Under the pieces are notes generated by a model. It saw nothing but the letters and a program-made list of their open reading frames with translations. It did not search any database and was not told the origin of the DNA. From Eledone cirrhosa (Eukaryota), in assembly GCA_964016885.1 (NCBI GenBank), contig OZ024745.1:16244001-16308000 (forward strand): 64,000 nucleotides of DNA. The letters are read 5' to 3'. The position numbers and the translations under genes were made by a program. Numbering within the stretch: position 1 is the first letter of the stretch; every line of letters starts with the position of its first letter. Below, piece after piece: positions 1-64,000 of the stretch.

Positions 1-3000
1 GGCTGTTTGATGACTGGGTGGTTGTTTGATGACAGTGGTGGTTGTTTGATGACAGTGGTGGTTGTTTGATGACAGTGGTGTTTGTTTGATGACTGGGTGG
101 TTGTTTGATGACTGGGTGGTTGTTTGATGACAGTGGTGGTTGTTTGATGACTGGGTGGTTGTTTGATGACAGTGGTGGTTGTTTGATGACTGGGTGGTTG
201 TTTGATGACAGTGGTGGTTGTTTGATGACAGTGGTGGTTGTTTGATGACTGGGTGGTTGTTTGATGACAGTGGTGGTTGTTTGATGACTGGGTGGTTGTT
301 TGATGACTGGGTGGTTGTTTGATGACAGTGGTGGTTGTTTGATGACTGGGTGGTTGTTTGATGACAGTGGTGGTTGTTTGATGACAGTGGTGGTTGTTTG
401 ATGACAGTGGTGGTTGTTTGATGACTGGGTGGTTGTTTGATGACTGGGTGGTTGTTTGATGACAGTGGTGGTTGTTTGATGACTGGGTGGTTGTTTGATG
501 ACAGTGGTGGTTGTTTGATGACTGGGTGGTTGTTTGATGACAGTGGTGGTTGTTTGATGACTGTGGTGGTTGTTTGATGACTAAGTGGATGTTTGATGAC
601 AGTGGTTATTGTTTGATGACTGTGGTGGTTGTTTGATGACTGGGTGGTTGTTTGATGACAGTGGTGTTTGTTTGATGACTGGGTGGTTGTTTGATGACTG
701 GGTGGTTGTTTGATGACGGTGGTGGTTGTTTGATGACTGGGTGGTTGTTTGATGACAGTGGTGGTTGTTTGATGACAGTGGTGGTTGTTTGATGACAGTG
801 GTGGTTGTTTGATGACTGGGTGGTTGTTTGATGACAGTGTTTGTTGTTTGATGACAGTGGTGGTTGTTTGATGACTGGGTGGTTGTTTGATGACTGGGTG
901 GTTGTTTGATGACAGTGGCTGTTGTTTGATGACTGTGGTGGTTGTTTGATGACTGGGCGGTTGTTTGATGACAGTGGCTGTTGTTTGATGACTGTGGTAG
1001 TTGTTTGATGACTGGGTGGTTGTTTGATGTCTGGGTGGTTGTTTAATGACAGTGGCTGTTGTTTGATGACTGTGGTGGTTGTTTGATGACTGGGTGGTTG
1101 TTTGATGACAGTGGTTATTGTTTGATGACTGTGGTGGTTGTTTGATGACTGTGGTGGTTGTTTGATGACTGGGTGGTTGTTTGATGACAGTGGCTGTTGT
1201 TTGGTGACAGTGGTGGTTGTTTGATGACTGGGTGGTTGTTGTTTGATGATAATGATTGTTGTTTGATGACAGTGGTGGTTGTTTGATGACAGTGGTGGTT
1301 GTTTGATAACTGGGTGGTTGTTTTATGACAGTGGTGGTTGTTTGATGACTTGGTGGTTGTTTGATGACAGTGGTGGTTGTTTGATGACAGTGGTGGTTGT
1401 TTGATGACAGTGGTGGTTGTTTGATGACAGTGGTGGTTGTTTGATGACAGTGGTGGTTGTTTGATGACTGGGTGGTTGTTGTTTGATGACAATGTAAGTT
1501 GTTTGATGATAGTGGTGGTTGTTTGATGACAGTGGTGGTTGTTTGATGACTGGGTGGTTGTTTTATGACAGTGGTGGTTGTTTGATGACTGGGTGGTTGT
1601 TTGATGACAGTGGTGGTTGTTTGATGACAGTGGTGGTTGTTTGATGACAGTAGTTGTTGTTTGATGACAGTGGTGGTTGTTTCATGACTGGGTGGTTGTT
1701 GTTTGATGACAGTGGTGGTTGTTTGATGACAGTTGTGGCTGTTTGATGACTGGGTGGTTGTTGTATGACAGTGGTGGTTGTTTGATGACAGTGGTGGTTG
1801 TTTGATGACTGGGTGGTTGTTTGACGACTGGGTGGTTGTTTGATGACTGGGTGGTTGTTTGATGACAGTGGTTGTTGTTTGATGACAGTGGTGGTTGTTT
1901 GATGACAGTGGTGGTTGTTGTTTAATGACAGTGGTGGTTGTTTGATGACAGTGGTGGTTGTTGTTTGATGACAGTGGTGGTTGTTTGATGACAGTGGTGG
2001 TTGTTTGATGACAGTGGCTGTTGTTTGATGACAGTGGTGTTTGTTTGGTGACAGTGGTTGTGGTTTGATGACAGTGGTGGTTGTTTGATGACAGTGGTGG
2101 TTGTTGTTTGATGAAAGTAGTGGTTGTTTGATGACAGTGGTGGTTGTTTGATGACTGGGTGGTTGTTTGATGACAGTGCTGGTTATTTGATGACTGGGTG
2201 GTTGTTTGATGACAGTGGTTGTTGTTTGATGATAGTGGTGGTTGTTTGATGACTGGGTGGTTGTTTGATGACCGTGGTGGTTGTTTGATGACAGTGGTGG
2301 TTGTTTGATGACAGTGGTGGTTGTTTGATGACTGGGTGGTTGTTTGATGACAGTGTTTGTTGTTTGATGACAGTGGTGTTTGTTTGATGACTGGGTGGTT
2401 GTTTGATGACTGGGTGGTTGTTTGATGACAGTGGCTGTTGTTTGATGACTGTGGTGGTTGTTTGATGACTGGGCGGTTGTTTGATGACAGTGGCTGTTGT
2501 TTGATGACTGTGGTAGTTGTTTGATGACTGGGTGGTTGTTTGATGACTGGGTGGTTGTTTAATGACAGTGGCTGTTGTTTGATGACTGTGGTGGTTGTTT
2601 GATGACTGGGTGGTTGTTTGATGACAGTGGTTATTGTTTGATGACAGTTGTGGTTGTTTGATGACTGTGGTGGTTGTTTGATGACTGGGTGGTTGTTTGA
2701 TGACAGTGGCTGTTGTTTGATGACTGTGGTGGTTGTTTGATGACTGGGTGGTTGTTTGATGACAGTGGTTGTTGTTTGATGACTGTGGTGGTTGTTTGAT
2801 GACTGGGTGTTGTTTGATGACAGTGGTTTTTGTTTGATGACTGGGTGGGTGTTTGATGACAGTGGTGGTTGTTTGATGACAGTGGTGGTTGTTTAACGAC
2901 AGAGGTTGTTGTTTGATGACTGGGTGGTTGTTTGATGACAGTGGTGGTTGTTTGTAACTTGGTGGATGTTTGATGACAGTGGTGGTTATTTGATGACTGG

Positions 3001-6000
3001 GTGGTTGTTGTTTGATGAATGAGTGGTTGTTTCATGACAGTGGTGGTTGTTTGATGACTGGGTGGTTGTTTGATGACAGTGGTGGTTGTTTGATGACTGG
3101 ATGGTTGTTTGATGACAGTGGTGGTTGTTTCATGACTGGGTGGTTGTTTGATGACAGTAGTGGTTATTTGATGACTGGGTGGTTGTTGTTTGATGACAGT
3201 AGTGGTTGTTTGATGACAGTGGTGGTTTTTTTATGACAGTGGTGGTTGTTTAATGACAGTGGTAGTTATTTGATGACAGTGTTTGTTGTTTGATGACTGT
3301 GGTGGTTGTTTGATGACTGGGTGGTTGTTTGATGACAGTGGCTGTTGTTTATAGACTGTGGTGGTTGTTTGATGACTGGGTGGTTGTTTGATGACAGTGG
3401 TTGTTGTTTGATGACTGTGGTGGTTGTTTGATGACTGGGTGGTTGTTTGATGACAGTGGTTGTTGTTTGATGACAGTGGTGGTTGTTTGATGACAGTGGT
3501 GGTTGTTTGATGACAGTGGTGGTTGTTTAATGACAGTGGTGGTTGTTTGTGACTTGGTGGATGTTTGATGACAGTGGTGGTTATTTGATGACTGGGTGGT
3601 TGTTGTTTGATGAATGGGTGGTTGTTCGATGACAGTGGTGGTTGTTTGATGACAGTAGTGGTTGTTTGATGACAGTGGTGGTTGTTTTATGACAGTGGTG
3701 GTTGTTTGATGACAGTGGTGGTTGTTTGATGACAGTGGTGGTTGTTTGATGACAGTGGTTGTTGTTTGATGACTGGGTGGTTGTTTGATGACAGTGGTGG
3801 TTGTTTGAGGACAGTGGTGGTTGTTTGATGACAGTGGTGGTTGTTTGATGACATTGTTTGTTGTTTGATGAGAGTGGTGGTTGTTTGATGACAGTGGTGG
3901 TTGTTTGATGACAGTGGTGGTTGTTTGATGACAGTGGTGGTTGCTTGATGACAGTGGTGGTTGGTTGATGACAGTGGTTGTTGTTTGATGACTGGGTGGT
4001 TGTTTGATGACAGTGGTGGTTGTTTGATGACAGTGGTTGTTGTTTGATGACTGGGTGGTTGTTTGATGACAGTGGTGGTTGTTTGATGACAGTGGTGGTT
4101 GTTTGATGACAGTGTTTGTTGTTTGATGACCTTGGTGGTTGTTTGATGACAGTGGTGGTTGTTTGATGGCTGGGTGGTTGTTTGATGACAGTGGTGGTTG
4201 TTTGATGACAGTGGCGATTGTTTGATGACAGTGGTGGTTGTTTGATGACTGGGTGGTTGTTTGATGACAGTGGTGGTTGTTTGATGACAGTGGTGGTTGT
4301 TTGATGAGAGTGGTGATTGTTTGATGACAGTGGTGGTTGTTTGATGACTGGGTGGTTGTTTGATGACAGTGGTGGTTGTTTGATGACAGTGGTGGTTGTT
4401 TGATGACTGGGTGGTTGTTTGATGACAGTGGTGGTTGTTTGATGACAGTGGTGGTTGTTTAATGACAGTGGTGGTTGTTTGATGACAGTGGTGGTTGTTT
4501 GGTGACTGGGTGGTTGTTTGATGACAGTGGTGGTTGTTTGATGACAGTGGTGGTTGTTTGATGACAGTGGTGGTTGTTTGATGACAGTGGTGGTTGTTTT
4601 ATGACAGTGGTGGTTGTTTGATCTCAGTAGTTGTTGTTTGATGACTGGGTGGTTGTTGCTTGATGACAATGATTGTTGTTTGATGAGAGTGGTGGTTGTT
4701 TGATGACAGTGGTGGTTGTTTGATGATTGGGTGGTTGTTGTTTGATGACAATGCTTGTTGTTTGATGAGAGTGGTGGTTGTTTGATGACAGTGGTGGTTG
4801 TTGTTTGATGACAGTGGTGGTTATTTGATGACAGTGGTGGTTTTTGTTTGATGACAGTGGTGGTTGTTGTTTGATGACAGTGGTTGTTGTTTGATGACAG
4901 TGGTGGTTGTTTGATGACAGTGGTGGTTGTTTAATGACAGTGGTGGTTGTTTGATGACTGGGTGGTTGTTTGATGACAGTGGTGGTTGTTTGATGACAGT
5001 GGTTGTTGTTTGATGACTGGGTGGTTGTTTGATGACAGTGGTGGTTGTTTGATGACAGTGGTGGTTGTTTGATGACAGTGGTGGTTGTTTGATGACAGTG
5101 GTGGTTGTTTGATGACAGTGGTGATTGTTTAATGACAGTGGTTGTTGTTTGATGACTGGGTGGTTGTTGTTTGATGACAGTGGTTGTTGTTTGATGACTG
5201 GGTGGTTGTTTGATGACAGTGGTGGTTGTTTGATGACAGTGGTTGTTGTTTGATGACTGGGTGGTTGTTTGAGGACAGTGGTGGTTGTTTGATGACAGTG
5301 GTGGGTGTTTGATGACAGTGTTTGTTGTTTGATGACTGTGGTGGTTGTTTGATGACAGTGGTGGTTGTTTGATGACAGTGGTGGTTGTTTAATGACAGTG
5401 GTGGTTGTTTGATGACTGGGTGGTTGTTTGATGACAGTGGTTGTTGTTTGATGACTGGGTGGTTGTTTGATGACAGTGGTGGTTGTTTGATGACAGTGGT
5501 TGTTGTTTGATGACTGGGTGGTTGTTTGATGACAGTGGTGGTTGTTTGAGGACAGTGGTGGTTGTTTGATGACACGGGTGGTTGTTTGATGACATTGTTT
5601 GTTGTTTGATGACAGTGGTGGTTGTTTGATGACAGTGGTGGTTGTTTGATGACAGTGGTGGTTGTTTGATGACAGTGGTTGTTGTTTGATGACTGGGTGG
5701 TTGTTTGATGACAGTGGTGGTTGTTTGATGAGAGTGGCTGTTGTTTGATGACTGGGTGGTTGTTTGATGACAGTGGTGGTTGTTTGATGACAGTGGTGGT
5801 TGTTTGATGACAGTGTTTGTTGTTTGATGACAGTGGTGGTTGTTTGATGAGAGTGGTGGTTGTTTGATGACAGTGGTGGTTGTTTGATGACTGGGTGGTT
5901 GTTTGATGACAGTGGTGGTTGTTTGATGACAATGGTGATTGTTTGATGACAGTGGTGGTTGTTTGATGACTGGGTGGTTGTTTGATGACAGTGGTGGTTG

Positions 6001-9000
6001 TTTGATGACAGTAGTGGCTGTTTGATGACAGTGGAGGTTGTTTGATGACAGTGGTGATTGTTTGATGACAGTGGTGGTTGTTTGATGACTGGGTGGTTGT
6101 TTGATGACAGTGGTGGTTGTTTGATGACAGTGGTGGTTGTTTGATGACAGTGGTGGTTGTTTGAATTACTGGGTGGTTGTTTGATGACAGTGGTGGTTAT
6201 TTGATGACAGTGGTGGTTTTTGTTTGATGACAGTGGTGGTTGTTGTTTGATGACAGTGGTTGTTGTTTGATGACAGTGGTGGTTGTTTGATGACAGTGGT
6301 GGTTGTTTAATGACAGTGGTGGTTGTTTGATGACTGGGTGGTTGTTTGATGACAGTGGTGGTTGTTTGATGACAGTGGTTGTTGTTTGATGACTGGGTGG
6401 TTGTTTGATGACAGTGGTGGTTGTTTGATGACAGTGGTGGTTGTTTGATGACAGTGGTGGTTGTTTGATGACAGTGGTGGTTGTTTGATGACAGTGGTGA
6501 TTGTTTAATGACAGTGGTTGTTGTTTGATGACTGGGTGGTTGTTGTTTGATGACAGTGGTTGTTGTTTGATGACTGGGTGGTTGTTTGATGACAGTGGTG
6601 GTTGTTTGATGACAGTGGTTGTTGTTTGATGACTGGGTGGTTGTTTGAGGACAGTGGTGGTTGTTTGATGACAGTGGTGGGTGTTTGATGACAGTGTTTG
6701 TTGTTTGATGACTGTGGTGGTTGTTTGATGACAGTGGTGGTTTGTTTGATGACAGTGGTGGTTGTTTAATGACAGTGGTGGTTGTTTGATGACTGGGTGG
6801 TTGTTTGATGACAGTGGTTGTTGTTTGATGACTGGGTGGTTGTTTGATGACAGTGGTGGTTGTTTGATGACAGTTGTTGTTGTTTGATGACTGGGTGGTT
6901 GTTTGATGACAGTGGTGGTTGTTTGAGGACAGTGGTGGTTGTTTGATGACAGGGGTGGTTGTTTGATGACATTGTTTGTTGTTTGATGACAGTGGTGGTT
7001 GTTTGATGACAGTGGTGGTTGTTTGATGACAGTGGTGGTTGTTTGATGACAGTGGTTGTTGTTTGATGACTGGGTGGTTGTTTGATGACAGTGGTGGTTG
7101 TTTGATGAGAGTGGCTGTTGTTTGATGACTGGGTGGTTGTTTGATGACAGTGGTGGTTGTTTGATGACAGTGGTGGTTGTTTGATGACAGTGTTTGTTGT
7201 TTGATGACAGTGGTGGTTGTTTGATGAGAGTGGTGGTTGTTTGATGACAGTGGTGGTTGTTTGATGACTGGGTGGTTGTTTGATGACAGTGGTGGTTGTT
7301 TGATGACAATGGTGATTGTTTGATGACAGTGGTGGTTGTTTGATGACTGGGTGGTTGTTTGATGACAGTGGTGGTTGTTTGATGACAGTAGTGGCTGTTT
7401 GATGACAGTGGAGGTTGTTTGATGACAGTGGTGATTGTTTGATGACAGTGGTGGTTGTTTGATGACTGGGTGGTTGTTTGATGACAGTGGTGGTTGTTTG
7501 ATGACAGTGGTGGTTGTTTGATGACAGTGGTGGTTGTTTGAATTACTGGGTGGTTGTTTGATGACAGTGGTGGTTGTTTGATGACAGAGGTGGTTGTTTG
7601 ATGACAGTGGTGATTGTTTGATGACAGTGGTGGTTGTTTGATGACTGGGTGGTTGTTTGATGACAGTGGTGGTTGTTTGATGACTGGGTGGTTGTTTGAT
7701 GACAGTGGTGGTTGTTTGATGACAGTGGTGGTTGTTTGATGACAGTGGTGGTTGTTTAATGACAGTGGTGGTTGTTTGATGACTGGGTGGTTGTTTGATG
7801 ACAGTGGTTGTTGTTTCATGACTGGGTGGTTGTTTGATGACAGTGGTGGTTGTTTGATGACAGTGGTTGTTGTTTGATGACTGGGTGGTTGTTTGACGAC
7901 AGTGGTGGTTGTTTCATGACAGTGGTGGTTGTTTGATGACAGTGGTGGTTGTTTGATGACAGTGGTGGTTGTTTGATGACAGTGGTGGTTGTTTAATGAC
8001 AGTGGTGGTTGTTTGATGACTGGGTGGTTGTTTGATGACAGTGGTTGTTGTTTGATGACAGTGGTGGTTGTTTGATGACAGTGGTGGTTGTTTGATGACA
8101 GTGGTTGTTGTTTGATGACTGGGTGGTTGTTTGATGACAGTGGTGGTTGTTTGAGGACAGTGGTGGTTGTTTGATGACAGTGGTGGTTGTTTGATAACAT
8201 TGTTTGTTGTTTGATGACAGTGGTGGTTGTTTGATGACAGTGGTGGTTCTTTGATGACAGTGGTGGTTGTTTGATGACAGTGGTGGTTGTTTGATGACAG
8301 TGGTTGTTGTTTGATGACTGGTGGTTGTTTGATGACAGTGGTGGTTGTTTGATGACAGTGGTTGTTGTTTGATGACTGAGTGGTTGTTTGATGACAGTGG
8401 TGGTTGTTTGATGACAATGTTTGTTGTTTGATGACAGTGGTGGTTGTTTGATGACAGTGGTGGTTGTTTGATGACAGTGGTGATTGTTTAATGACAGTGG
8501 TTGTTGTTTGATGACTGGGTGGTTGTTGTTTGATGACAGTGGTTGTTGTTTGATGACTGGGTGGTTGTTTGATGACAGTGGTGGTTGTTTGATGACAGTG
8601 GTTGTTGTTTGATGACTGGGTGGTTGTTTGAGGACAGTGGTGGTTGTTTGATGACAGTGGTGGGTGTTTGATGACAGTGTTTGTTGTTTGATGACTGTGG
8701 TGGTTGTTTGATGACAGTGGTGGTTGTTTGATGACAGTGGTGGTTGTTTAATGACAGTGGTGGTTGTTTGATGACTGGGTGGTTGTTTGATGACAGTGGT
8801 TGTTGTTTGATGACTGGGTGGTTGTTTGATGACAGTGGTGGTTGTTTGATGACAGTGGTTGTTGTTTGATGACTGGGTGGTTGTTTGATGACAGTGGTGG
8901 TTGTTTGAGGACAGTGGTGGTTGTTTGATGACACGGGTGGTTGTTTGATGACATTGTTTGTTGTTTGATGACAGTGGTGGTTGTTTGATGACAGTGGTGG

Positions 9001-12000
9001 TTGTTTGATGACAGTGGTGGTTGTTTGATGACAGTGGTTGTTGTTTGATGACTGGGTGGTTGTTTGATGACAGTGGTGGTTGTTTGATGAGAGTGGCTGT
9101 TGTTTGATGACTGGGTGGTTGTTTGATGACAGTGGTGGTTGTTTGATGACAGTGGTGGTTGTTTGATGACAGTGTTTGTTGTTTGATGACAGTGGTGGTT
9201 GTTTGATGAGAGTGGTGGTTGTTTGATGACAGTGGTGGTTGTTTGATGACTGGGTGGTTGTTTGATGACAGTGGTGGTTGTTTGATGACAATGGTGATTG
9301 TTTGATGACAGTGGTGGTTGTTTGATGACTGGGTGGTTGTTTGATGACAGTGGTGGTTGTTTGATGACAGTAGTGGCTGTTTGATGACAGTGGAGGTTGT
9401 TTGATGACAGTGGTGATTGTTTGATGACAGTGGTGGTTGTTTGATGACTGGGTGGTTGTTTGATGACAGTGGTGGTTGTTTGATGACAGTGGTGGTTGTT
9501 TGATGACAGTGGTGGTTGTTTGAATTACTGGGTGGTTGTTTGATGACAGTGGTGGTTATTTGATGACAGTGGTGGTTTTTGTTTGATGACAGTGGTGGTT
9601 GTTGTTTGATGACAGTGGTTGTTGTTTGATGACAGTGGTGGTTGTTTGATGACAGTGGTGGTTGTTTAATGACAGTGGTGGTTGTTTGATGACTGGGTGG
9701 TTGTTTGATGACAGTGGTGGTTGTTTGATGACAGTGGTTGTTGTTTGATGACTGGGTGGTTGTTTGATGACAGTGGTGGTTGTTTGATGACAGTGGTGGT
9801 TGTTTGATGACAGTGGTGGTTGTTTGATGACAGTGGTGGTTGTTTGATGACAGTGGTGATTGTTTAATGACAGTGGTTGTTGTTTGATGACTGGGTGGTT
9901 GTTGTTTGATGACAGTGGTTGTTGTTTGATGACTGGGTGGTTGTTTGATGACAGTGGTGGTTGTTTGATGACAGTGGTTGTTGTTTGATGACTGGGTGGT
10001 TGTTTGAGGACAGTGGTGGTTGTTTGATGACAGTGGTGGGTGTTTGATGACAGTGTTTGTTGTTTGATGACTGTGGTGGTTGTTTGATGACAGTGGTGGT
10101 TTGTTTGATGACAGTGGTGGTTGTTTAATGACAGTGGTGGTTGTTTGATGACTGGGTGGTTGTTTGATGACAGTGGTTGTTGTTTGATGACTGGGTGGTT
10201 GTTTGATGACAGTGGTGGTTGTTTGATGACAGTTGTTGTTGTTTGATGACTGGGTGGTTGTTTGATGACAGTGGTGGTTGTTTGAGGACAGTGGTGGTTG
10301 TTTGATGACAGGGGTGGTTGTTTGATGACATTGTTTGTTGTTTGATGACAGTGGTGGTTGTTTGATGACAGTGGTGGTTGTTTGATGACAGTGGTGGTTG
10401 TTTGATGACAGTGGTTGTTGTTTGATGACTGGGTGGTTGTTTGATGACAGTGGTGGTTGTTTGATGAGAGTGGCTGTTGTTTGATGACTGGGTGGTTGTT
10501 TGATGACAGTGGTGGTTGTTTGATGACAGTGGTGGTTGTTTGATGACAGTGTTTGTTGTTTGATGACAGTGGTGGTTGTTTGATGAGAGTGGTGGTTGTT
10601 TGATGACAGTGGTGGTTGTTTGATGACTGGGTGGTTGTTTGATGACAGTGGTGGTTGTTTGATGACAATGGTGATTGTTTGATGACAGTGGTGGTTGTTT
10701 GATGACTGGGTGGTTGTTTGATGACAGTGGTGGTTGTTTGATGACAGTAGTGGCTGTTTGATGACAGTGGAGGTTGTTTGATGACAGTGGTGATTGTTTG
10801 ATGACAGTGGTGGTTGTTTGATGACTGGGTGGTTGTTTGATGACAGTGGTGGTTGTTTGATGACAGTGGTGGTTGTTTGATGACAGTGGTGGTTGTTTGA
10901 ATTACTGGGTGGTTGTTTGATGACAGTGGTGGTTGTTTGATGACAGAGGTGGTTGTTTGATGACAGTGGTGATTGTTTGATGACAGTGGTGGTTGTTTGA
11001 TGACTGGGTGGTTGTTTGATGACAGTGGTGGTTGTTTGATGACTGGGTGGTTGTTTGATGACAGTGGTGGTTGTTTGATGACAGTGGTGGTTGTTTGATG
11101 ACAGTGGTGGTTGTTTAATGACAGTGGTGGTTGTTTGATGACTGGGTGGTTGTTTGATGACAGTGGTTGTTGTTTCATGACTGGGTGGTTGTTTGATGAC
11201 AGTGGTGGTTGTTTGATGACAGTGGTTGTTGTTTGATGACTGGGTGGTTGTTTGACGACAGTGGTGGTTGTTTCATGACAGTGGTGGTTGTTTGATGACA
11301 GTGGTGGTTGTTTGATGACAGTGGTGGTTGTTTGATGACAGTGGTGGTTGTTTAATGACAGTGGTGGTTGTTTGATGACTGGGTGGTTGTTTGATGACAG
11401 TGGTTGTTGTTTGATGACAGTGGTGGTTGTTTGATGACAGTGGTGGTTGTTTGATGACAGTGGTTGTTGTTTGATGACTGGGTGGTTGTTTGATGACAGT
11501 GGTGGTTGTTTGAGGACAGTGGTGGTTGTTTGATGACAGTGGTGGTTGTTTGATAACATTGTTTGTTGTTTGATGACAGTGGTGGTTGTTTGATGACAGT
11601 GGTGGTTCTTTGATGACAGTGGTGGTTGTTTGATGACAGTGGTGGTTGTTTGATGACAGTGGTTGTTGTTTGATGACTGGTGGTTGTTTGATGACAGTGG
11701 TGGTTGTTTGATGACAGTGGTTGTTGTTTGATGACTGAGTGGTTGTTTGATGACAGTGGTGGTTGTTTGATGACAATGTTTGTTGTTTGATGACAGTGGT
11801 GGTTGTTTGATGACAGTGGTGGTTGTTTGATGACAGTGGTGGTTGTTTGATGACTGGGTGGTTGTTTGATGACAGTGGTGGTTGTTTAATGACAGTGGTG
11901 ATTGTTTGATGACAGTGGTGGTTGTTTGATGACTGGGTGGTTGTTTGATGACAGCGGTGGTTGTTTGATGACAGTGGTGGTTGTTTGATGACAGTGGTGG

Positions 12001-15000
12001 TTGTTTGATGACAGTGGTGATTGTTTGATGACGGTGGTGGTTGTTTGATGACTGGGTGGTTGTTTGATGACAGTGGTGGTTGTTTGATGACAGTGGTGGT
12101 TGTTTGATGACAGTGGTGGTTGTTTGATGACTGGGTGGTTGTTTGATGACAGTGGTGGTTGTTTGATGACAGTGGTGGTTGTTTGATGACAGTGGTGATT
12201 GTTTGATGACAGTGGTGGTTGTTTGATAACTGGGTGGTTGTTTGATGACAGTGGTGGTTGTTTGATGACAGTGGTGGTTGTTTGATGACAGTGGTGATGG
12301 TTTGATGACTGGGTGGTTGTTTGATGACAGTGGTGGTTGTTTGATGACAGTGGTGGTTGTTTAATGACAGTGGTGGTTGTTTGATGACAGTGGTGGTTGT
12401 TTGATGACTGGGTGGTTGTTTGATGACAGTGGTGGTTGTTTGATGACAGTGGTGGTTGTTTGATGACAGTGGTGGTTGTTTGATAACAGTGGTGGTTGTT
12501 TTATGACAGTGGTGGTTGTTTGATGACAGTGGTTGTTGTTTGATGACTGGGTGGTTGTTGTTTGATGACAATGATTGTTGTTTGATGAGAGTGGTGGTTG
12601 TTTGATGACAGTGGTGGTTGTTTGATGACTGGGTGGTTGTTGTTTGATGACTGGGTGGTTGTTTGATGACAGTGGTGTTTGTTGTTTGATGACAGTGGTT
12701 GTTGTTTGATGACAGTGGTGGTTGTTTGATGACAGTGGTGGTTGTTGTTTGATGACTGGTGGTTATTTGATGACAGTGGTGGTTTTTGTTTGATGTCTGT
12801 GGCGGTTGTTGTTTGATGACAGTGGTTGTTGTTTGATGACAGTGGTGGTTGTTTGATGACAGTGGTGGTTGTTTGATGACAGTGGTGGTTGTTTGATGAC
12901 AGTGGTGATTGTTTGATGACACTGGTGGTTGTTTGATGACTGGGTGGTTGTTTGATGACAGTGGTGGTTGTTTGATGACAGTGGTGGTTGTTTGATGACA
13001 GTGGTGGTTGTTTGATGACTGGGTGGTTGTTTGATGACAGTGGTGGTTGTTTGATGACAGTGGTGGTTGTTTTATGACAGTGGTGATTGTTTGATGACAG
13101 TGGTGGTTGTTTGATGACTGGGTGGTTGTTTGATAACAGTGGTGGTTGTTTGATGACAGTGGTGGTTGTTTAATGACAGTGGTGGTTGTTTGATGACAGT
13201 GGTGGTTGTTTGATGACTGGGTGGTTGTTTGATGACAGTGGTGGTTGTTTGATGACATTGGTGGTTGTTTGATGACAGTGGTGGTTGTTTGATGACAGTG
13301 GTGGTTGTTTTATGACAGTGGTGGTTGTTTGATGACAGTGGTTGGTGTTTGATGACTGGGTGGTTGTTGTTTGATGAAAATGATTGTTGTTTGATGAGAG
13401 TGGTGGTTGTTTGATGACAGTGGTGGTTGTTTGATGATTGGGTGGTTGTTGTTTGATGACAATGATTGTTGTTTGATGAGAGTGGTGGTTGTTTGATGAC
13501 AGTGGTGGTTGTTTGATGACAGGGTGGTTGTTTGATGACAGTGGTGTTTGTTGTTTGATGACAGTGGTTGTTGTTTGATGACAGTGGTGGTTGTTTGATG
13601 ACAGTGGTGGTTGTTGTTTGATGACAGTGGTGGTTATTTGATGACAGTGGTGGTTTTTGTTTGATGACAGTGGTGGTTGTTGTTTGATGACAGTGGTTGT
13701 TGTTTGATGACAGTGGTGGTTGTTTGATGACAGTGGTGGTTGTTTGATGACAGTGGTGGTTGTTTGATGACAGTGGTTGTTGTTTGATGACTGTTGTGGT
13801 TGTTTGATGACTGGGTGGTTGTTTGATGACAGTGGCTGTTGTTTGATGACTGTGGTGGTTGCTTGATCACCGGGTGGTTGTTTGATGACAGTGTTTGTTG
13901 TTTGATGACTGTGGTGGTTGTTTGATGACTTAGTGGTTGTTTGATGACAGTGGTTGTTGTTTGATGACAGTGGTTGTTGTTTGATGACGGGGTGGTTGTT
14001 TGATGACTGGGTGGTTGTTTGATGACAGTGGCTGTTGTTTGATGACTGTGGTGGTTGTTTGATGACTGGGTGGTTGTTTGATGACAGTGGCTGTTGTTTG
14101 ATGACTGTGGTGGTTGTTTGATGACTGGGTGGTTGTTTGATAACTGTGTGGTTGTTTAATGACAGTGGCTGTTGTTTGATGACTGTGGTGGTTGTTTGAT
14201 GACTGGGTGGTTGTTTGATGACAGTGGTTGTTGTTTGATGACTGTGGTGGTTGTTTGATGACTGGGTGGTTGTTTGATGACTGGGTGGTTGTTTGATGAC
14301 AGTGGCTGTTGTTTGATGACTGTGGTGGTTGTTTGATGACAGTGGCTGTTGTTTGATGACTGTGGTGGTTGTTTGATGACTGGGTGGTTGTTTGATGACA
14401 GTGGTTGTTGTTTGATGACTGTGGTGGTTGTTTGATGACTGGGTGGTTGTTTGATGACAGTGGTTGTTGTTTGATGACTGGGTGGGTGTTTGATGACAGT
14501 AGTTGTTGTTTGAAGACAGTGGTTGTTGTTTGATGACAGTGGTGGTTGTTTGATGACAATGGTGGTTGTTTGATGACAGTGGTGGTTGTTTGACGACAGT
14601 GGTTGTTGTTTGATGACTGGGTGGTTGTTTGATGACAGTGGTGGTGGTTTGATGACTTGGTGGTTGTTTGTTGACAGTGGTGGTTATTTGATGACTGGGT
14701 GGTTGTTGTTTGATGAATGGGTGGTTGTTTGATGACAGTGGTGGTTGTTTGATGACTGGGTGGTTGTTTGATGACAGTGGTGGTTGTTTGATGACTGGGT
14801 GGTTGTTTGATAACAGTGGTGGTTGTTTGATGAAAATGATTGTTGTTTAATGACAGTGGTGGTTGTTTGATGACAGTGGTGGTTGTTTGATGACTGGGTG
14901 GTTGTTTGATGACAGTGGTGGTTGTTTGATGACAGTGGTGGTTGTTTGATGACAGTGGTGGTTGTTTGATGACAGTGGTGGTTGTTTTATGACAGTGGTG

Positions 15001-18000
15001 GTTGTTTGATGACAGTGGTTGTTGTTTGATGACTGGGTGGGTGTTGTTTGATGAAAATGATTGTTGTTTGATGAGAGTGGTGGTTGTTTGATGACAGTGG
15101 TGGTTGTTTGATGATTGGGTGGTTGTTGTTTGATGACAATGATTGTTGTTTGATGAGAGTGGTGGTTGTTTGATGACAGTGGTGGTTGTTTGATGACAGG
15201 GTGGTTGTTTGATGACAGTGGTGTTTGTTGTTTGATGACAGTGGTTGTTGTTTGATGACAGTGGTGGTTGTTTGATGACAGTGGTGGTTGTTGTTTGATG
15301 ACAGTGGTGGTTATTTGATGACAGTGGTGGTTTTTGTTTGATGACAGTGGTGGTTGTTGTTTGATGACAGTGGTTGTTGTTTGATGACAGTGGTGGTTGT
15401 TTGATGACAGTGGTGGTTGTTTGATGACAGTGGTGGTTGTTTGATGACAGTGGTTGTTGTTTGATGACTGGGTGGTTGTTTGATGACAGTGGTGGTTATT
15501 TGATGACAGTGGTTGTTGTTTGATGAATGGGTGGTTGTTTGATGACTGGGTGGTTGTTTGATGACAGTGGTGGTTGTTTGATGACTGGGTGGTTGTTTGA
15601 TGACAGTGGTGGTTGTTTCATGACTGGGTGGTTGTTTGATGACAGTGGTGGTTGTTTGATGACAGTGGTGGTTGTTTGATGACAAAGGTGGTTGTTGTTT
15701 GATGACAGTAGTGGTTGTTTGATGACAGTGGTGGTTGTTTGATGACAGTGGTGGTTGTTTGATGACAGTGGTGGTTGTTTGATGACAGTGGTGCTTGTTT
15801 GATGACAGTGGTGGTTGTTTGATTACTGTGGTGGTTGTTTGATGACAGTGGTGGTTGTTTGATGACAGTGGTGGTTGTTTAATGACAGTGGTGGTTGTTT
15901 GATGACTGGGTGTTTTTTTGTTGACAGTGGTGGTTGTCTGATGACTGTGGTGGTTGTTTGATGACTGGGTGTTTGTTTGATGACAGTGGTGGTTGTTTGA
16001 TGACTGGGTGGTTGTTGTTTGATGAAAATGATTGTTGTTTGATGACAGTGGTGGTTGTTTGATGACAGTGGTGGTTGTTTGATGACAGTGGTGGTTGTTT
16101 AATGACTGGGTGGTGGTTGTTTGATGACTGGGTGGTTGTTGTTTGATGACAATGGTGGTTGTTTGATGACAGTGGTGGTTGTTTGATGACAGTGGTTGTT
16201 GTTTGATGACAGTGGTAGTTGTTTGATGACAGTGGTGGTTGTTTGATGACAGTGGTGGTTGTTTGATGACAGTGGTGGTTGTTTAATGACTGGGTGGTTG
16301 TTTGATGAAAATGATTGTTGTTTGATGACAGTGGTGGTTGTTTTATGACAGTGGTGGTTGTTTGATGACAGTGGTTGTTGTTTGATGACAGTGGTGGTTG
16401 TTTGATGACAGTGGTGGTTGTTTGATGACAGTGGTGGTTGTTTGATGACAGTGGTGGTTGTTTAATGACTGGGTGGTTGTTTGATGAAAATGATTGTTGT
16501 TTGATGACAGTGGTGCTTGTTTGATGACAGTGGTGGTTGTTTGATGACAGTGGTGGTTGTTTGATGACAGTGGTGGTTGTTTAATGACAGTGGTGGTTGT
16601 TTGATAACTGTGTGTTTGTTTGATGACAGTGGTGCTTGTTTGATGACAGTGGTGGTTGTTTGATGACAGTGGTTGTTTTTTGATGACTGTGGAGGTTGTT
16701 TGATGACTGGGTGGTTGTTTGATGACAGTGGTTGTTGTTTGATGACTGTTGTGGTTGTTTGATGACTGGGTGGTTGTTTGATGACAGTGGCTGTTGTTTG
16801 ATGACTGTGGTGGTTGCTTGATCACTGGGTGGTTGTTTGATGACAGTGTTTGTTGTTTGATGACTGTGGTGGTTGTTTGATGACTTAGTGGTTGTTTGAT
16901 GACAGTGGTTGTTGTTTGATGACGGGGCGGTTGTTTGACGACTGGGTGGTTGTTTGATGACAGTGGCTGTTGTTTGATGACTGTGGTGGTTGTTTGATGA
17001 CTGGGTGGTTGTTTGATGACAGTGGCTGTTGTTTGATGACTGTGGTGGTTGTTTGATGACTGGGTTGTTGTTTGATGACTGGGTGGTTGTTTAATGACAG
17101 TGGCTGTTGTTTGATGACTGTGGTGGTTGTTTGATGACTGGGTGGTTGTTTGATGACAGTGGTTGTTGTTTGATGACTGTGGTGGTTGTTTGATGACTGG
17201 GTGGTTGTTTGATGACTGGGTGGTTGTTTGATGACAGTGGCTGTTGTTTGATGACTGTGGTGGTTGTTTGATGACAGTGGCTGTTGTTTGATGACTGTGG
17301 TGGTTGTTTGATGACTGGGTGGTTGTTTGATGACAGTGGTTGTTGTTTGATGACTGTGGTGGTTGTTTGATGACTGGGTGGTTGTTTGATGACAGTGGTT
17401 GTTGTTTGATGACTGGGTGGGTGTTTGATGACAGTAGTTGTTGTTTGAAGACAGTGGTTGTTGTTTGATGACAGTGGTGGTTGTTTGATGACAGTGGTGG
17501 TTGTTTGATGACAGTGGTGGTTGTTTGATGACAGTGGTTGTTGTTTGATGACTGGGTGGTTGTTTGATGACAGTGGTGGTTGTTTGATGACTTGGTGGTT
17601 GTTTGTTGACAGTGGTGGTTATTTGATGACTGGGTGGTTGTTGTTTGATGAATGGGTGGTTGTTTGATGACAGTGGTGGTTGTTTGATGACTGGGTGGTT
17701 GTTTGATGACAGTGGTGGTTGTTTGATGACTGGGTGGTTGTTTGATGACAGTGGTGGTTGTTTGATGACAGTGGTGGCTGTTTGATGACTGGGTGGTTGA
17801 TTGATGACAGTGGTGGTTGTTTGATGACAGTGGTGGTTGTTTGATGACTGGGTGGTTGTTTGATGACAGTGGTGGTTGTTTGATGACTGGGTGATTGTTT
17901 GATGACACTGGTTGTTGTTTGATGACAGTGGTGGTTGTTTGATGATAGTGGTGGTTGTTTGATGACAGTGGTGGTTGTTTGATGACTGGGTGTTTGTTTG

Positions 18001-21000
18001 GTGACAGTGGTTGTTGTTTGATGACAGTGGTGGTTGTTTGATGACAGTGGTGGTTGTTTGATGACAGTGGTGGTTGTTTGATGACTGGGTGTTTGTTTGG
18101 TGACAGTGGTTGTTTGATGACAGTGGTGGTTGTTTGATGACAGTGGTGGTTGTTGTTTGATGACTGGGTGGTTGTTTGTTGACAGTGGTTGTTGTTTGAT
18201 GACAGTGGTTGTTGTTTGATGACAGTGGTGGTTGTTTGATGACAGTGGTGGTTGTTGTTTGATGACTGGGTGGTTGTTTGTTGACAGTGGTTGTTGTTTG
18301 ATGACAGGGGTTGTTGTTTGATGACAGTGGTGGTTGTTTGATGACAGTGGTGGTTGTTTGATGACAGTGGTGGTTGTTGTTTGCTGACTGGGTGTTTGTT
18401 TGGTGAAAGTGGTTGTTGTTTGATGACAGTGGTGGTTGTTTGATGACAGTGGTGGTTGTTGTTTGATGACAGTGGTTGTTGTTTGATGACAGTGGTGGTT
18501 GTTTGATGACAGTGGTTGTTGTTTGATGACAGTGGTGGTTGTTTGATGACAGTGGTGGTTGTTGTTTGATGACTGGGTGGTTGTTTGTTGACAGTGGTTG
18601 TTGTTTGATGACAGTGGTTGTTGTTTGATGACAGTGGTGGTTGTTTGATGACAGTGGTGGTTGTTTGATGACAGTGGTGGTTGTTGTTAGCTGACTGGGT
18701 GTTTGTTTGGTGAAAGTGGTTGTTGTTTGATGACAGTGGTGGTTGTTTGATGACAGTGGTGGTTGTTTGATGACAGTGGTGGTTGTTGTTTGATGACAGT
18801 GGTTGTTGTTTGATGACAGTGGTGGTTGTTTGATGACTGGGTGGTTGTTGTTTGATGACAGTGGTGGTTGTTTGATGACAGTGGTGGTTGTTTGATGACA
18901 GTGGTGGTTGTTTGATGACAGTGGTGGTTGTTTGATGACAGTGGTGGTTGTTTGATGACTGGCTGGTTGTTTGATGACAGTGGTGGTTGTTTGATGACAG
19001 TGGTGGTTGTTTGAAGACAGTGGTTGTTGTTTGATGACTGGGTGGTTGTTTGATGACAGTGGTTGTTGTTTGATGACTGGGTGGTTGTTTGATGACAGTG
19101 GTTGCTGTTTGATGACAGTGGTGGTTGTTTGATGACTGGGTGGTTGTTTGATGACAGTGGTGGTTGTTTGATGACAGTGGTGGTTGTTTGATGACTGGGT
19201 GGTTGTTTGATGACAGTGTTGGTTGTTTGATGACTGGGTGGTTGTTTGATGACAGTGGTGGTTGTTTGATGACTGGGTTGTTGTTTGATGACTGGGTGGT
19301 TGTTTAATGACAGTGGCTGTTGTTTGATGACTGTGGTGGTTGTTTGATGACTGGGTGGTTGTTTGATGACAGTGGTTGTTGTTTGATGACTGTGGTGGTT
19401 GTTTGATGACTGGGTGGTTGTTTGATGACTGGGTGGTTGTTTGATGACAGTGGCTGTTGTTTGATGACAGTGGTGGTTGTTTGATGACAGTGGCTGTTGT
19501 TTGATGACTGTGGTGGTTGTTTGATGACTGGGTTGTTGTTTGATGACAGTGGTTGTTGTTTGATGACTGTGGTGGTTGTTTGATGACTGGGTGGTTGTTT
19601 GATGACAGTGGTTGTTGTTTGATGACTGGGTGGGTGTTTGATGACAGTAGTTGTTGTTTGAAGACAGTGGTTGTTGTTTGATGACAGTGGTGGTTGTTTG
19701 ATGACAGTGGTGGTTGTTTGATGACAGTGGTGGTTGTTTGATGACAGTGGTTGTTGTTTGATGACTGGGTGGTTGTTTGATGACAGTGGTGGTTGTTTGA
19801 TGACTTGGTGGTTGTTTGTTGTCAGTGGTGGTTATTTGATGACTGGGTGGTTGTTGTTTGATGAATGGGTGGTTGTTTGATGACAGTGGTGGTTGTTTGA
19901 TGACTGGGTGGTTGTTTGATGACAGTGGTGGTTGTTTGATGACTGGGTGGTTGTTTGATGACAGTGGTGGTTGTTTGATGACAGTGGTGGCTGTTTGATG
20001 ACTGGGTGGTTGATTGATGACAGTGGTGGTTGTTTGATGACAGTGGTGGTTGTTTGATGACTGGGTGGTTGTTTGATGACAGTGGTGGTTGTTTGATGAC
20101 TGGGTGATTGTTTGATGACACTGGTTGTTGTTTGATGACAGTGGTGGTTGTTTGATGATAGTGGTGGTTGTTTGATGACAGTGGTGGTTGTTTGATGACT
20201 GGGTGTTTGTTTGGTGACAGTGGTTGTTGTTTGATGACAGTGGTGGTTGTTTGATGACAGTGGTGGTTGTTTGATGACAGTGGTGGTTGTTTGATGACTG
20301 GGTGTTTGTTTGGTGACAGTGGTTGTTTGATGACAGTGGTGGTTGTTTGATGACAGTGGTGGTTGTTTGATGACAGTGGTGGTTGTTTGATGACAGTGGT
20401 GGTTGTTGTTTGATGACTGGGTGGTTGTTTGTTGACAGTGGTTGTTGTTTGATGACAGTGGTTGTTGTTTGATGACAGTGGTGGTTGTTTGATGACAGTG
20501 GTGGTTGTTGTTTGATGACTGGGTGGTTGTTTGTTGACAGTGGTTGTTGTTTGATGACAGGGGTTGTTGTTTGATGACAGTGGTGGTTGTTTGATGACAG
20601 TGGTGGTTGTTTGATGACAGTGGTGGTTGTTGTTTGCTGACTGGGTGTTTGTTTGGTGAAAGTGGTTGTTGTTTGATGACAGTGGTGGTTGTTTGATGAC
20701 AGTGGTGGTTGTTGTTTGATGACAGTGGTTGTTGTTTGATGACAGTGGTGGTTGTTTGATGACAGTGGTTGTTGTTTGATGACAGTGGTGGTTGTTTGAT
20801 GACAGTGGTGGTTGTTGTTTGATGACTGGGTGGTTGTTTGTTGACAGTGGTTGTTGTTTGATGACAGTGGTTGTTGTTTGATGACAGTGGTGGTTGTTTG
20901 ATGACAGTGGTGGTTGTTTGATGACAGTGGTGGTTGTTGTTAGCTGACTGGGTGTTTGTTTGGTGAAAGTGGTTGTTGTTTGATGACAGTGGTGGTTGTT

Positions 21001-24000
21001 TGATGACAGTGGTGGTTGTTTGATGACAGTGGTGGTTGTTGTTTGATGACAGTGGTTGTTGTTTGATGACAGTGGTGGTTGTTTGATGACTGGGTGGTTG
21101 TTGTTTGATGACAGTGGTGGTTGTTTGATGACAGTGGTGGTTGTTTGATGACAGTGGTGGTTGTTTGATGACAGTGGTGGTTGTTTGATGACAGTGGTGG
21201 TTGTTTGATGACTGGCTGGTTGTTTGATGACAGTGGTGGTTGTTTGATGACAGTGGTGGTTGTTTGAAGACAGTGGTTGTTGTTTGATGACTGGGTGGTT
21301 GTTTGATGACAGTGGTTGTTGTTTGATGACTGGGTGGTTGTTTGATGACAGTGGTTGCTGTTTGATGACAGTGGTGGTTGTTTGATGACTGGGTGGTTGT
21401 TTGATGACAGTGGTGGTTGTTTGATGACAGTGGTGGTTGTTTGATGACTGGGTGGTTGTTTGATGACAGTGTTGGTTGTTTGATGACTGGGTGGTTGTTT
21501 GATGACAGTGGTGGTTGTTTGATGACAGTGGTGGTTGTTTGATGACTGGGTGGTTGTTTGATGACAGTGGTGGTTGTTTCATGACAGTGGTGATTGTTTG
21601 ATGACAGTTGTGGTTATTTGAAGACTGGGTGGTTGTTTGATGACAGTGGTTGTTGTTTGATGAGTGGGTGGTTGTTTGATGACAGTGGTGGTTGTTTGAT
21701 GACTGGGTGGTTGTTTGATGACAGTGGTGGTTGTTTGATGACAGTGGTGGTTGTTTGATGACTGTGTGGTTGTTTGATGACAGTGGTGGTTGTTTGATGA
21801 CTGGGTGGTTGTTTGATGACAGTGGTGGTTGTTTGATGACAGTGGTGGTTGTTTGATGACAGTGGTTGTTGTTTGATAACTGGGTGGTTGTTTGATGACA
21901 GTGGTGGTTGTTTGATGACTGGGTGGTTGTTTGATGACAGTGGTGGTTGTTTCATGACTGGGTGGTTGTTTGATGACAGTGGTGATTATTTGATGACTGG
22001 GTGGTTGTTGTTTGATGACAGTAGTGGTTGTTTGATGACAGTGGTGGTTGTTTGATGACAGTGGTTGTTGTTTGATGACTGGGTGGTTGTTTGATGACAG
22101 CGGTGGTTGTTTGATGACTGGGTGGTTGTTTGATGACAGTGGTGGTTATTTGATGACAGTGGTGGTTGTTTGATGACAGTGGTGGTTGTTTGATGACAGT
22201 GGTGGTTGTTTGATGACAGTGGTGGTTGTTTGATGACTGGGTGGTTGTTTGATGACAGTGGTGGTTGTTTGATGACAGTGGTGGTTGTTTGATGACAGTG
22301 GTTGTTGTTTGATGACTGGGTGGTTGTTTTATGACAGTGGTTGCTGTTTGATGACTGGGTGGTTGTTTGATGACAGTGTTGGTTGTTTGACGACAGTGGT
22401 GGTTGTTTGATGACAGTGGTTGTTGTTTGATGACTGGGTGGTTGTTTGATGACAGTGGTGGTTATTTGATGACAGTGGTTGTTGTTTGATGAATGGGTGG
22501 TTGTTTGATGACAGTGGTGGTTGTTTGATGACAGTGGTGGTTGTTTGATGACAGTGGTTGTTGTTTGATGAATGGGTGGTTGTTTGATGACTGGGTGGTT
22601 ATTTGATGACTGGGTGGTTGTTGTTTGATGAATGGGTGGTTGTTTGATGACTGGGTATTTGTTTGAAGACAGTGGTGGTTGTTTGATGACTGGGTGGTTG
22701 TTTGATGACAGTGGTGGTTGTTTGATGACAGTGGTGGTTGTTTAATGACAGTGGTGGTTGTTTGATGACAGTGGTTGTTGTTTGATGACAGTGGTGGTTG
22801 TTTGATGACAGTGGTTGTTGTTTGATGACAGTGGTGGTTGTTTAATGACAGTGGTGGTTGTTTGATGACAGTGATGGTTGTTTGATGACAGTGTTTGTTA
22901 TTTGATGACAGTGGTGGTTGTTGTTTGATGACAGTGGTGGTTGTTTAATGACTGGGTGGTTGTTTGATGAAAATGATTGTTGTTTGATGACAGTGGTGCT
23001 TGTTTGATGACAGTGGTGGTTGTTTGATGACAGTGGTGGTTGTTTGATGACAGTGGTGGTTGTTTAATGACAGTGGTGGTTGTTTGATGACTGGGTGTTT
23101 GTTTGATGACAGTGGTGCTTGTTTGATGACAGTGGTGGTTGTTTGATGACAGTGGTGGTTGCTTGATGACTGGGTGGTTGTTTGATGACAGTGGTGGTTG
23201 TTTGATGACAGTGGTGGTTGTTTGATGACAGTGGTTGTTTTTTGATGACTGTGGAGGTTGTTTGATGACTGGGTGGTTGTTTGATGACAGTGGTTGTTGT
23301 TTGATGACTGTTGTGGTTGTTTGATGACTGGATGGTTGTTTGATGACAGTGGCTGTTGTTTGATGACTGTGGTGGTTGTTTGATGACTGGGTGGTTGTTT
23401 GATGACAGTGTTTGTTGTTTGATGACTGTGGTGGTTGTTTGATGACTTAGTGGTTGTTTGATGACAGTGGTTGTTGTTTGATGACAGTGGTTGTTGTTTG
23501 ATGACGGGGTGGTTCTTTGATGACTGGGTGGTTGTTTGATGACAGTGGCTGTTGTTTGATGACTGTGGTGGTTGTTTGATGACTGGCTGGTTGTTTGATG
23601 ACAGTGGCTGTTGTTTGATGACTGTGGTGGTTGTTTGATGACTGGGTGGTTGTTTGATGACTGGGTGGTTGTTTAATGACAGTGGCTGTTGTTTGATGAC
23701 TGTGGTGGTTGTTTGATGACTGGGTGGTTGTTTGATGACAGTGGTTGTTGTTTGATGACTGTGGTGGTTGTTTGATGACTGGGTGGTTGTTTGATGACTG
23801 GGTGGTTGTTTGATGACAGTGGCTGTTGTTTGATGACTGTGGTGGTTGTTTGATGACAGTGGCTGTTGTTTGATGACTGTGGTGGTTGTTTGATGACTGG
23901 GTGGTTGTTTGATGACAGTGGTTGTTGTTTGATGACTGTGGTGGTTGTTTGATGACTGGGTGGTTGTTTGATGACAGTGGTTGTTGTTTGATGACTGGGT

Positions 24001-27000
24001 GGGTGTTTGATGACAGTAGTTGTTGTTTGAAGACAGTGGTGGTTGTTTGATGACAGTGGTGGTTGTTTGATGACAGTGGTGGTTGTTTGATGACAGTGGT
24101 GGTTGTTTGATGACAGTGGTTGTTGTTTGATGACTGGGTGGTTGTTTGATGACAGTGGTGGTTGTTTGATGACTTGGTGGTTGTTTGTTGACAGTGGTGG
24201 TTATTTGATGACTGGGTGGTTGTTGTTTGATGAATGGGTGGTTGTTTGATGACAGTGGTGGTTGTTTGATGACTGGGTGGTTGTTTGATGACAGTGGTGG
24301 TTGTTTGATGACTGGGTGGTTGTTTGATGACAGTGGTGGTTGTTTCATCACTGGGTAGTTGTTTGATGACAGTGGTGGTTATTTGATGACTGGGTCGTTG
24401 TTGTTTGATGACAGTAGTGGTTGTTTGATGACAGTGGTGGTTGTTTGATGACAGTGGTGGTTGTTTTATGACAGTGGTGGTTGTTTAATGACAGTGGTAG
24501 TTATTTGATGACAGTGGTGGTTGTTTGATCACAGTGGTGGTTGTTTAATGACAGTGGTGGTTGTTTGATGACAGTGGTTGTTGTTTGATGACAGTGGTGG
24601 TTGTTTGATGACAGTGGTTGTTGTTTGATGACAGTGGTGGTTGTTTAATGACAGTGGTGGTTGTTTGATGACAGTGATGGTTGTTTGATGACAGTGTTTG
24701 TTATTTGATGACAGTGGTGGTTGTTGTTTGATGACAGTGGTGGTTGTTTAATGACTGGGTGGTTGTTTGATGAAAATGATTGTTGTTTGATGACAGTGGT
24801 GCTTGTTTGATGACAGTGGTGGTTGTTTGATGACAGTGGTGGTTGTTTGATGACAGTGGTGGTTGTTTAATGACAGTGGTGGTTGTTTGATGACTGGGTG
24901 TTTGTTTGATGACAGTGGTGCTTGTTTGATGACAGTGGTGGTTGTTTGATGACAGTGGTGGTTGTTTGATGACTGGGTGGTTGTTTGATGACAGTGGTGG
25001 TTGTTTGATGACAGTGGTGGTTGTTTGATGACAGTGGTTGTTTTTTGATGACTGTGGAGGTTGTTTGATGACTGGGTGGTTGTTTGATGACAGTGGTTGT
25101 TGTTTGATGACTGTTGTGGTTGTTTGATGACTGGATGGTTGTTTGATGACAGTGGCTGTTGTTTGATGACTGTGGTGGTTGTTTGATGACTGGGTGGTTG
25201 TTTGATGACAGTGTTTGTTGTTTGATGACTGTGGTGGTTGTTTGATGACTTAGTGGTTGTTTGATGACAGTGGTTGTTGTTTGATGACAGTGGTTGTTGT
25301 TTGATGACGGGGTGGTTCTTTGATGACTGGGTGGTTGTTTGATGACAGTGGCTGTTGTTTGATGACTGTGGTGGTTGTTTGATGACTGGCTGGTTGTTTG
25401 ATGACAGTGGCTGTTGTATGATGACTGTGGTGGTTGTTTGATGACTGGGTGGTTGTTTGATGACTGGGTGGTTGTTTGATGACAGTGGCTGTTGTTTGAT
25501 GACTGTGGTGGTTGTTTGATGACAGTGGCTGTTGTTTGATGACTGTGGTGGTTGTTTGATGACTGGGTGGTTGTTTGATGACAGTGGTTGTTGTTTGATG
25601 ACTGTGGTGGTTGTTTGATGACTGGGTGGTTGTTTGATGACAGTGGTTGTTGTTTGATGACTGGGTGGGTGTTTGATGACAGTAGTTGTTGTTTGAAGAC
25701 AGTGGTGGTTGTTTGATGACAGTGGTGGTTGTTTGATGACAGTGGTGGTTGTTTGATGACAGTGGTGGTTGTTTGATGACAGTGGTTGTTGTTTGATGAC
25801 TGGGTGGTTGTTTGATGACAGTGGTGGTTGTTTGATGACTTGGTGGTTGTTTGTTGACAGTGGTGGTTATTTGATGACTGGGTGGTTGTTGTTTGATGAA
25901 TGGGTGGTTGTTTGATGACAGTGGTGCTTGTTTGATGACTGGGTGGTTGTTTGATGACAGTGGTGGTTGTTTGATGACTGGGTGGTTGTTTGATGACAGT
26001 GGTGGTTGTTTCATCACTGGGTAGTTGTTTGATGACAGTGGTGGTTATTTGATGACTGGGTCGTTGTTGTTTGATGACAGTAGTGGTTGTTTGATGACAG
26101 TGGTGGTTGTTTGATGACAGTGGTGGTTGTTTTATGACAGTGGTGGTTGTTTAATGACAGTGGTAGTTATTTGATGACAGTGTTTGTTGTTTGATGACAG
26201 TGGTGGTTGTTGATTGATGACAGTGGTGGTTGTTTGTTGACAGTGGTGGTTGTTTGATGACAGTGGTGGTTGTTGTTTGATGACAGTGGTTGTTGTTTGA
26301 TGACAGTGGTGGTTGTTTGATGACAGTGGTGGTTGTTTGATGACAGTGGTGGTTGTTTGATGACAGTGGCTGTTGTTTGATGACAGTGGTGGTTGTTTGA
26401 TGACTGGGTGGTTGTTTGATGACAGTGGTGGTTGTTTGATGACAGTGGTGGTTGTTTGATGACTGGGTGTTTGTTTGGTGACAGTGGTTGTTGTTTGATG
26501 ACAGTGGTTGTTGTTTGACGACAGTGGTGGTTGTTTGATGACTGGGTGGTTGTTTGATGACAGTGGTGGTTGTTTGAAGACAGTGGTTGTTGTTTGATGA
26601 CTGGGTGGTTGTTTGATGACAGTGGTGGTTATTTGATGACTGGGTGGTTGTTTGATGACAGTGGTTGTTGTTTGATGACAGTGGTGGTTGTTTGATGACA
26701 GTGGTGGTTGTTGTTTGATGACAGTGGGTGTTGTTTGAGGACATTGGTGGTTGTTTGATGACTGGGTGGTTGTTTGATGACAGTGGTGGTTGTTTGAAGA
26801 CAGTGGTTGTTGTTTGATGACTGGGTGGTTGTTTGATGACAGTGGTGGTAATTTGATGACTGGGTGGCTGTTTGATGACAGTGGTTGTTGTTTGATGACC
26901 GTGTTGGTTGTTTGATGACTGGGTGGTTGTTTGATGACAGTGGTGGTTATTTGATGACTGGGTGGTTGTTTGATGACAGTGGTGGTTGTTTGATGACAGT

Positions 27001-30000
27001 GGTGGTTGTTTGATGACAGTGGTGGTTGTTTGATGACAGTGGTGGTTGTTTGATGACTGGGTGGTTGTTTGATAACAGTGGTGGTTGTTTGATGACAGTG
27101 GTGGTTGTTTGATGACAGTGGTAGTTGTTTAATGACAGTGGTGGTTGTTTGATGACTGGGTGGTTGTTTGATGACTGTGGTGGTTGTTTGATGACAGTGG
27201 TGGTTGTTTGATGACTGGGTGGTTGTTTGATGACAGTGGTGGTTGTTTGATGACAGTGGTGGTTGTTTGATGACAGTGGTGGTTGTTTGATGACAGTGGT
27301 GGTTGTTTGATGACAGTGGTGGTTGTTTGATGACAGTGGTGGTTGTTTGATGACTGGGTGGTTGTTTGATGACAGTGGTGGTTGTTTGATGACAGTGGTG
27401 GCTGTTTGATGACTGGGTGGTTGATTGATGACAGTGGTGGTTGTTTGATGACAGTGGTGGTTGTTTGATAACTGGGTGGTTGTTTGATGACAGTGGTGGT
27501 TGTTTGATGACTGGGTGATTGTTTGATGACAGTGGTTGTTGTTTGATGACAGTGGTGGTTGTTTGATGATAGTGGTGGTTGTTTGATGACAGTGGTGGTT
27601 GTTTGATGACTGGGTGTTTGTTTGGTGCCAGTGGTTGTTGTTTGATGACAGTGGTGGTTGTTTGATGACAGTGGTGGTTGTTTGATGACAGTGGTGGTTG
27701 TTTGATGACTGGGTGTTTGTTTGGTGACAGTGGTTGTTGTTTGATGACAGTGGTGGTTGTTTGATGACAGTGGTGGTTGTTTGATGACAGTGGTGGTTGT
27801 TTGATGACAGTGGTGGTTGTTGTTTGATGACTGGGTGGTTGTTTGTTGACAGTGGTTGTTGTTTGATGATAGTGGTTGTTGTTTGATGACAGTGGTGGTT
27901 GTTTGATGACAGTGGTGGTTGTTGTTTGATGACTGGGTGGTTGTTTGTTGACAGTGGTTGTTGTTTGACGACAGTGGTTGTTGTTTGATGACAGTGGTGG
28001 TTGTTTGATGACAGTGGTGGTTGTTTGATGACAGTGGTGGTTGTTGTTTGCTGACTGGGTGTTTGTTTGGTGAAAGTGGTTGTTGATTGATGACAGTGGT
28101 GGTTGTTTGATGACAGTGGTGGTTGTTTGATGACAGTGGTGGTTGTTGTTTGATGACAGTGGTTGTTGTTTGATGACAGTGGTGGTTGTTTGATGACTGG
28201 GTGGTTGTTGTTTGATGACAGTGGTGGTTGTTTGATGACAGTGGTGGTTGTTTGATGACAGTGGTGGTTGTTTGATGACAGTGGTGGTTGTTTGATGACA
28301 GTGGTGGTTGTTTGATGACTGGCTGGTTGTTTGATGACAGTGGTGGTTGTTTGATGACAGTGGTGGTTGTTTGAAGACAGTGGTTGTTGTTTGATGACTG
28401 GGTGGTTGTTTGATGACAGTGGTTGTTGTTTGATGACTGGGTGGTTGTTTGATGACAGTGGTTGCTGTTTGATGACAGTGGTGGTTGTTTGATGACTGGG
28501 TGGTTGTTTGATGACAGTGGTGGTTGTTTGATGACAGTGGTGGTTGTTTGATGACTGGGTGGTTGTTTGATGACAGTGTTGGTTGTTTGATGACTGGGTG
28601 GTTGTTTGATGACAGTGGTGGTTGTTTGATGACAGTGGTGGTTGTTTGATGACTGGGTGGTTGTTTGATGACAGTGGTGGTTGTTTCATGACAGTGGTGA
28701 TTGTTTGATGACAGTTGTGGTTATTTGAAGACTGGGTGGTTGTTTGATGACAGTGGTTGTTGTTTGATGAGTGGGTGGTTGTTTGATGACAGTGGTGGTT
28801 GTTTGATGACTGGGTGGTTGTTTGATGACAGTGGTGGTTGTTTGATGACAGTGGTGGTTGTTTGATGACTGTGTGGTTGTTTGATGACAGTGGTGGTTGT
28901 TTGATGACTGGGTGGTTGTTTGATGACAGTGGTGGTTGTTTGATGACAGTGGTGGTTGTTTGATGACAGTGGTTGTTGTTTGATAACTGGGTGGTTGTTT
29001 GATGACAGTGGTGGCTGTTTGATGACTGGGTGGTTGTTTGATGACAGTGGTGGTTGTTTCATGACTGGGTGGTTGTTTGATGACAGTGGTGATTATTTGA
29101 TGACTGGGTGGTTGTTGTTTGATGACAGTAGTGGTTGTTTGATGACAGTGGTGGTTGTTTGATGACAGTGGTTGTTGTTTGATGACTGGGTGGTTGTTTG
29201 ATGACAGCGGTGGTTGTTTGATGACTGGGTGGTTGTTTGATGACAGTGGTGGTTATTTGATGACAGTGGTGGTTGTTTGATGACAGTGGTGGTTGTTTGA
29301 TGACAGTGGTGGTTGTTTGATGACAGTGGTGGTTGTTTGATGACTGGGTGGTTGTTTGATGACAGTTGTGGTTGTTTGATGACAGTGGTGGTTGTTTGAT
29401 GACAGTGGTTGTTGTTTGATGACTGGGTGGTTGTTTTATGACAGTGGTTGTTGTTTGATGACTGGGTGGTTGTTTGATGACAGTGGTGGTTGTTTGACGA
29501 CAGTGGTGGTTGTTTGATGACAGTGGTTGTTGTTTGATGACTGGGTGGTTGTTTGATGACAGTGGTGGTTATTTGATGACAGTGGTTGTTGTTTGATGAA
29601 TGGGTGGTTGTTTGATGACAGTGGTGGTTGTTTGATGACAGTGGTGGTTGTTTGATGACATTGGTTGTTGTTTGATGAATGGGTGGTTGTTTGATGACTG
29701 GGTGGTTATTTGATGACTGGGTGGTTGTTGTTTGATGAATGGGTGGTTGTTTGATGACAGGGTATTTGTTTGAAGACAGTGGTGGTTGTTTGATGACTGG
29801 GTGGTTGTTTGATGACAGTGGTGGTTGTTTGATGACAGTGGTGGTTGTTTAATGACAGTGGTGGTTGTTTGATGACAGTGGTTGTTGTTTGATGACAGTG
29901 GTGGTTGTTTAATGACAGTGGTTGTTGTTTGATGACTGGGTGGTTGTTTGATGACAGTGGTGGTTGTTTGATGACAGTGTTTGTTGTTTGATGACAGTGG

Positions 30001-32800
30001 TGGTTGTTTGATGACAGTGGTGGTTGTTTGATGACAGTGGTGGTTGTTTGATGACAGTGGTGGCTGTTGTTTGCTGACTGGGTGTTTGTTTGGTGAAAGT
30101 GGTTGTTGATTGATGACAGTGGTGGTTGTTTGATGACAGTGGTGGTTGTTTGATGACAGTGGTGGTTGTTGTTTGATGACAGTGGTTGTTGTTTGATGAC
30201 AGTGGTGGTTGTTTGATGACTGGGTGGTTGTTGTTTGATGACAGTGGTGGTTGTTTGATGACAGTGGTGGTTGTTTGATGTCAGTGGTGGTTGTTTGATG
30301 ACAGTGGTGGTTGTTTGATGACAGTGGTGGTTGTTTGATGACTGGCTGGTTGTTTGATGACAGTGGTGGTTGTTTGATGACAGTGGTGGTTGTTTGAAGA
30401 CAGTGGTTGTTGTTTGATGACTGGGTGGTTGTTTGATGACAGTGGTTGTTGTTTGATGACTGGGTGGTTGTTTGATGACAGTGGTTGCTGTTTGATGACA
30501 GTGGTGGTTGTTTGATGACTGGGTGGTTGTTTGATGACAGTGGTGGTTGTTTGATGACAGTGGTGGTTGTTTGATGACTGGGTGGTTGTTTGATGACAGT
30601 GTTGGTTGTTTGATGACTGGGTGGTTGTTTGATGACAGTGGTGGTTGTTTGATGACAGTGGTGGTTGTTTGATGACTGGGTGGTTGTTTGATGACAGTGG
30701 TGGTTGTTTCATGACAGTGGTGATTGTTTGATGACAGTTGTGGTTATTTGAAGACTGGGTGGTTGTTTGATGACAGTGGTTGTTGTTTGATGAGTGGGTG
30801 GTTGTTTGATGACAGTGGTGGTTGTTTGATGACTGGGTGGTTGTTTGATGACAGTGGTGGTTGTTTGATGACAGTGGTGGTTGTTTGATGACTGTGTGGT
30901 TGTTTGATGACAGTGGTGGTTGTTTGATGACTGGGTGGTTGTTTGATGACAGTGGTGGTTGTTTGATGACAGTGGTGGTTGTTTGATGACAGTGGTTGTT
31001 GTTTGATAACTGGGTGGTTGTTTGATGACAGTGGTGGCTGTTTGATGACTGGGTGGTTGTTTGATGACAGTGGTGGTTGTTTCATGACTGGGTGGTTGTT
31101 TGATGACAGTGGTGATTATTTGATGACTGGGTGGTTGTTGTTTGATGACAGTAGTGGTTGTTTGATGACAGTGGTGGTTGTTTGATGACAGTGGTTGTTG
31201 TTTGATGACTGGGTGGTTGTTTGATGACAGCGGTGGTTGTTTGATGACTGGGTGGTTGTTTGATGACAGTGGTGGTTATTTGATGACAGTGGTGGTTGTT
31301 TGATGACAGTGGTGGTTGTTTGATGACAGTGGTGGTTGTTTGATGACAGTGGTGGTTGTTTGATGACTGGGTGGTTGTTTGATGACAGTTGTGGTTGTTT
31401 GATGACAGTGGTGGTTGTTTGATGACAGTGGTTGTTGTTTGATGACTGGGTGGTTGTTTTATGACAGTGGTTGTTGTTTGATGACTGGGTGGTTGTTTGA
31501 TGACAGTGGTGGTTGTTTGACGACAGTGGTGGTTGTTTGATGACAGTGGTTGTTGTTTGATGACTGGGTGGTTGTTTGATGACAGTGGTGGTTATTTGAT
31601 GACAGTGGTTGTTGTTTGATGAATGGGTGGTTGTTTGATGACAGTGGTGGTTGTTTGATGACAGTGGTGGTTGTTTGATGACATTGGTTGTTGTTTGATG
31701 AATGGGTGGTTGTTTGATGACTGGGTGGTTATTTGATGACTGGGTGGTTGTTGTTTGATGAATGGGTGGTTGTTTGATGACAGGGTATTTGTTTGAAGAC
31801 AGTGGTGGTTGTTTGATGACTGGGTGGTTGTTTGATGACAGTGGTGGTTGTTTGATGACAGTGGTGGTTGTTTAATGACAGTGGTGGTTGTTTGATGACA
31901 GTGGTTGTTGTTTGATGACAGTGGTGGTTGTTTAATGACAGTGGTTGTTGTTTGATGACTGGGTGGTTGTTTGATGACAGTGGTGGTTGTTTGACGACAG
32001 TGTTTGTTGTTTGATGACAGTGGTGGTTGTTTGATGACAGTGGTAGTTATTTGATGACAGTGGATGTTGTTTGATGACTGGGTGGTTGTTTGATGACAGT
32101 GGTGGTTGTTTGATGACAGTGGTTGTTGTTTGATGACAGTGGTGGTTGTTTAATGACAGTGGTGGTTGTTTGATGACAGTGATGGTTGTTTGATGACAGT
32201 GTTTGTTATTTGATGACAGTGGTGGTTGTTGTTTGATGACAGTGGTGGTTGTTTGATGACAGTGGTGGTTGTTTGATGACAGTGGTGGTTGTTGTTTGAT
32301 GACAGTGGTTGTTGTTTGATGACAGTGGTTGTTGTTTGATGACTGGGTGGTTGTTTGATGACAGTGGTGGTTGTTTGATGACAGTGTTTGTTGTTTGATG
32401 ACAGTGGTGATTGTTGTTTGATGACAGTGGTGGTTGTTTGATGACAGTGGTGGTTGTCTGATGATAGTGTGGGTGTTGTTTAATGACTGGGTGGTTGATG
32501 TGTTATGACTGCGTGGTTTTTGCTTGATGACTAGGTGGTTGTTGTTTGATGACAATGATTGTTGTTTGATGATAATGGTGGTTGTTTGACGACAGTGGTT
32601 GTTGTTTGATGACTGGGTGGGTGTTGTTTGATGACTGGGTGGGTGTTGTTTGATGACTGGTTGGGTGTTGTTTGATGACAGTTGTTCTTGTTTTATGACT
32701 GGGTGGGTGTTGTTTGATGACTGTGTGGGTGTTGTTTGATGATTGAGTAGTTGTGGTTTGATGACAGTGGTGGTTGTTTGATGACTGGATGGTTGTTGTT
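1..32800. repeat. Large satellite array of 20/19-bp monomers with higher-order duplications
   Basis: Continuous tandem GATGACAGTGGTGGTTGTTT (20 bp) and GATGACTGGGTGGTTGTTT (19 bp), with 22/23-bp (+GTT) variants. Runs off the left edge of the window and degenerates at ~32460-32800. Confidence 0.99.
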
Positions 32801-33404
32801 ATTCAATAGTCGCTGATAGCTATTATTTTACTAAGCCAGAATGTTTGGCATTGTGAGGATGAAGCAGGGAACACAACAAGAATAGCGCGGCGTTTGAGGA
32901 ATAAGGCACAATTATTGTTGATGAGTGAAGTCGACGGTGGAGAAATCGCTGGACGTAGTCAGAGGCGAAACAGATCTTGCCAGTTGATACTAAGTAGGTA
33001 TTGCTAGTTGCTAGTTGTTAGTGAATAGTTGCTCTTAGCTAGTTGTTAGTTACTGGAGACTATCAGATGCTAGTTGCTAGGGACATTTCATTCCAATTTG
33101 CTAGTTTTTAGGACTAACGCAAGCTAGGGAAAAAGATGGAGAGAGAGAAAGAGAGCGAGAGTGTGTGAGAGAGTGAGTGAGGGAGAAATAAGATACAGCA
33201 TGTGTGTATTGGTTTTATCCTGTTGCTGAATGAGTGAGTGTTTGTAAAGCAGCTGGATATTTTCACAAGTAAATTTTCAAGAATTATTGATTGGAAAACA
33301 GAGACAGAAGTATGACTAACAAGAATATCTCTACACCAGAATTATACCAACTAATAATAATAGACAAAGGGAAATTAGTGATGCAATCATTATTATATAT
33401 GTGG

Positions 33405-33580
33405 ATAAAGGCGCTAGATTGACAGAATTGTTAGAGCATCAGAAAAAATGATTTAAGTTATTTGTTCCGTCTCTTAACGTTCTGAGTTCAAATTCTATCG
33501 AGATTAACTATATCTTTGATTCTTTCGCAGCCGATATAATAAATTTTACACTTTCCCCACTAGTCTTGTGCTAATGTTAG
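33405..33580 (+). mobile_element. Degenerate tRNA-derived SINE
   Basis: TTCTGAGTTCAAATTC B-box and downstream ...CGATATAATAAA resemble the better-preserved copies at 42334 and 61838. Boundaries approximate. Confidence 0.5.
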
Positions 33581-34019
33581 AAATAACTATTATATATGCA
33601 GATTAGGGTGGTAGATTGATAGAATCGGCAGAGTGTCGGGAAAAAGTGACTTGTAAGAAATGTTAGGAGAACAACTGATGTGAATGTGAGGTGGAATTGG
33701 CTGATAAAGAATGATTTGCAATAAGAAACTGAAACACTGATTGGTGTAGCATAGTAACAAACACACAGAACAAACTCTGTGAAGTGTAAAATAGATTAAA
33801 CGACTCATAGCGGTAAGTAGAAAATGTATGGTGCAAAAGTTCAACCACCGTAGCATATAGTTAGCGAGGGTACGAAGCCGGCACAGAGAGAATATAAAAG
33901 ATGACAACAATGTCGCAAAAAATGATACATTCGGAAGTATATAATAAGTAGTAATTGTAGAGAGCAGGGAGGTAGTATGGTAAATATGTGATTGAAGGTG
34001 ACGTGGGATGTCATGATTC

Positions 34020-34610
34020 AATGTGTAAGCATTTTGACCTGCCCCATCAAAAGAATTGGTGGGAGCATCAAACACCTCCTGTACTTGAAAAAGATCACAT
34101 CTCCATCTTGTGGAACTTTAGCATCCAAACAGACCGAGACATAGATGCAAATAGACCTGATATAATATTGAAGGACTTTAAAAAGAGGGTATGTCTGCTG
34201 ATTGATATGTCCGTTCCAATAGACAAGAATGTATCTATAAAAACATTTGAAAAATTGAGCAAGTATAAGGACCTGGAGATAGAAATCGGAAAAATGTGGA
34301 AGTTGAGAACTAAAACAATACCAGTGGTTGTAGGCGCTCTAGGAATGACACCTAAGGGGTCTAATGATTACTTATCCCAAATCCCAGGAAACCCGCGTTT
34401 AGAAGAAATACAAAAGATAGTACTAATGGGAACTGCCCATATACCAAAGAAGATTCTGTCAATATAAGTACATCACAAGTCTAAACACCTAAAGATGCAT
34501 GTGTGTGTATGAATGTTCTTTCTTGAACATGGCGGACCTTGTTGTCTCTTGAGGTCACTGGTTGTGACTTGGTGATAACTCGTATGAACATAAAGCAAGA
34601 TAAATGCAAC
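34020..34610 (+). mobile_element. 5'-truncated RLE-type non-LTR retrotransposon (R4/Dong-like): endonuclease C-terminus plus 3' UTR
   Basis: ORF 33988-34467 contains ILWNFSIQTDR..NRPDIIL..LLIDMSVP..K..KY.DL..W..IPVVVGALG, a PD-(D/E)xK restriction-like endonuclease. Followed by ~140 bp UTR and a (TAA)n tail. Confidence 0.88.
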
Positions 34611-34635
34611 TATAATAATAATAATAATAATGATA

Positions 34636-34667
<32 letters not shown>
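34611..34667 (+). repeat. (TAA)n grading into (GAT)n microsatellite, tail of the RLE LINE
   Basis: Directly visible. Confidence 0.9.
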
Positions 34668-34668
<1 letters not shown>

Positions 34669-34907
34669 TTTTTTTTCTTTCTATAAGCCTGTTAGCTATT
34701 CTTGTTACTTCAAAGGGGAGATTCGATGAACAAAAGTAGTCCATCTTGACAGAGACAATATAATTATGGAGAAGAAAGAAAATGAAAAGATGAAATATGA
34801 AATATATTTTTTTAACCTTTATTTTTTTTATTTTACATTGTTCATATTTTTTGCTTTCTTTCCTACTTCATATTGTATCTTCTACTTCTCTTTTTTAAAA
34901 CCTTTTT

Positions 34908-34910
<3 letters not shown>

Positions 34911-34954
<44 letters not shown>
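34911..34954. repeat. (TA)n microsatellite
   Basis: Directly visible. Confidence 0.95.
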
Positions 34955-34957
<3 letters not shown>

Positions 34958-35629
34958 CACATTTTCCATTTTCACGTTCGTTTTTTTAGTTATTTTTCTA
35001 CTTCATATTCTATATTTTCTACTTCCATTACTGCCTTCTCAATCCATTTTGCTTAGGATTTCTTTCCACATTGCAATGCTGTCAGGAAGCGTTATCATAG
35101 AACCATGATTGTTCTGACAGTTGGAAATACATTCTTGACCTAAGCTTATTGCTTAAACTTTGACACACTTTATGCGGTACTTTTATCTAAAAATCTGTCT
35201 ACACGTTTGCAACTATAATCTCAAATCTTGAATGGTCGCATCTATGCCGACATCAGCGGACTAAGTCGCAGCTTTTGTACACAATTTCTTTTCTTGTTTT
35301 CAGTACGAAAATAATTCTGGACGTTATGCTTAATATTTTATGTCAAAAGCAATACATTTGCAACAAGTTTGCTACAATAAACCGAATGGCGGCATCTGTG
35401 TCAACGTTAACTCATAATACCTATTTGCTTTTGCACAACTTTTCAGTTCTCATTGTCATTAAAAGAAATAATTCTACACTGTATGTTCTATGTTTTATCC
35501 CGAAAATAATATGTTTTTTAGACGTTATCAATAGGCTTGCAACAATCAACGGACGACTTGAATGACGACAGCTCCATCAAAATGAACGCAGTGAGTCTCT
35601 ACCTCTGTACAGATTTCAGAAGTGATTAC

Positions 35630-35980
35630 AACATGGACGAATGATTAAGAAGCTTTCTTCAGAGTCATAATGTCTCGCGTTCCATCTCACTGTTTGTCAT
35701 CTTGAGGAAATGTCTTTTACGATAGCATTGGGTTGACTTAAGGATTGTGAGAGAAATTGGATAGACGGAAAGTGTTTGGAAACCCGTCGGATGGGTTATA
35801 CCTGTAATTCAAAGGGCGAGACTTGCTACACGTTGTATCACGCTGAATCTTATAACAAAAACATGCGTTAGGGAATATATGTCTGTGGTATGCCAACCCA
35901 ATTACCTACATGTTAATTTCAATGTTCCACTGGTCGAACGCTAGAAATACTCACCGTTGAAACCGACGGAAGTTCATTCC
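35630..35980 (+). mobile_element. Degenerate SINE body and tail
   Basis: CTTGAGGAAATGTCTTTTACGATAGC...GATAGACGGAAA...CCCGTCG...TACCTGTAATTCAAAGGG. The tail motif recurs inverted at 48020-48056 and the body inverted at 36280-36380. Boundaries approximate. Confidence 0.55.
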
Positions 35981-36057
35981 TTTTTCACACATTTTACACC
36001 CCCCCATACACACACACCCACACACACACACGCCCCCCCCGCACCCCCAGACCCCCC

Positions 36058-36100
<43 letters not shown>

Positions 36101-36104
36101 CACA

Positions 36105-36665
36105 GGATGGATCCTCCATTGGTTTTCGACGATGAGTATTCAGTGGTTTGATCAACTAAACGTTAAACTGATGAATTAACGTCTAAGTAGTTTAGTATTC
36201 TACAGACACGTGTATACTAAATTGTAATACCGAAGTGGAAGAAAGGTGATAATGTGACAAAGTGGAATTATAGATATATTCCATTCGTCGGACTTCCACA
36301 TAGTTTCAGTCAACCCAGTTTTACTAAAATGGCTAAAATCGACTTGATGTTATTGTAAAAACATTTGCCCTAGATATTATATAAAGACATTTGCTCTAGA
36401 TGTTATTGTAAATATATTTGCCCTAGACGTCTTTGCAAAGACATTAACCCTAGAAGTTATAGTAAAAACTGTCCCCTAGATGTATTCGTAAAGACGTTTG
36501 CTCTAGATGTCATTGTAAAAATATTAACCGTAGATGTTTTTGTATAGACATTTGCCCTAGATGTTAATGTAAAGGTATGTGGCGTAGATACCTCAGATTG
36601 ACATCGAACACAGGATTTCATGACCATGAAGCGAACGTTTTAACCACTTAGCCATGCATCCCTCC
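36105..36665 (-). mobile_element. Degenerate SINE with an internally amplified 27-bp minisatellite
   Basis: Minus-strand tRNA-like head (TGGCTAAGTGGTTAAAA...GTTCGATGTC) at ~36600-36660; body is an inverted homologue of 35690-35790. Confidence 0.55.
36346..36587. repeat. ~27-bp minisatellite, about 9 diverged units (GATGTTATTGTAAAGACATTTGCCCTA)
   Basis: Unit starts at 36346, 36373, 36399, 36426, 36453 and onward. Confidence 0.85.
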
Positions 36666-37024
36666 GCCACACACAGTGGAGAAGAAACTGTAAACAAATC
36701 AAGGGAATTAGAAAGATTATGTTGGAAGACCGACAAAACTATGATATTTTGGCAGGAACCATGAATCTATAATTCAAGTTTCAGCATTAACCGACAAATT
36801 TAACACTGGAGAAAATTGTACACTTTCTCAATGGTTTGGTAATTCAGTAAACCAGTAAGTTGAATACATATCTCAGTTCTGTCGCTTAATTTATTCCATG
36901 TGTGTATTTAATTTTCCACAGAATTCACTTGTTGATTTTCACACCGATTTATTCTTCACACCCGACCTCAATGTGAAGAAATTTACATAAGCGTGACTCT
37001 TTGAATTACATTAGTTATACTCTC

Positions 37025-37170
37025 AAGGCAACGAATTAGCAGAGTCATTAAAGCATCGGATAGAATGCTTCACAGGATTGGTTTCAGCTCTCCGACTTCA
37101 AATCTTCTGTCTTTGTCTTTGTCCTTTCGAGGCCGATAAATAAAGTACCAGTCCAGTAATGGTGTCGATT
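37025..37170 (+). mobile_element. Degenerate SINE (same family as 42334 and 61838)
   Basis: ...TTCAAATC...CCTTTCGAGGCCGATAAATAAAGTACCAGT matches the tail of the other copies. Confidence 0.6.
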
Positions 37171-37521
37171 GTCTCTCCCCGGAAGAATTCGAGTTAGTTC
37201 AGACAAGGAGGGGGATGTTCAGGACCCATAAAATTACTTATACACAAGCAAGGTCTATATCATGTAGGCATGGCTCTCTTGGAAGAAATCGTATGAGTTA
37301 AAAAAGCAGGATTTTATACATCACGTAAGCATGTCTCGACTCCACTGAGAACTTCCGTGAAAGTTATATGGTTACACATAGCATAAAGTATATCCTTGAT
37401 CCAGTTTGGTACAAGAACCTCTTAGCTAATTAATTCAGCTTGACATTACAGTTGCTAAGATTATACTTGACATTACACTTGCTAAGATTATAGCTTCTAA
37501 TTTGAATGGAAGAAGACGGGT

Positions 37522-37592
37522 GATGTGTTGGTGTAATGGTAGCACAGTGGTCTGGATAACCAAAGATGTGGGTTCGACTCCCATGTACGTCA
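37522..37592 (+). tRNA. tRNA-like cloverleaf (GGA at the anticodon position, short variable arm); probable pseudogene or SINE head
   Basis: Acceptor GATGTGT/GTACGTC (3 GU pairs), D arm GTGT/GCAC with A box TGGTGTAATGG, anticodon arm (G)TGGT/ACCA(A) with loop CTGGATA, T arm GTGGG/CCCAT with TTCGACT; T5 run at 37602-37606. Confidence 0.5.
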
Positions 37593-37883
37593 ATACTCAT
37601 CTTTTTCCATTTCTCCGAGGGTTCTTAACTCCACTATCAGGCTAAATAATTTCTTTAATTTCTTTAGTCAAAATACGGCGATAGCTTATATTTATAATTT
37701 CAAACTCGCTCGCTGTTTCGAAAATATTCTTACATGATATATATATATATATATTCATATATATATATATATATATAAATATATATAAAATGATTAAGTC
37801 AAATATGTAAAATTTGGCTTCGTCTATTATAAATTATAGATATACTGCTATATATATTTCAGTGACAGCCATCATTTGCTAAC

Positions 37884-38001
37884 CTCTTCAGGCAGTCCGA
37901 ATTGGTGTGGGAAAGACAGGTACACATGTTGTTGAAGTGTTTTACTCCGTCAATACATTGATATGTCCAGCTCCTGGTTGTGTTGTTATTCTTCTGAGGA
38001 A
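37884..38001 (-). CDS. Candidate internal exon, Cys-containing peptide of unknown protein
   Basis: TTCCAG| acceptor and GAG|GTTAGC donor flank a 118-nt open frame PQKNNNTTRSWTYQCIDGVKHFNNMCTCLSHTNSDCLK. No family recognised. Confidence 0.3.
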
Positions 38002-38427
38002 CTGGAATCATATATATATATATGTGTACACATACATATATAGTCCAACGTTTTACTGATTTAGCAATCCACCTTCCTTGCTATCTGTTAAAATATTACT
38101 GCAACGTGTATAAGATAATAACGTGAGATTTGTGAAATTACTGTTGTTTCAAATAGTAAAATATCAGTGAATCTGATATTAGAATTGTTGAAAACAACTT
38201 TGTCTGTGTCTTGCTATAAATGTGTAGTGGACTGTATTGTTGATTGACATCTTCCACTTGAACAATAGACGTGAAAGATCACTTGTGAGGTCATTCTTGT
38301 TATAAAAACTTCATCGTTGTATATGATTTGAAATACAAAATTGCTTTCATTTTCTTTCTACACTGGACGTAAATAATATTATATTAATTTGCTTTTATTC
38401 CCATCTGAGGTAGGGCTGTGTGGTTAA

Positions 38428-38545
38428 GGGGTGTATGTTAGTGGTTAGAAAAGTGAATTCGCAATCGTGAGGTTGTAAGTTCGATTCCCAGACCAGGCGA
38501 TGCACTATGTCTTTGAGCAAGACACTTTATTTCACGTTGCTCTTT
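38428..38545 (+). mobile_element. tRNA-derived SINE 5' part with CORE/V-like domain
   Basis: A box (TAGTGGTTAG), B box (GTTCGATTCC), then TGTCTTTGAGCAAGACACTTTATTTCACGTTGCTC; the inverted copy at 60066-60190 is very similar. Confidence 0.75.
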
Positions 38546-38919
38546 CTGCCTGGAGTATCGAATAGTAGATAGTATCAGCAATGGGAAGACCAATGGAAAC
38601 ATTCTTTCCTTGGTATATATATATATGTACAGGGGCGGTGGAATTGGGGGGGGGGGTCCATGCCCCCGCCTATATTTATATATCAGAAGAATAAATTGGG
38701 TGTATCAGTTTCTTACCAAATGCGAAGAAGCTCAATATATTAACCCCTAGAGGAAAGAGCGAGGAGCATATTCTATTTTAAATTCTCTATAAGCAGTGAT
38801 GGGGTAACGGGGGGAATGGCATGTCCCCGCCAATAATTATATTTTCTCCCCAAACTACCAAAACACACATCTATTTGGATATGCGCTACAATTTATGTAC
38901 ATGTTATGTTTATCGCATA

Positions 38920-38961
<42 letters not shown>

Positions 38962-39119
38962 TGTGTATGTGTACACATGTGTGTTTATGTTCTGTTTAGC
39001 GAAGCAGTTACGCCGAGGAAAGATCAACGTGGGAATTTATAACGACTTTAAGACGGCTTAAAACTCAATCATTCGACTTTGGGTTTCGTTTTCAATTTTG
39101 ATCTTAACGTAGCATTATG

Positions 39120-39231
<112 letters not shown>

Positions 39232-39239
39232 AATGTATA

Positions 39240-39609
39240 TATAGTATGTTTGGCAATATACTGTATGTTTAATTAAAAACATTTAGAAGACCATTCGCTA
39301 TGAGTTTTAAAGTAATGACTATGTCACTTACTTAATCTCGGCAAATAACAACTGAGAGTGATCGCTTGTGAGCGTTTATCAAGACCACGCACTCAGTTGC
39401 CTTTGCCGAGAATTCTAGAAGCTGGATTCTTATAGAATTCCAGTAATAATCAGGGCTGATTATACAGAGCAATTGCCGGTCCAGCAAAAACTAGGTATTA
39501 GTATTGATGCTCTGAAATAGCGATGTATACGTGAATTTATGTATAGTATATTTGGCAATATACTGTATGTTTAATTAAAAACATTTAGAAGACCATTCGC
39601 TATGAGTTT
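39240..39609. repeat. Element bounded by 68-bp direct repeats (period 302 bp) with internal hairpins
   Basis: 39240-39307 is near-identical to 39542-39609; internal inverted repeat at 39336-39411. Confidence 0.75.
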
Positions 39610-40694
39610 GTAATAATAAAATATATTATCTTATATTTAACTAGATAATTACTCATCGTCAAAGTCTCACCACCACTTCTAACCTATTGAAAATGAGTCC
39701 TAACCTCGAAATATAATGAAATATAAGGTAAACTTTTATTTTGATTTTCTTACTATGCTCATTCTTTAACTCTTGTATTTCTAATTCCAATTGTGCTAGC
39801 TTTTCCAAAACAATCATATTATGTTTAGCTAACTTACTATGTTAAATCTTTTATAACGAAACGAGAAAAAGATGTATGAATCACAGGTAGTAATCATGGA
39901 AGCCAGCTATATAAAGGTTAGAATTTGAAAAAATATTTTAGTGCTAATTTTCTTTTGTTTACCTGATTTATAAAAAATTTGAGATCTCACACATGAACTA
40001 ATGATAGATTTGCTGTTCCATCGCCGCAGGAGGTTTGTCAAAATCAGAGAAACAATATTTTCTATGAGTTACACAAGGCATGCGACATTGAAATGAAAAT
40101 CTCGATAATAATTTCTTTTCATTTCAGCTCCAAGAAAAAATGTTTTAAAAGCCCCCAACTATAGCAAAATGATTAGATAGTTGTATTAACGACTCACTAA
40201 TTACAATTACTAATTACAAATTTGTAGCACCACTAATTAAGGCCAGATAAGATAGAATGATTTACAAGAGATTATGTTTGATTAGTTGTTGCTGTTTAGC
40301 TCTAGGTCAGACATGACTGAGATAAGCAGATGTTGATTAAAATAATTCTAGCAGTGATGATCACCACCTGAATTCCGAGTAGAGATAGAATGTCAGACAT
40401 TTTGAGCCACATTTTGTAGTGGAATTGTATCAGTAACTCGGTCAGAAAGGTTGCAACAGACTGGCATACCAACAGCTTAACGCCAATGAAACTAGCACCG
40501 ACGTGCTAAGCCTTTGGCTTTCATACATACCCTAATGTTTGCCTTTTAGATACGTCATCAAGTAGGGCTATATGATATTAAGCACAAAGGTTTTACTACA
40601 ATGTTAAATTTAGCACACGAACCTTAGGTAGCCTCAACGTAAGGCTACTCTTTAAAAATCCAAGGGTCCTTATATATATATATTGTTCACTTTC

Positions 40695-40799
<105 letters not shown>

Positions 40800-40830
40800 T
40801 ATTTAGATATTAGAAATTAAACAATACAAA

Positions 40831-40916
40831 ATATAACATCTCTGTCTGATGACCGATCCAGACGTATTTTAATATTGTCTGGGATCCAGAAACCTTTGGT
40901 AATGGAGTAGTTATAT
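40831..40916 (+). ncRNA. Type I hammerhead ribozyme motif (minimal stem III, Penelope/retrozyme-like), probably decayed
   Basis: Stem I CTCTGT/ATGGAG extended by ATATAAC/GTTATAT; core CTGATGA 40846-40852; stem II GATCCAGAC/GTCTG(G)GATC; GAAA 40889-40892; stem III CC-TTT-GG; GUA cleavage triplet 40899-40901. Confidence 0.7.
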
Positions 40917-41013
40917 TTTGTGTTCACTTTCTAATTAAATAGCTCTGTTCTATACATAGAGCACTCTTTTTTTCTTTCCTTTTCTTCGGAATTACCTAAC
41001 ACACACACACACG

Positions 41014-41051
<38 letters not shown>

Positions 41052-41384
41052 AATTCAACTAGCTAGAAATAGCAGCTAAACCACTCTCAAATCATCCCTA
41101 CTGTCTGGAAAGCAGGTGTACGTTAGATGACGCAGTGAAAAAGTCAATATAAATATGTGAAATATTGAATGACCAGGTGTTGAATCAGGTGTTGATAAAT
41201 AACAAAAACGGTGATCAAATTTATATTACCTAGACAGACATAATTGAGAAGGTAAATTCTGACAGATGTATGCGAGGATTTAAATATGGAGCTGGCGTCG
41301 AAAATCTCGTTTCAAGTTGTTCAGATTGTTACAAGAATTCAGCACAAAGAGCAGCTGATTGTTTTTACCTGAAGAGACATATTT

Positions 41385-41456
<72 letters not shown>
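41385..41456. repeat. (TCTA)n microsatellite 5' of Tx1 copy 1
   Basis: Directly visible. Confidence 0.95.
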
Positions 41457-42281
41457 GAAACTCTAGGCGTAGAGGAGGACGAACTGGCCTGTCTGTTCGG
41501 TAGGACCTTCCGCCCGGGACCAATGGACAACATCCAAAAGTCCCTGGCCTGGCAGTGCTACCGAGGAGCTCTACCAGTTCGAGACGAGCTCTACAGACAC
41601 GAGCGCCCGGGTAGGGACCCTTCGAAAAAGATCTGTCCGAGATGCGGGCGCGACGAGGACACCGTCGCACACGCATTTGTACACTGCCCGGGCGTTACCG
41701 ATCTGTGGGGCTATGTAGAACAACTATTGTCGCGGGTGGGACCAATCCAGTTGACCACCGAGTCCATTGTCATGATCAAATCGCCACCCTCCTTCAAAAA
41801 CGAGGGAGAGGCGGTTTTCCTATGTCTTATGGCTATGGTGAAAGAGGTTATATGGTGGACGAGGTTAAAAGGGCTGAGGTCAGACACCTTTCTCTCCGGC
41901 GAGCAACTGATTCGTTTTTTCAAATATCATTTTGGAAGAAGAATCAGGATGGAGAGAGAGGTGCTGTACTCCAGCAAATTTTATAAAAGGTGGGTGAATA
42001 TGGCAAAGATGGCCCGAGTGGTTGGGCCTTCTTTCTATATAAGCGTGTAGGTTGAGGAAAAAGAGGAAGAGAGGAAGGGAGTACTCACTCTTGGTGCTCC
42101 TGGAGATGATGGTTGTACAGTTTTTCGGGGTGTGTACAACCCCTGTGTAACACCTCCCCCCTATTGGGGATTTAAATTGTTATTTGTTATTGTATTAATA
42201 GTTTTATTTTCATATACCTGTATGTAAACTCCCCATTCGTATTTGTCCCCTTCTTTTGTGCCCTTGTGGCTAATAAAGAAA
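41456..42281 (+). mobile_element. 5'-truncated Tx1-clade LINE copy 1 (diverged subfamily): ORF2 C-terminus with CCHC knuckle and 3' UTR
   Basis: ORF 41523-42050 aligns with the last ~175 aa of ORF 43116-46577 (CPRC..DTVAHAFVHC). Ends ...GGCTAATAAAGAAA then TATCTATCTA. Confidence 0.93.
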
Positions 42282-42293
42282 TTTATCTATCTA

Positions 42294-42555
42294 GCTATTG
42301 TTATTTTATTGTTATTCTATTGTTATTTTATTACGTCCCTTTACGATCTGAGTTCAAATCCCGTCGAGGTTGACTTTGCCTTTCATCATTACGGGGTCGA
42401 TAAAATAAAGTACCAGTAATGCACTGAGTAATTGCTGGCCTTGTGCCTAAAGTAGAAACAGTTATTTTATTAATAGTTTTATTTTCATATACCTGTATGT
42501 AAACTACCTATTTGTATTTGTCCCCTTCTTTTGTGCCCTTGTGATTAATAAAGAA

Positions 42556-42556
<1 letters not shown>
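42294..42556 (+). mobile_element. Tx1-clade copy 2: 3' UTR terminus only, interrupted by a SINE
   Basis: 42468-42556 repeats 42193-42281 and ends AATAAAGAAA followed by (TATC)n. Confidence 0.85.
42334..42460 (+). mobile_element. 5'-truncated SINE with target-site duplication GTTATTTTATTA
   Basis: CTGAGTTCAAATCCC...GACTTTGCCTTTCATC...GGGGTCGATAAAATAAAGTACCAG, very similar to 61838-62236; direct repeats at 42322-42333 and 42461-42472. Confidence 0.85.
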
Positions 42557-42612
<56 letters not shown>

Positions 42613-42625
42613 TTCAGCAAACCCT

Positions 42626-42710
<85 letters not shown>

Positions 42711-42793
42711 TTCAGCAAACCCTTCTATCTATCTATCTATCTATTTCAGCAAACCCTTCTATCTATCTATCTATCTATTTCAGCAAACCCTTC
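42557..42793. repeat. (TCTA)n tract interrupted by four copies of TTTCAGCAAACCCTTC
   Basis: 16-mer at 42612, 42710, 42744 and 42778; the last copy runs into the Tx1 element. Confidence 0.95.
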
Positions 42794-43115
42794 GGTCCAA
42801 ACTGAAGGGCCAAACTTTATAACTGCTGTGGGACTACCTCATTTGAAAATGATAAAAGTCCCAATGCACTTGTACAAAACACTGAAAATAAATTTCACGG
42901 AGGACGTGGGCCCCCCCTGCGTCAAACCAATCAACCGCGTCCTCCTAAAAAATTTCACCCCCCCACCCCACCCAGACACCCACTCAACGACAAACACCCC
43001 AACCCCACAACACACCGATGCCCCTTCACTTCCACAAACCACAACCCCACCCAACAACCCATCCCCAACCAGCATGGAAATTGAGCGGCCCGTTTCCCGG
43101 GACGCAGAGAGGTAA
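42780..43115 (+). CDS. Putative ORF1 C-terminal fragment of the Tx1 element (Pro/Thr-rich)
   Basis: Frame is open from the 5' junction ([23 protein letters not shown]...) to TAA at 43113-43115, 24 nt before the ORF2 ATG. No domain recognised. Confidence 0.5.
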
Positions 43116-43139
43116 GTGCCTTTTCTCTTTACCACCAAC

Positions 43140-46100
43140 ATGGCTGTGCTAAGAGTAGGGTGTCTAAATGCGCGTGGCCTGGGCTCGTCTTGGAAGCAAG
43201 CAATGCTTCTAAATGACCTCAGGTCACAATCTATAAATGTGATGGTTATCTGCGAGGCCCGGATCAGCAGCATCCGACAGCTAGCCCCCACCTTTGACGA
43301 CTTTGAGATGCACGCATCTCTCTGTCAGCCCGGAGGTGGGGGTGGGGTTGTCGTTCTGCTGCAAAAACATATGGGCCTTGCAACACAGATAGTTCACTTG
43401 GACCCAGGGGGTCGACTGGTGGTGCTGGACCTTGGCAGTGGTGAAGGTGGAGCCCTTAGGCTGATAGCCGCATATGCCCCTTTTGGGACAGAGCGGCCCG
43501 ACTTTTTCCAGCGTCTGGAGTCTTTTCTAGGGACGTCCCGTTCCCTGCTTTTAGTGGGGGATTGGAATGGTATCCTGGATGCACGTTGGGACTATGCAGG
43601 GGCATGTCCCGATAGAGAGGGGTGCAACAGCCTCAAGGGGTTACTCGGCCGATTTGACCTGGCCGATAGATTTCGACTAGATTTTCCGACGGTGCCAACC
43701 TGGTCTTGGTCAAATCGCAGCGGATCATCTAGATCGTACCTAGATAGATTTTTAGTTAGAAATAAGGACAGGGACTTTTTAAGTTGTCCAGAAATGCTCA
43801 TGGTTGGCTATTCAGACCACAAGTTGGTGACCTGCATGGTCAACCTTGATAGAACGCATAGACAGGGCCCCGGTTACTGGAAGCTCAACTTGTCCTTGCC
43901 GGCAAGTAGAACCTACAGGAATCGGATTAGTACGTTAGTTAAGGAACGGTTGACTGGAGCGATCGTCAACAGCAGGTGGTGGGTATCTCTAAAGAGAGAG
44001 ATTAGAGTAGTCTCGATTGAATTTAGTAAGGTTCTAGCTGCGGATAGGAATAGGAAGGAAAGGGAGCTAATAGCTAGAGTAGAAGAGGCAATTAGAAGCG
44101 GCGACGTGGCCAGAGTGCTAGCATCGAGAACGGCTTTGAGCCAGTTTTTCGACGCGAAGCACGAAGGCTGCGTTGTCCGAAGTAAAATACGTGCTCTAGG
44201 GAACGAGGGGGCCAAAGCTGTTAGCTGGGCCCGCGTGACAGAGGCCAACAGTGGAACTAAATCCACCATCCGGTCTTTGCGAGACCTGGATGGACGGGCG
44301 ATTCTTGAGCCTAAGCAGATGTGTGAGGCCTTTCAAAGGCACTTTGCCCGACTGTTCGGGAGGGGCGGGGAGCCGGTTGGAAACGTGGACTTCGGTCCAT
44401 ACCTCGACGGCCTGTCGCGCCTCTCGGACAGGGAGGCGAAGTCTTGCGAGGAGCCGATTTCGGCCGCTGAGATAGAAGACGTGCTGGGCCAATGCGGCAA
44501 ACGCAAATCCCCGGGTCTCGATGGTCTTCCTTACGAATTATATCTAGCTATGCCGGACTTGTTCCCCGATCTCCTCGAGGCGGTCTACTGCAACTGGCGA
44601 CAGAACGGGAGAATTCCCTGTACTGTGACCAAGGGCGTAGTCACGCTAGTCAGGAAGGACGAGAATAAGGGGGATGACATAGGCAACTTCCGGTCCATGA
44701 CTCTGCTAAATACAGAGTTACAGCTTTTGGCCAAGGTGCTAGCAAAGAGGTTGGCGCTTGTCGTGGGCAACCTGGTGGGAGATGCGCAGACATGCGCTAT
44801 CCCGTCCAGGTCCATCCATGACATCCTCCACCTCATGCGATACATCATAGAGAGGGTTGGGAACGAACCCGGCTTTGGTGGGGCTCTGATCAACTTGGAT
44901 CAATCTAAGGCGTTCGATAGGGTCGACCATGGTTACCTGGATGCGGTGCTAGCGGCGGCAGGCATCGGACCCGTTTTCAGGGGCTGGATCACTGCTATGC
45001 ACAGCAGCCGCATCTGCTCTAGGGTCAAGGTGAACGGCTACCTCTCGGAGCCGTTCAAAATCGCGCGGTCCATCCGACAAGGGTGCCCTCTCTCCTCCCT
45101 TCTGTATGTGTTGACTCTCGAGCCACTACTGCGGAAGTTGGAGTTGTTGCAGGGCATCCCTATGGAACCGGGATTGCGGAAAGCGGTGTCAGCCTACGCC
45201 GATGATGTGACAGTAATGGTGTCGACGGCCTCCGAAATCGAGGTGGTCGGCACCTTACTGGAGGAGTATGAAAAGTTCACAGGGGCTAAGCTGAACCGGG
45301 ACAAGTCGATCGGTTTGCAACTCGGCACGTGGAGGGGCAGACCGATGCCCTCCGATGGCGTCGTCGGACGCTGGACGGAGGGCCCGGTGAAGTTGCTCGG
45401 GGTCTGGTTCGGACCGGACCTCCAGGTGGAGAAAAACTGGGCGGAGGTTACGAACAGGGTGTTTGCACTGACCCAGAAGTGGGCCAGTTGCAAACTATCC
45501 CTGAAAGGTCGGGCGGAGGTGGCGAACACTTATATAGCGTCCGTCATCTACTACCGCCTGACCGTAGTGCCCTGCCCAAGGGAAACCCTCACCAAGATGG
45601 AGCGCGCGCTCTTCCAATTCCTTTGGAAGGGGCGGGCTCCTATGGTGAGGAGATCCATCTGCTGTCAACACCCTTCGAAAGGAGGGCTGGGGATGCCGTG
45701 GCTAATGATGCGTAAACACGCATTAAGGCTACGGCACCTCTACGTATTCCTCACCGGACAACCGGTGTGGGCCTCGTTTGTGAGACGAACCTTTCCCAGA
45801 CTCGTCTCACTCACCGAGCTGCAATCCTGGGTCAAGCAAAGACCGAGAAAACTGGGCGCCTGGCACACTGAGTGTGCCCAGGCGCTCACCGCCCTCTGGC
45901 AGGCGGATCCGGTTATCAGTGGAGACTCCACCGCAACATTCTATAGAGGGCTGGTACGCAGCAGGTGCGACGACGCCTTCGGAGAAGCCCTAGACATGGA
46001 GGAGGACGAACTGGCCGGCCTGTTCGGTAGGACATTCAGCCCGGGACCTATGGACAACTTCCAGAAGTCCCTGGCCTGGCAGTGCTACCGAGGGGCTTTA

Positions 46101-46577
46101 CCCGTTCGAGAAAGGCTCTACAGACACGGTCGCCCGGGTATGGACCCCGCCAAAAAGATCTGTCCCAGATGCGTGTGCGACGAGGAAACCGTTGCACACG
46201 CATTGGTACACTGCTCGGGCGTAGCCGATCTGTGGGGCTATGTCGAACAACTGCTGTCAAGGGTGGGACCGATCCGGTTGACCACCGAGTCTATTGTAAT
46301 GATCAAGCCGCCTCCCCCCTTCAAAGATGAAGCAGAGGCGGTGTTTCTGTGCGTAATAGCCATGGCGAAAGAGGTTGTATGGTGGACGCGTCTGAAAGGA
46401 CTGAGGTCAGGCACCTTTCTCTCTGGCCAACAACTGGTCCGTTTCTTCCGATATCATTTCGGAAGAAGGATCAGGATGGAGAGAGAGGTGCTGCACCCCA
46501 GTCGTTTTTATGAAAGGTGGGTGAAAGTGGCGAGAATGGCCCGTGTGAATGGGCCTTCTCTTTACATAAGCCTGTAG
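43140..46577 (+). CDS. ORF2 polyprotein: APE endonuclease + reverse transcriptase + CCHC zinc knuckle (1145 aa from ATG 43140)
   Basis: APE: VGCLNARGL, AAYAP, LVGDWNG, SYLDRFLV, SDH. Tx1/L1 linker GPGYWKLN. RT: KSPGLDGLPYELY, LDQSKAFDRVDH, IRQGCPLS, AYADDV. C-terminus CPRC..EETVAHALVHC. No stops or frameshifts. Confidence 0.96.
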   Translation: MAVLRVGCLNARGLGSSWKQAMLLNDLRSQSINVMVICEARISSIRQLAPTFDDFEMHASLCQPGGGGGVVVLLQKHMGLATQIVHLDPGGRLVVLDLGSGEGGALRLIAAYAPFGTERPDFFQRLESFLGTSRSLLLVGDWNGILDARWDYAGACPDREGCNSLKGLLGRFDLADRFRLDFPTVPTWSWSNRSGSSRSYLDRFLVRNKDRDFLSCPEMLMVGYSDHKLVTCMVNLDRTHRQGPGYWKLNLSLPASRTYRNRISTLVKERLTGAIVNSRWWVSLKREIRVVSIEFSKVLAADRNRKERELIARVEEAIRSGDVARVLASRTALSQFFDAKHEGCVVRSKIRALGNEGAKAVSWARVTEANSGTKSTIRSLRDLDGRAILEPKQMCEAFQRHFARLFGRGGEPVGNVDFGPYLDGLSRLSDREAKSCEEPISAAEIEDVLGQCGKRKSPGLDGLPYELYLAMPDLFPDLLEAVYCNWRQNGRIPCTVTKGVVTLVRKDENKGDDIGNFRSMTLLNTELQLLAKVLAKRLALVVGNLVGDAQTCAIPSRSIHDILHLMRYIIERVGNEPGFGGALINLDQSKAFDRVDHGYLDAVLAAAGIGPVFRGWITAMHSSRICSRVKVNGYLSEPFKIARSIRQGCPLSSLLYVLTLEPLLRKLELLQGIPMEPGLRKAVSAYADDVTVMVSTASEIEVVGTLLEEYEKFTGAKLNRDKSIGLQLGTWRGRPMPSDGVVGRWTEGPVKLLGVWFGPDLQVEKNWAEVTNRVFALTQKWASCKLSLKGRAEVANTYIASVIYYRLTVVPCPRETLTKMERALFQFLWKGRAPMVRRSICCQHPSKGGLGMPWLMMRKHALRLRHLYVFLTGQPVWASFVRRTFPRLVSLTELQSWVKQRPRKLGAWHTECAQALTALWQADPVISGDSTATFYRGLVRSRCDDAFGEALDMEEDELAGLFGRTFSPGPMDNFQKSLAWQCYRGALPVRERLYRHGRPGMDPAKKICPRCVCDEETVAHALVHCSGVADLWGYVEQLLSRVGPIRLTTESIVMIKPPPPFKDEAEAVFLCVIAMAKEVVWWTRLKGLRSGTFLSGQQLVRFFRYHFGRRIRMEREVLHPSRFYERWVKVARMARVNGPSLYISL

Positions 46578-46864
46578 GTGGAAAAGAGGAAGGAACGAGG
46601 GAGCACCCCCTCTCTGTGCTCCTGAGGAAAAGGGTTGCACACTTTTTTCGGGGGTGTGTGCGACCCCCCAAGGCGCCTCCTCTCTATTGAGGATTTTGTT
46701 AAAAATTTTATTTTTTGTTATATCTTATTTTATTTTTATATTTTGTTATTGCCTCCTCCTTATTGAGGACGCCTTTTTGTGTAAACTCCCCCCTTTGTAC
46801 TTGTCCCACTTTTGATGCCCTAGTGGCAAATAAAAGAAACTTATCTATCTATTTATCTATCTAT

Positions 46865-47200
46865 CTTTACATGAGCCTGTAGGTGGAAAAGAGGAAGGAA
46901 CGAGGGAGCACCCCCTCTCTGTGCTCCTGAGGAAAAGGGTTGCACACTTTTTTCGGGGGTGTGTGCGACCCCCCAAGGCGCCTCCTCTCTATTGAGGATT
47001 TTGTTATAAATTTTATTTTTTGTTATATTTTATAACAAAATCCTCTACTGAGGATTTTGTTATAATTCTATTTTTTGTTATATTTTATTTTATTTGTATA
47101 TATTGTTATTGCCTCCTCCCTATTGAGGACGCCTTGTTTTGTAAACTCCCCCCATTGTACTTGTCCCACTTTTGATGCCCTTGTGGCAAATAAAAGAAAC
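46865..47200 (+). mobile_element. Tx1-clade copy 4: last codons plus 3' UTR, with an internal fold-back duplication
   Basis: Near-identical to 46560-46840. Preceded by TATC repeats (46841-46864) and followed by (TCTA)n at 47201-47238. Confidence 0.92.
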
Positions 47201-47439
47201 ATATCTATTTATCTATCTATCTATCTATCTATCTATCTGTCTGTCTGTCTGTTTCATGTATACATATTCATGTGTGTATGTGTGTATGTATGAATGTATG
47301 TATGAATGTATGTATGTATGTGTTCTTAGTATTTGGTATAAATGGAGAGATAAATATTTAACCATATACAGCGATCAACAGAGAGATCAGTTAATAGATA
47401 GCTATATGAATAGAAAATACATACATATACACGCACTTA

Positions 47440-47672
<233 letters not shown>

Positions 47673-48019
47673 AGTTAGAGAAGCAAACAATTGCTTATTG
47701 TGATCCAGTTCTTGGTTAAGAAAGGCAGTTTCATGGATGGTTTCAACGTACGGTTAGGGGTAACTCCACAAGTTTGTAAGAATTCCGTTCAATCTTGGAG
47801 TATAAAGTATAAAAGAGAAACACAGGTAAGCATTAATGCTTACCTGTGTTTTCTCTTTTATACTATATATATATATATGTGTGCAATGAATAACACCAAC
47901 TATATAGATGTTTGAGTGTTCTACCTTCGGCGGTTTGGACGAGTGTTCTAGTTTTCTCATGAAATTAAAATACAAGTGTCTGAGCATTCCACAGATATGT
48001 GCAATCATGAGGTGACACA

Positions 48020-48195
48020 TTGTGTAACAAAGCTGGCCCCTTTGAATTACAGGTACGTCTCATGTTTTGCCAGCTGAGTGGAATGGAGCAACGTGAAATG
48101 TGTCTTGCTCAAGGATACAATGCACCGCCATCAATCGACATCACGACCATATGATAGTAAACCAAACATTCTAAACCACAAACTACACGGCTTCA
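48020..48195 (-). mobile_element. Degenerate tRNA-derived SINE
   Basis: GGAGCAACGTGAAATGTGTCTTGCTCAAGGA matches the 60066 and 38428 copies; tail motif CCCTTTGAATTACAGGTA. Confidence 0.7.
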
Positions 48196-48819
48196 TATAT
48201 CGATATACACTTACACTTATAGCCGTAGAATTTAGTTCTTGACAATTCATTCCTGAACACCTAGTCGTGTTTACCGGAGTGAACTCTTTGTATTCATTCC
48301 GGCCAAGTTTTCGGTTTAGTTTTAACATACCTCCCTCCTTGCCTTTCTCTAACCCACCAACCCGTCTTGAGCTCCTGAAATGGTTCATTGACTCTGCTTT
48401 TCCTTCCCTCACTAAACAATAATATATATATATATATATATTGTTATGCTTTGGGAGGGTCATGTTGCCAATAAGAAACACACGCACCAGTTGCTTTCAC
48501 TCCAATTTATTATAAATTAAATTTACAAATTTAAGAATTTATAAATTTCCGGTTGGTTGGTTCCACAACCCGACGGTTGTTCATATATTGTCAAAGTTCT
48601 TTCGTCACACATTATGTGACCTCTTGAGTGACTGGGAATTCTTTTGTTTGTTTTTGTGCCTCTCCTTTGTTCAACCTACGCCATCTTGTTTTTGTGTGTG
48701 TTGTGTGCTTAGTTTGGGCATATGTTACATCCGGGTGTCTGTGTGTGTTTAAAGCATAACAATATCGGTTTCAACACACGTTTTCAGATAAAGAATCTTG
48801 CTAAACAAATTCAGAAACG

Positions 48820-48865
<46 letters not shown>

Positions 48866-49077
48866 GAAAGGGTGCTGAAAAGTTCTTGGTTTTGGGTGAA
48901 GCAAAATACAGGAGGATCAGTTCATTATGATTTTATTCAGCATAATTCTCCTGTGATTCACACTCCTATTGCAGCGGCCTTTCAGTTTTGTAAGCCCTAT
49001 AAAAAGAACTTTGAAAATTGACCCTGCAACTAGGCCTCTGTAACAGCGATCGAGCCAGGAAATTTTCACCACTTCTC

Positions 49078-49111
<34 letters not shown>

Positions 49112-49744
49112 CGAAGGAAATGTGGTAAGGAACCAGATGGACCATAACGCACCAAAGTACTCAATACTTAGGGTAGTAGAGTGGGTAATAGGAACAAGTA
49201 TGACCCCGACGGCAGAGCTCAAGCTGTTTCGACGGCTAATTCTGGTTTAAATAAGAATTTTTAGCCTGGTAAATAAATAGCCGAACTTCTCAGGAGGTAA
49301 TTCCATATATGGGAAGATAGTAATTGTCAAAAGGATTGGTCAAAAGTTTGTTGTAAAGACAGATGATTCTATCATGGCATTTAGTGGGAGGTAGGGGTGG
49401 CTGAACTTGTCGGTAGAACAAAGAGGGAGTGGGGGAAACCCAGTCAAGCGTTATATATATATATATGATAATTAGTAAAATTCAAACGGAGGTCCCACTT
49501 CGAGGGGATACTAACTCTGTACCTAAACATGCATCGAATACTACTTAATTTCTGGTCTTGCCGGGCTGTGCAACGTATAGCGTTATAAATATATAGAGTA
49601 TCAGCAGAAAAAAGTCACTTATATGAGATGAACAGACAACTGCACCTCTACTTCGTCAGCCACCTAGCTGTAGTGCAATTTCGTGTTAAGGAAGGTGGTA
49701 TTGCGATAAAACAATATTTTATTCAGAGAAAGTGTATAGCGTTA

Positions 49745-49784
49745 CACACACGCACACACACACACGCGCGCACACACACGCGCG

Positions 49785-49846
<62 letters not shown>

Positions 49847-49868
49847 CACACACACCACACACACACAC
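49745..49868. repeat. (CA)n/(CG)n microsatellite
   Basis: Directly visible. Confidence 0.95.
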
Positions 49869-49978
49869 GAATTTGAGAGATAAAGAGCAGAGAGTTGAGC
49901 TGAAGAAGAGATTGAGAAAACAAGGAGAGTTTAGAAGAAAAGGAAAGCGACATAGAGGGAGAGGAAGACACTAAGTGA

Positions 49979-50032
<54 letters not shown>

Positions 50033-50041
<9 letters not shown>

Positions 50042-52408
50042 GATCGAGTATCGAAAAATCGGCGCACGAGTTCACAATAAACAATATTCGAAATGAGCGG
50101 CAGAGGGCTCAATAATTCAGATGAATCAGAGCTATAACTATCGTTAAAATACCGTCACACATAGAACAAGTCTAAAATCAACCATACGATAAAAAATCGA
50201 TAATAGAAGATTCGGGACAATCAGATAAAAAATATCAATAAAACAATACATCAATAATTTAAATGAATGTAAAATCATACCCGGACCCACTAGAAAGGTG
50301 TTAAATCTAGCTTCTTGGGTTTCTGTAAATCCTTAGACTGTACTCTATCAGCTCACATATAAATATATAAGACTTCTAGAGCAAGCGGAATGGAAGTTTA
50401 CTTCACCAACGAGCTTTTTCCTAGCGGATAAGAGGCTAACTACAAGCGAAATACGCACATGGAATCCGGCAAGGGAGATAACCTCTACATCCGCGAAAAC
50501 TATTCGAGGAAATGTGGAAATACACATATCGAATAAGAGTGCTCAATAGACATGTTAAAATAAAACAGGAGCTATTCATCACTCAATAGAATCGACAAAA
50601 AATGAGCAATAAAATTAACTGGTGGATAGCTATGTCCAGAGCTAAAAATATTAGAAAGATCGAGTATCGAAAAATCGGCGCACGAGTTCACGATAAACAA
50701 TATTCGAAATGAGCGGCAGAAGACTCAATAATTCAGATGAATCAGAGCTATAACTATCGTTAAAATACCGTCACACATAGAACAAGTCTAAAATCAACCA
50801 TACGATAAAAAAATCGATAATAGAAGATTCGGGACAATCAGATAAAAAATATCAATAAAACAATACATCAATAATTTAAATGAATGTAAAATCATACCCG
50901 GACCCACTAGAAAGGTGTTAAATCTAGCTTCTTGGGTTTCTGTAAATCCTTAGACTGTACTCTATCAGCTCACATATAAATATATAAGACTTCTAGAGCA
51001 AGCGGAATGGAAGTTTACTTCATCAACGAGCTTTTTCCTAGCGGATAAGAGGCTAACTACAAGCGAAATACGCACATGGAATCCGGCAAGGGAGATAACC
51101 TCTACATCCGCGAAAACTATTCGAGGAAATGTGGAAATACACATATCGAATAAGAGTGCTCAATAGACATGTTAAAATAAAACAGGAGCTATTCATCACT
51201 CAATAGAATCGACAAAAAATGAGCAATAAAATTAACTGGTGGATAGCTATGTCCAGAGCTAAAAATATTAGAAAGATCGAATATCGAAAAATCGGCGCAC
51301 GAGTTCATGATAAACAATATTCGAAATGAGCGGCAGAGGGCTCAATAATTCAGATGAATCAGAGCTATAACTATCGTTAAAATACCGTCACACATAGAAC
51401 AAGTCTAAAATCAACCATACGATAAAAAATCGATAATAGAAGATTCGGAACAATCAGATAAAAAATATCAATAAAACAATACATCAATAATTTAAATGAA
51501 TGTAAAATCATACCCGGACCGACTAGAAAGGTGTTAAATCTAGCTTCTTGGGTTTCTGTAAATCCTTAGACTGTACTCTATCAGCTCACATATAAATATA
51601 TAAGACTTCTAGAGCAAGCGGAATGGAAGTTTACTTCATCAACGAGCTTTTTCCTAGCGGATAAGAGGCTAACTACAAGCGAAATACGCACATGGAATCC
51701 GGCAAGGGAGATAACCTCTACATCCGCGAAAACTATTCGAGGAAATGTGGAAATACACATATCGAATAAGAGTGCTCAATAGACATGTTAAAATAAAACA
51801 GGAGCTATTCATCACTCAATAGAATCGACAAAAAATGAGCAATAAAATTAACTGGTGGATAGCTATGTCCAGAGCTAAAAATATTAGAAAGATCGAGTAT
51901 CGAAAAATCGGCGCACGAGTTCACGATAAACAATATTCGAAATGAGCGGCAGAGGGCTCAATAATTCAGATGAATCAGAGCTATAACTATCGTTAAAATA
52001 CCGTCACACATAGAACAAGTCTAAAATCAACCATACGATAAAAAATCGATAATAGAAGATTCGGGACAATCAGATAAAAAATATCAATAAAACAATACAT
52101 CAATAATTTAAATGAATGTAAAATCATACCCGGACCCACTAGAAAGGTATTAAATCTAGCTTCTTGGGTTTCTGTAAATCCTTAGACTGTACTCTATCAG
52201 CTCACATATAAATATATAAGACTTCTAGAGCAAGCGGAATGGAAGTTTACTTCATCAACGAGCTTTTTCCTAGCGGATAAGAGGCTAACTACAAGCGAAA
52301 TACGCACATGGAATCCGGCAAGGGAGATAACCTCTACATCCGCGAAAACTATTCGAGGAAATGTGGAAATACACATATCGAATAAGAGTGCTCAATAGAC
52401 ATGTTAAA

Positions 52409-52410
<2 letters not shown>
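50033..52410. repeat. Tandem array of a 616/617-bp unit (~3.9 near-identical copies) between (TA)n tracts
   Basis: AGATCGA anchor at 50041, 50657, 51274 and 51890; last unit truncated at 52410; (TA)n at 49982-50035 and 52410-52429. Confidence 0.97.
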
Positions 52411-52442
<32 letters not shown>

Positions 52443-52564
52443 TTGGATAATGATTAAAGCTTAGCGTTGAATAGACATGTGGTATTTCGTATATAGGTCA
52501 TTTTCTGTCAACCTCCCTATATTGCTACATCGTACATATATTACATACGTACATACATACTACA

Positions 52565-54045
52565 TATCGGAACTCTCTACGCAAAACAAAACAGTGGCTC
52601 ACAATGTGTTTGCTGTGCCTGTCCTGACACCAACGTTTGGAATACTCAATTGGACGATAGACCAACTCCGAGTAGTTGATGTTAGAACTCGAAAAATACT
52701 AAACAACACCGGAAACTTCCACATCAACATTGACATAGACCGCCTTTACGTAAGCAGGGAGGCAGAGGCCTAGCATCAGTTCAGACAACATTTGAATGTC
52801 GCATCATATCCCACCGTCAACATCTACGAACCTCAAAGCATCTCTCGAGCAAGTCTATCTGCATGAAACAGGTAAGATCATGAGAGTTGGGAAGGAACTC
52901 CTCGAGAGATATTCCCTGTGTGATAATCAAAAACTCACACCCAGGGAAGTCCCTCAGAAGTATCGCAGTGAATCCATGGATGAAAAACTGCATGCTTATC
53001 AGCAAAAAATCATGCATGGATATGTTGCCAGGAAGCTCCAGAGTGAGAGTAATATAGATAAGGAAAGTAGTCTATCTTGGACCAACAACCGCTATATTGG
53101 CTCCCACTTTGAAGGATATGCTTTTGCAACCAAGAAAAGGGAATTAACACGAAATACCTGATTCACAAAAGAGATAGGGATGCAGGCAAAACACCTAGAT
53201 GTGATAACAAGTGCAGACTCTGCAGAATTAACATCGTAGATGTCACCCATGTCATCAGCAGCTGTCCAAAGATGTCATCGCGGTACTATCTACCTATGAG
53301 GCATGATGTAGTGGCCAAACCACTGTATGATGCAATCCGTAGAAAAGATAGACCCGATAATAAACAGACTAAAAGCTACAGCAATGTGGAAGACATCCTT
53401 ATAATAATATGAAAGAGTACTGGTGGAATGTTCCAGTAAAATCCCTAATAAAATGCAAGCATAATAATAAAATGCAGACCAGATATTATGATATGGGACA
53501 GGGAAAAGAAAGCATGCACAGTAGTGGAAATTAGCTGCCCAGCAGATGCCAATATAATATCAAAGATTAGCGAAAAGGAGAATATTTATGCAGAACTGAT
53601 GAGAAATCTGCAGATACTCCACCCTGATTACACCTTCAGATTTATACCTGTGATTATTGGGGCACTGGAGTATGTTAGTAACTGCCTCAATACAAATCTT
53701 GAGAAGCTAGGCTTCACAGGAACAGAAATAACACAATAGTTAGGAAATTACAAGTACAATCCATTAATGGAACAGTAAAAATGTGTAAAACATTCCCAAA
53801 ATGTTGCATCTAATAACTGCATATACACATGTACAGATACAAAGCATATATATACACATGCACACCTACAACTCAAAACATCCACATCCACACATACAAT
53901 AACATCCATATCTACACATGCATGCATACATACATATCTACCTAGTTGATGTTGTGTAAATTCGAATAAAAGAGTCTTGTGTCTTTGTTAGAAACCGACT
54001 CTCTCTCTATTGGGAAACATTTGTGAAATTATAAAACCAGAGGAA
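52565..54045 (+). mobile_element. 5'-truncated, frameshifted RLE-type non-LTR retrotransposon (R4/Dong-like)
   Basis: RT thumb (NKTVAHNVFAVPVLTPTFGILNWT...DVRTRKIL...DIDRLYVSR), MHGY motif, CCHC knuckle CRLC..DVTHVISSC followed by RHD (frame from 53161), and RPDIMIWD..VVEISCP..IPVIIGAL endonuclease; 3' UTR then (TACA)n. Confidence 0.9.
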
Positions 54046-54295
54046 CATACATACACATATACATACATACATTACATACATTACATACATACATACACAC
54101 ATGCATACATTACATACATACATACACACATACATACATTACATTACATACATACATACATACATTATATACATTACATACTTACACACACATACATACC
54201 CACATACATACATTACATACATACACACACATACAATTACATACACACATACATATATTACATACACACATATATTACATACATACATACATATC
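54045..54295. repeat. Imperfect (TACA)n microsatellite, tail or target of the RLE LINE
   Basis: Directly visible. Confidence 0.9.
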
Positions 54296-55379
54296 ATTGA
54301 AACAATTAATTACGCGTGGGAGACATTATAATATACAATGAACCAATAATCAAAGTTATTTCCTTCCAAATACATAAGAGAAAACATAAAAGAATTTGGG
54401 GAAAGATGATGAAAATATGAATATAGTGAAAATTAGTTTTAAGTTGAAGAAGTTGTTAAGTGCAATGTACTCCAACGGTTCTGATGTATCAAAGTTGTAT
54501 ATTTAGGTATTTTTCTATAATATACTCTTTAATGTTTTCATCATTAGAAAACAAACACACTATTGTAAACATTGAATAACAAACATGAGTTTCAATTATA
54601 ATGCTTTACATTACAGTTTTAGCAATGTTTCCAAAAGAATAAGTTTTTCAGTCAACGTTAGAACTAAACTATGCTTATGTAATCAATATTTTGTCTGTAG
54701 GATCTCATATAATGCTAAATGCATTATTATCAATGCCCAGTAAACATATATTATTGAAATATATAAATGACTTATTCCCTGACCTGGGTACAGCTACTTC
54801 CTATCTTTAAACACTATTTGCTGGGTGCATACACATTTTGATGGTCTATATATATTTGGGATGTTTATTGTTATAATATCAGAGTTCTTTCAGCATGTAT
54901 AATAGGGGGATTTGGTGAAATAACAAAGCGAAGTATAGACACATTTACACATAGAATGCCTTTTTGATGTATTGTATTAAACATTATTAATGTATTCTCT
55001 TGGTTAGGTGTTTAACGGCAGCTATATATAGTTAAGAGACTTTGGTTAAATTGTAGATCTTTAGTGATCCACTCATGCGGCACACTATCAAAGGCTCTCT
55101 GCTAGTTTATCCACACTACGAACAACTTCCAGCGGTTCATTACTCTTTATTCATCGATTATTTTCTTTGTGAATAGCTATTCCATACATTGCTGCTAAGT
55201 TGCTAACTATAACCTCTTCTCTTTTCACATCTAGTTTTCTATATTTGAAATAAAACACCTTTCATGTGAGTTGTGAGTATTAGTTTTGGTATATTATCGT
55301 ATTTAAAATCTCACCAGTAGAGTTGTGAGTTTGTTAATGGTTTAAATTTCATAACTATTAACTATTACCGTTAGCAAGG

Positions 55380-55460
55380 GAAGGTGTGTGGCCTAGTGGT
55401 TACGTTGTTGGGTTCCTGATCAGAAGGTCGTGGGTTCAATTCCGGGAAAGGGCGGCACGT
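55380..55460 (+). mobile_element. tRNA-derived SINE head
   Basis: GTGTGGCCTAGTGGTTA (A box) and GGTTCAATTCC (B box); homologous to the 60066-60190 head. Confidence 0.65.
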
Positions 55461-56159
55461 TTCGTATTATACTACTGAACAGAGCTGAAACAAATTAATA
55501 TTACTAGCGGCAGTGGGAGGAATAATTTCTGACTTTTCTGAGGGATAACTGGGAAGACGAAAATTGTGCTGAAGCTCACTTTCTCTTTACACACACACAC
55601 ACACAAACACACATGTATAAATTAAAATGCCCTTTATCTCGCAGAACCCACGCTGGAAACAGTTTCAATCTTGCATAGACAAACACACACATATACACAC
55701 ACACACACTGAAATATATTTTCTAAATTTCTTATTTCTGTTTACATCATCTCTCTATAGTATACAATCCAAATATTATATTACAAGCACGAAATAACCTG
55801 CTAAAATAAGCGTTAGTCCCTGACTTCGTTGCTGTTTACAAACCGCCAGTTTACAAAGTATAGTCTGCCCTCCGATAAATATATCATCGTACTCATATTT
55901 GTGGAAACATCTGGTGTACTACACCACCGAACCCTCCTACTTAATGCAATCAGGATACAGAAGGCCATTTGCAAGAATAAATCTCGCCAGGTGTACTAGA
56001 TTTTTTTAATTCATCTTCCCCATCATCCTCCGGGGTAAAGATCCGCCATTTTGTCTGCCGTGACCATAAAACAACAACAAATTAAAGTTGATACTGCATC
56101 TTTCTATGTAAAAACTCCAACTGTCAAAATATAATACGTAATAGGCTGCAATTTAGTAA

Positions 56160-56231
56160 TTCTTCGTCTTCTTCTTCGTCTTCTCCTCCTTCTCCTTCTT
56201 CTTCGCCTTCTTCGTCTTCGTCTTCTTCTTC
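56160..56231. repeat. Imperfect (CTT)n trinucleotide repeat
   Basis: Directly visible. Confidence 0.85.
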
Positions 56232-56669
56232 CACGGGGTAGAGTTCTCAAACATTCCTTCCAGCGAGTCCTGCCAAAAGCAAACGTTTCCAATTAGATTT
56301 AGTTAGTAACTCGTTTCTGACAATCAGTAATGAATACAATTGTATATCTGTGTTGCTATTAAGTTATATTTTTACTACCACAGCTGCTGGAGGCTTTCTT
56401 GTAAAACACCCGCAACAGTTTAAGTAGTTTTTTTTCAGAAAAAGAGTACTTTAGAAAATTCTAACAGCTTCAAATTAAGTAAAGGGCAATGGGAATTTAC
56501 TTGTCTTAGTTTTTAGTGCAATGGGAATCTCTCATTACAAATAAACAAGGAAATAATTAAGTTTGACGAAATTTTATCTTAAGAGTTCATTAACGTGTAT
56601 CAATATATGCGAAACGATTTTTTATTCTTTTTTTAACATTGTAGAAGAGGAGTTTGTTTTAATTTTCCT

Positions 56670-57817
56670 TTTTTTATCACTGTGTTGACTCACGCTATGC
56701 CTCATTAATATCTCCCAGTGCATTCTTTTTGATAAATATTATCTCTATCATTTGTTTTCTCTGCTTTGTCTAATAAATACTATACCTTGAATGCTGCTGC
56801 TGCTATTCTCAGGTCTACTGGTTGCAACAGTGATGTATTTGGTGTTAAAAATACAACCATAACATTTTGACATGTCACCAAGTGCTATTCAGTGACTCAG
56901 AACATTATTCAAAATTAATAAACTTTTAAAATCTAATTTTATTGACCTTTGACTTCGAGACTGAAACCATTTTTAAACCAATCAATCTTCTAAAGACGAT
57001 TTTATGAACAAACGGTCTTTTTTACTGGCTTTTTTATTAACCTGGTAGAAAATGTTCATTGAACCCTTCCAAAAGCACATCGGTGATCAATAGATCAATA
57101 CGAGATTTAATTCTAAATCACTAGCAGCATTTCCATACAATAAAACTGTTATATGATTTTTAGCCACTTTAGAACTGAAATTGGAATTCCATTTTCTTCC
57201 CCAAGGCACATTTATTATTTGTTTTGAAAACAATCTCCAATCTTCACAGCATCATCAACACAACCACCATCTTCAATATATTTTTCAATTTAGTGAGATA
57301 CGTGGCTGCGCCTTTTCATCAGCACTTGTACTTTCTCATACAATCCTAACATTGTGGATCCCCGGTCGTTTTCTAAACCTGTCTAACCCTCCAGAAATCT
57401 TCGAAAATCTTAGAAAATGTTTCATTAATTTCTCATTCAGGTTTTTCTTCTTTCCGTTTTCTTTGGACTGTTATAAACAGACTGATAGCCCTGGTTGTAA
57501 TGGTAATTTCACTTAAAGGAATGTGCTTTTGATTGCAATCTTCGATAGAAAATAACAAAAGCTAGTCTAAATCAATCATTGCAGTTCTACCATTTCTTCT
57601 TGTTTGGAAATTCGATGATAAAGCAGCATTTTGTCCTTTTTCTTTATAAATCGTCATTTTTCCCAATAATTCTACGCACTGTTGATTCGCAGATAGCGTA
57701 ATCTTTTCTAGGCTTCCTCATTATTGCTAATGTTTCTTCCAATCCGATAAATTTCCTCTCCCTATTCCTAACACCTCCACCACTTGTACTAATGGTAATC
57801 ATTCGTTTAGAACTCAT
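56670..57817 (-). pseudogene. Decayed pogo/Tigger (CENP-B-like) DDE transposase
   Basis: Manual minus-strand translation across frameshifts gives colinear motifs: RERKFIGLEE..ESTVRRIIGKN (HTH), IEDCNQKHIPLS..RAISLF, GGLDRFRKRPGIHNVRIV*ESTSAD, KNHITVLLYGNAASD, DWFKNGFSLEVK, FKSLLILNNVLSH, VVFLTPNTSLLQPVD. Confidence 0.85.
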
Positions 57818-58482
57818 AGCAATAAATCAAGGATTAGAAAGTACACTAAATCTCAGTTTAATATTGCTTGCAACACTATTTCTCACGAAATAACATTGTT
57901 TATAAATATATGAATATGTATACATATTCAATATACAGTTGCAATAAAAATGAGGACATTCATCTTCATCTTAAAGTCACAATCTTATAAATGTCGGTCA
58001 TCTTTGGGTGCCGGTCATAATCGATAATGTTCTCTGAGTTTTAAACTGAAACGTTTATTGAAATCCACGGGAATAGATGGTTCTCGTTCCTTTGACCATA
58101 TAAGGAATATTTTTGCATTTGTTATTCTCATACTTGATTAAACTGGATAATAACAAAATCAGGAATAGTCATGGCATGTACAATAGAATGAGAACAGTCT
58201 ATCCTATGATTTGAATAAATAGTTCAGTTCGAAATCCTGAGAACATTTTCGGTAGACAAGTAAAGAAGGCCTGAGTGTACAGCAGCCGACACAAGTTTGT
58301 AACTATCAATATGAGAACACTAGACTGAATATACTAGTGTATGGTCCCATAATTCCTGAGGGAGTTGTAGGTGCGTCACATTAACATATGGCGTCTGTAG
58401 GTCGTTTTTAAACCTGGCGGAGCCCATCTCCTCTCCAGGTCTGAATATAGAGAGTGAGTAAGATATATAGAGGAAGAATAGG

Positions 58483-58635
58483 CTCCAGTACTAGACTAGT
58501 ACTGTTATATCGACATTGAATGGATGAAAATCAAAGTTGACCTCGGCGGGATTTGTACTCAGAGAACAGAGAACCGTAACGAATACATTAAAGCTTTCTA
58601 TCCGAGTCTTAACGACTCTGTCAGCTTTCCGCCTT
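58483..58635 (-). mobile_element. Degenerate SINE (same family as 42334 and 61838)
   Basis: TATCGAC...GGATGAAAATCAAAGTTGACCTCGGCGGGATTTGTACTCAGA is the reverse complement of the family core. Confidence 0.7.
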
Positions 58636-59728
58636 TATCGCAATGTTCTCAGTGTGTATATTAGTGTATAATAATTCTTCAAGTTAAAAATTGTTGATAC
58701 TTTTTCGTCTCATAAATTATATATTTATGCCTGGTAACACATAAAGTGTAAGTAAAGACAGGTTGTTGATGGAGTCATACATATGGTTTCCGCTGTATTT
58801 GCAATATTGACTGTCACTGTCGATACTATTTCTAATGTCGTTTATACGAAAGGGAAATTGTCACGATTAGAAAATAGAACCCTTTCATATTTGTCTCTCC
58901 AATTTCTGTTTTCATATTTAATGTACCGAATGTAAATGAAACCACCTGGACATGATAAAGTATCAGCGGAAATATCTGTTTGATGGTTCAGTAGTTTGAT
59001 AATTCATTCATCTCCTTCAGTTGGGGGTCGATGATATAAATAGCAGATTACATCCTCTATGTTTGATAAGTAGAGGATATATGTATCAGTTCAAAGTGCT
59101 ACGTCTTAAAAATTAACTGTGTCCTGCTGAATGGGGATGGATTGCAACAGGAAGTGAACTTTCGTTTGCAATTTAAATATTATAGCAGCCTATTGAAGTC
59201 ACCACAAGTATCAACATCACAGTAAGAAAAACAAAAGCACCAACATCTTGTTTAACAATCTTGTGTTTAAAGAAATTATTTCATTGCATAAGAAATGATC
59301 GAACAATGATTCTCTCTCGTCAGTCTTTTATCTCCTAGTCTCTCTCCCCACTTCACTAAGAATATACTTTCTCATCCTTCTGTTTTATTGCTCTGTATTG
59401 CTATCTCTGTCTTTTTCTCTCTCACTATATATATTCTCTCTATCTATAACTCTGTTTATATATACATATATAAAAATAAAGATTAATTCATTTAAACTCT
59501 TGTATACACACCATTTATACAGGATATCCGTGTAAACTATGCTCAATCAAGTACAAGAGAGCTTATTTAGTTTATATTAAATTTCAGACAATATGTATGC
59601 GCTACCTGGCGAGGGAGGCCATTTTAGAACCGCTACACCACTATATTGTGGTAGACTTAACTGGATCCAAAAACTAAGGTTGCACATAAATGTTAAGTGT
59701 ATGAACTTTAATATATATATATATATAT

Positions 59729-59865
59729 ATATTTATTAAAATAACAGATTAAAGTTTAAGCAAAGAATCGCTGCTTTTACCCTTAACGGGATCTTCTGAA
59801 GATCCCGTTAAGGGTGAACGCACCGATTCTTTGCTTAAACTTTAATCTGTTATTTTAATAAATAT
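59729..59865. repeat. 137-bp near-perfect palindrome (68-bp arms, 1-nt spacer, 3 mismatches)
   Basis: 59729-59796 is the reverse complement of 59798-59865; abuts (TA)n on the left. Confidence 0.95.
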
Positions 59866-60065
59866 TTGCTCTACGGTTCTTATATATCTGATATATTTTT
59901 ATCCTTATCGAGCCCTCTTTGGATTTTAGTCTTCCAATTTATTATTATTACTATATATATATTTTTTAGGAACGATCGACTTTCGTCAAATCGGACCGAA
60001 AAAAAACAATGTTTCCGTTGGTCTTTCCAATTGCTAATACTATCTATCGGTCGCAACTCCAGGTA

Positions 60066-60190
60066 GAAGGAGCAACGTGAAATAAAGTGTCTTGCTCAAG
60101 GACATAACGCATCGCCTGGTCCAGGAATCGAACTCACAACCTTACGATTGCGAATCCAATTCTCTAACCACTCAGCCACACGCCTTCACT
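60066..60190 (-). mobile_element. tRNA-derived SINE 5' part with CORE/V-like domain
   Basis: Minus strand reads GAAGGCGTGTGGCTGAGTGGTTAG...GAGTTCGATTCCTGG...GTCCTTGAGCAAGACACTTTATTTCACGTTGCTCC. Confidence 0.8.
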
Positions 60191-60438
60191 ATATAGTGCT
60201 GAGACTGAGGAGACCGCTAATCATGTGGATACTCGATATATGGGGAGATGTAGAGTGGGTATAGAAATTTGTAAAATCAAAACGAGGATGTACTTTATGG
60301 AACACCCAAATGATTTAGGCGTCGACCTTAACCAGGAGCAATAACATTAAGAAAGACATGAACCACCACATAACAGTTTGTTTTGAACATTTTGAAAGTA
60401 CGTTTACAAGTATGAATTTTCAACAGAATTTTGTAGTT

Positions 60439-60510
60439 GTTTCTGTGGCCTAACGGTAGGTACTAGAGACGGTGAAGATCCTGGCCTTGGGTTCGATCCT
60501 GACCTGGTCA
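60439..60510 (+). other. Degenerate tRNA-like / Pol III-promoter sequence
   Basis: A box TGGCCTAACGG and B box GGTTCGATCC at tRNA spacing; stems pair poorly. Confidence 0.4.
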
Positions 60511-61059
60511 AAAAGTACATTCAACCTTTTTTTATTTTACAACGAATAGAAAACGTCAAAGGTTTACCGGGAACCCTACTCCCGAATAGGATCGAACAAT
60601 TTGTGTGTCAAATCGAAAGTGCCTGGCACTGCGGTCGGGAATTTATATCTCTTTCGTCTCCCCCCCTTCTCTATACCCTCTCTCTCTCTAGTGTGTGTGA
60701 GTGTGTGTGTATCATTCTCACATTATTTATCTCACCGTGATTCGTTCTCTTTTCTTTCTAAAACTCTTTTTCTTTTTCTTTCACATTTTTCTTATAATTG
60801 TCCTTTCTTACACCAACTTCTCATTTACGGCGCCCCCTCATCATTGTTCGTCTCCTCTCCACTCGCTTTATTTCTCTCTCTTTCACACTCTTTTCTCAGT
60901 ACTAACCAGCATGATAGAAAAATTACTGAAGTTAAATTAGTTACATGTGTTAAGTTAACCGATCAAAATAAATTCATGCGGAATTAAACCTTTTCACAAA
61001 CTCAATTCACGGCCTACACTATGAATATTCTAGAAATATTTATTTTCTATTAACGCTTG

Positions 61060-61190
61060 TATTCTAATAATCTCAGTATTCTAGTAATCTCTTATTCCAG
61101 TAATCTATACTGGTAATCTCAACATTCTACTAATCACCTATTCCACTAATCTCTGTATTATAGTAATCTTTGTATTATAATAATCTATGC
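61060..61190. repeat. Short-period (~16 bp) degenerate minisatellite (TATTCTAGTAATCTC)
   Basis: About 7-8 diverged copies visible. Confidence 0.7.
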
Positions 61191-61199
61191 CAGCCCTCT

Positions 61200-61607
61200 T
61201 CACTGTCACAAATGGATAGATAGATAACTTCTCTGGTATAAGTGGGTTTCTATCTATTTCCCATACACAACCGATTAGCTCAGAGTTTTACTGGCTTAAC
61301 CAGGTGTCTAGCTATATTAAGTGGCGCAATCATATGTTCAGCTACCTACACTGGCACAACCGGGTGTATGTAACTATCTTCACAGGTACAACCAGGTGTC
61401 TAGCTATTTTCTCAGGTACAACCGACCGGGTGGCTGATTATTTTCACAGGCACAATCGCGTGTCTAGCTATCTTCGCAGGCAAAACCAGGTGTCTAGGTT
61501 TCTCCACTGACTCTACCAGGTGGGTAGATATTTAAACTGACACAACCAGATGTTTACCTATCTTAACTGATACGACACAGTAGCTGATTACCTTCGCTGG
61601 CACAACC
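61200..61607. repeat. ~30-bp degenerate minisatellite (AACCAGGTGTCTAGCTATCTTCACTGGCAC-like)
   Basis: About 10 or more diverged units visible, clearest from 61298. Confidence 0.75.
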
Positions 61608-61837
61608 TCAGCTAATATGTAATCTATAATAAAGGAGAGCCGGCACAAATTCCCGCAGCATTCTATCAAACACCCTAACTATATAACTACCCCCACCCCT
61701 ACGAAAACTGCGATTTCCGAAAGTCGACTAAACCCGCACATTGCCTCGCATCCGACGCCCGTTACGCACCATTTTATCCACGATTACCCAATCATTGATT
61801 CGCGGTCTTACCCATAATTTTACTCACGAATCTTCAT

Positions 61838-62236
61838 TTGGCAGTATCGGTAGAGAGTCGGACGCCATGCTTTCCAGCATAGTTACGTCCCTTTACGGTC
61901 TGAGTTCAAATCCCGCCGAGGTTAACTTTGCCTTTCATCCTTACGGGGTCGATAAAATAAAGTACCAGTAATGTACTGGGTAATTGCTGGCCTTGTGCCA
62001 AAAGTAGAAACAATTATTTCGAAGTTAAAAGGTGGTGGATTGGCAGTATCGGTAGAGGGTCTGACGCCATGCTTTGAAGCAAAGAGTTACGGCCCTTTAC
62101 GGTCTGAGTTCAAATCCCACCGAGGTTCACTTTGCCTTTCATCCTTACGGGGTCGATAAAATAAAGTACCAGTAATACACTGGGATAATTGCTGGCCTTG
62201 TACCAAAAGTAGAAACAATTATTTCGAAGTTAAAAG
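61838..62236 (+). mobile_element. Tandem dimer of a tRNA-derived SINE (period 202 bp)
   Basis: TTGGCAGTATCGGTAGAG at 61838 and 62040; each copy has GAGTTCAAATCC and the family tail. Confidence 0.88.
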
Positions 62237-62944
62237 ATGTACAGAACTAAGCAGAAACAAACGGCACTACAAGCAAAGTAAGTGTTCCCCTTATTCCTAC
62301 CTCTCCTGAATAAGTCAATACTGGACTTACGATCTGAGTTGCTTATGAGTCCAATATTCACCAACGGAACAAAGACCTTGATGAATAGTCATGAGCATAA
62401 GAGAGTCATAGAAGAGATAGGTGAGAATATCTGATAGTTGTCTCTAAATCTAATCACAGAGTAATGACAGCAATATATAAGAAGATATGTATTTTATTAT
62501 CAGGAATTGCTTATTAATAAACTGTATCCTTTTTCAGTCGTTATGTAGTTCACCTAAATACTGTTAAAAGAGACAAAAATATTTCAAATATTTACTCTTT
62601 TGTATCATCATCCCTTTCGTCACAGTCCAATTCTTCTGTCACATACAACATATATAGAGATAAGGTTCACATAGTTCAATGCTATAGCCACCAACAGAGT
62701 TTGGACTCAATATTTAGTAGTGCGTTTATGTGTGTGTGTTTATTTGAACTTTTAAGCCGACTCTCATATATGAGGTACAATAACTCCAACGCTTCAGCAA
62801 ATCTCTATATAATATAACTTTAATTATCATGAGGCTCAATACGTTATGATCGCTTGTGGTGGGGTAATAATACTCCAGCTGCCACACACCCAGTATCGTA
62901 CCACATTAGACCCATGTCTGCAATTCCTCTCCCACCTCTCTCTT

Positions 62945-63310
<366 letters not shown>

Positions 63311-64000
63311 TGAGGGACAGACAGAATTAGGAAAATCGCTTGGAAATACCGGATGTATACAGCGTCTGTATATATAAAGATACATCGAAATTTATTTGAA
63401 GTCTCTGTAGTCGATTTTTTAAATGGTTGGAATGGAAAATTTCAAGTGAAAACCAAATATGCCTGCAAAATGTTCTGACGCAGTTTTTAACAAAAATATG
63501 TAGAAACACTAATAGTTTGATTGTTGGTTTTCTTAATGGCTGCCTTCTGGTCTGTCAGTTGAAATAAATGATATTCCTGGCAGACAGGATGTGATATAAA
63601 AGCACTTCCGGTTACAATGAAGAAACAAATATTTGTCTCACTTCTCTAGTAACAATGAAGCCATGTTTTACACTGATTTGCTTAGTAAAAATATATATAA
63701 AACATGACATACAAGTTAAACAGTTGGTTATACATTTTGTTTTTGAAATGTCTCTTGTAAATCAGAAAGGGTTTGTAGGATGAGGCGTGGATAGATTTTT
63801 CAATCCTTATTCTCTGTTACAAACAATATCGGATACACCCACCAACACTAACGCACATATAAAGTTATACCACGCACATACACAAACACTAAAATCTGTC
63901 TAATGCCCAATGGATCACCAGGCCGGTGCTTATCCCCTTTTCTGTGGCGTTAAGTGACTTAGAGTACAAGACTCCTCTTTGGATAGGATGCAAGATTAAA

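What the first reader, a model, noticed from the sequence alone, without database searches (positions are those of the whole stretch)
41385..47238. Candidate (TCTA/GATA)n microsatellite-targeting Tx1-clade retrotransposon: four head-to-tail insertions, each bounded by TCTA repeats
Seen: four copies (41456, 42294, 42778, 46865) of at least two diverged subfamilies, all on the + strand, each with a different 5' truncation point. Every 5' and 3' junction meets (TCTA)n, with no poly(A) tail. I saw no long TCTA tract elsewhere in the window despite abundant TA/CA repeats. Known: the Tx1 clade includes sequence-specific families such as Kibi on (TC)n and Koshi on (TTC)n, with specificity attributed to the APE domain. 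Inference: this family repeatedly and directionally inserts into (TCTA)n, building a nested landing pad. I do not recall a described TCTA-specific Tx1 family but cannot verify novelty.
Basis: partly seen in the sequence, partly recalled or inferred. Interest (0 to 1): 0.85.

Follow-up and report, generated by a model that had tools for sequence, protein, structure and literature searches.

The report
Retrotransposon family that targets GATA repeats
A young, high-copy family of LINE retrotransposons in this animal genome sits in (TATC)n/GATA microsatellites thousands of times more often than chance, in one orientation and often stacked in tandem, likely because its endonuclease cuts the short motif T/ATCT; microsatellite targeting is known for related elements, but this target was not found in the papers searched.

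Summary
The four head-to-tail copies are real, and the repeat is the target, not a tail. A variant unit (ATTT) is duplicated on both sides of copies 3 and 4, which marks 12- and 20-nt target-site duplications. Genome-wide, 158 of 358 ends of the young subfamily and 4,416 of 10,036 ends of related subfamilies (both 44%) are followed by (ATCT)3, about 7,300-fold over background. Of 93 young copies read at both ends, 39 have the repeat on both sides and 3 fit a tail-only model. Specificity is strong but not strict: 89 of 93 ends abut ATCT or ATAT, 8 lie in (TA)n, and many sit in other sequence with 7-30-nt duplications after an invariant T. The motif is therefore T/AT(C/A)T, and (TATC)n is its best carrier. 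Several related families share the target, and 21 of 30 sampled long tracts adjoin a copy. The architecture is L1-group (APE, RT, zinc finger; CCHC ORF1). The best-scoring named relatives are fish Tx1-type proteins, but the tree does not settle Tx1 membership (support 57). Verdict: a new target variant of a known kind; endonuclease cause inferred; Repbase not checked.

The parts
41385..41456 (+). (TCTA)18 tract, 5' flank of copy 1
41456..42284 (+). Copy 1: 5'-truncated, ORF2 C-terminus (zinc finger, stop at 42050) plus 3' UTR; member of the large related subfamily
   Evidence: 80.8% identical to copy 3; its 3' end fits the pattern counted 10,036 times
42285..42293 (+). Short ATCTATCTA spacer between copies 1 and 2
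42294..42558 (+). Copy 2: 3' UTR only, same subfamily as copy 1, interrupted
   Evidence: 98 nt at 94% to copy 1
42333..42460 (.). Unrelated high-copy interspersed repeat (SINE-like, label recalled) inserted into copy 2, flanked by an 11-nt duplication at 42322 and 42461
   Evidence: 91-94% matches at 61883-62019 and 62087-62224; duplication; highest contig depth of the stretch; no Rfam match
42559..42777 (+). (TATC)n tracts of 13, 21, 5 and 5 units, separated by three extra copies of the 16-nt 5' junction stub of copy 3
42769..42780 (+). Left target-site duplication of copy 3 (12 nt, ends in the ATTT variant unit, which is also a 4-nt microhomology with the element)
   Evidence: same 12-mer at 46843-46854; native context printed
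42778..46842 (+). Copy 3: young subfamily, truncated within ORF1; ORF1 C-terminal part, ORF2 and 265-nt 3' UTR; no tail
43140..46577 (+). ORF2, 1,145 aa: APE endonuclease (27-227), RT (511-755, YADD at 686), C-terminal zinc finger (C1008-C1025)
46843..46866 (+). Spacer holding the right duplication of copy 3 (46843-46854) and the left duplication of copy 4 (46847-46866)
46864..47202 (+). Copy 4: last codons of ORF2 plus 3' UTR, with an internal inverted duplication near 47020-47065
47203..47250 (+). Right duplication of copy 4 (47203-47222, with the ATTT variant), running into (TATC)n and (TGTC)n

Best explanation
This is a recently multiplied, tailless L1-group LINE lineage, probably Tx1-type, whose copies insert in a fixed orientation at T/AT(C/A)T, overwhelmingly inside (TATC)n, likely because its APE endonuclease nicks the (TAGA)n strand at a T-A step and primes reverse transcription there. 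Shown: the element ends at a fixed 3' base and abuts target DNA directly; the target is duplicated (median 13-15 nt); 5' ends are variably truncated, in copies 3 and 4 at short microhomology; and copies of several related families pile up head to tail. Inferred: a first nick at 5'-AGAT/A-3' on the purine-rich strand (uncertain by one base, because both element and target have T there), a second nick about 13 nt away, and a feedback in which each insertion duplicates and so renews the target on both sides.
For: Variant-marked duplications around copies 3 and 4. 158 of 358 and 4,416 of 10,036 ends are followed by (ATCT)3, against a background of 6.0e-5 per strand position. (AT)6 follows 20 of 358 ends, although such sites were 6,078 against 11 in a 199.8-kb sample. 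93 copies: first four bases ATCT 73, ATAT 16, ATCA 3, ACCT 1; TATC run at the 5' side 48, 3' side 45, both 39; GATA orientation at the 3' side 0 of 93. 24 copies with non-periodic duplications of 7-30 nt: T at -1, A at +1 and T at +2 in 24 of 24, with nothing between element end and duplication. A relative's 3' end lies within 200 nt upstream in 20 of 93, all on the same strand, against 0 in the background sample. A relative lies within 1.5 kb downstream at 20 of 56 sites, 19 in the same orientation. 21 of 30 long tracts adjoin a relative. The APE catalytic motifs are present. Precedent for endonuclease-driven specificity in Tx1L and L1: PMC1950540 and PMC4494074 (passages).
Against: Only 44% of ends have three perfect units, so this is a preference and not strict specificity. 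3 of 93 copies (L040, L043, L097) have a TATC run at the 3' side only with no duplication found. Several others (L041, L066, L081, L082, L088, L098) show no duplication at the 5' junction. One downstream neighbour (L002) is inverted, and L140 is head to head. No biochemical test was done, and pairing of a read-through RNA end with the target is not excluded. The tree joins this lineage to Tx1-labelled fish proteins at only 57.
Confidence: 0.8

Rival explanations
1. Targeting comes mainly from RNA-DNA pairing: transcripts run on into the donor's downstream (AUCU)n, and only nicks whose 3' end pairs with that RNA end are extended; the endonuclease is a loose T-A cutter.
For: The invariant bases (-1 to +4, TAT(C/A)T) all lie where the primer could pair if the nick is one base further along, and the preference fades with distance. 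3 of 93 copies have the repeat at the 3' side only.
Against: In the 24 copies with readable duplications no extra units lie between element and target. 16 of 93 ends start ATAT, and 8 lie wholly in (TA)n with no ATCT added. Position -2 is a pyrimidine in 20 of 24 (weak, since part of these sites are repeat-derived).
Confidence: 0.15
2. (TATC)n is a self-templated 3' tail, as in some CR1/L2/RTE elements, and the 5' repeats are tails of older neighbours.
For: 45 of 93 copies have the repeat at the 3' end, and 20 of 93 have an upstream neighbour.
Against: 48 of 93 have it at the 5' side, more than the 20 with an upstream neighbour. Copies in non-TATC sites carry no tail, and variant units are duplicated across the element.
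Confidence: 0.03
3. Insertion is near random at short motifs, and the association arises afterwards through tract growth from duplicated sites, or through selective survival.
For: Duplication plus slippage can lengthen a tract, so tract length and the 21 of 30 occupancy may be partly a product of insertion.
Against: The young copies are a median 99.2% identical to the nearest reference copy, which leaves little time. ATCT as a 4-mer is ten times rarer than ATAT in the sample (1,477 against 14,828), yet it is used 73 against 16 times. The share is 44% in both the young and the larger subfamily set.
Confidence: 0.02

Closest known systems
Kibi (TC)n and Koshi (TTC)n, teleost Tx1-clade elements; crocodilian Tx1 families on (TTCC)n/(TTTC)n (PMC4494074, PMC3812793, passages)
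   Same: APE-type LINE that prefers a microsatellite; pyrimidine-rich strand on the element's sense strand here. It passes the 20%-of-flanks criterion that PMC4494074 uses for calling a family target-specific (44%).
   Different: The target is (TATC)n, with a core T/AT(C/A)T that also admits (TA)n and unique sites. RT identity to the fish Tx1-labelled proteins is only 33-39%, and the element is not nested among them.
Tx1L of Xenopus (PMC1950540, passages)
   Same: L1-group ORF2 with an APE domain, which in Tx1L is shown to nick its target specifically.
   Different: Tx1L targets one site in a DNA transposon; this family uses a short motif at thousands of dispersed sites.
Human LINE-1 (5'-TTTT/AA-3' consensus, PMC1950540; ORF2 structures)
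   Same: Same ORF2 domain order; short, relaxed consensus; inferred nick at a T-A step; variable duplications and 5' truncation.
   Different: No poly(A) tail; ORF1 has a CCHC knuckle and no Transposase_22 hit; ORF2 scores 151 bits against 325 for the best Tx1-type protein.
Waldo (ACAY, AC), Mino (AC) and Dong (TAA) microsatellite-targeting elements (PMC3812793, passage)
   Same: Microsatellite as landing site; Waldo also uses a tetranucleotide.
   Different: Different repeats; they belong to other clades (R1 for Waldo and Mino, R4 for Dong; clade labels recalled).

Membership tests
L1 group of APE-type non-LTR retrotransposons | ORF2 with N-terminal APE, RT and C-terminal zinc finger, no RNase H | tested here: met
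   Pfam Exo_endo_phos, RVT_1, and zf-RVT (below its cut-off); no other family listed; human L1 ORF2 is the best PDB match over residues 7-857
L1 group of APE-type non-LTR retrotransposons | Two ORFs, 5' truncation and target-site duplications | tested here: met
   Full-length copies of 5.7-5.8 kb with ORF1 of 591-618 aa and ORF2 of 1,145 aa; 12 of 93 have both ORFs open; duplications of 7-30 nt
Tx1 clade | RT groups with reference Tx1 elements to the exclusion of L1 | tested here: inconclusive
   SH-aLRT 57 for the node joining this lineage to Tx1-labelled fish proteins; no vertebrate L1 and no Repbase reference in the tree; root arbitrary. Similarity favours Tx1-type: 222-325 bits against 151 (human L1) and 88-213 (plant proteins).
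Tx1 clade | ORF1 with a CCHC zinc knuckle rather than Transposase_22 (PMC5203782, passages) | tested here: met
   One CX2CX4HX4C motif, zf-CCHC E=0.0034 (below the curated cut-off), no Transposase_22 hit; not exclusive to Tx1
Target-specific Tx1 families (criterion of PMC4494074) | One repeat type in more than 20% of flanks | tested here: met
   44% genome-wide at the 3' side; 54 of 93 on either side
Kibi / Koshi | Insertion into (TC)n or (TTC)n | tested here: not met
   92 of 93 ends are followed by AT, none by TC or TTC repeats
Kibi / Koshi | Nested within the fish microsatellite-targeting lineage | tested here: not met
   The fish group (support 99.9) excludes P0001; that BAC82603/05/06/09 are the Kibi/Koshi deposits is recalled, not shown by a call
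Target-specific Tx1 families | The endonuclease itself nicks the target specifically | not testable with these tools
   Needs an in vitro nicking assay

The most novel reading that the evidence does not exclude
An undescribed, still-active radiation of Tx1-type LINEs, separate from Kibi and Koshi, evolved GATA-repeat targeting independently. With more than 10,000 copies in several families it occupies most long (TATC)n tracts of the genome and renews them by target duplication, so that element and microsatellite sustain each other; its APE domain would be a new natural short-repeat nickase with many intact copies to compare.
Probability: 0.5. Interest if true: 0.6.

Novelty: new variant of a known kind. 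Interest (0 to 1): 0.45.

Why it matters
It adds a target to the short list of microsatellite-seeking APE retrotransposons, whose mechanism a review calls not well understood (PMC3812793, passage). Because the family is young, numerous and leaky, its off-repeat insertions define the cut motif directly, which strictly specific families cannot do. It sits between promiscuous L1 and strict Tx1L and is a good case for asking how much specificity comes from the endonuclease loop and how much from RNA-target pairing. If most long GATA tracts here adjoin a copy, that microsatellite's landscape is shaped by a retrotransposon, and GATA markers in this taxon would often have multicopy flanks.

Tried and rejected
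Tail hypothesis: rejected. Strict (TCTA)n specificity: rejected. Stub duplication at the 5' junction as a family trait: one hit in 93 copies (L131), explained by an interrupting insertion, so the window's stubs are local. Expression: no RNA holder listed, which is no evidence either way. Contigs of four coded runs gave no piece spanning the cluster and no empty-site joint among the rows shown; repeats were skipped. The ESM Atlas gave only generic APE/RT clusters. Protein searches gave no Tx1-named hits, seeded with a distant hit, did. The first tree run was killed; FastTree (before the named references) and IQ-TREE replaced it. Rfam found nothing for the repeat inside copy 2. Earlier findings of this scan: none returned. 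Literature searches listed no paper reporting a (TATC)n/(GATA)n-targeting Tx1 or L1 family. Not held: Kojima and Fujiwara 2004, Christensen 2000 and the Microbiology Spectrum review. Figure 3 and the supplements of PMC4494074, which list known Tx1 targets, could not be seen, and Repbase and Dfam could not be searched; these may bear on novelty.

Full report
Observation. The window holds four + strand pieces of one LINE lineage at 41456-42284, 42294-42558, 42778-46842 and 46864-47202, separated and bounded by (TATC)n, with no poly(A) tail. TCTA runs of three or more units occur only here, apart from one 3-unit run on the other strand at 61215. Copies 1 and 2 form one subfamily and copies 3 and 4 another (88 of 96 matching columns within pairs, 60-66 of 114-115 across). 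Copy 3 carries an open 1,145-aa ORF2 with APE, RT and zinc-finger domains.

The window itself shows that the repeat is target DNA. One variant unit, ATTT, marks it. The 12-mer ending in this unit stands at copy 3's 5' junction (42769) and right after its 3' end (46843). A 20-mer containing it stands before copy 4 (46847) and after it (47203). These are target-site duplications: copies 3 and 4 entered the same tract one unit apart. The order cannot be read. Copy 3's truncation point shares four bases with the target unit, and copy 4's shares about three.

Genome-wide counts (3.0 Gb). The exact 26-nt end of the young subfamily occurs 358 times; 158 are followed by (ATCT)3 and 20 by (AT)6. A degenerate end of the related subfamilies, which fits copy 1, occurs 10,036 times; 4,416 are followed by (ATCT)3. 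(ATCT)3 starts at 362,315 of about 6.0 billion strand positions, so both 44% shares are about 7,300-fold enriched; the background includes the occupied tracts. (AT)6 is enriched about 3.7-fold against 20 evenly spaced 10-kb stretches, a rough figure because one stretch holds 211 of 439 TA tracts.

Both junctions. I read 93 young copies: all 59 listed on contig C1 and 34 of the first 41 listed on C2 (seven were not fetched). The four bases after the element are ATCT in 73, ATAT in 16, ATCA in 3 and ACCT in 1. After setting the true 5' end for two interrupted copies (L044, L131) and keeping one internally deleted copy whole (L068), a TATC run of 12 nt or more lies within 30 nt of the 5' junction in 48, the 3' junction in 45, both in 39 and either in 54. 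Eight lie in (TA)n on both sides, and none has GATA after its 3' end. Six have the run at the 3' side only: two have degenerate repeats upstream (L084, L106), one faces an inverted full-length relative (L140), and three have unique 5' flanks with no duplication found (L040, L043, L097). In 24 copies the duplication is non-periodic and at least 7 nt: range 7-30, median 13-15; about six of these lie in minisatellites, where the length is uncertain. All 24 have T before the duplication and AT at its start; C or A follows (19 and 5), then T (22). No extra bases lie between element end and duplication, so there is no obligate tail. The first 30 copies of the larger subfamily set (pattern,387 matches) show the same kinds of 3' flank by eye (not tabulated).

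Clustering. A relative's 3' end lies within 200 nt upstream of 20 of 93 copies, always on the same strand, against 0 matches in 199.8 kb of background. Of 56 distinct sites with 1.5 kb downstream, 20 have a relative, 19 in the same orientation. Several of these neighbours have other 5' UTRs and ORF1 only 38-62% identical, so several families share the target. From the tract side, 21 of the first 30 of 9,091 tract ends with six or more units adjoin a family member within 150 nt. This sample comes from the first 27 Mb of C1 and one tract phase, and some loci are neighbours, so it is indicative only.

Element. Full-length copies are 5.7-5.8 kb with an ORF1 of 591-618 aa holding one CCHC knuckle, and there are two 5' types on a near-identical 3' part. 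Of 93 copies, 21 reach the 5' end, 23 have an open ORF2 and 12 have both ORFs open; median identity to the nearer reference copy is 99.2%. Recent activity follows from this; present activity is inferred.

Mechanism. Most likely (0.8) the APE nicks the (TAGA)n strand at AGAT/A, a T-A step as in L1. Reverse transcription starts at the element's fixed 3' end without a tail, and a second nick about 13 nt away gives the duplication. The position is uncertain by one base. (TATC)n presents the motif every four bases and best fits the weaker preferences further out, while (TA)n is a poor but abundant substitute. Each insertion leaves target on both sides, so later copies stack head to tail. The nick, its cause and the feedback are inferred. 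The main rival (0.15) is selection of nicks by pairing with a read-through (AUCU)n RNA end; the tailless off-repeat and (TA)n insertions speak against its being required but do not exclude a contribution. The three stubs before copy 3 probably arose by slippage or template switching between the stub's final TC and the tract, then unequal exchange (inference). No other copy among 93 shows this, and an assembly error was not excluded.

Comparison. PMC4494074 (passages and section 15) lists Tx1 targets: Tx1D, U2, U5, 5S, satellites, transposons, (TC)n, (TTC)n, (TTCC)n and (TTTC)n; the text has no occurrence of TCTA or GATA, but its figure labels and supplements were not visible. PMC3812793 (passages) lists ACAY, AC, TC, TTC and TAA. 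PMC1950540 (passages) shows specific nicking by the Tx1L endonuclease and a role for the hairpin loop. PMC13282606, PMC10294476 and PMC8967140 (passages) record L1-Tx1 families in molluscs, including recently active ones in an octopus, with no target statement in the passages seen. PMC5203782, PMC4640811 and PMC8869645 were seen as passages. ORF2's nearest hits are unnamed (68% and 37-44% identity). Among named proteins, fish pol-like and TX1-labelled ones score 222-325 bits, against 151 for human L1 and 88-213 for plant proteins. In the RT tree (40 selected sequences out of all the hits, 355 columns) the element forms its own group (99.9), is excluded from the fish group (99.9) and joins it only at 57; no vertebrate L1 was available. 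It works like Kibi and Koshi, is not one of them, and is probably but not provably Tx1.

Verdict. It is a new target variant of a known kind, with novelty limited by the unsearched Repbase. Interest 0.45.

Noticed in passing
window 4-32797: A 20-bp satellite of about 1,647 copies (88% matches) fills the first half of the window.
   Followed up: no
window 50220-52106: The same short repeats recur at spacings of about 616-617 bp, which suggests a tandem array of about four units.
   Followed up: no
window 42333-42460, 61883-62019, 62087-62224; L037 near 1900-1950: A very high-copy SINE-like repeat; one copy interrupts copy 2, and in L037 its end runs directly into (TATC)n. Whether it shares the target or was merely followed by a tract was not tested.
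   Followed up: partly
window 42612-42793: Four copies of the 16-nt 5' junction stub of copy 3, separated by 21, 5 and 5 TATC units; not seen in 93 other copies.
   Followed up: partly
window 47020-47065: Copy 4 has an internal inverted duplication that forms a hairpin in the 3' UTR.
   Followed up: no
L031, L037, L041 versus L036, L040, L049: Two 5' types (different 5' UTR and ORF1) share a near-identical ORF2 3' part and 3' UTR, which suggests recombination or 5' replacement.
   Followed up: partly
L012, L023, L025, L028, L056, L058, L061, L069 (downstream of the young copy): 5' ends of further related families begin right after (TATC)n; the L056 type recurs at 99.5% or more in four other loci among the 30 tract loci, so it is another very young family.
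   Followed up: partly
L090, L111, L117: Full-length copies carry a few extra CT-rich or CTAT bases between the duplication and the 5' end, possibly a co-transcribed leader or slippage.
   Followed up: no
L140: A full-length minus-strand copy and a truncated plus-strand copy lie head to head across a (GATA)n run.
   Followed up: no
window 45400-46842, runs X1-X6: Contigs of four coded organisms hold 56-82% of the sampled words, so close relatives of the young subfamily occur beyond one data set.
   Followed up: partly
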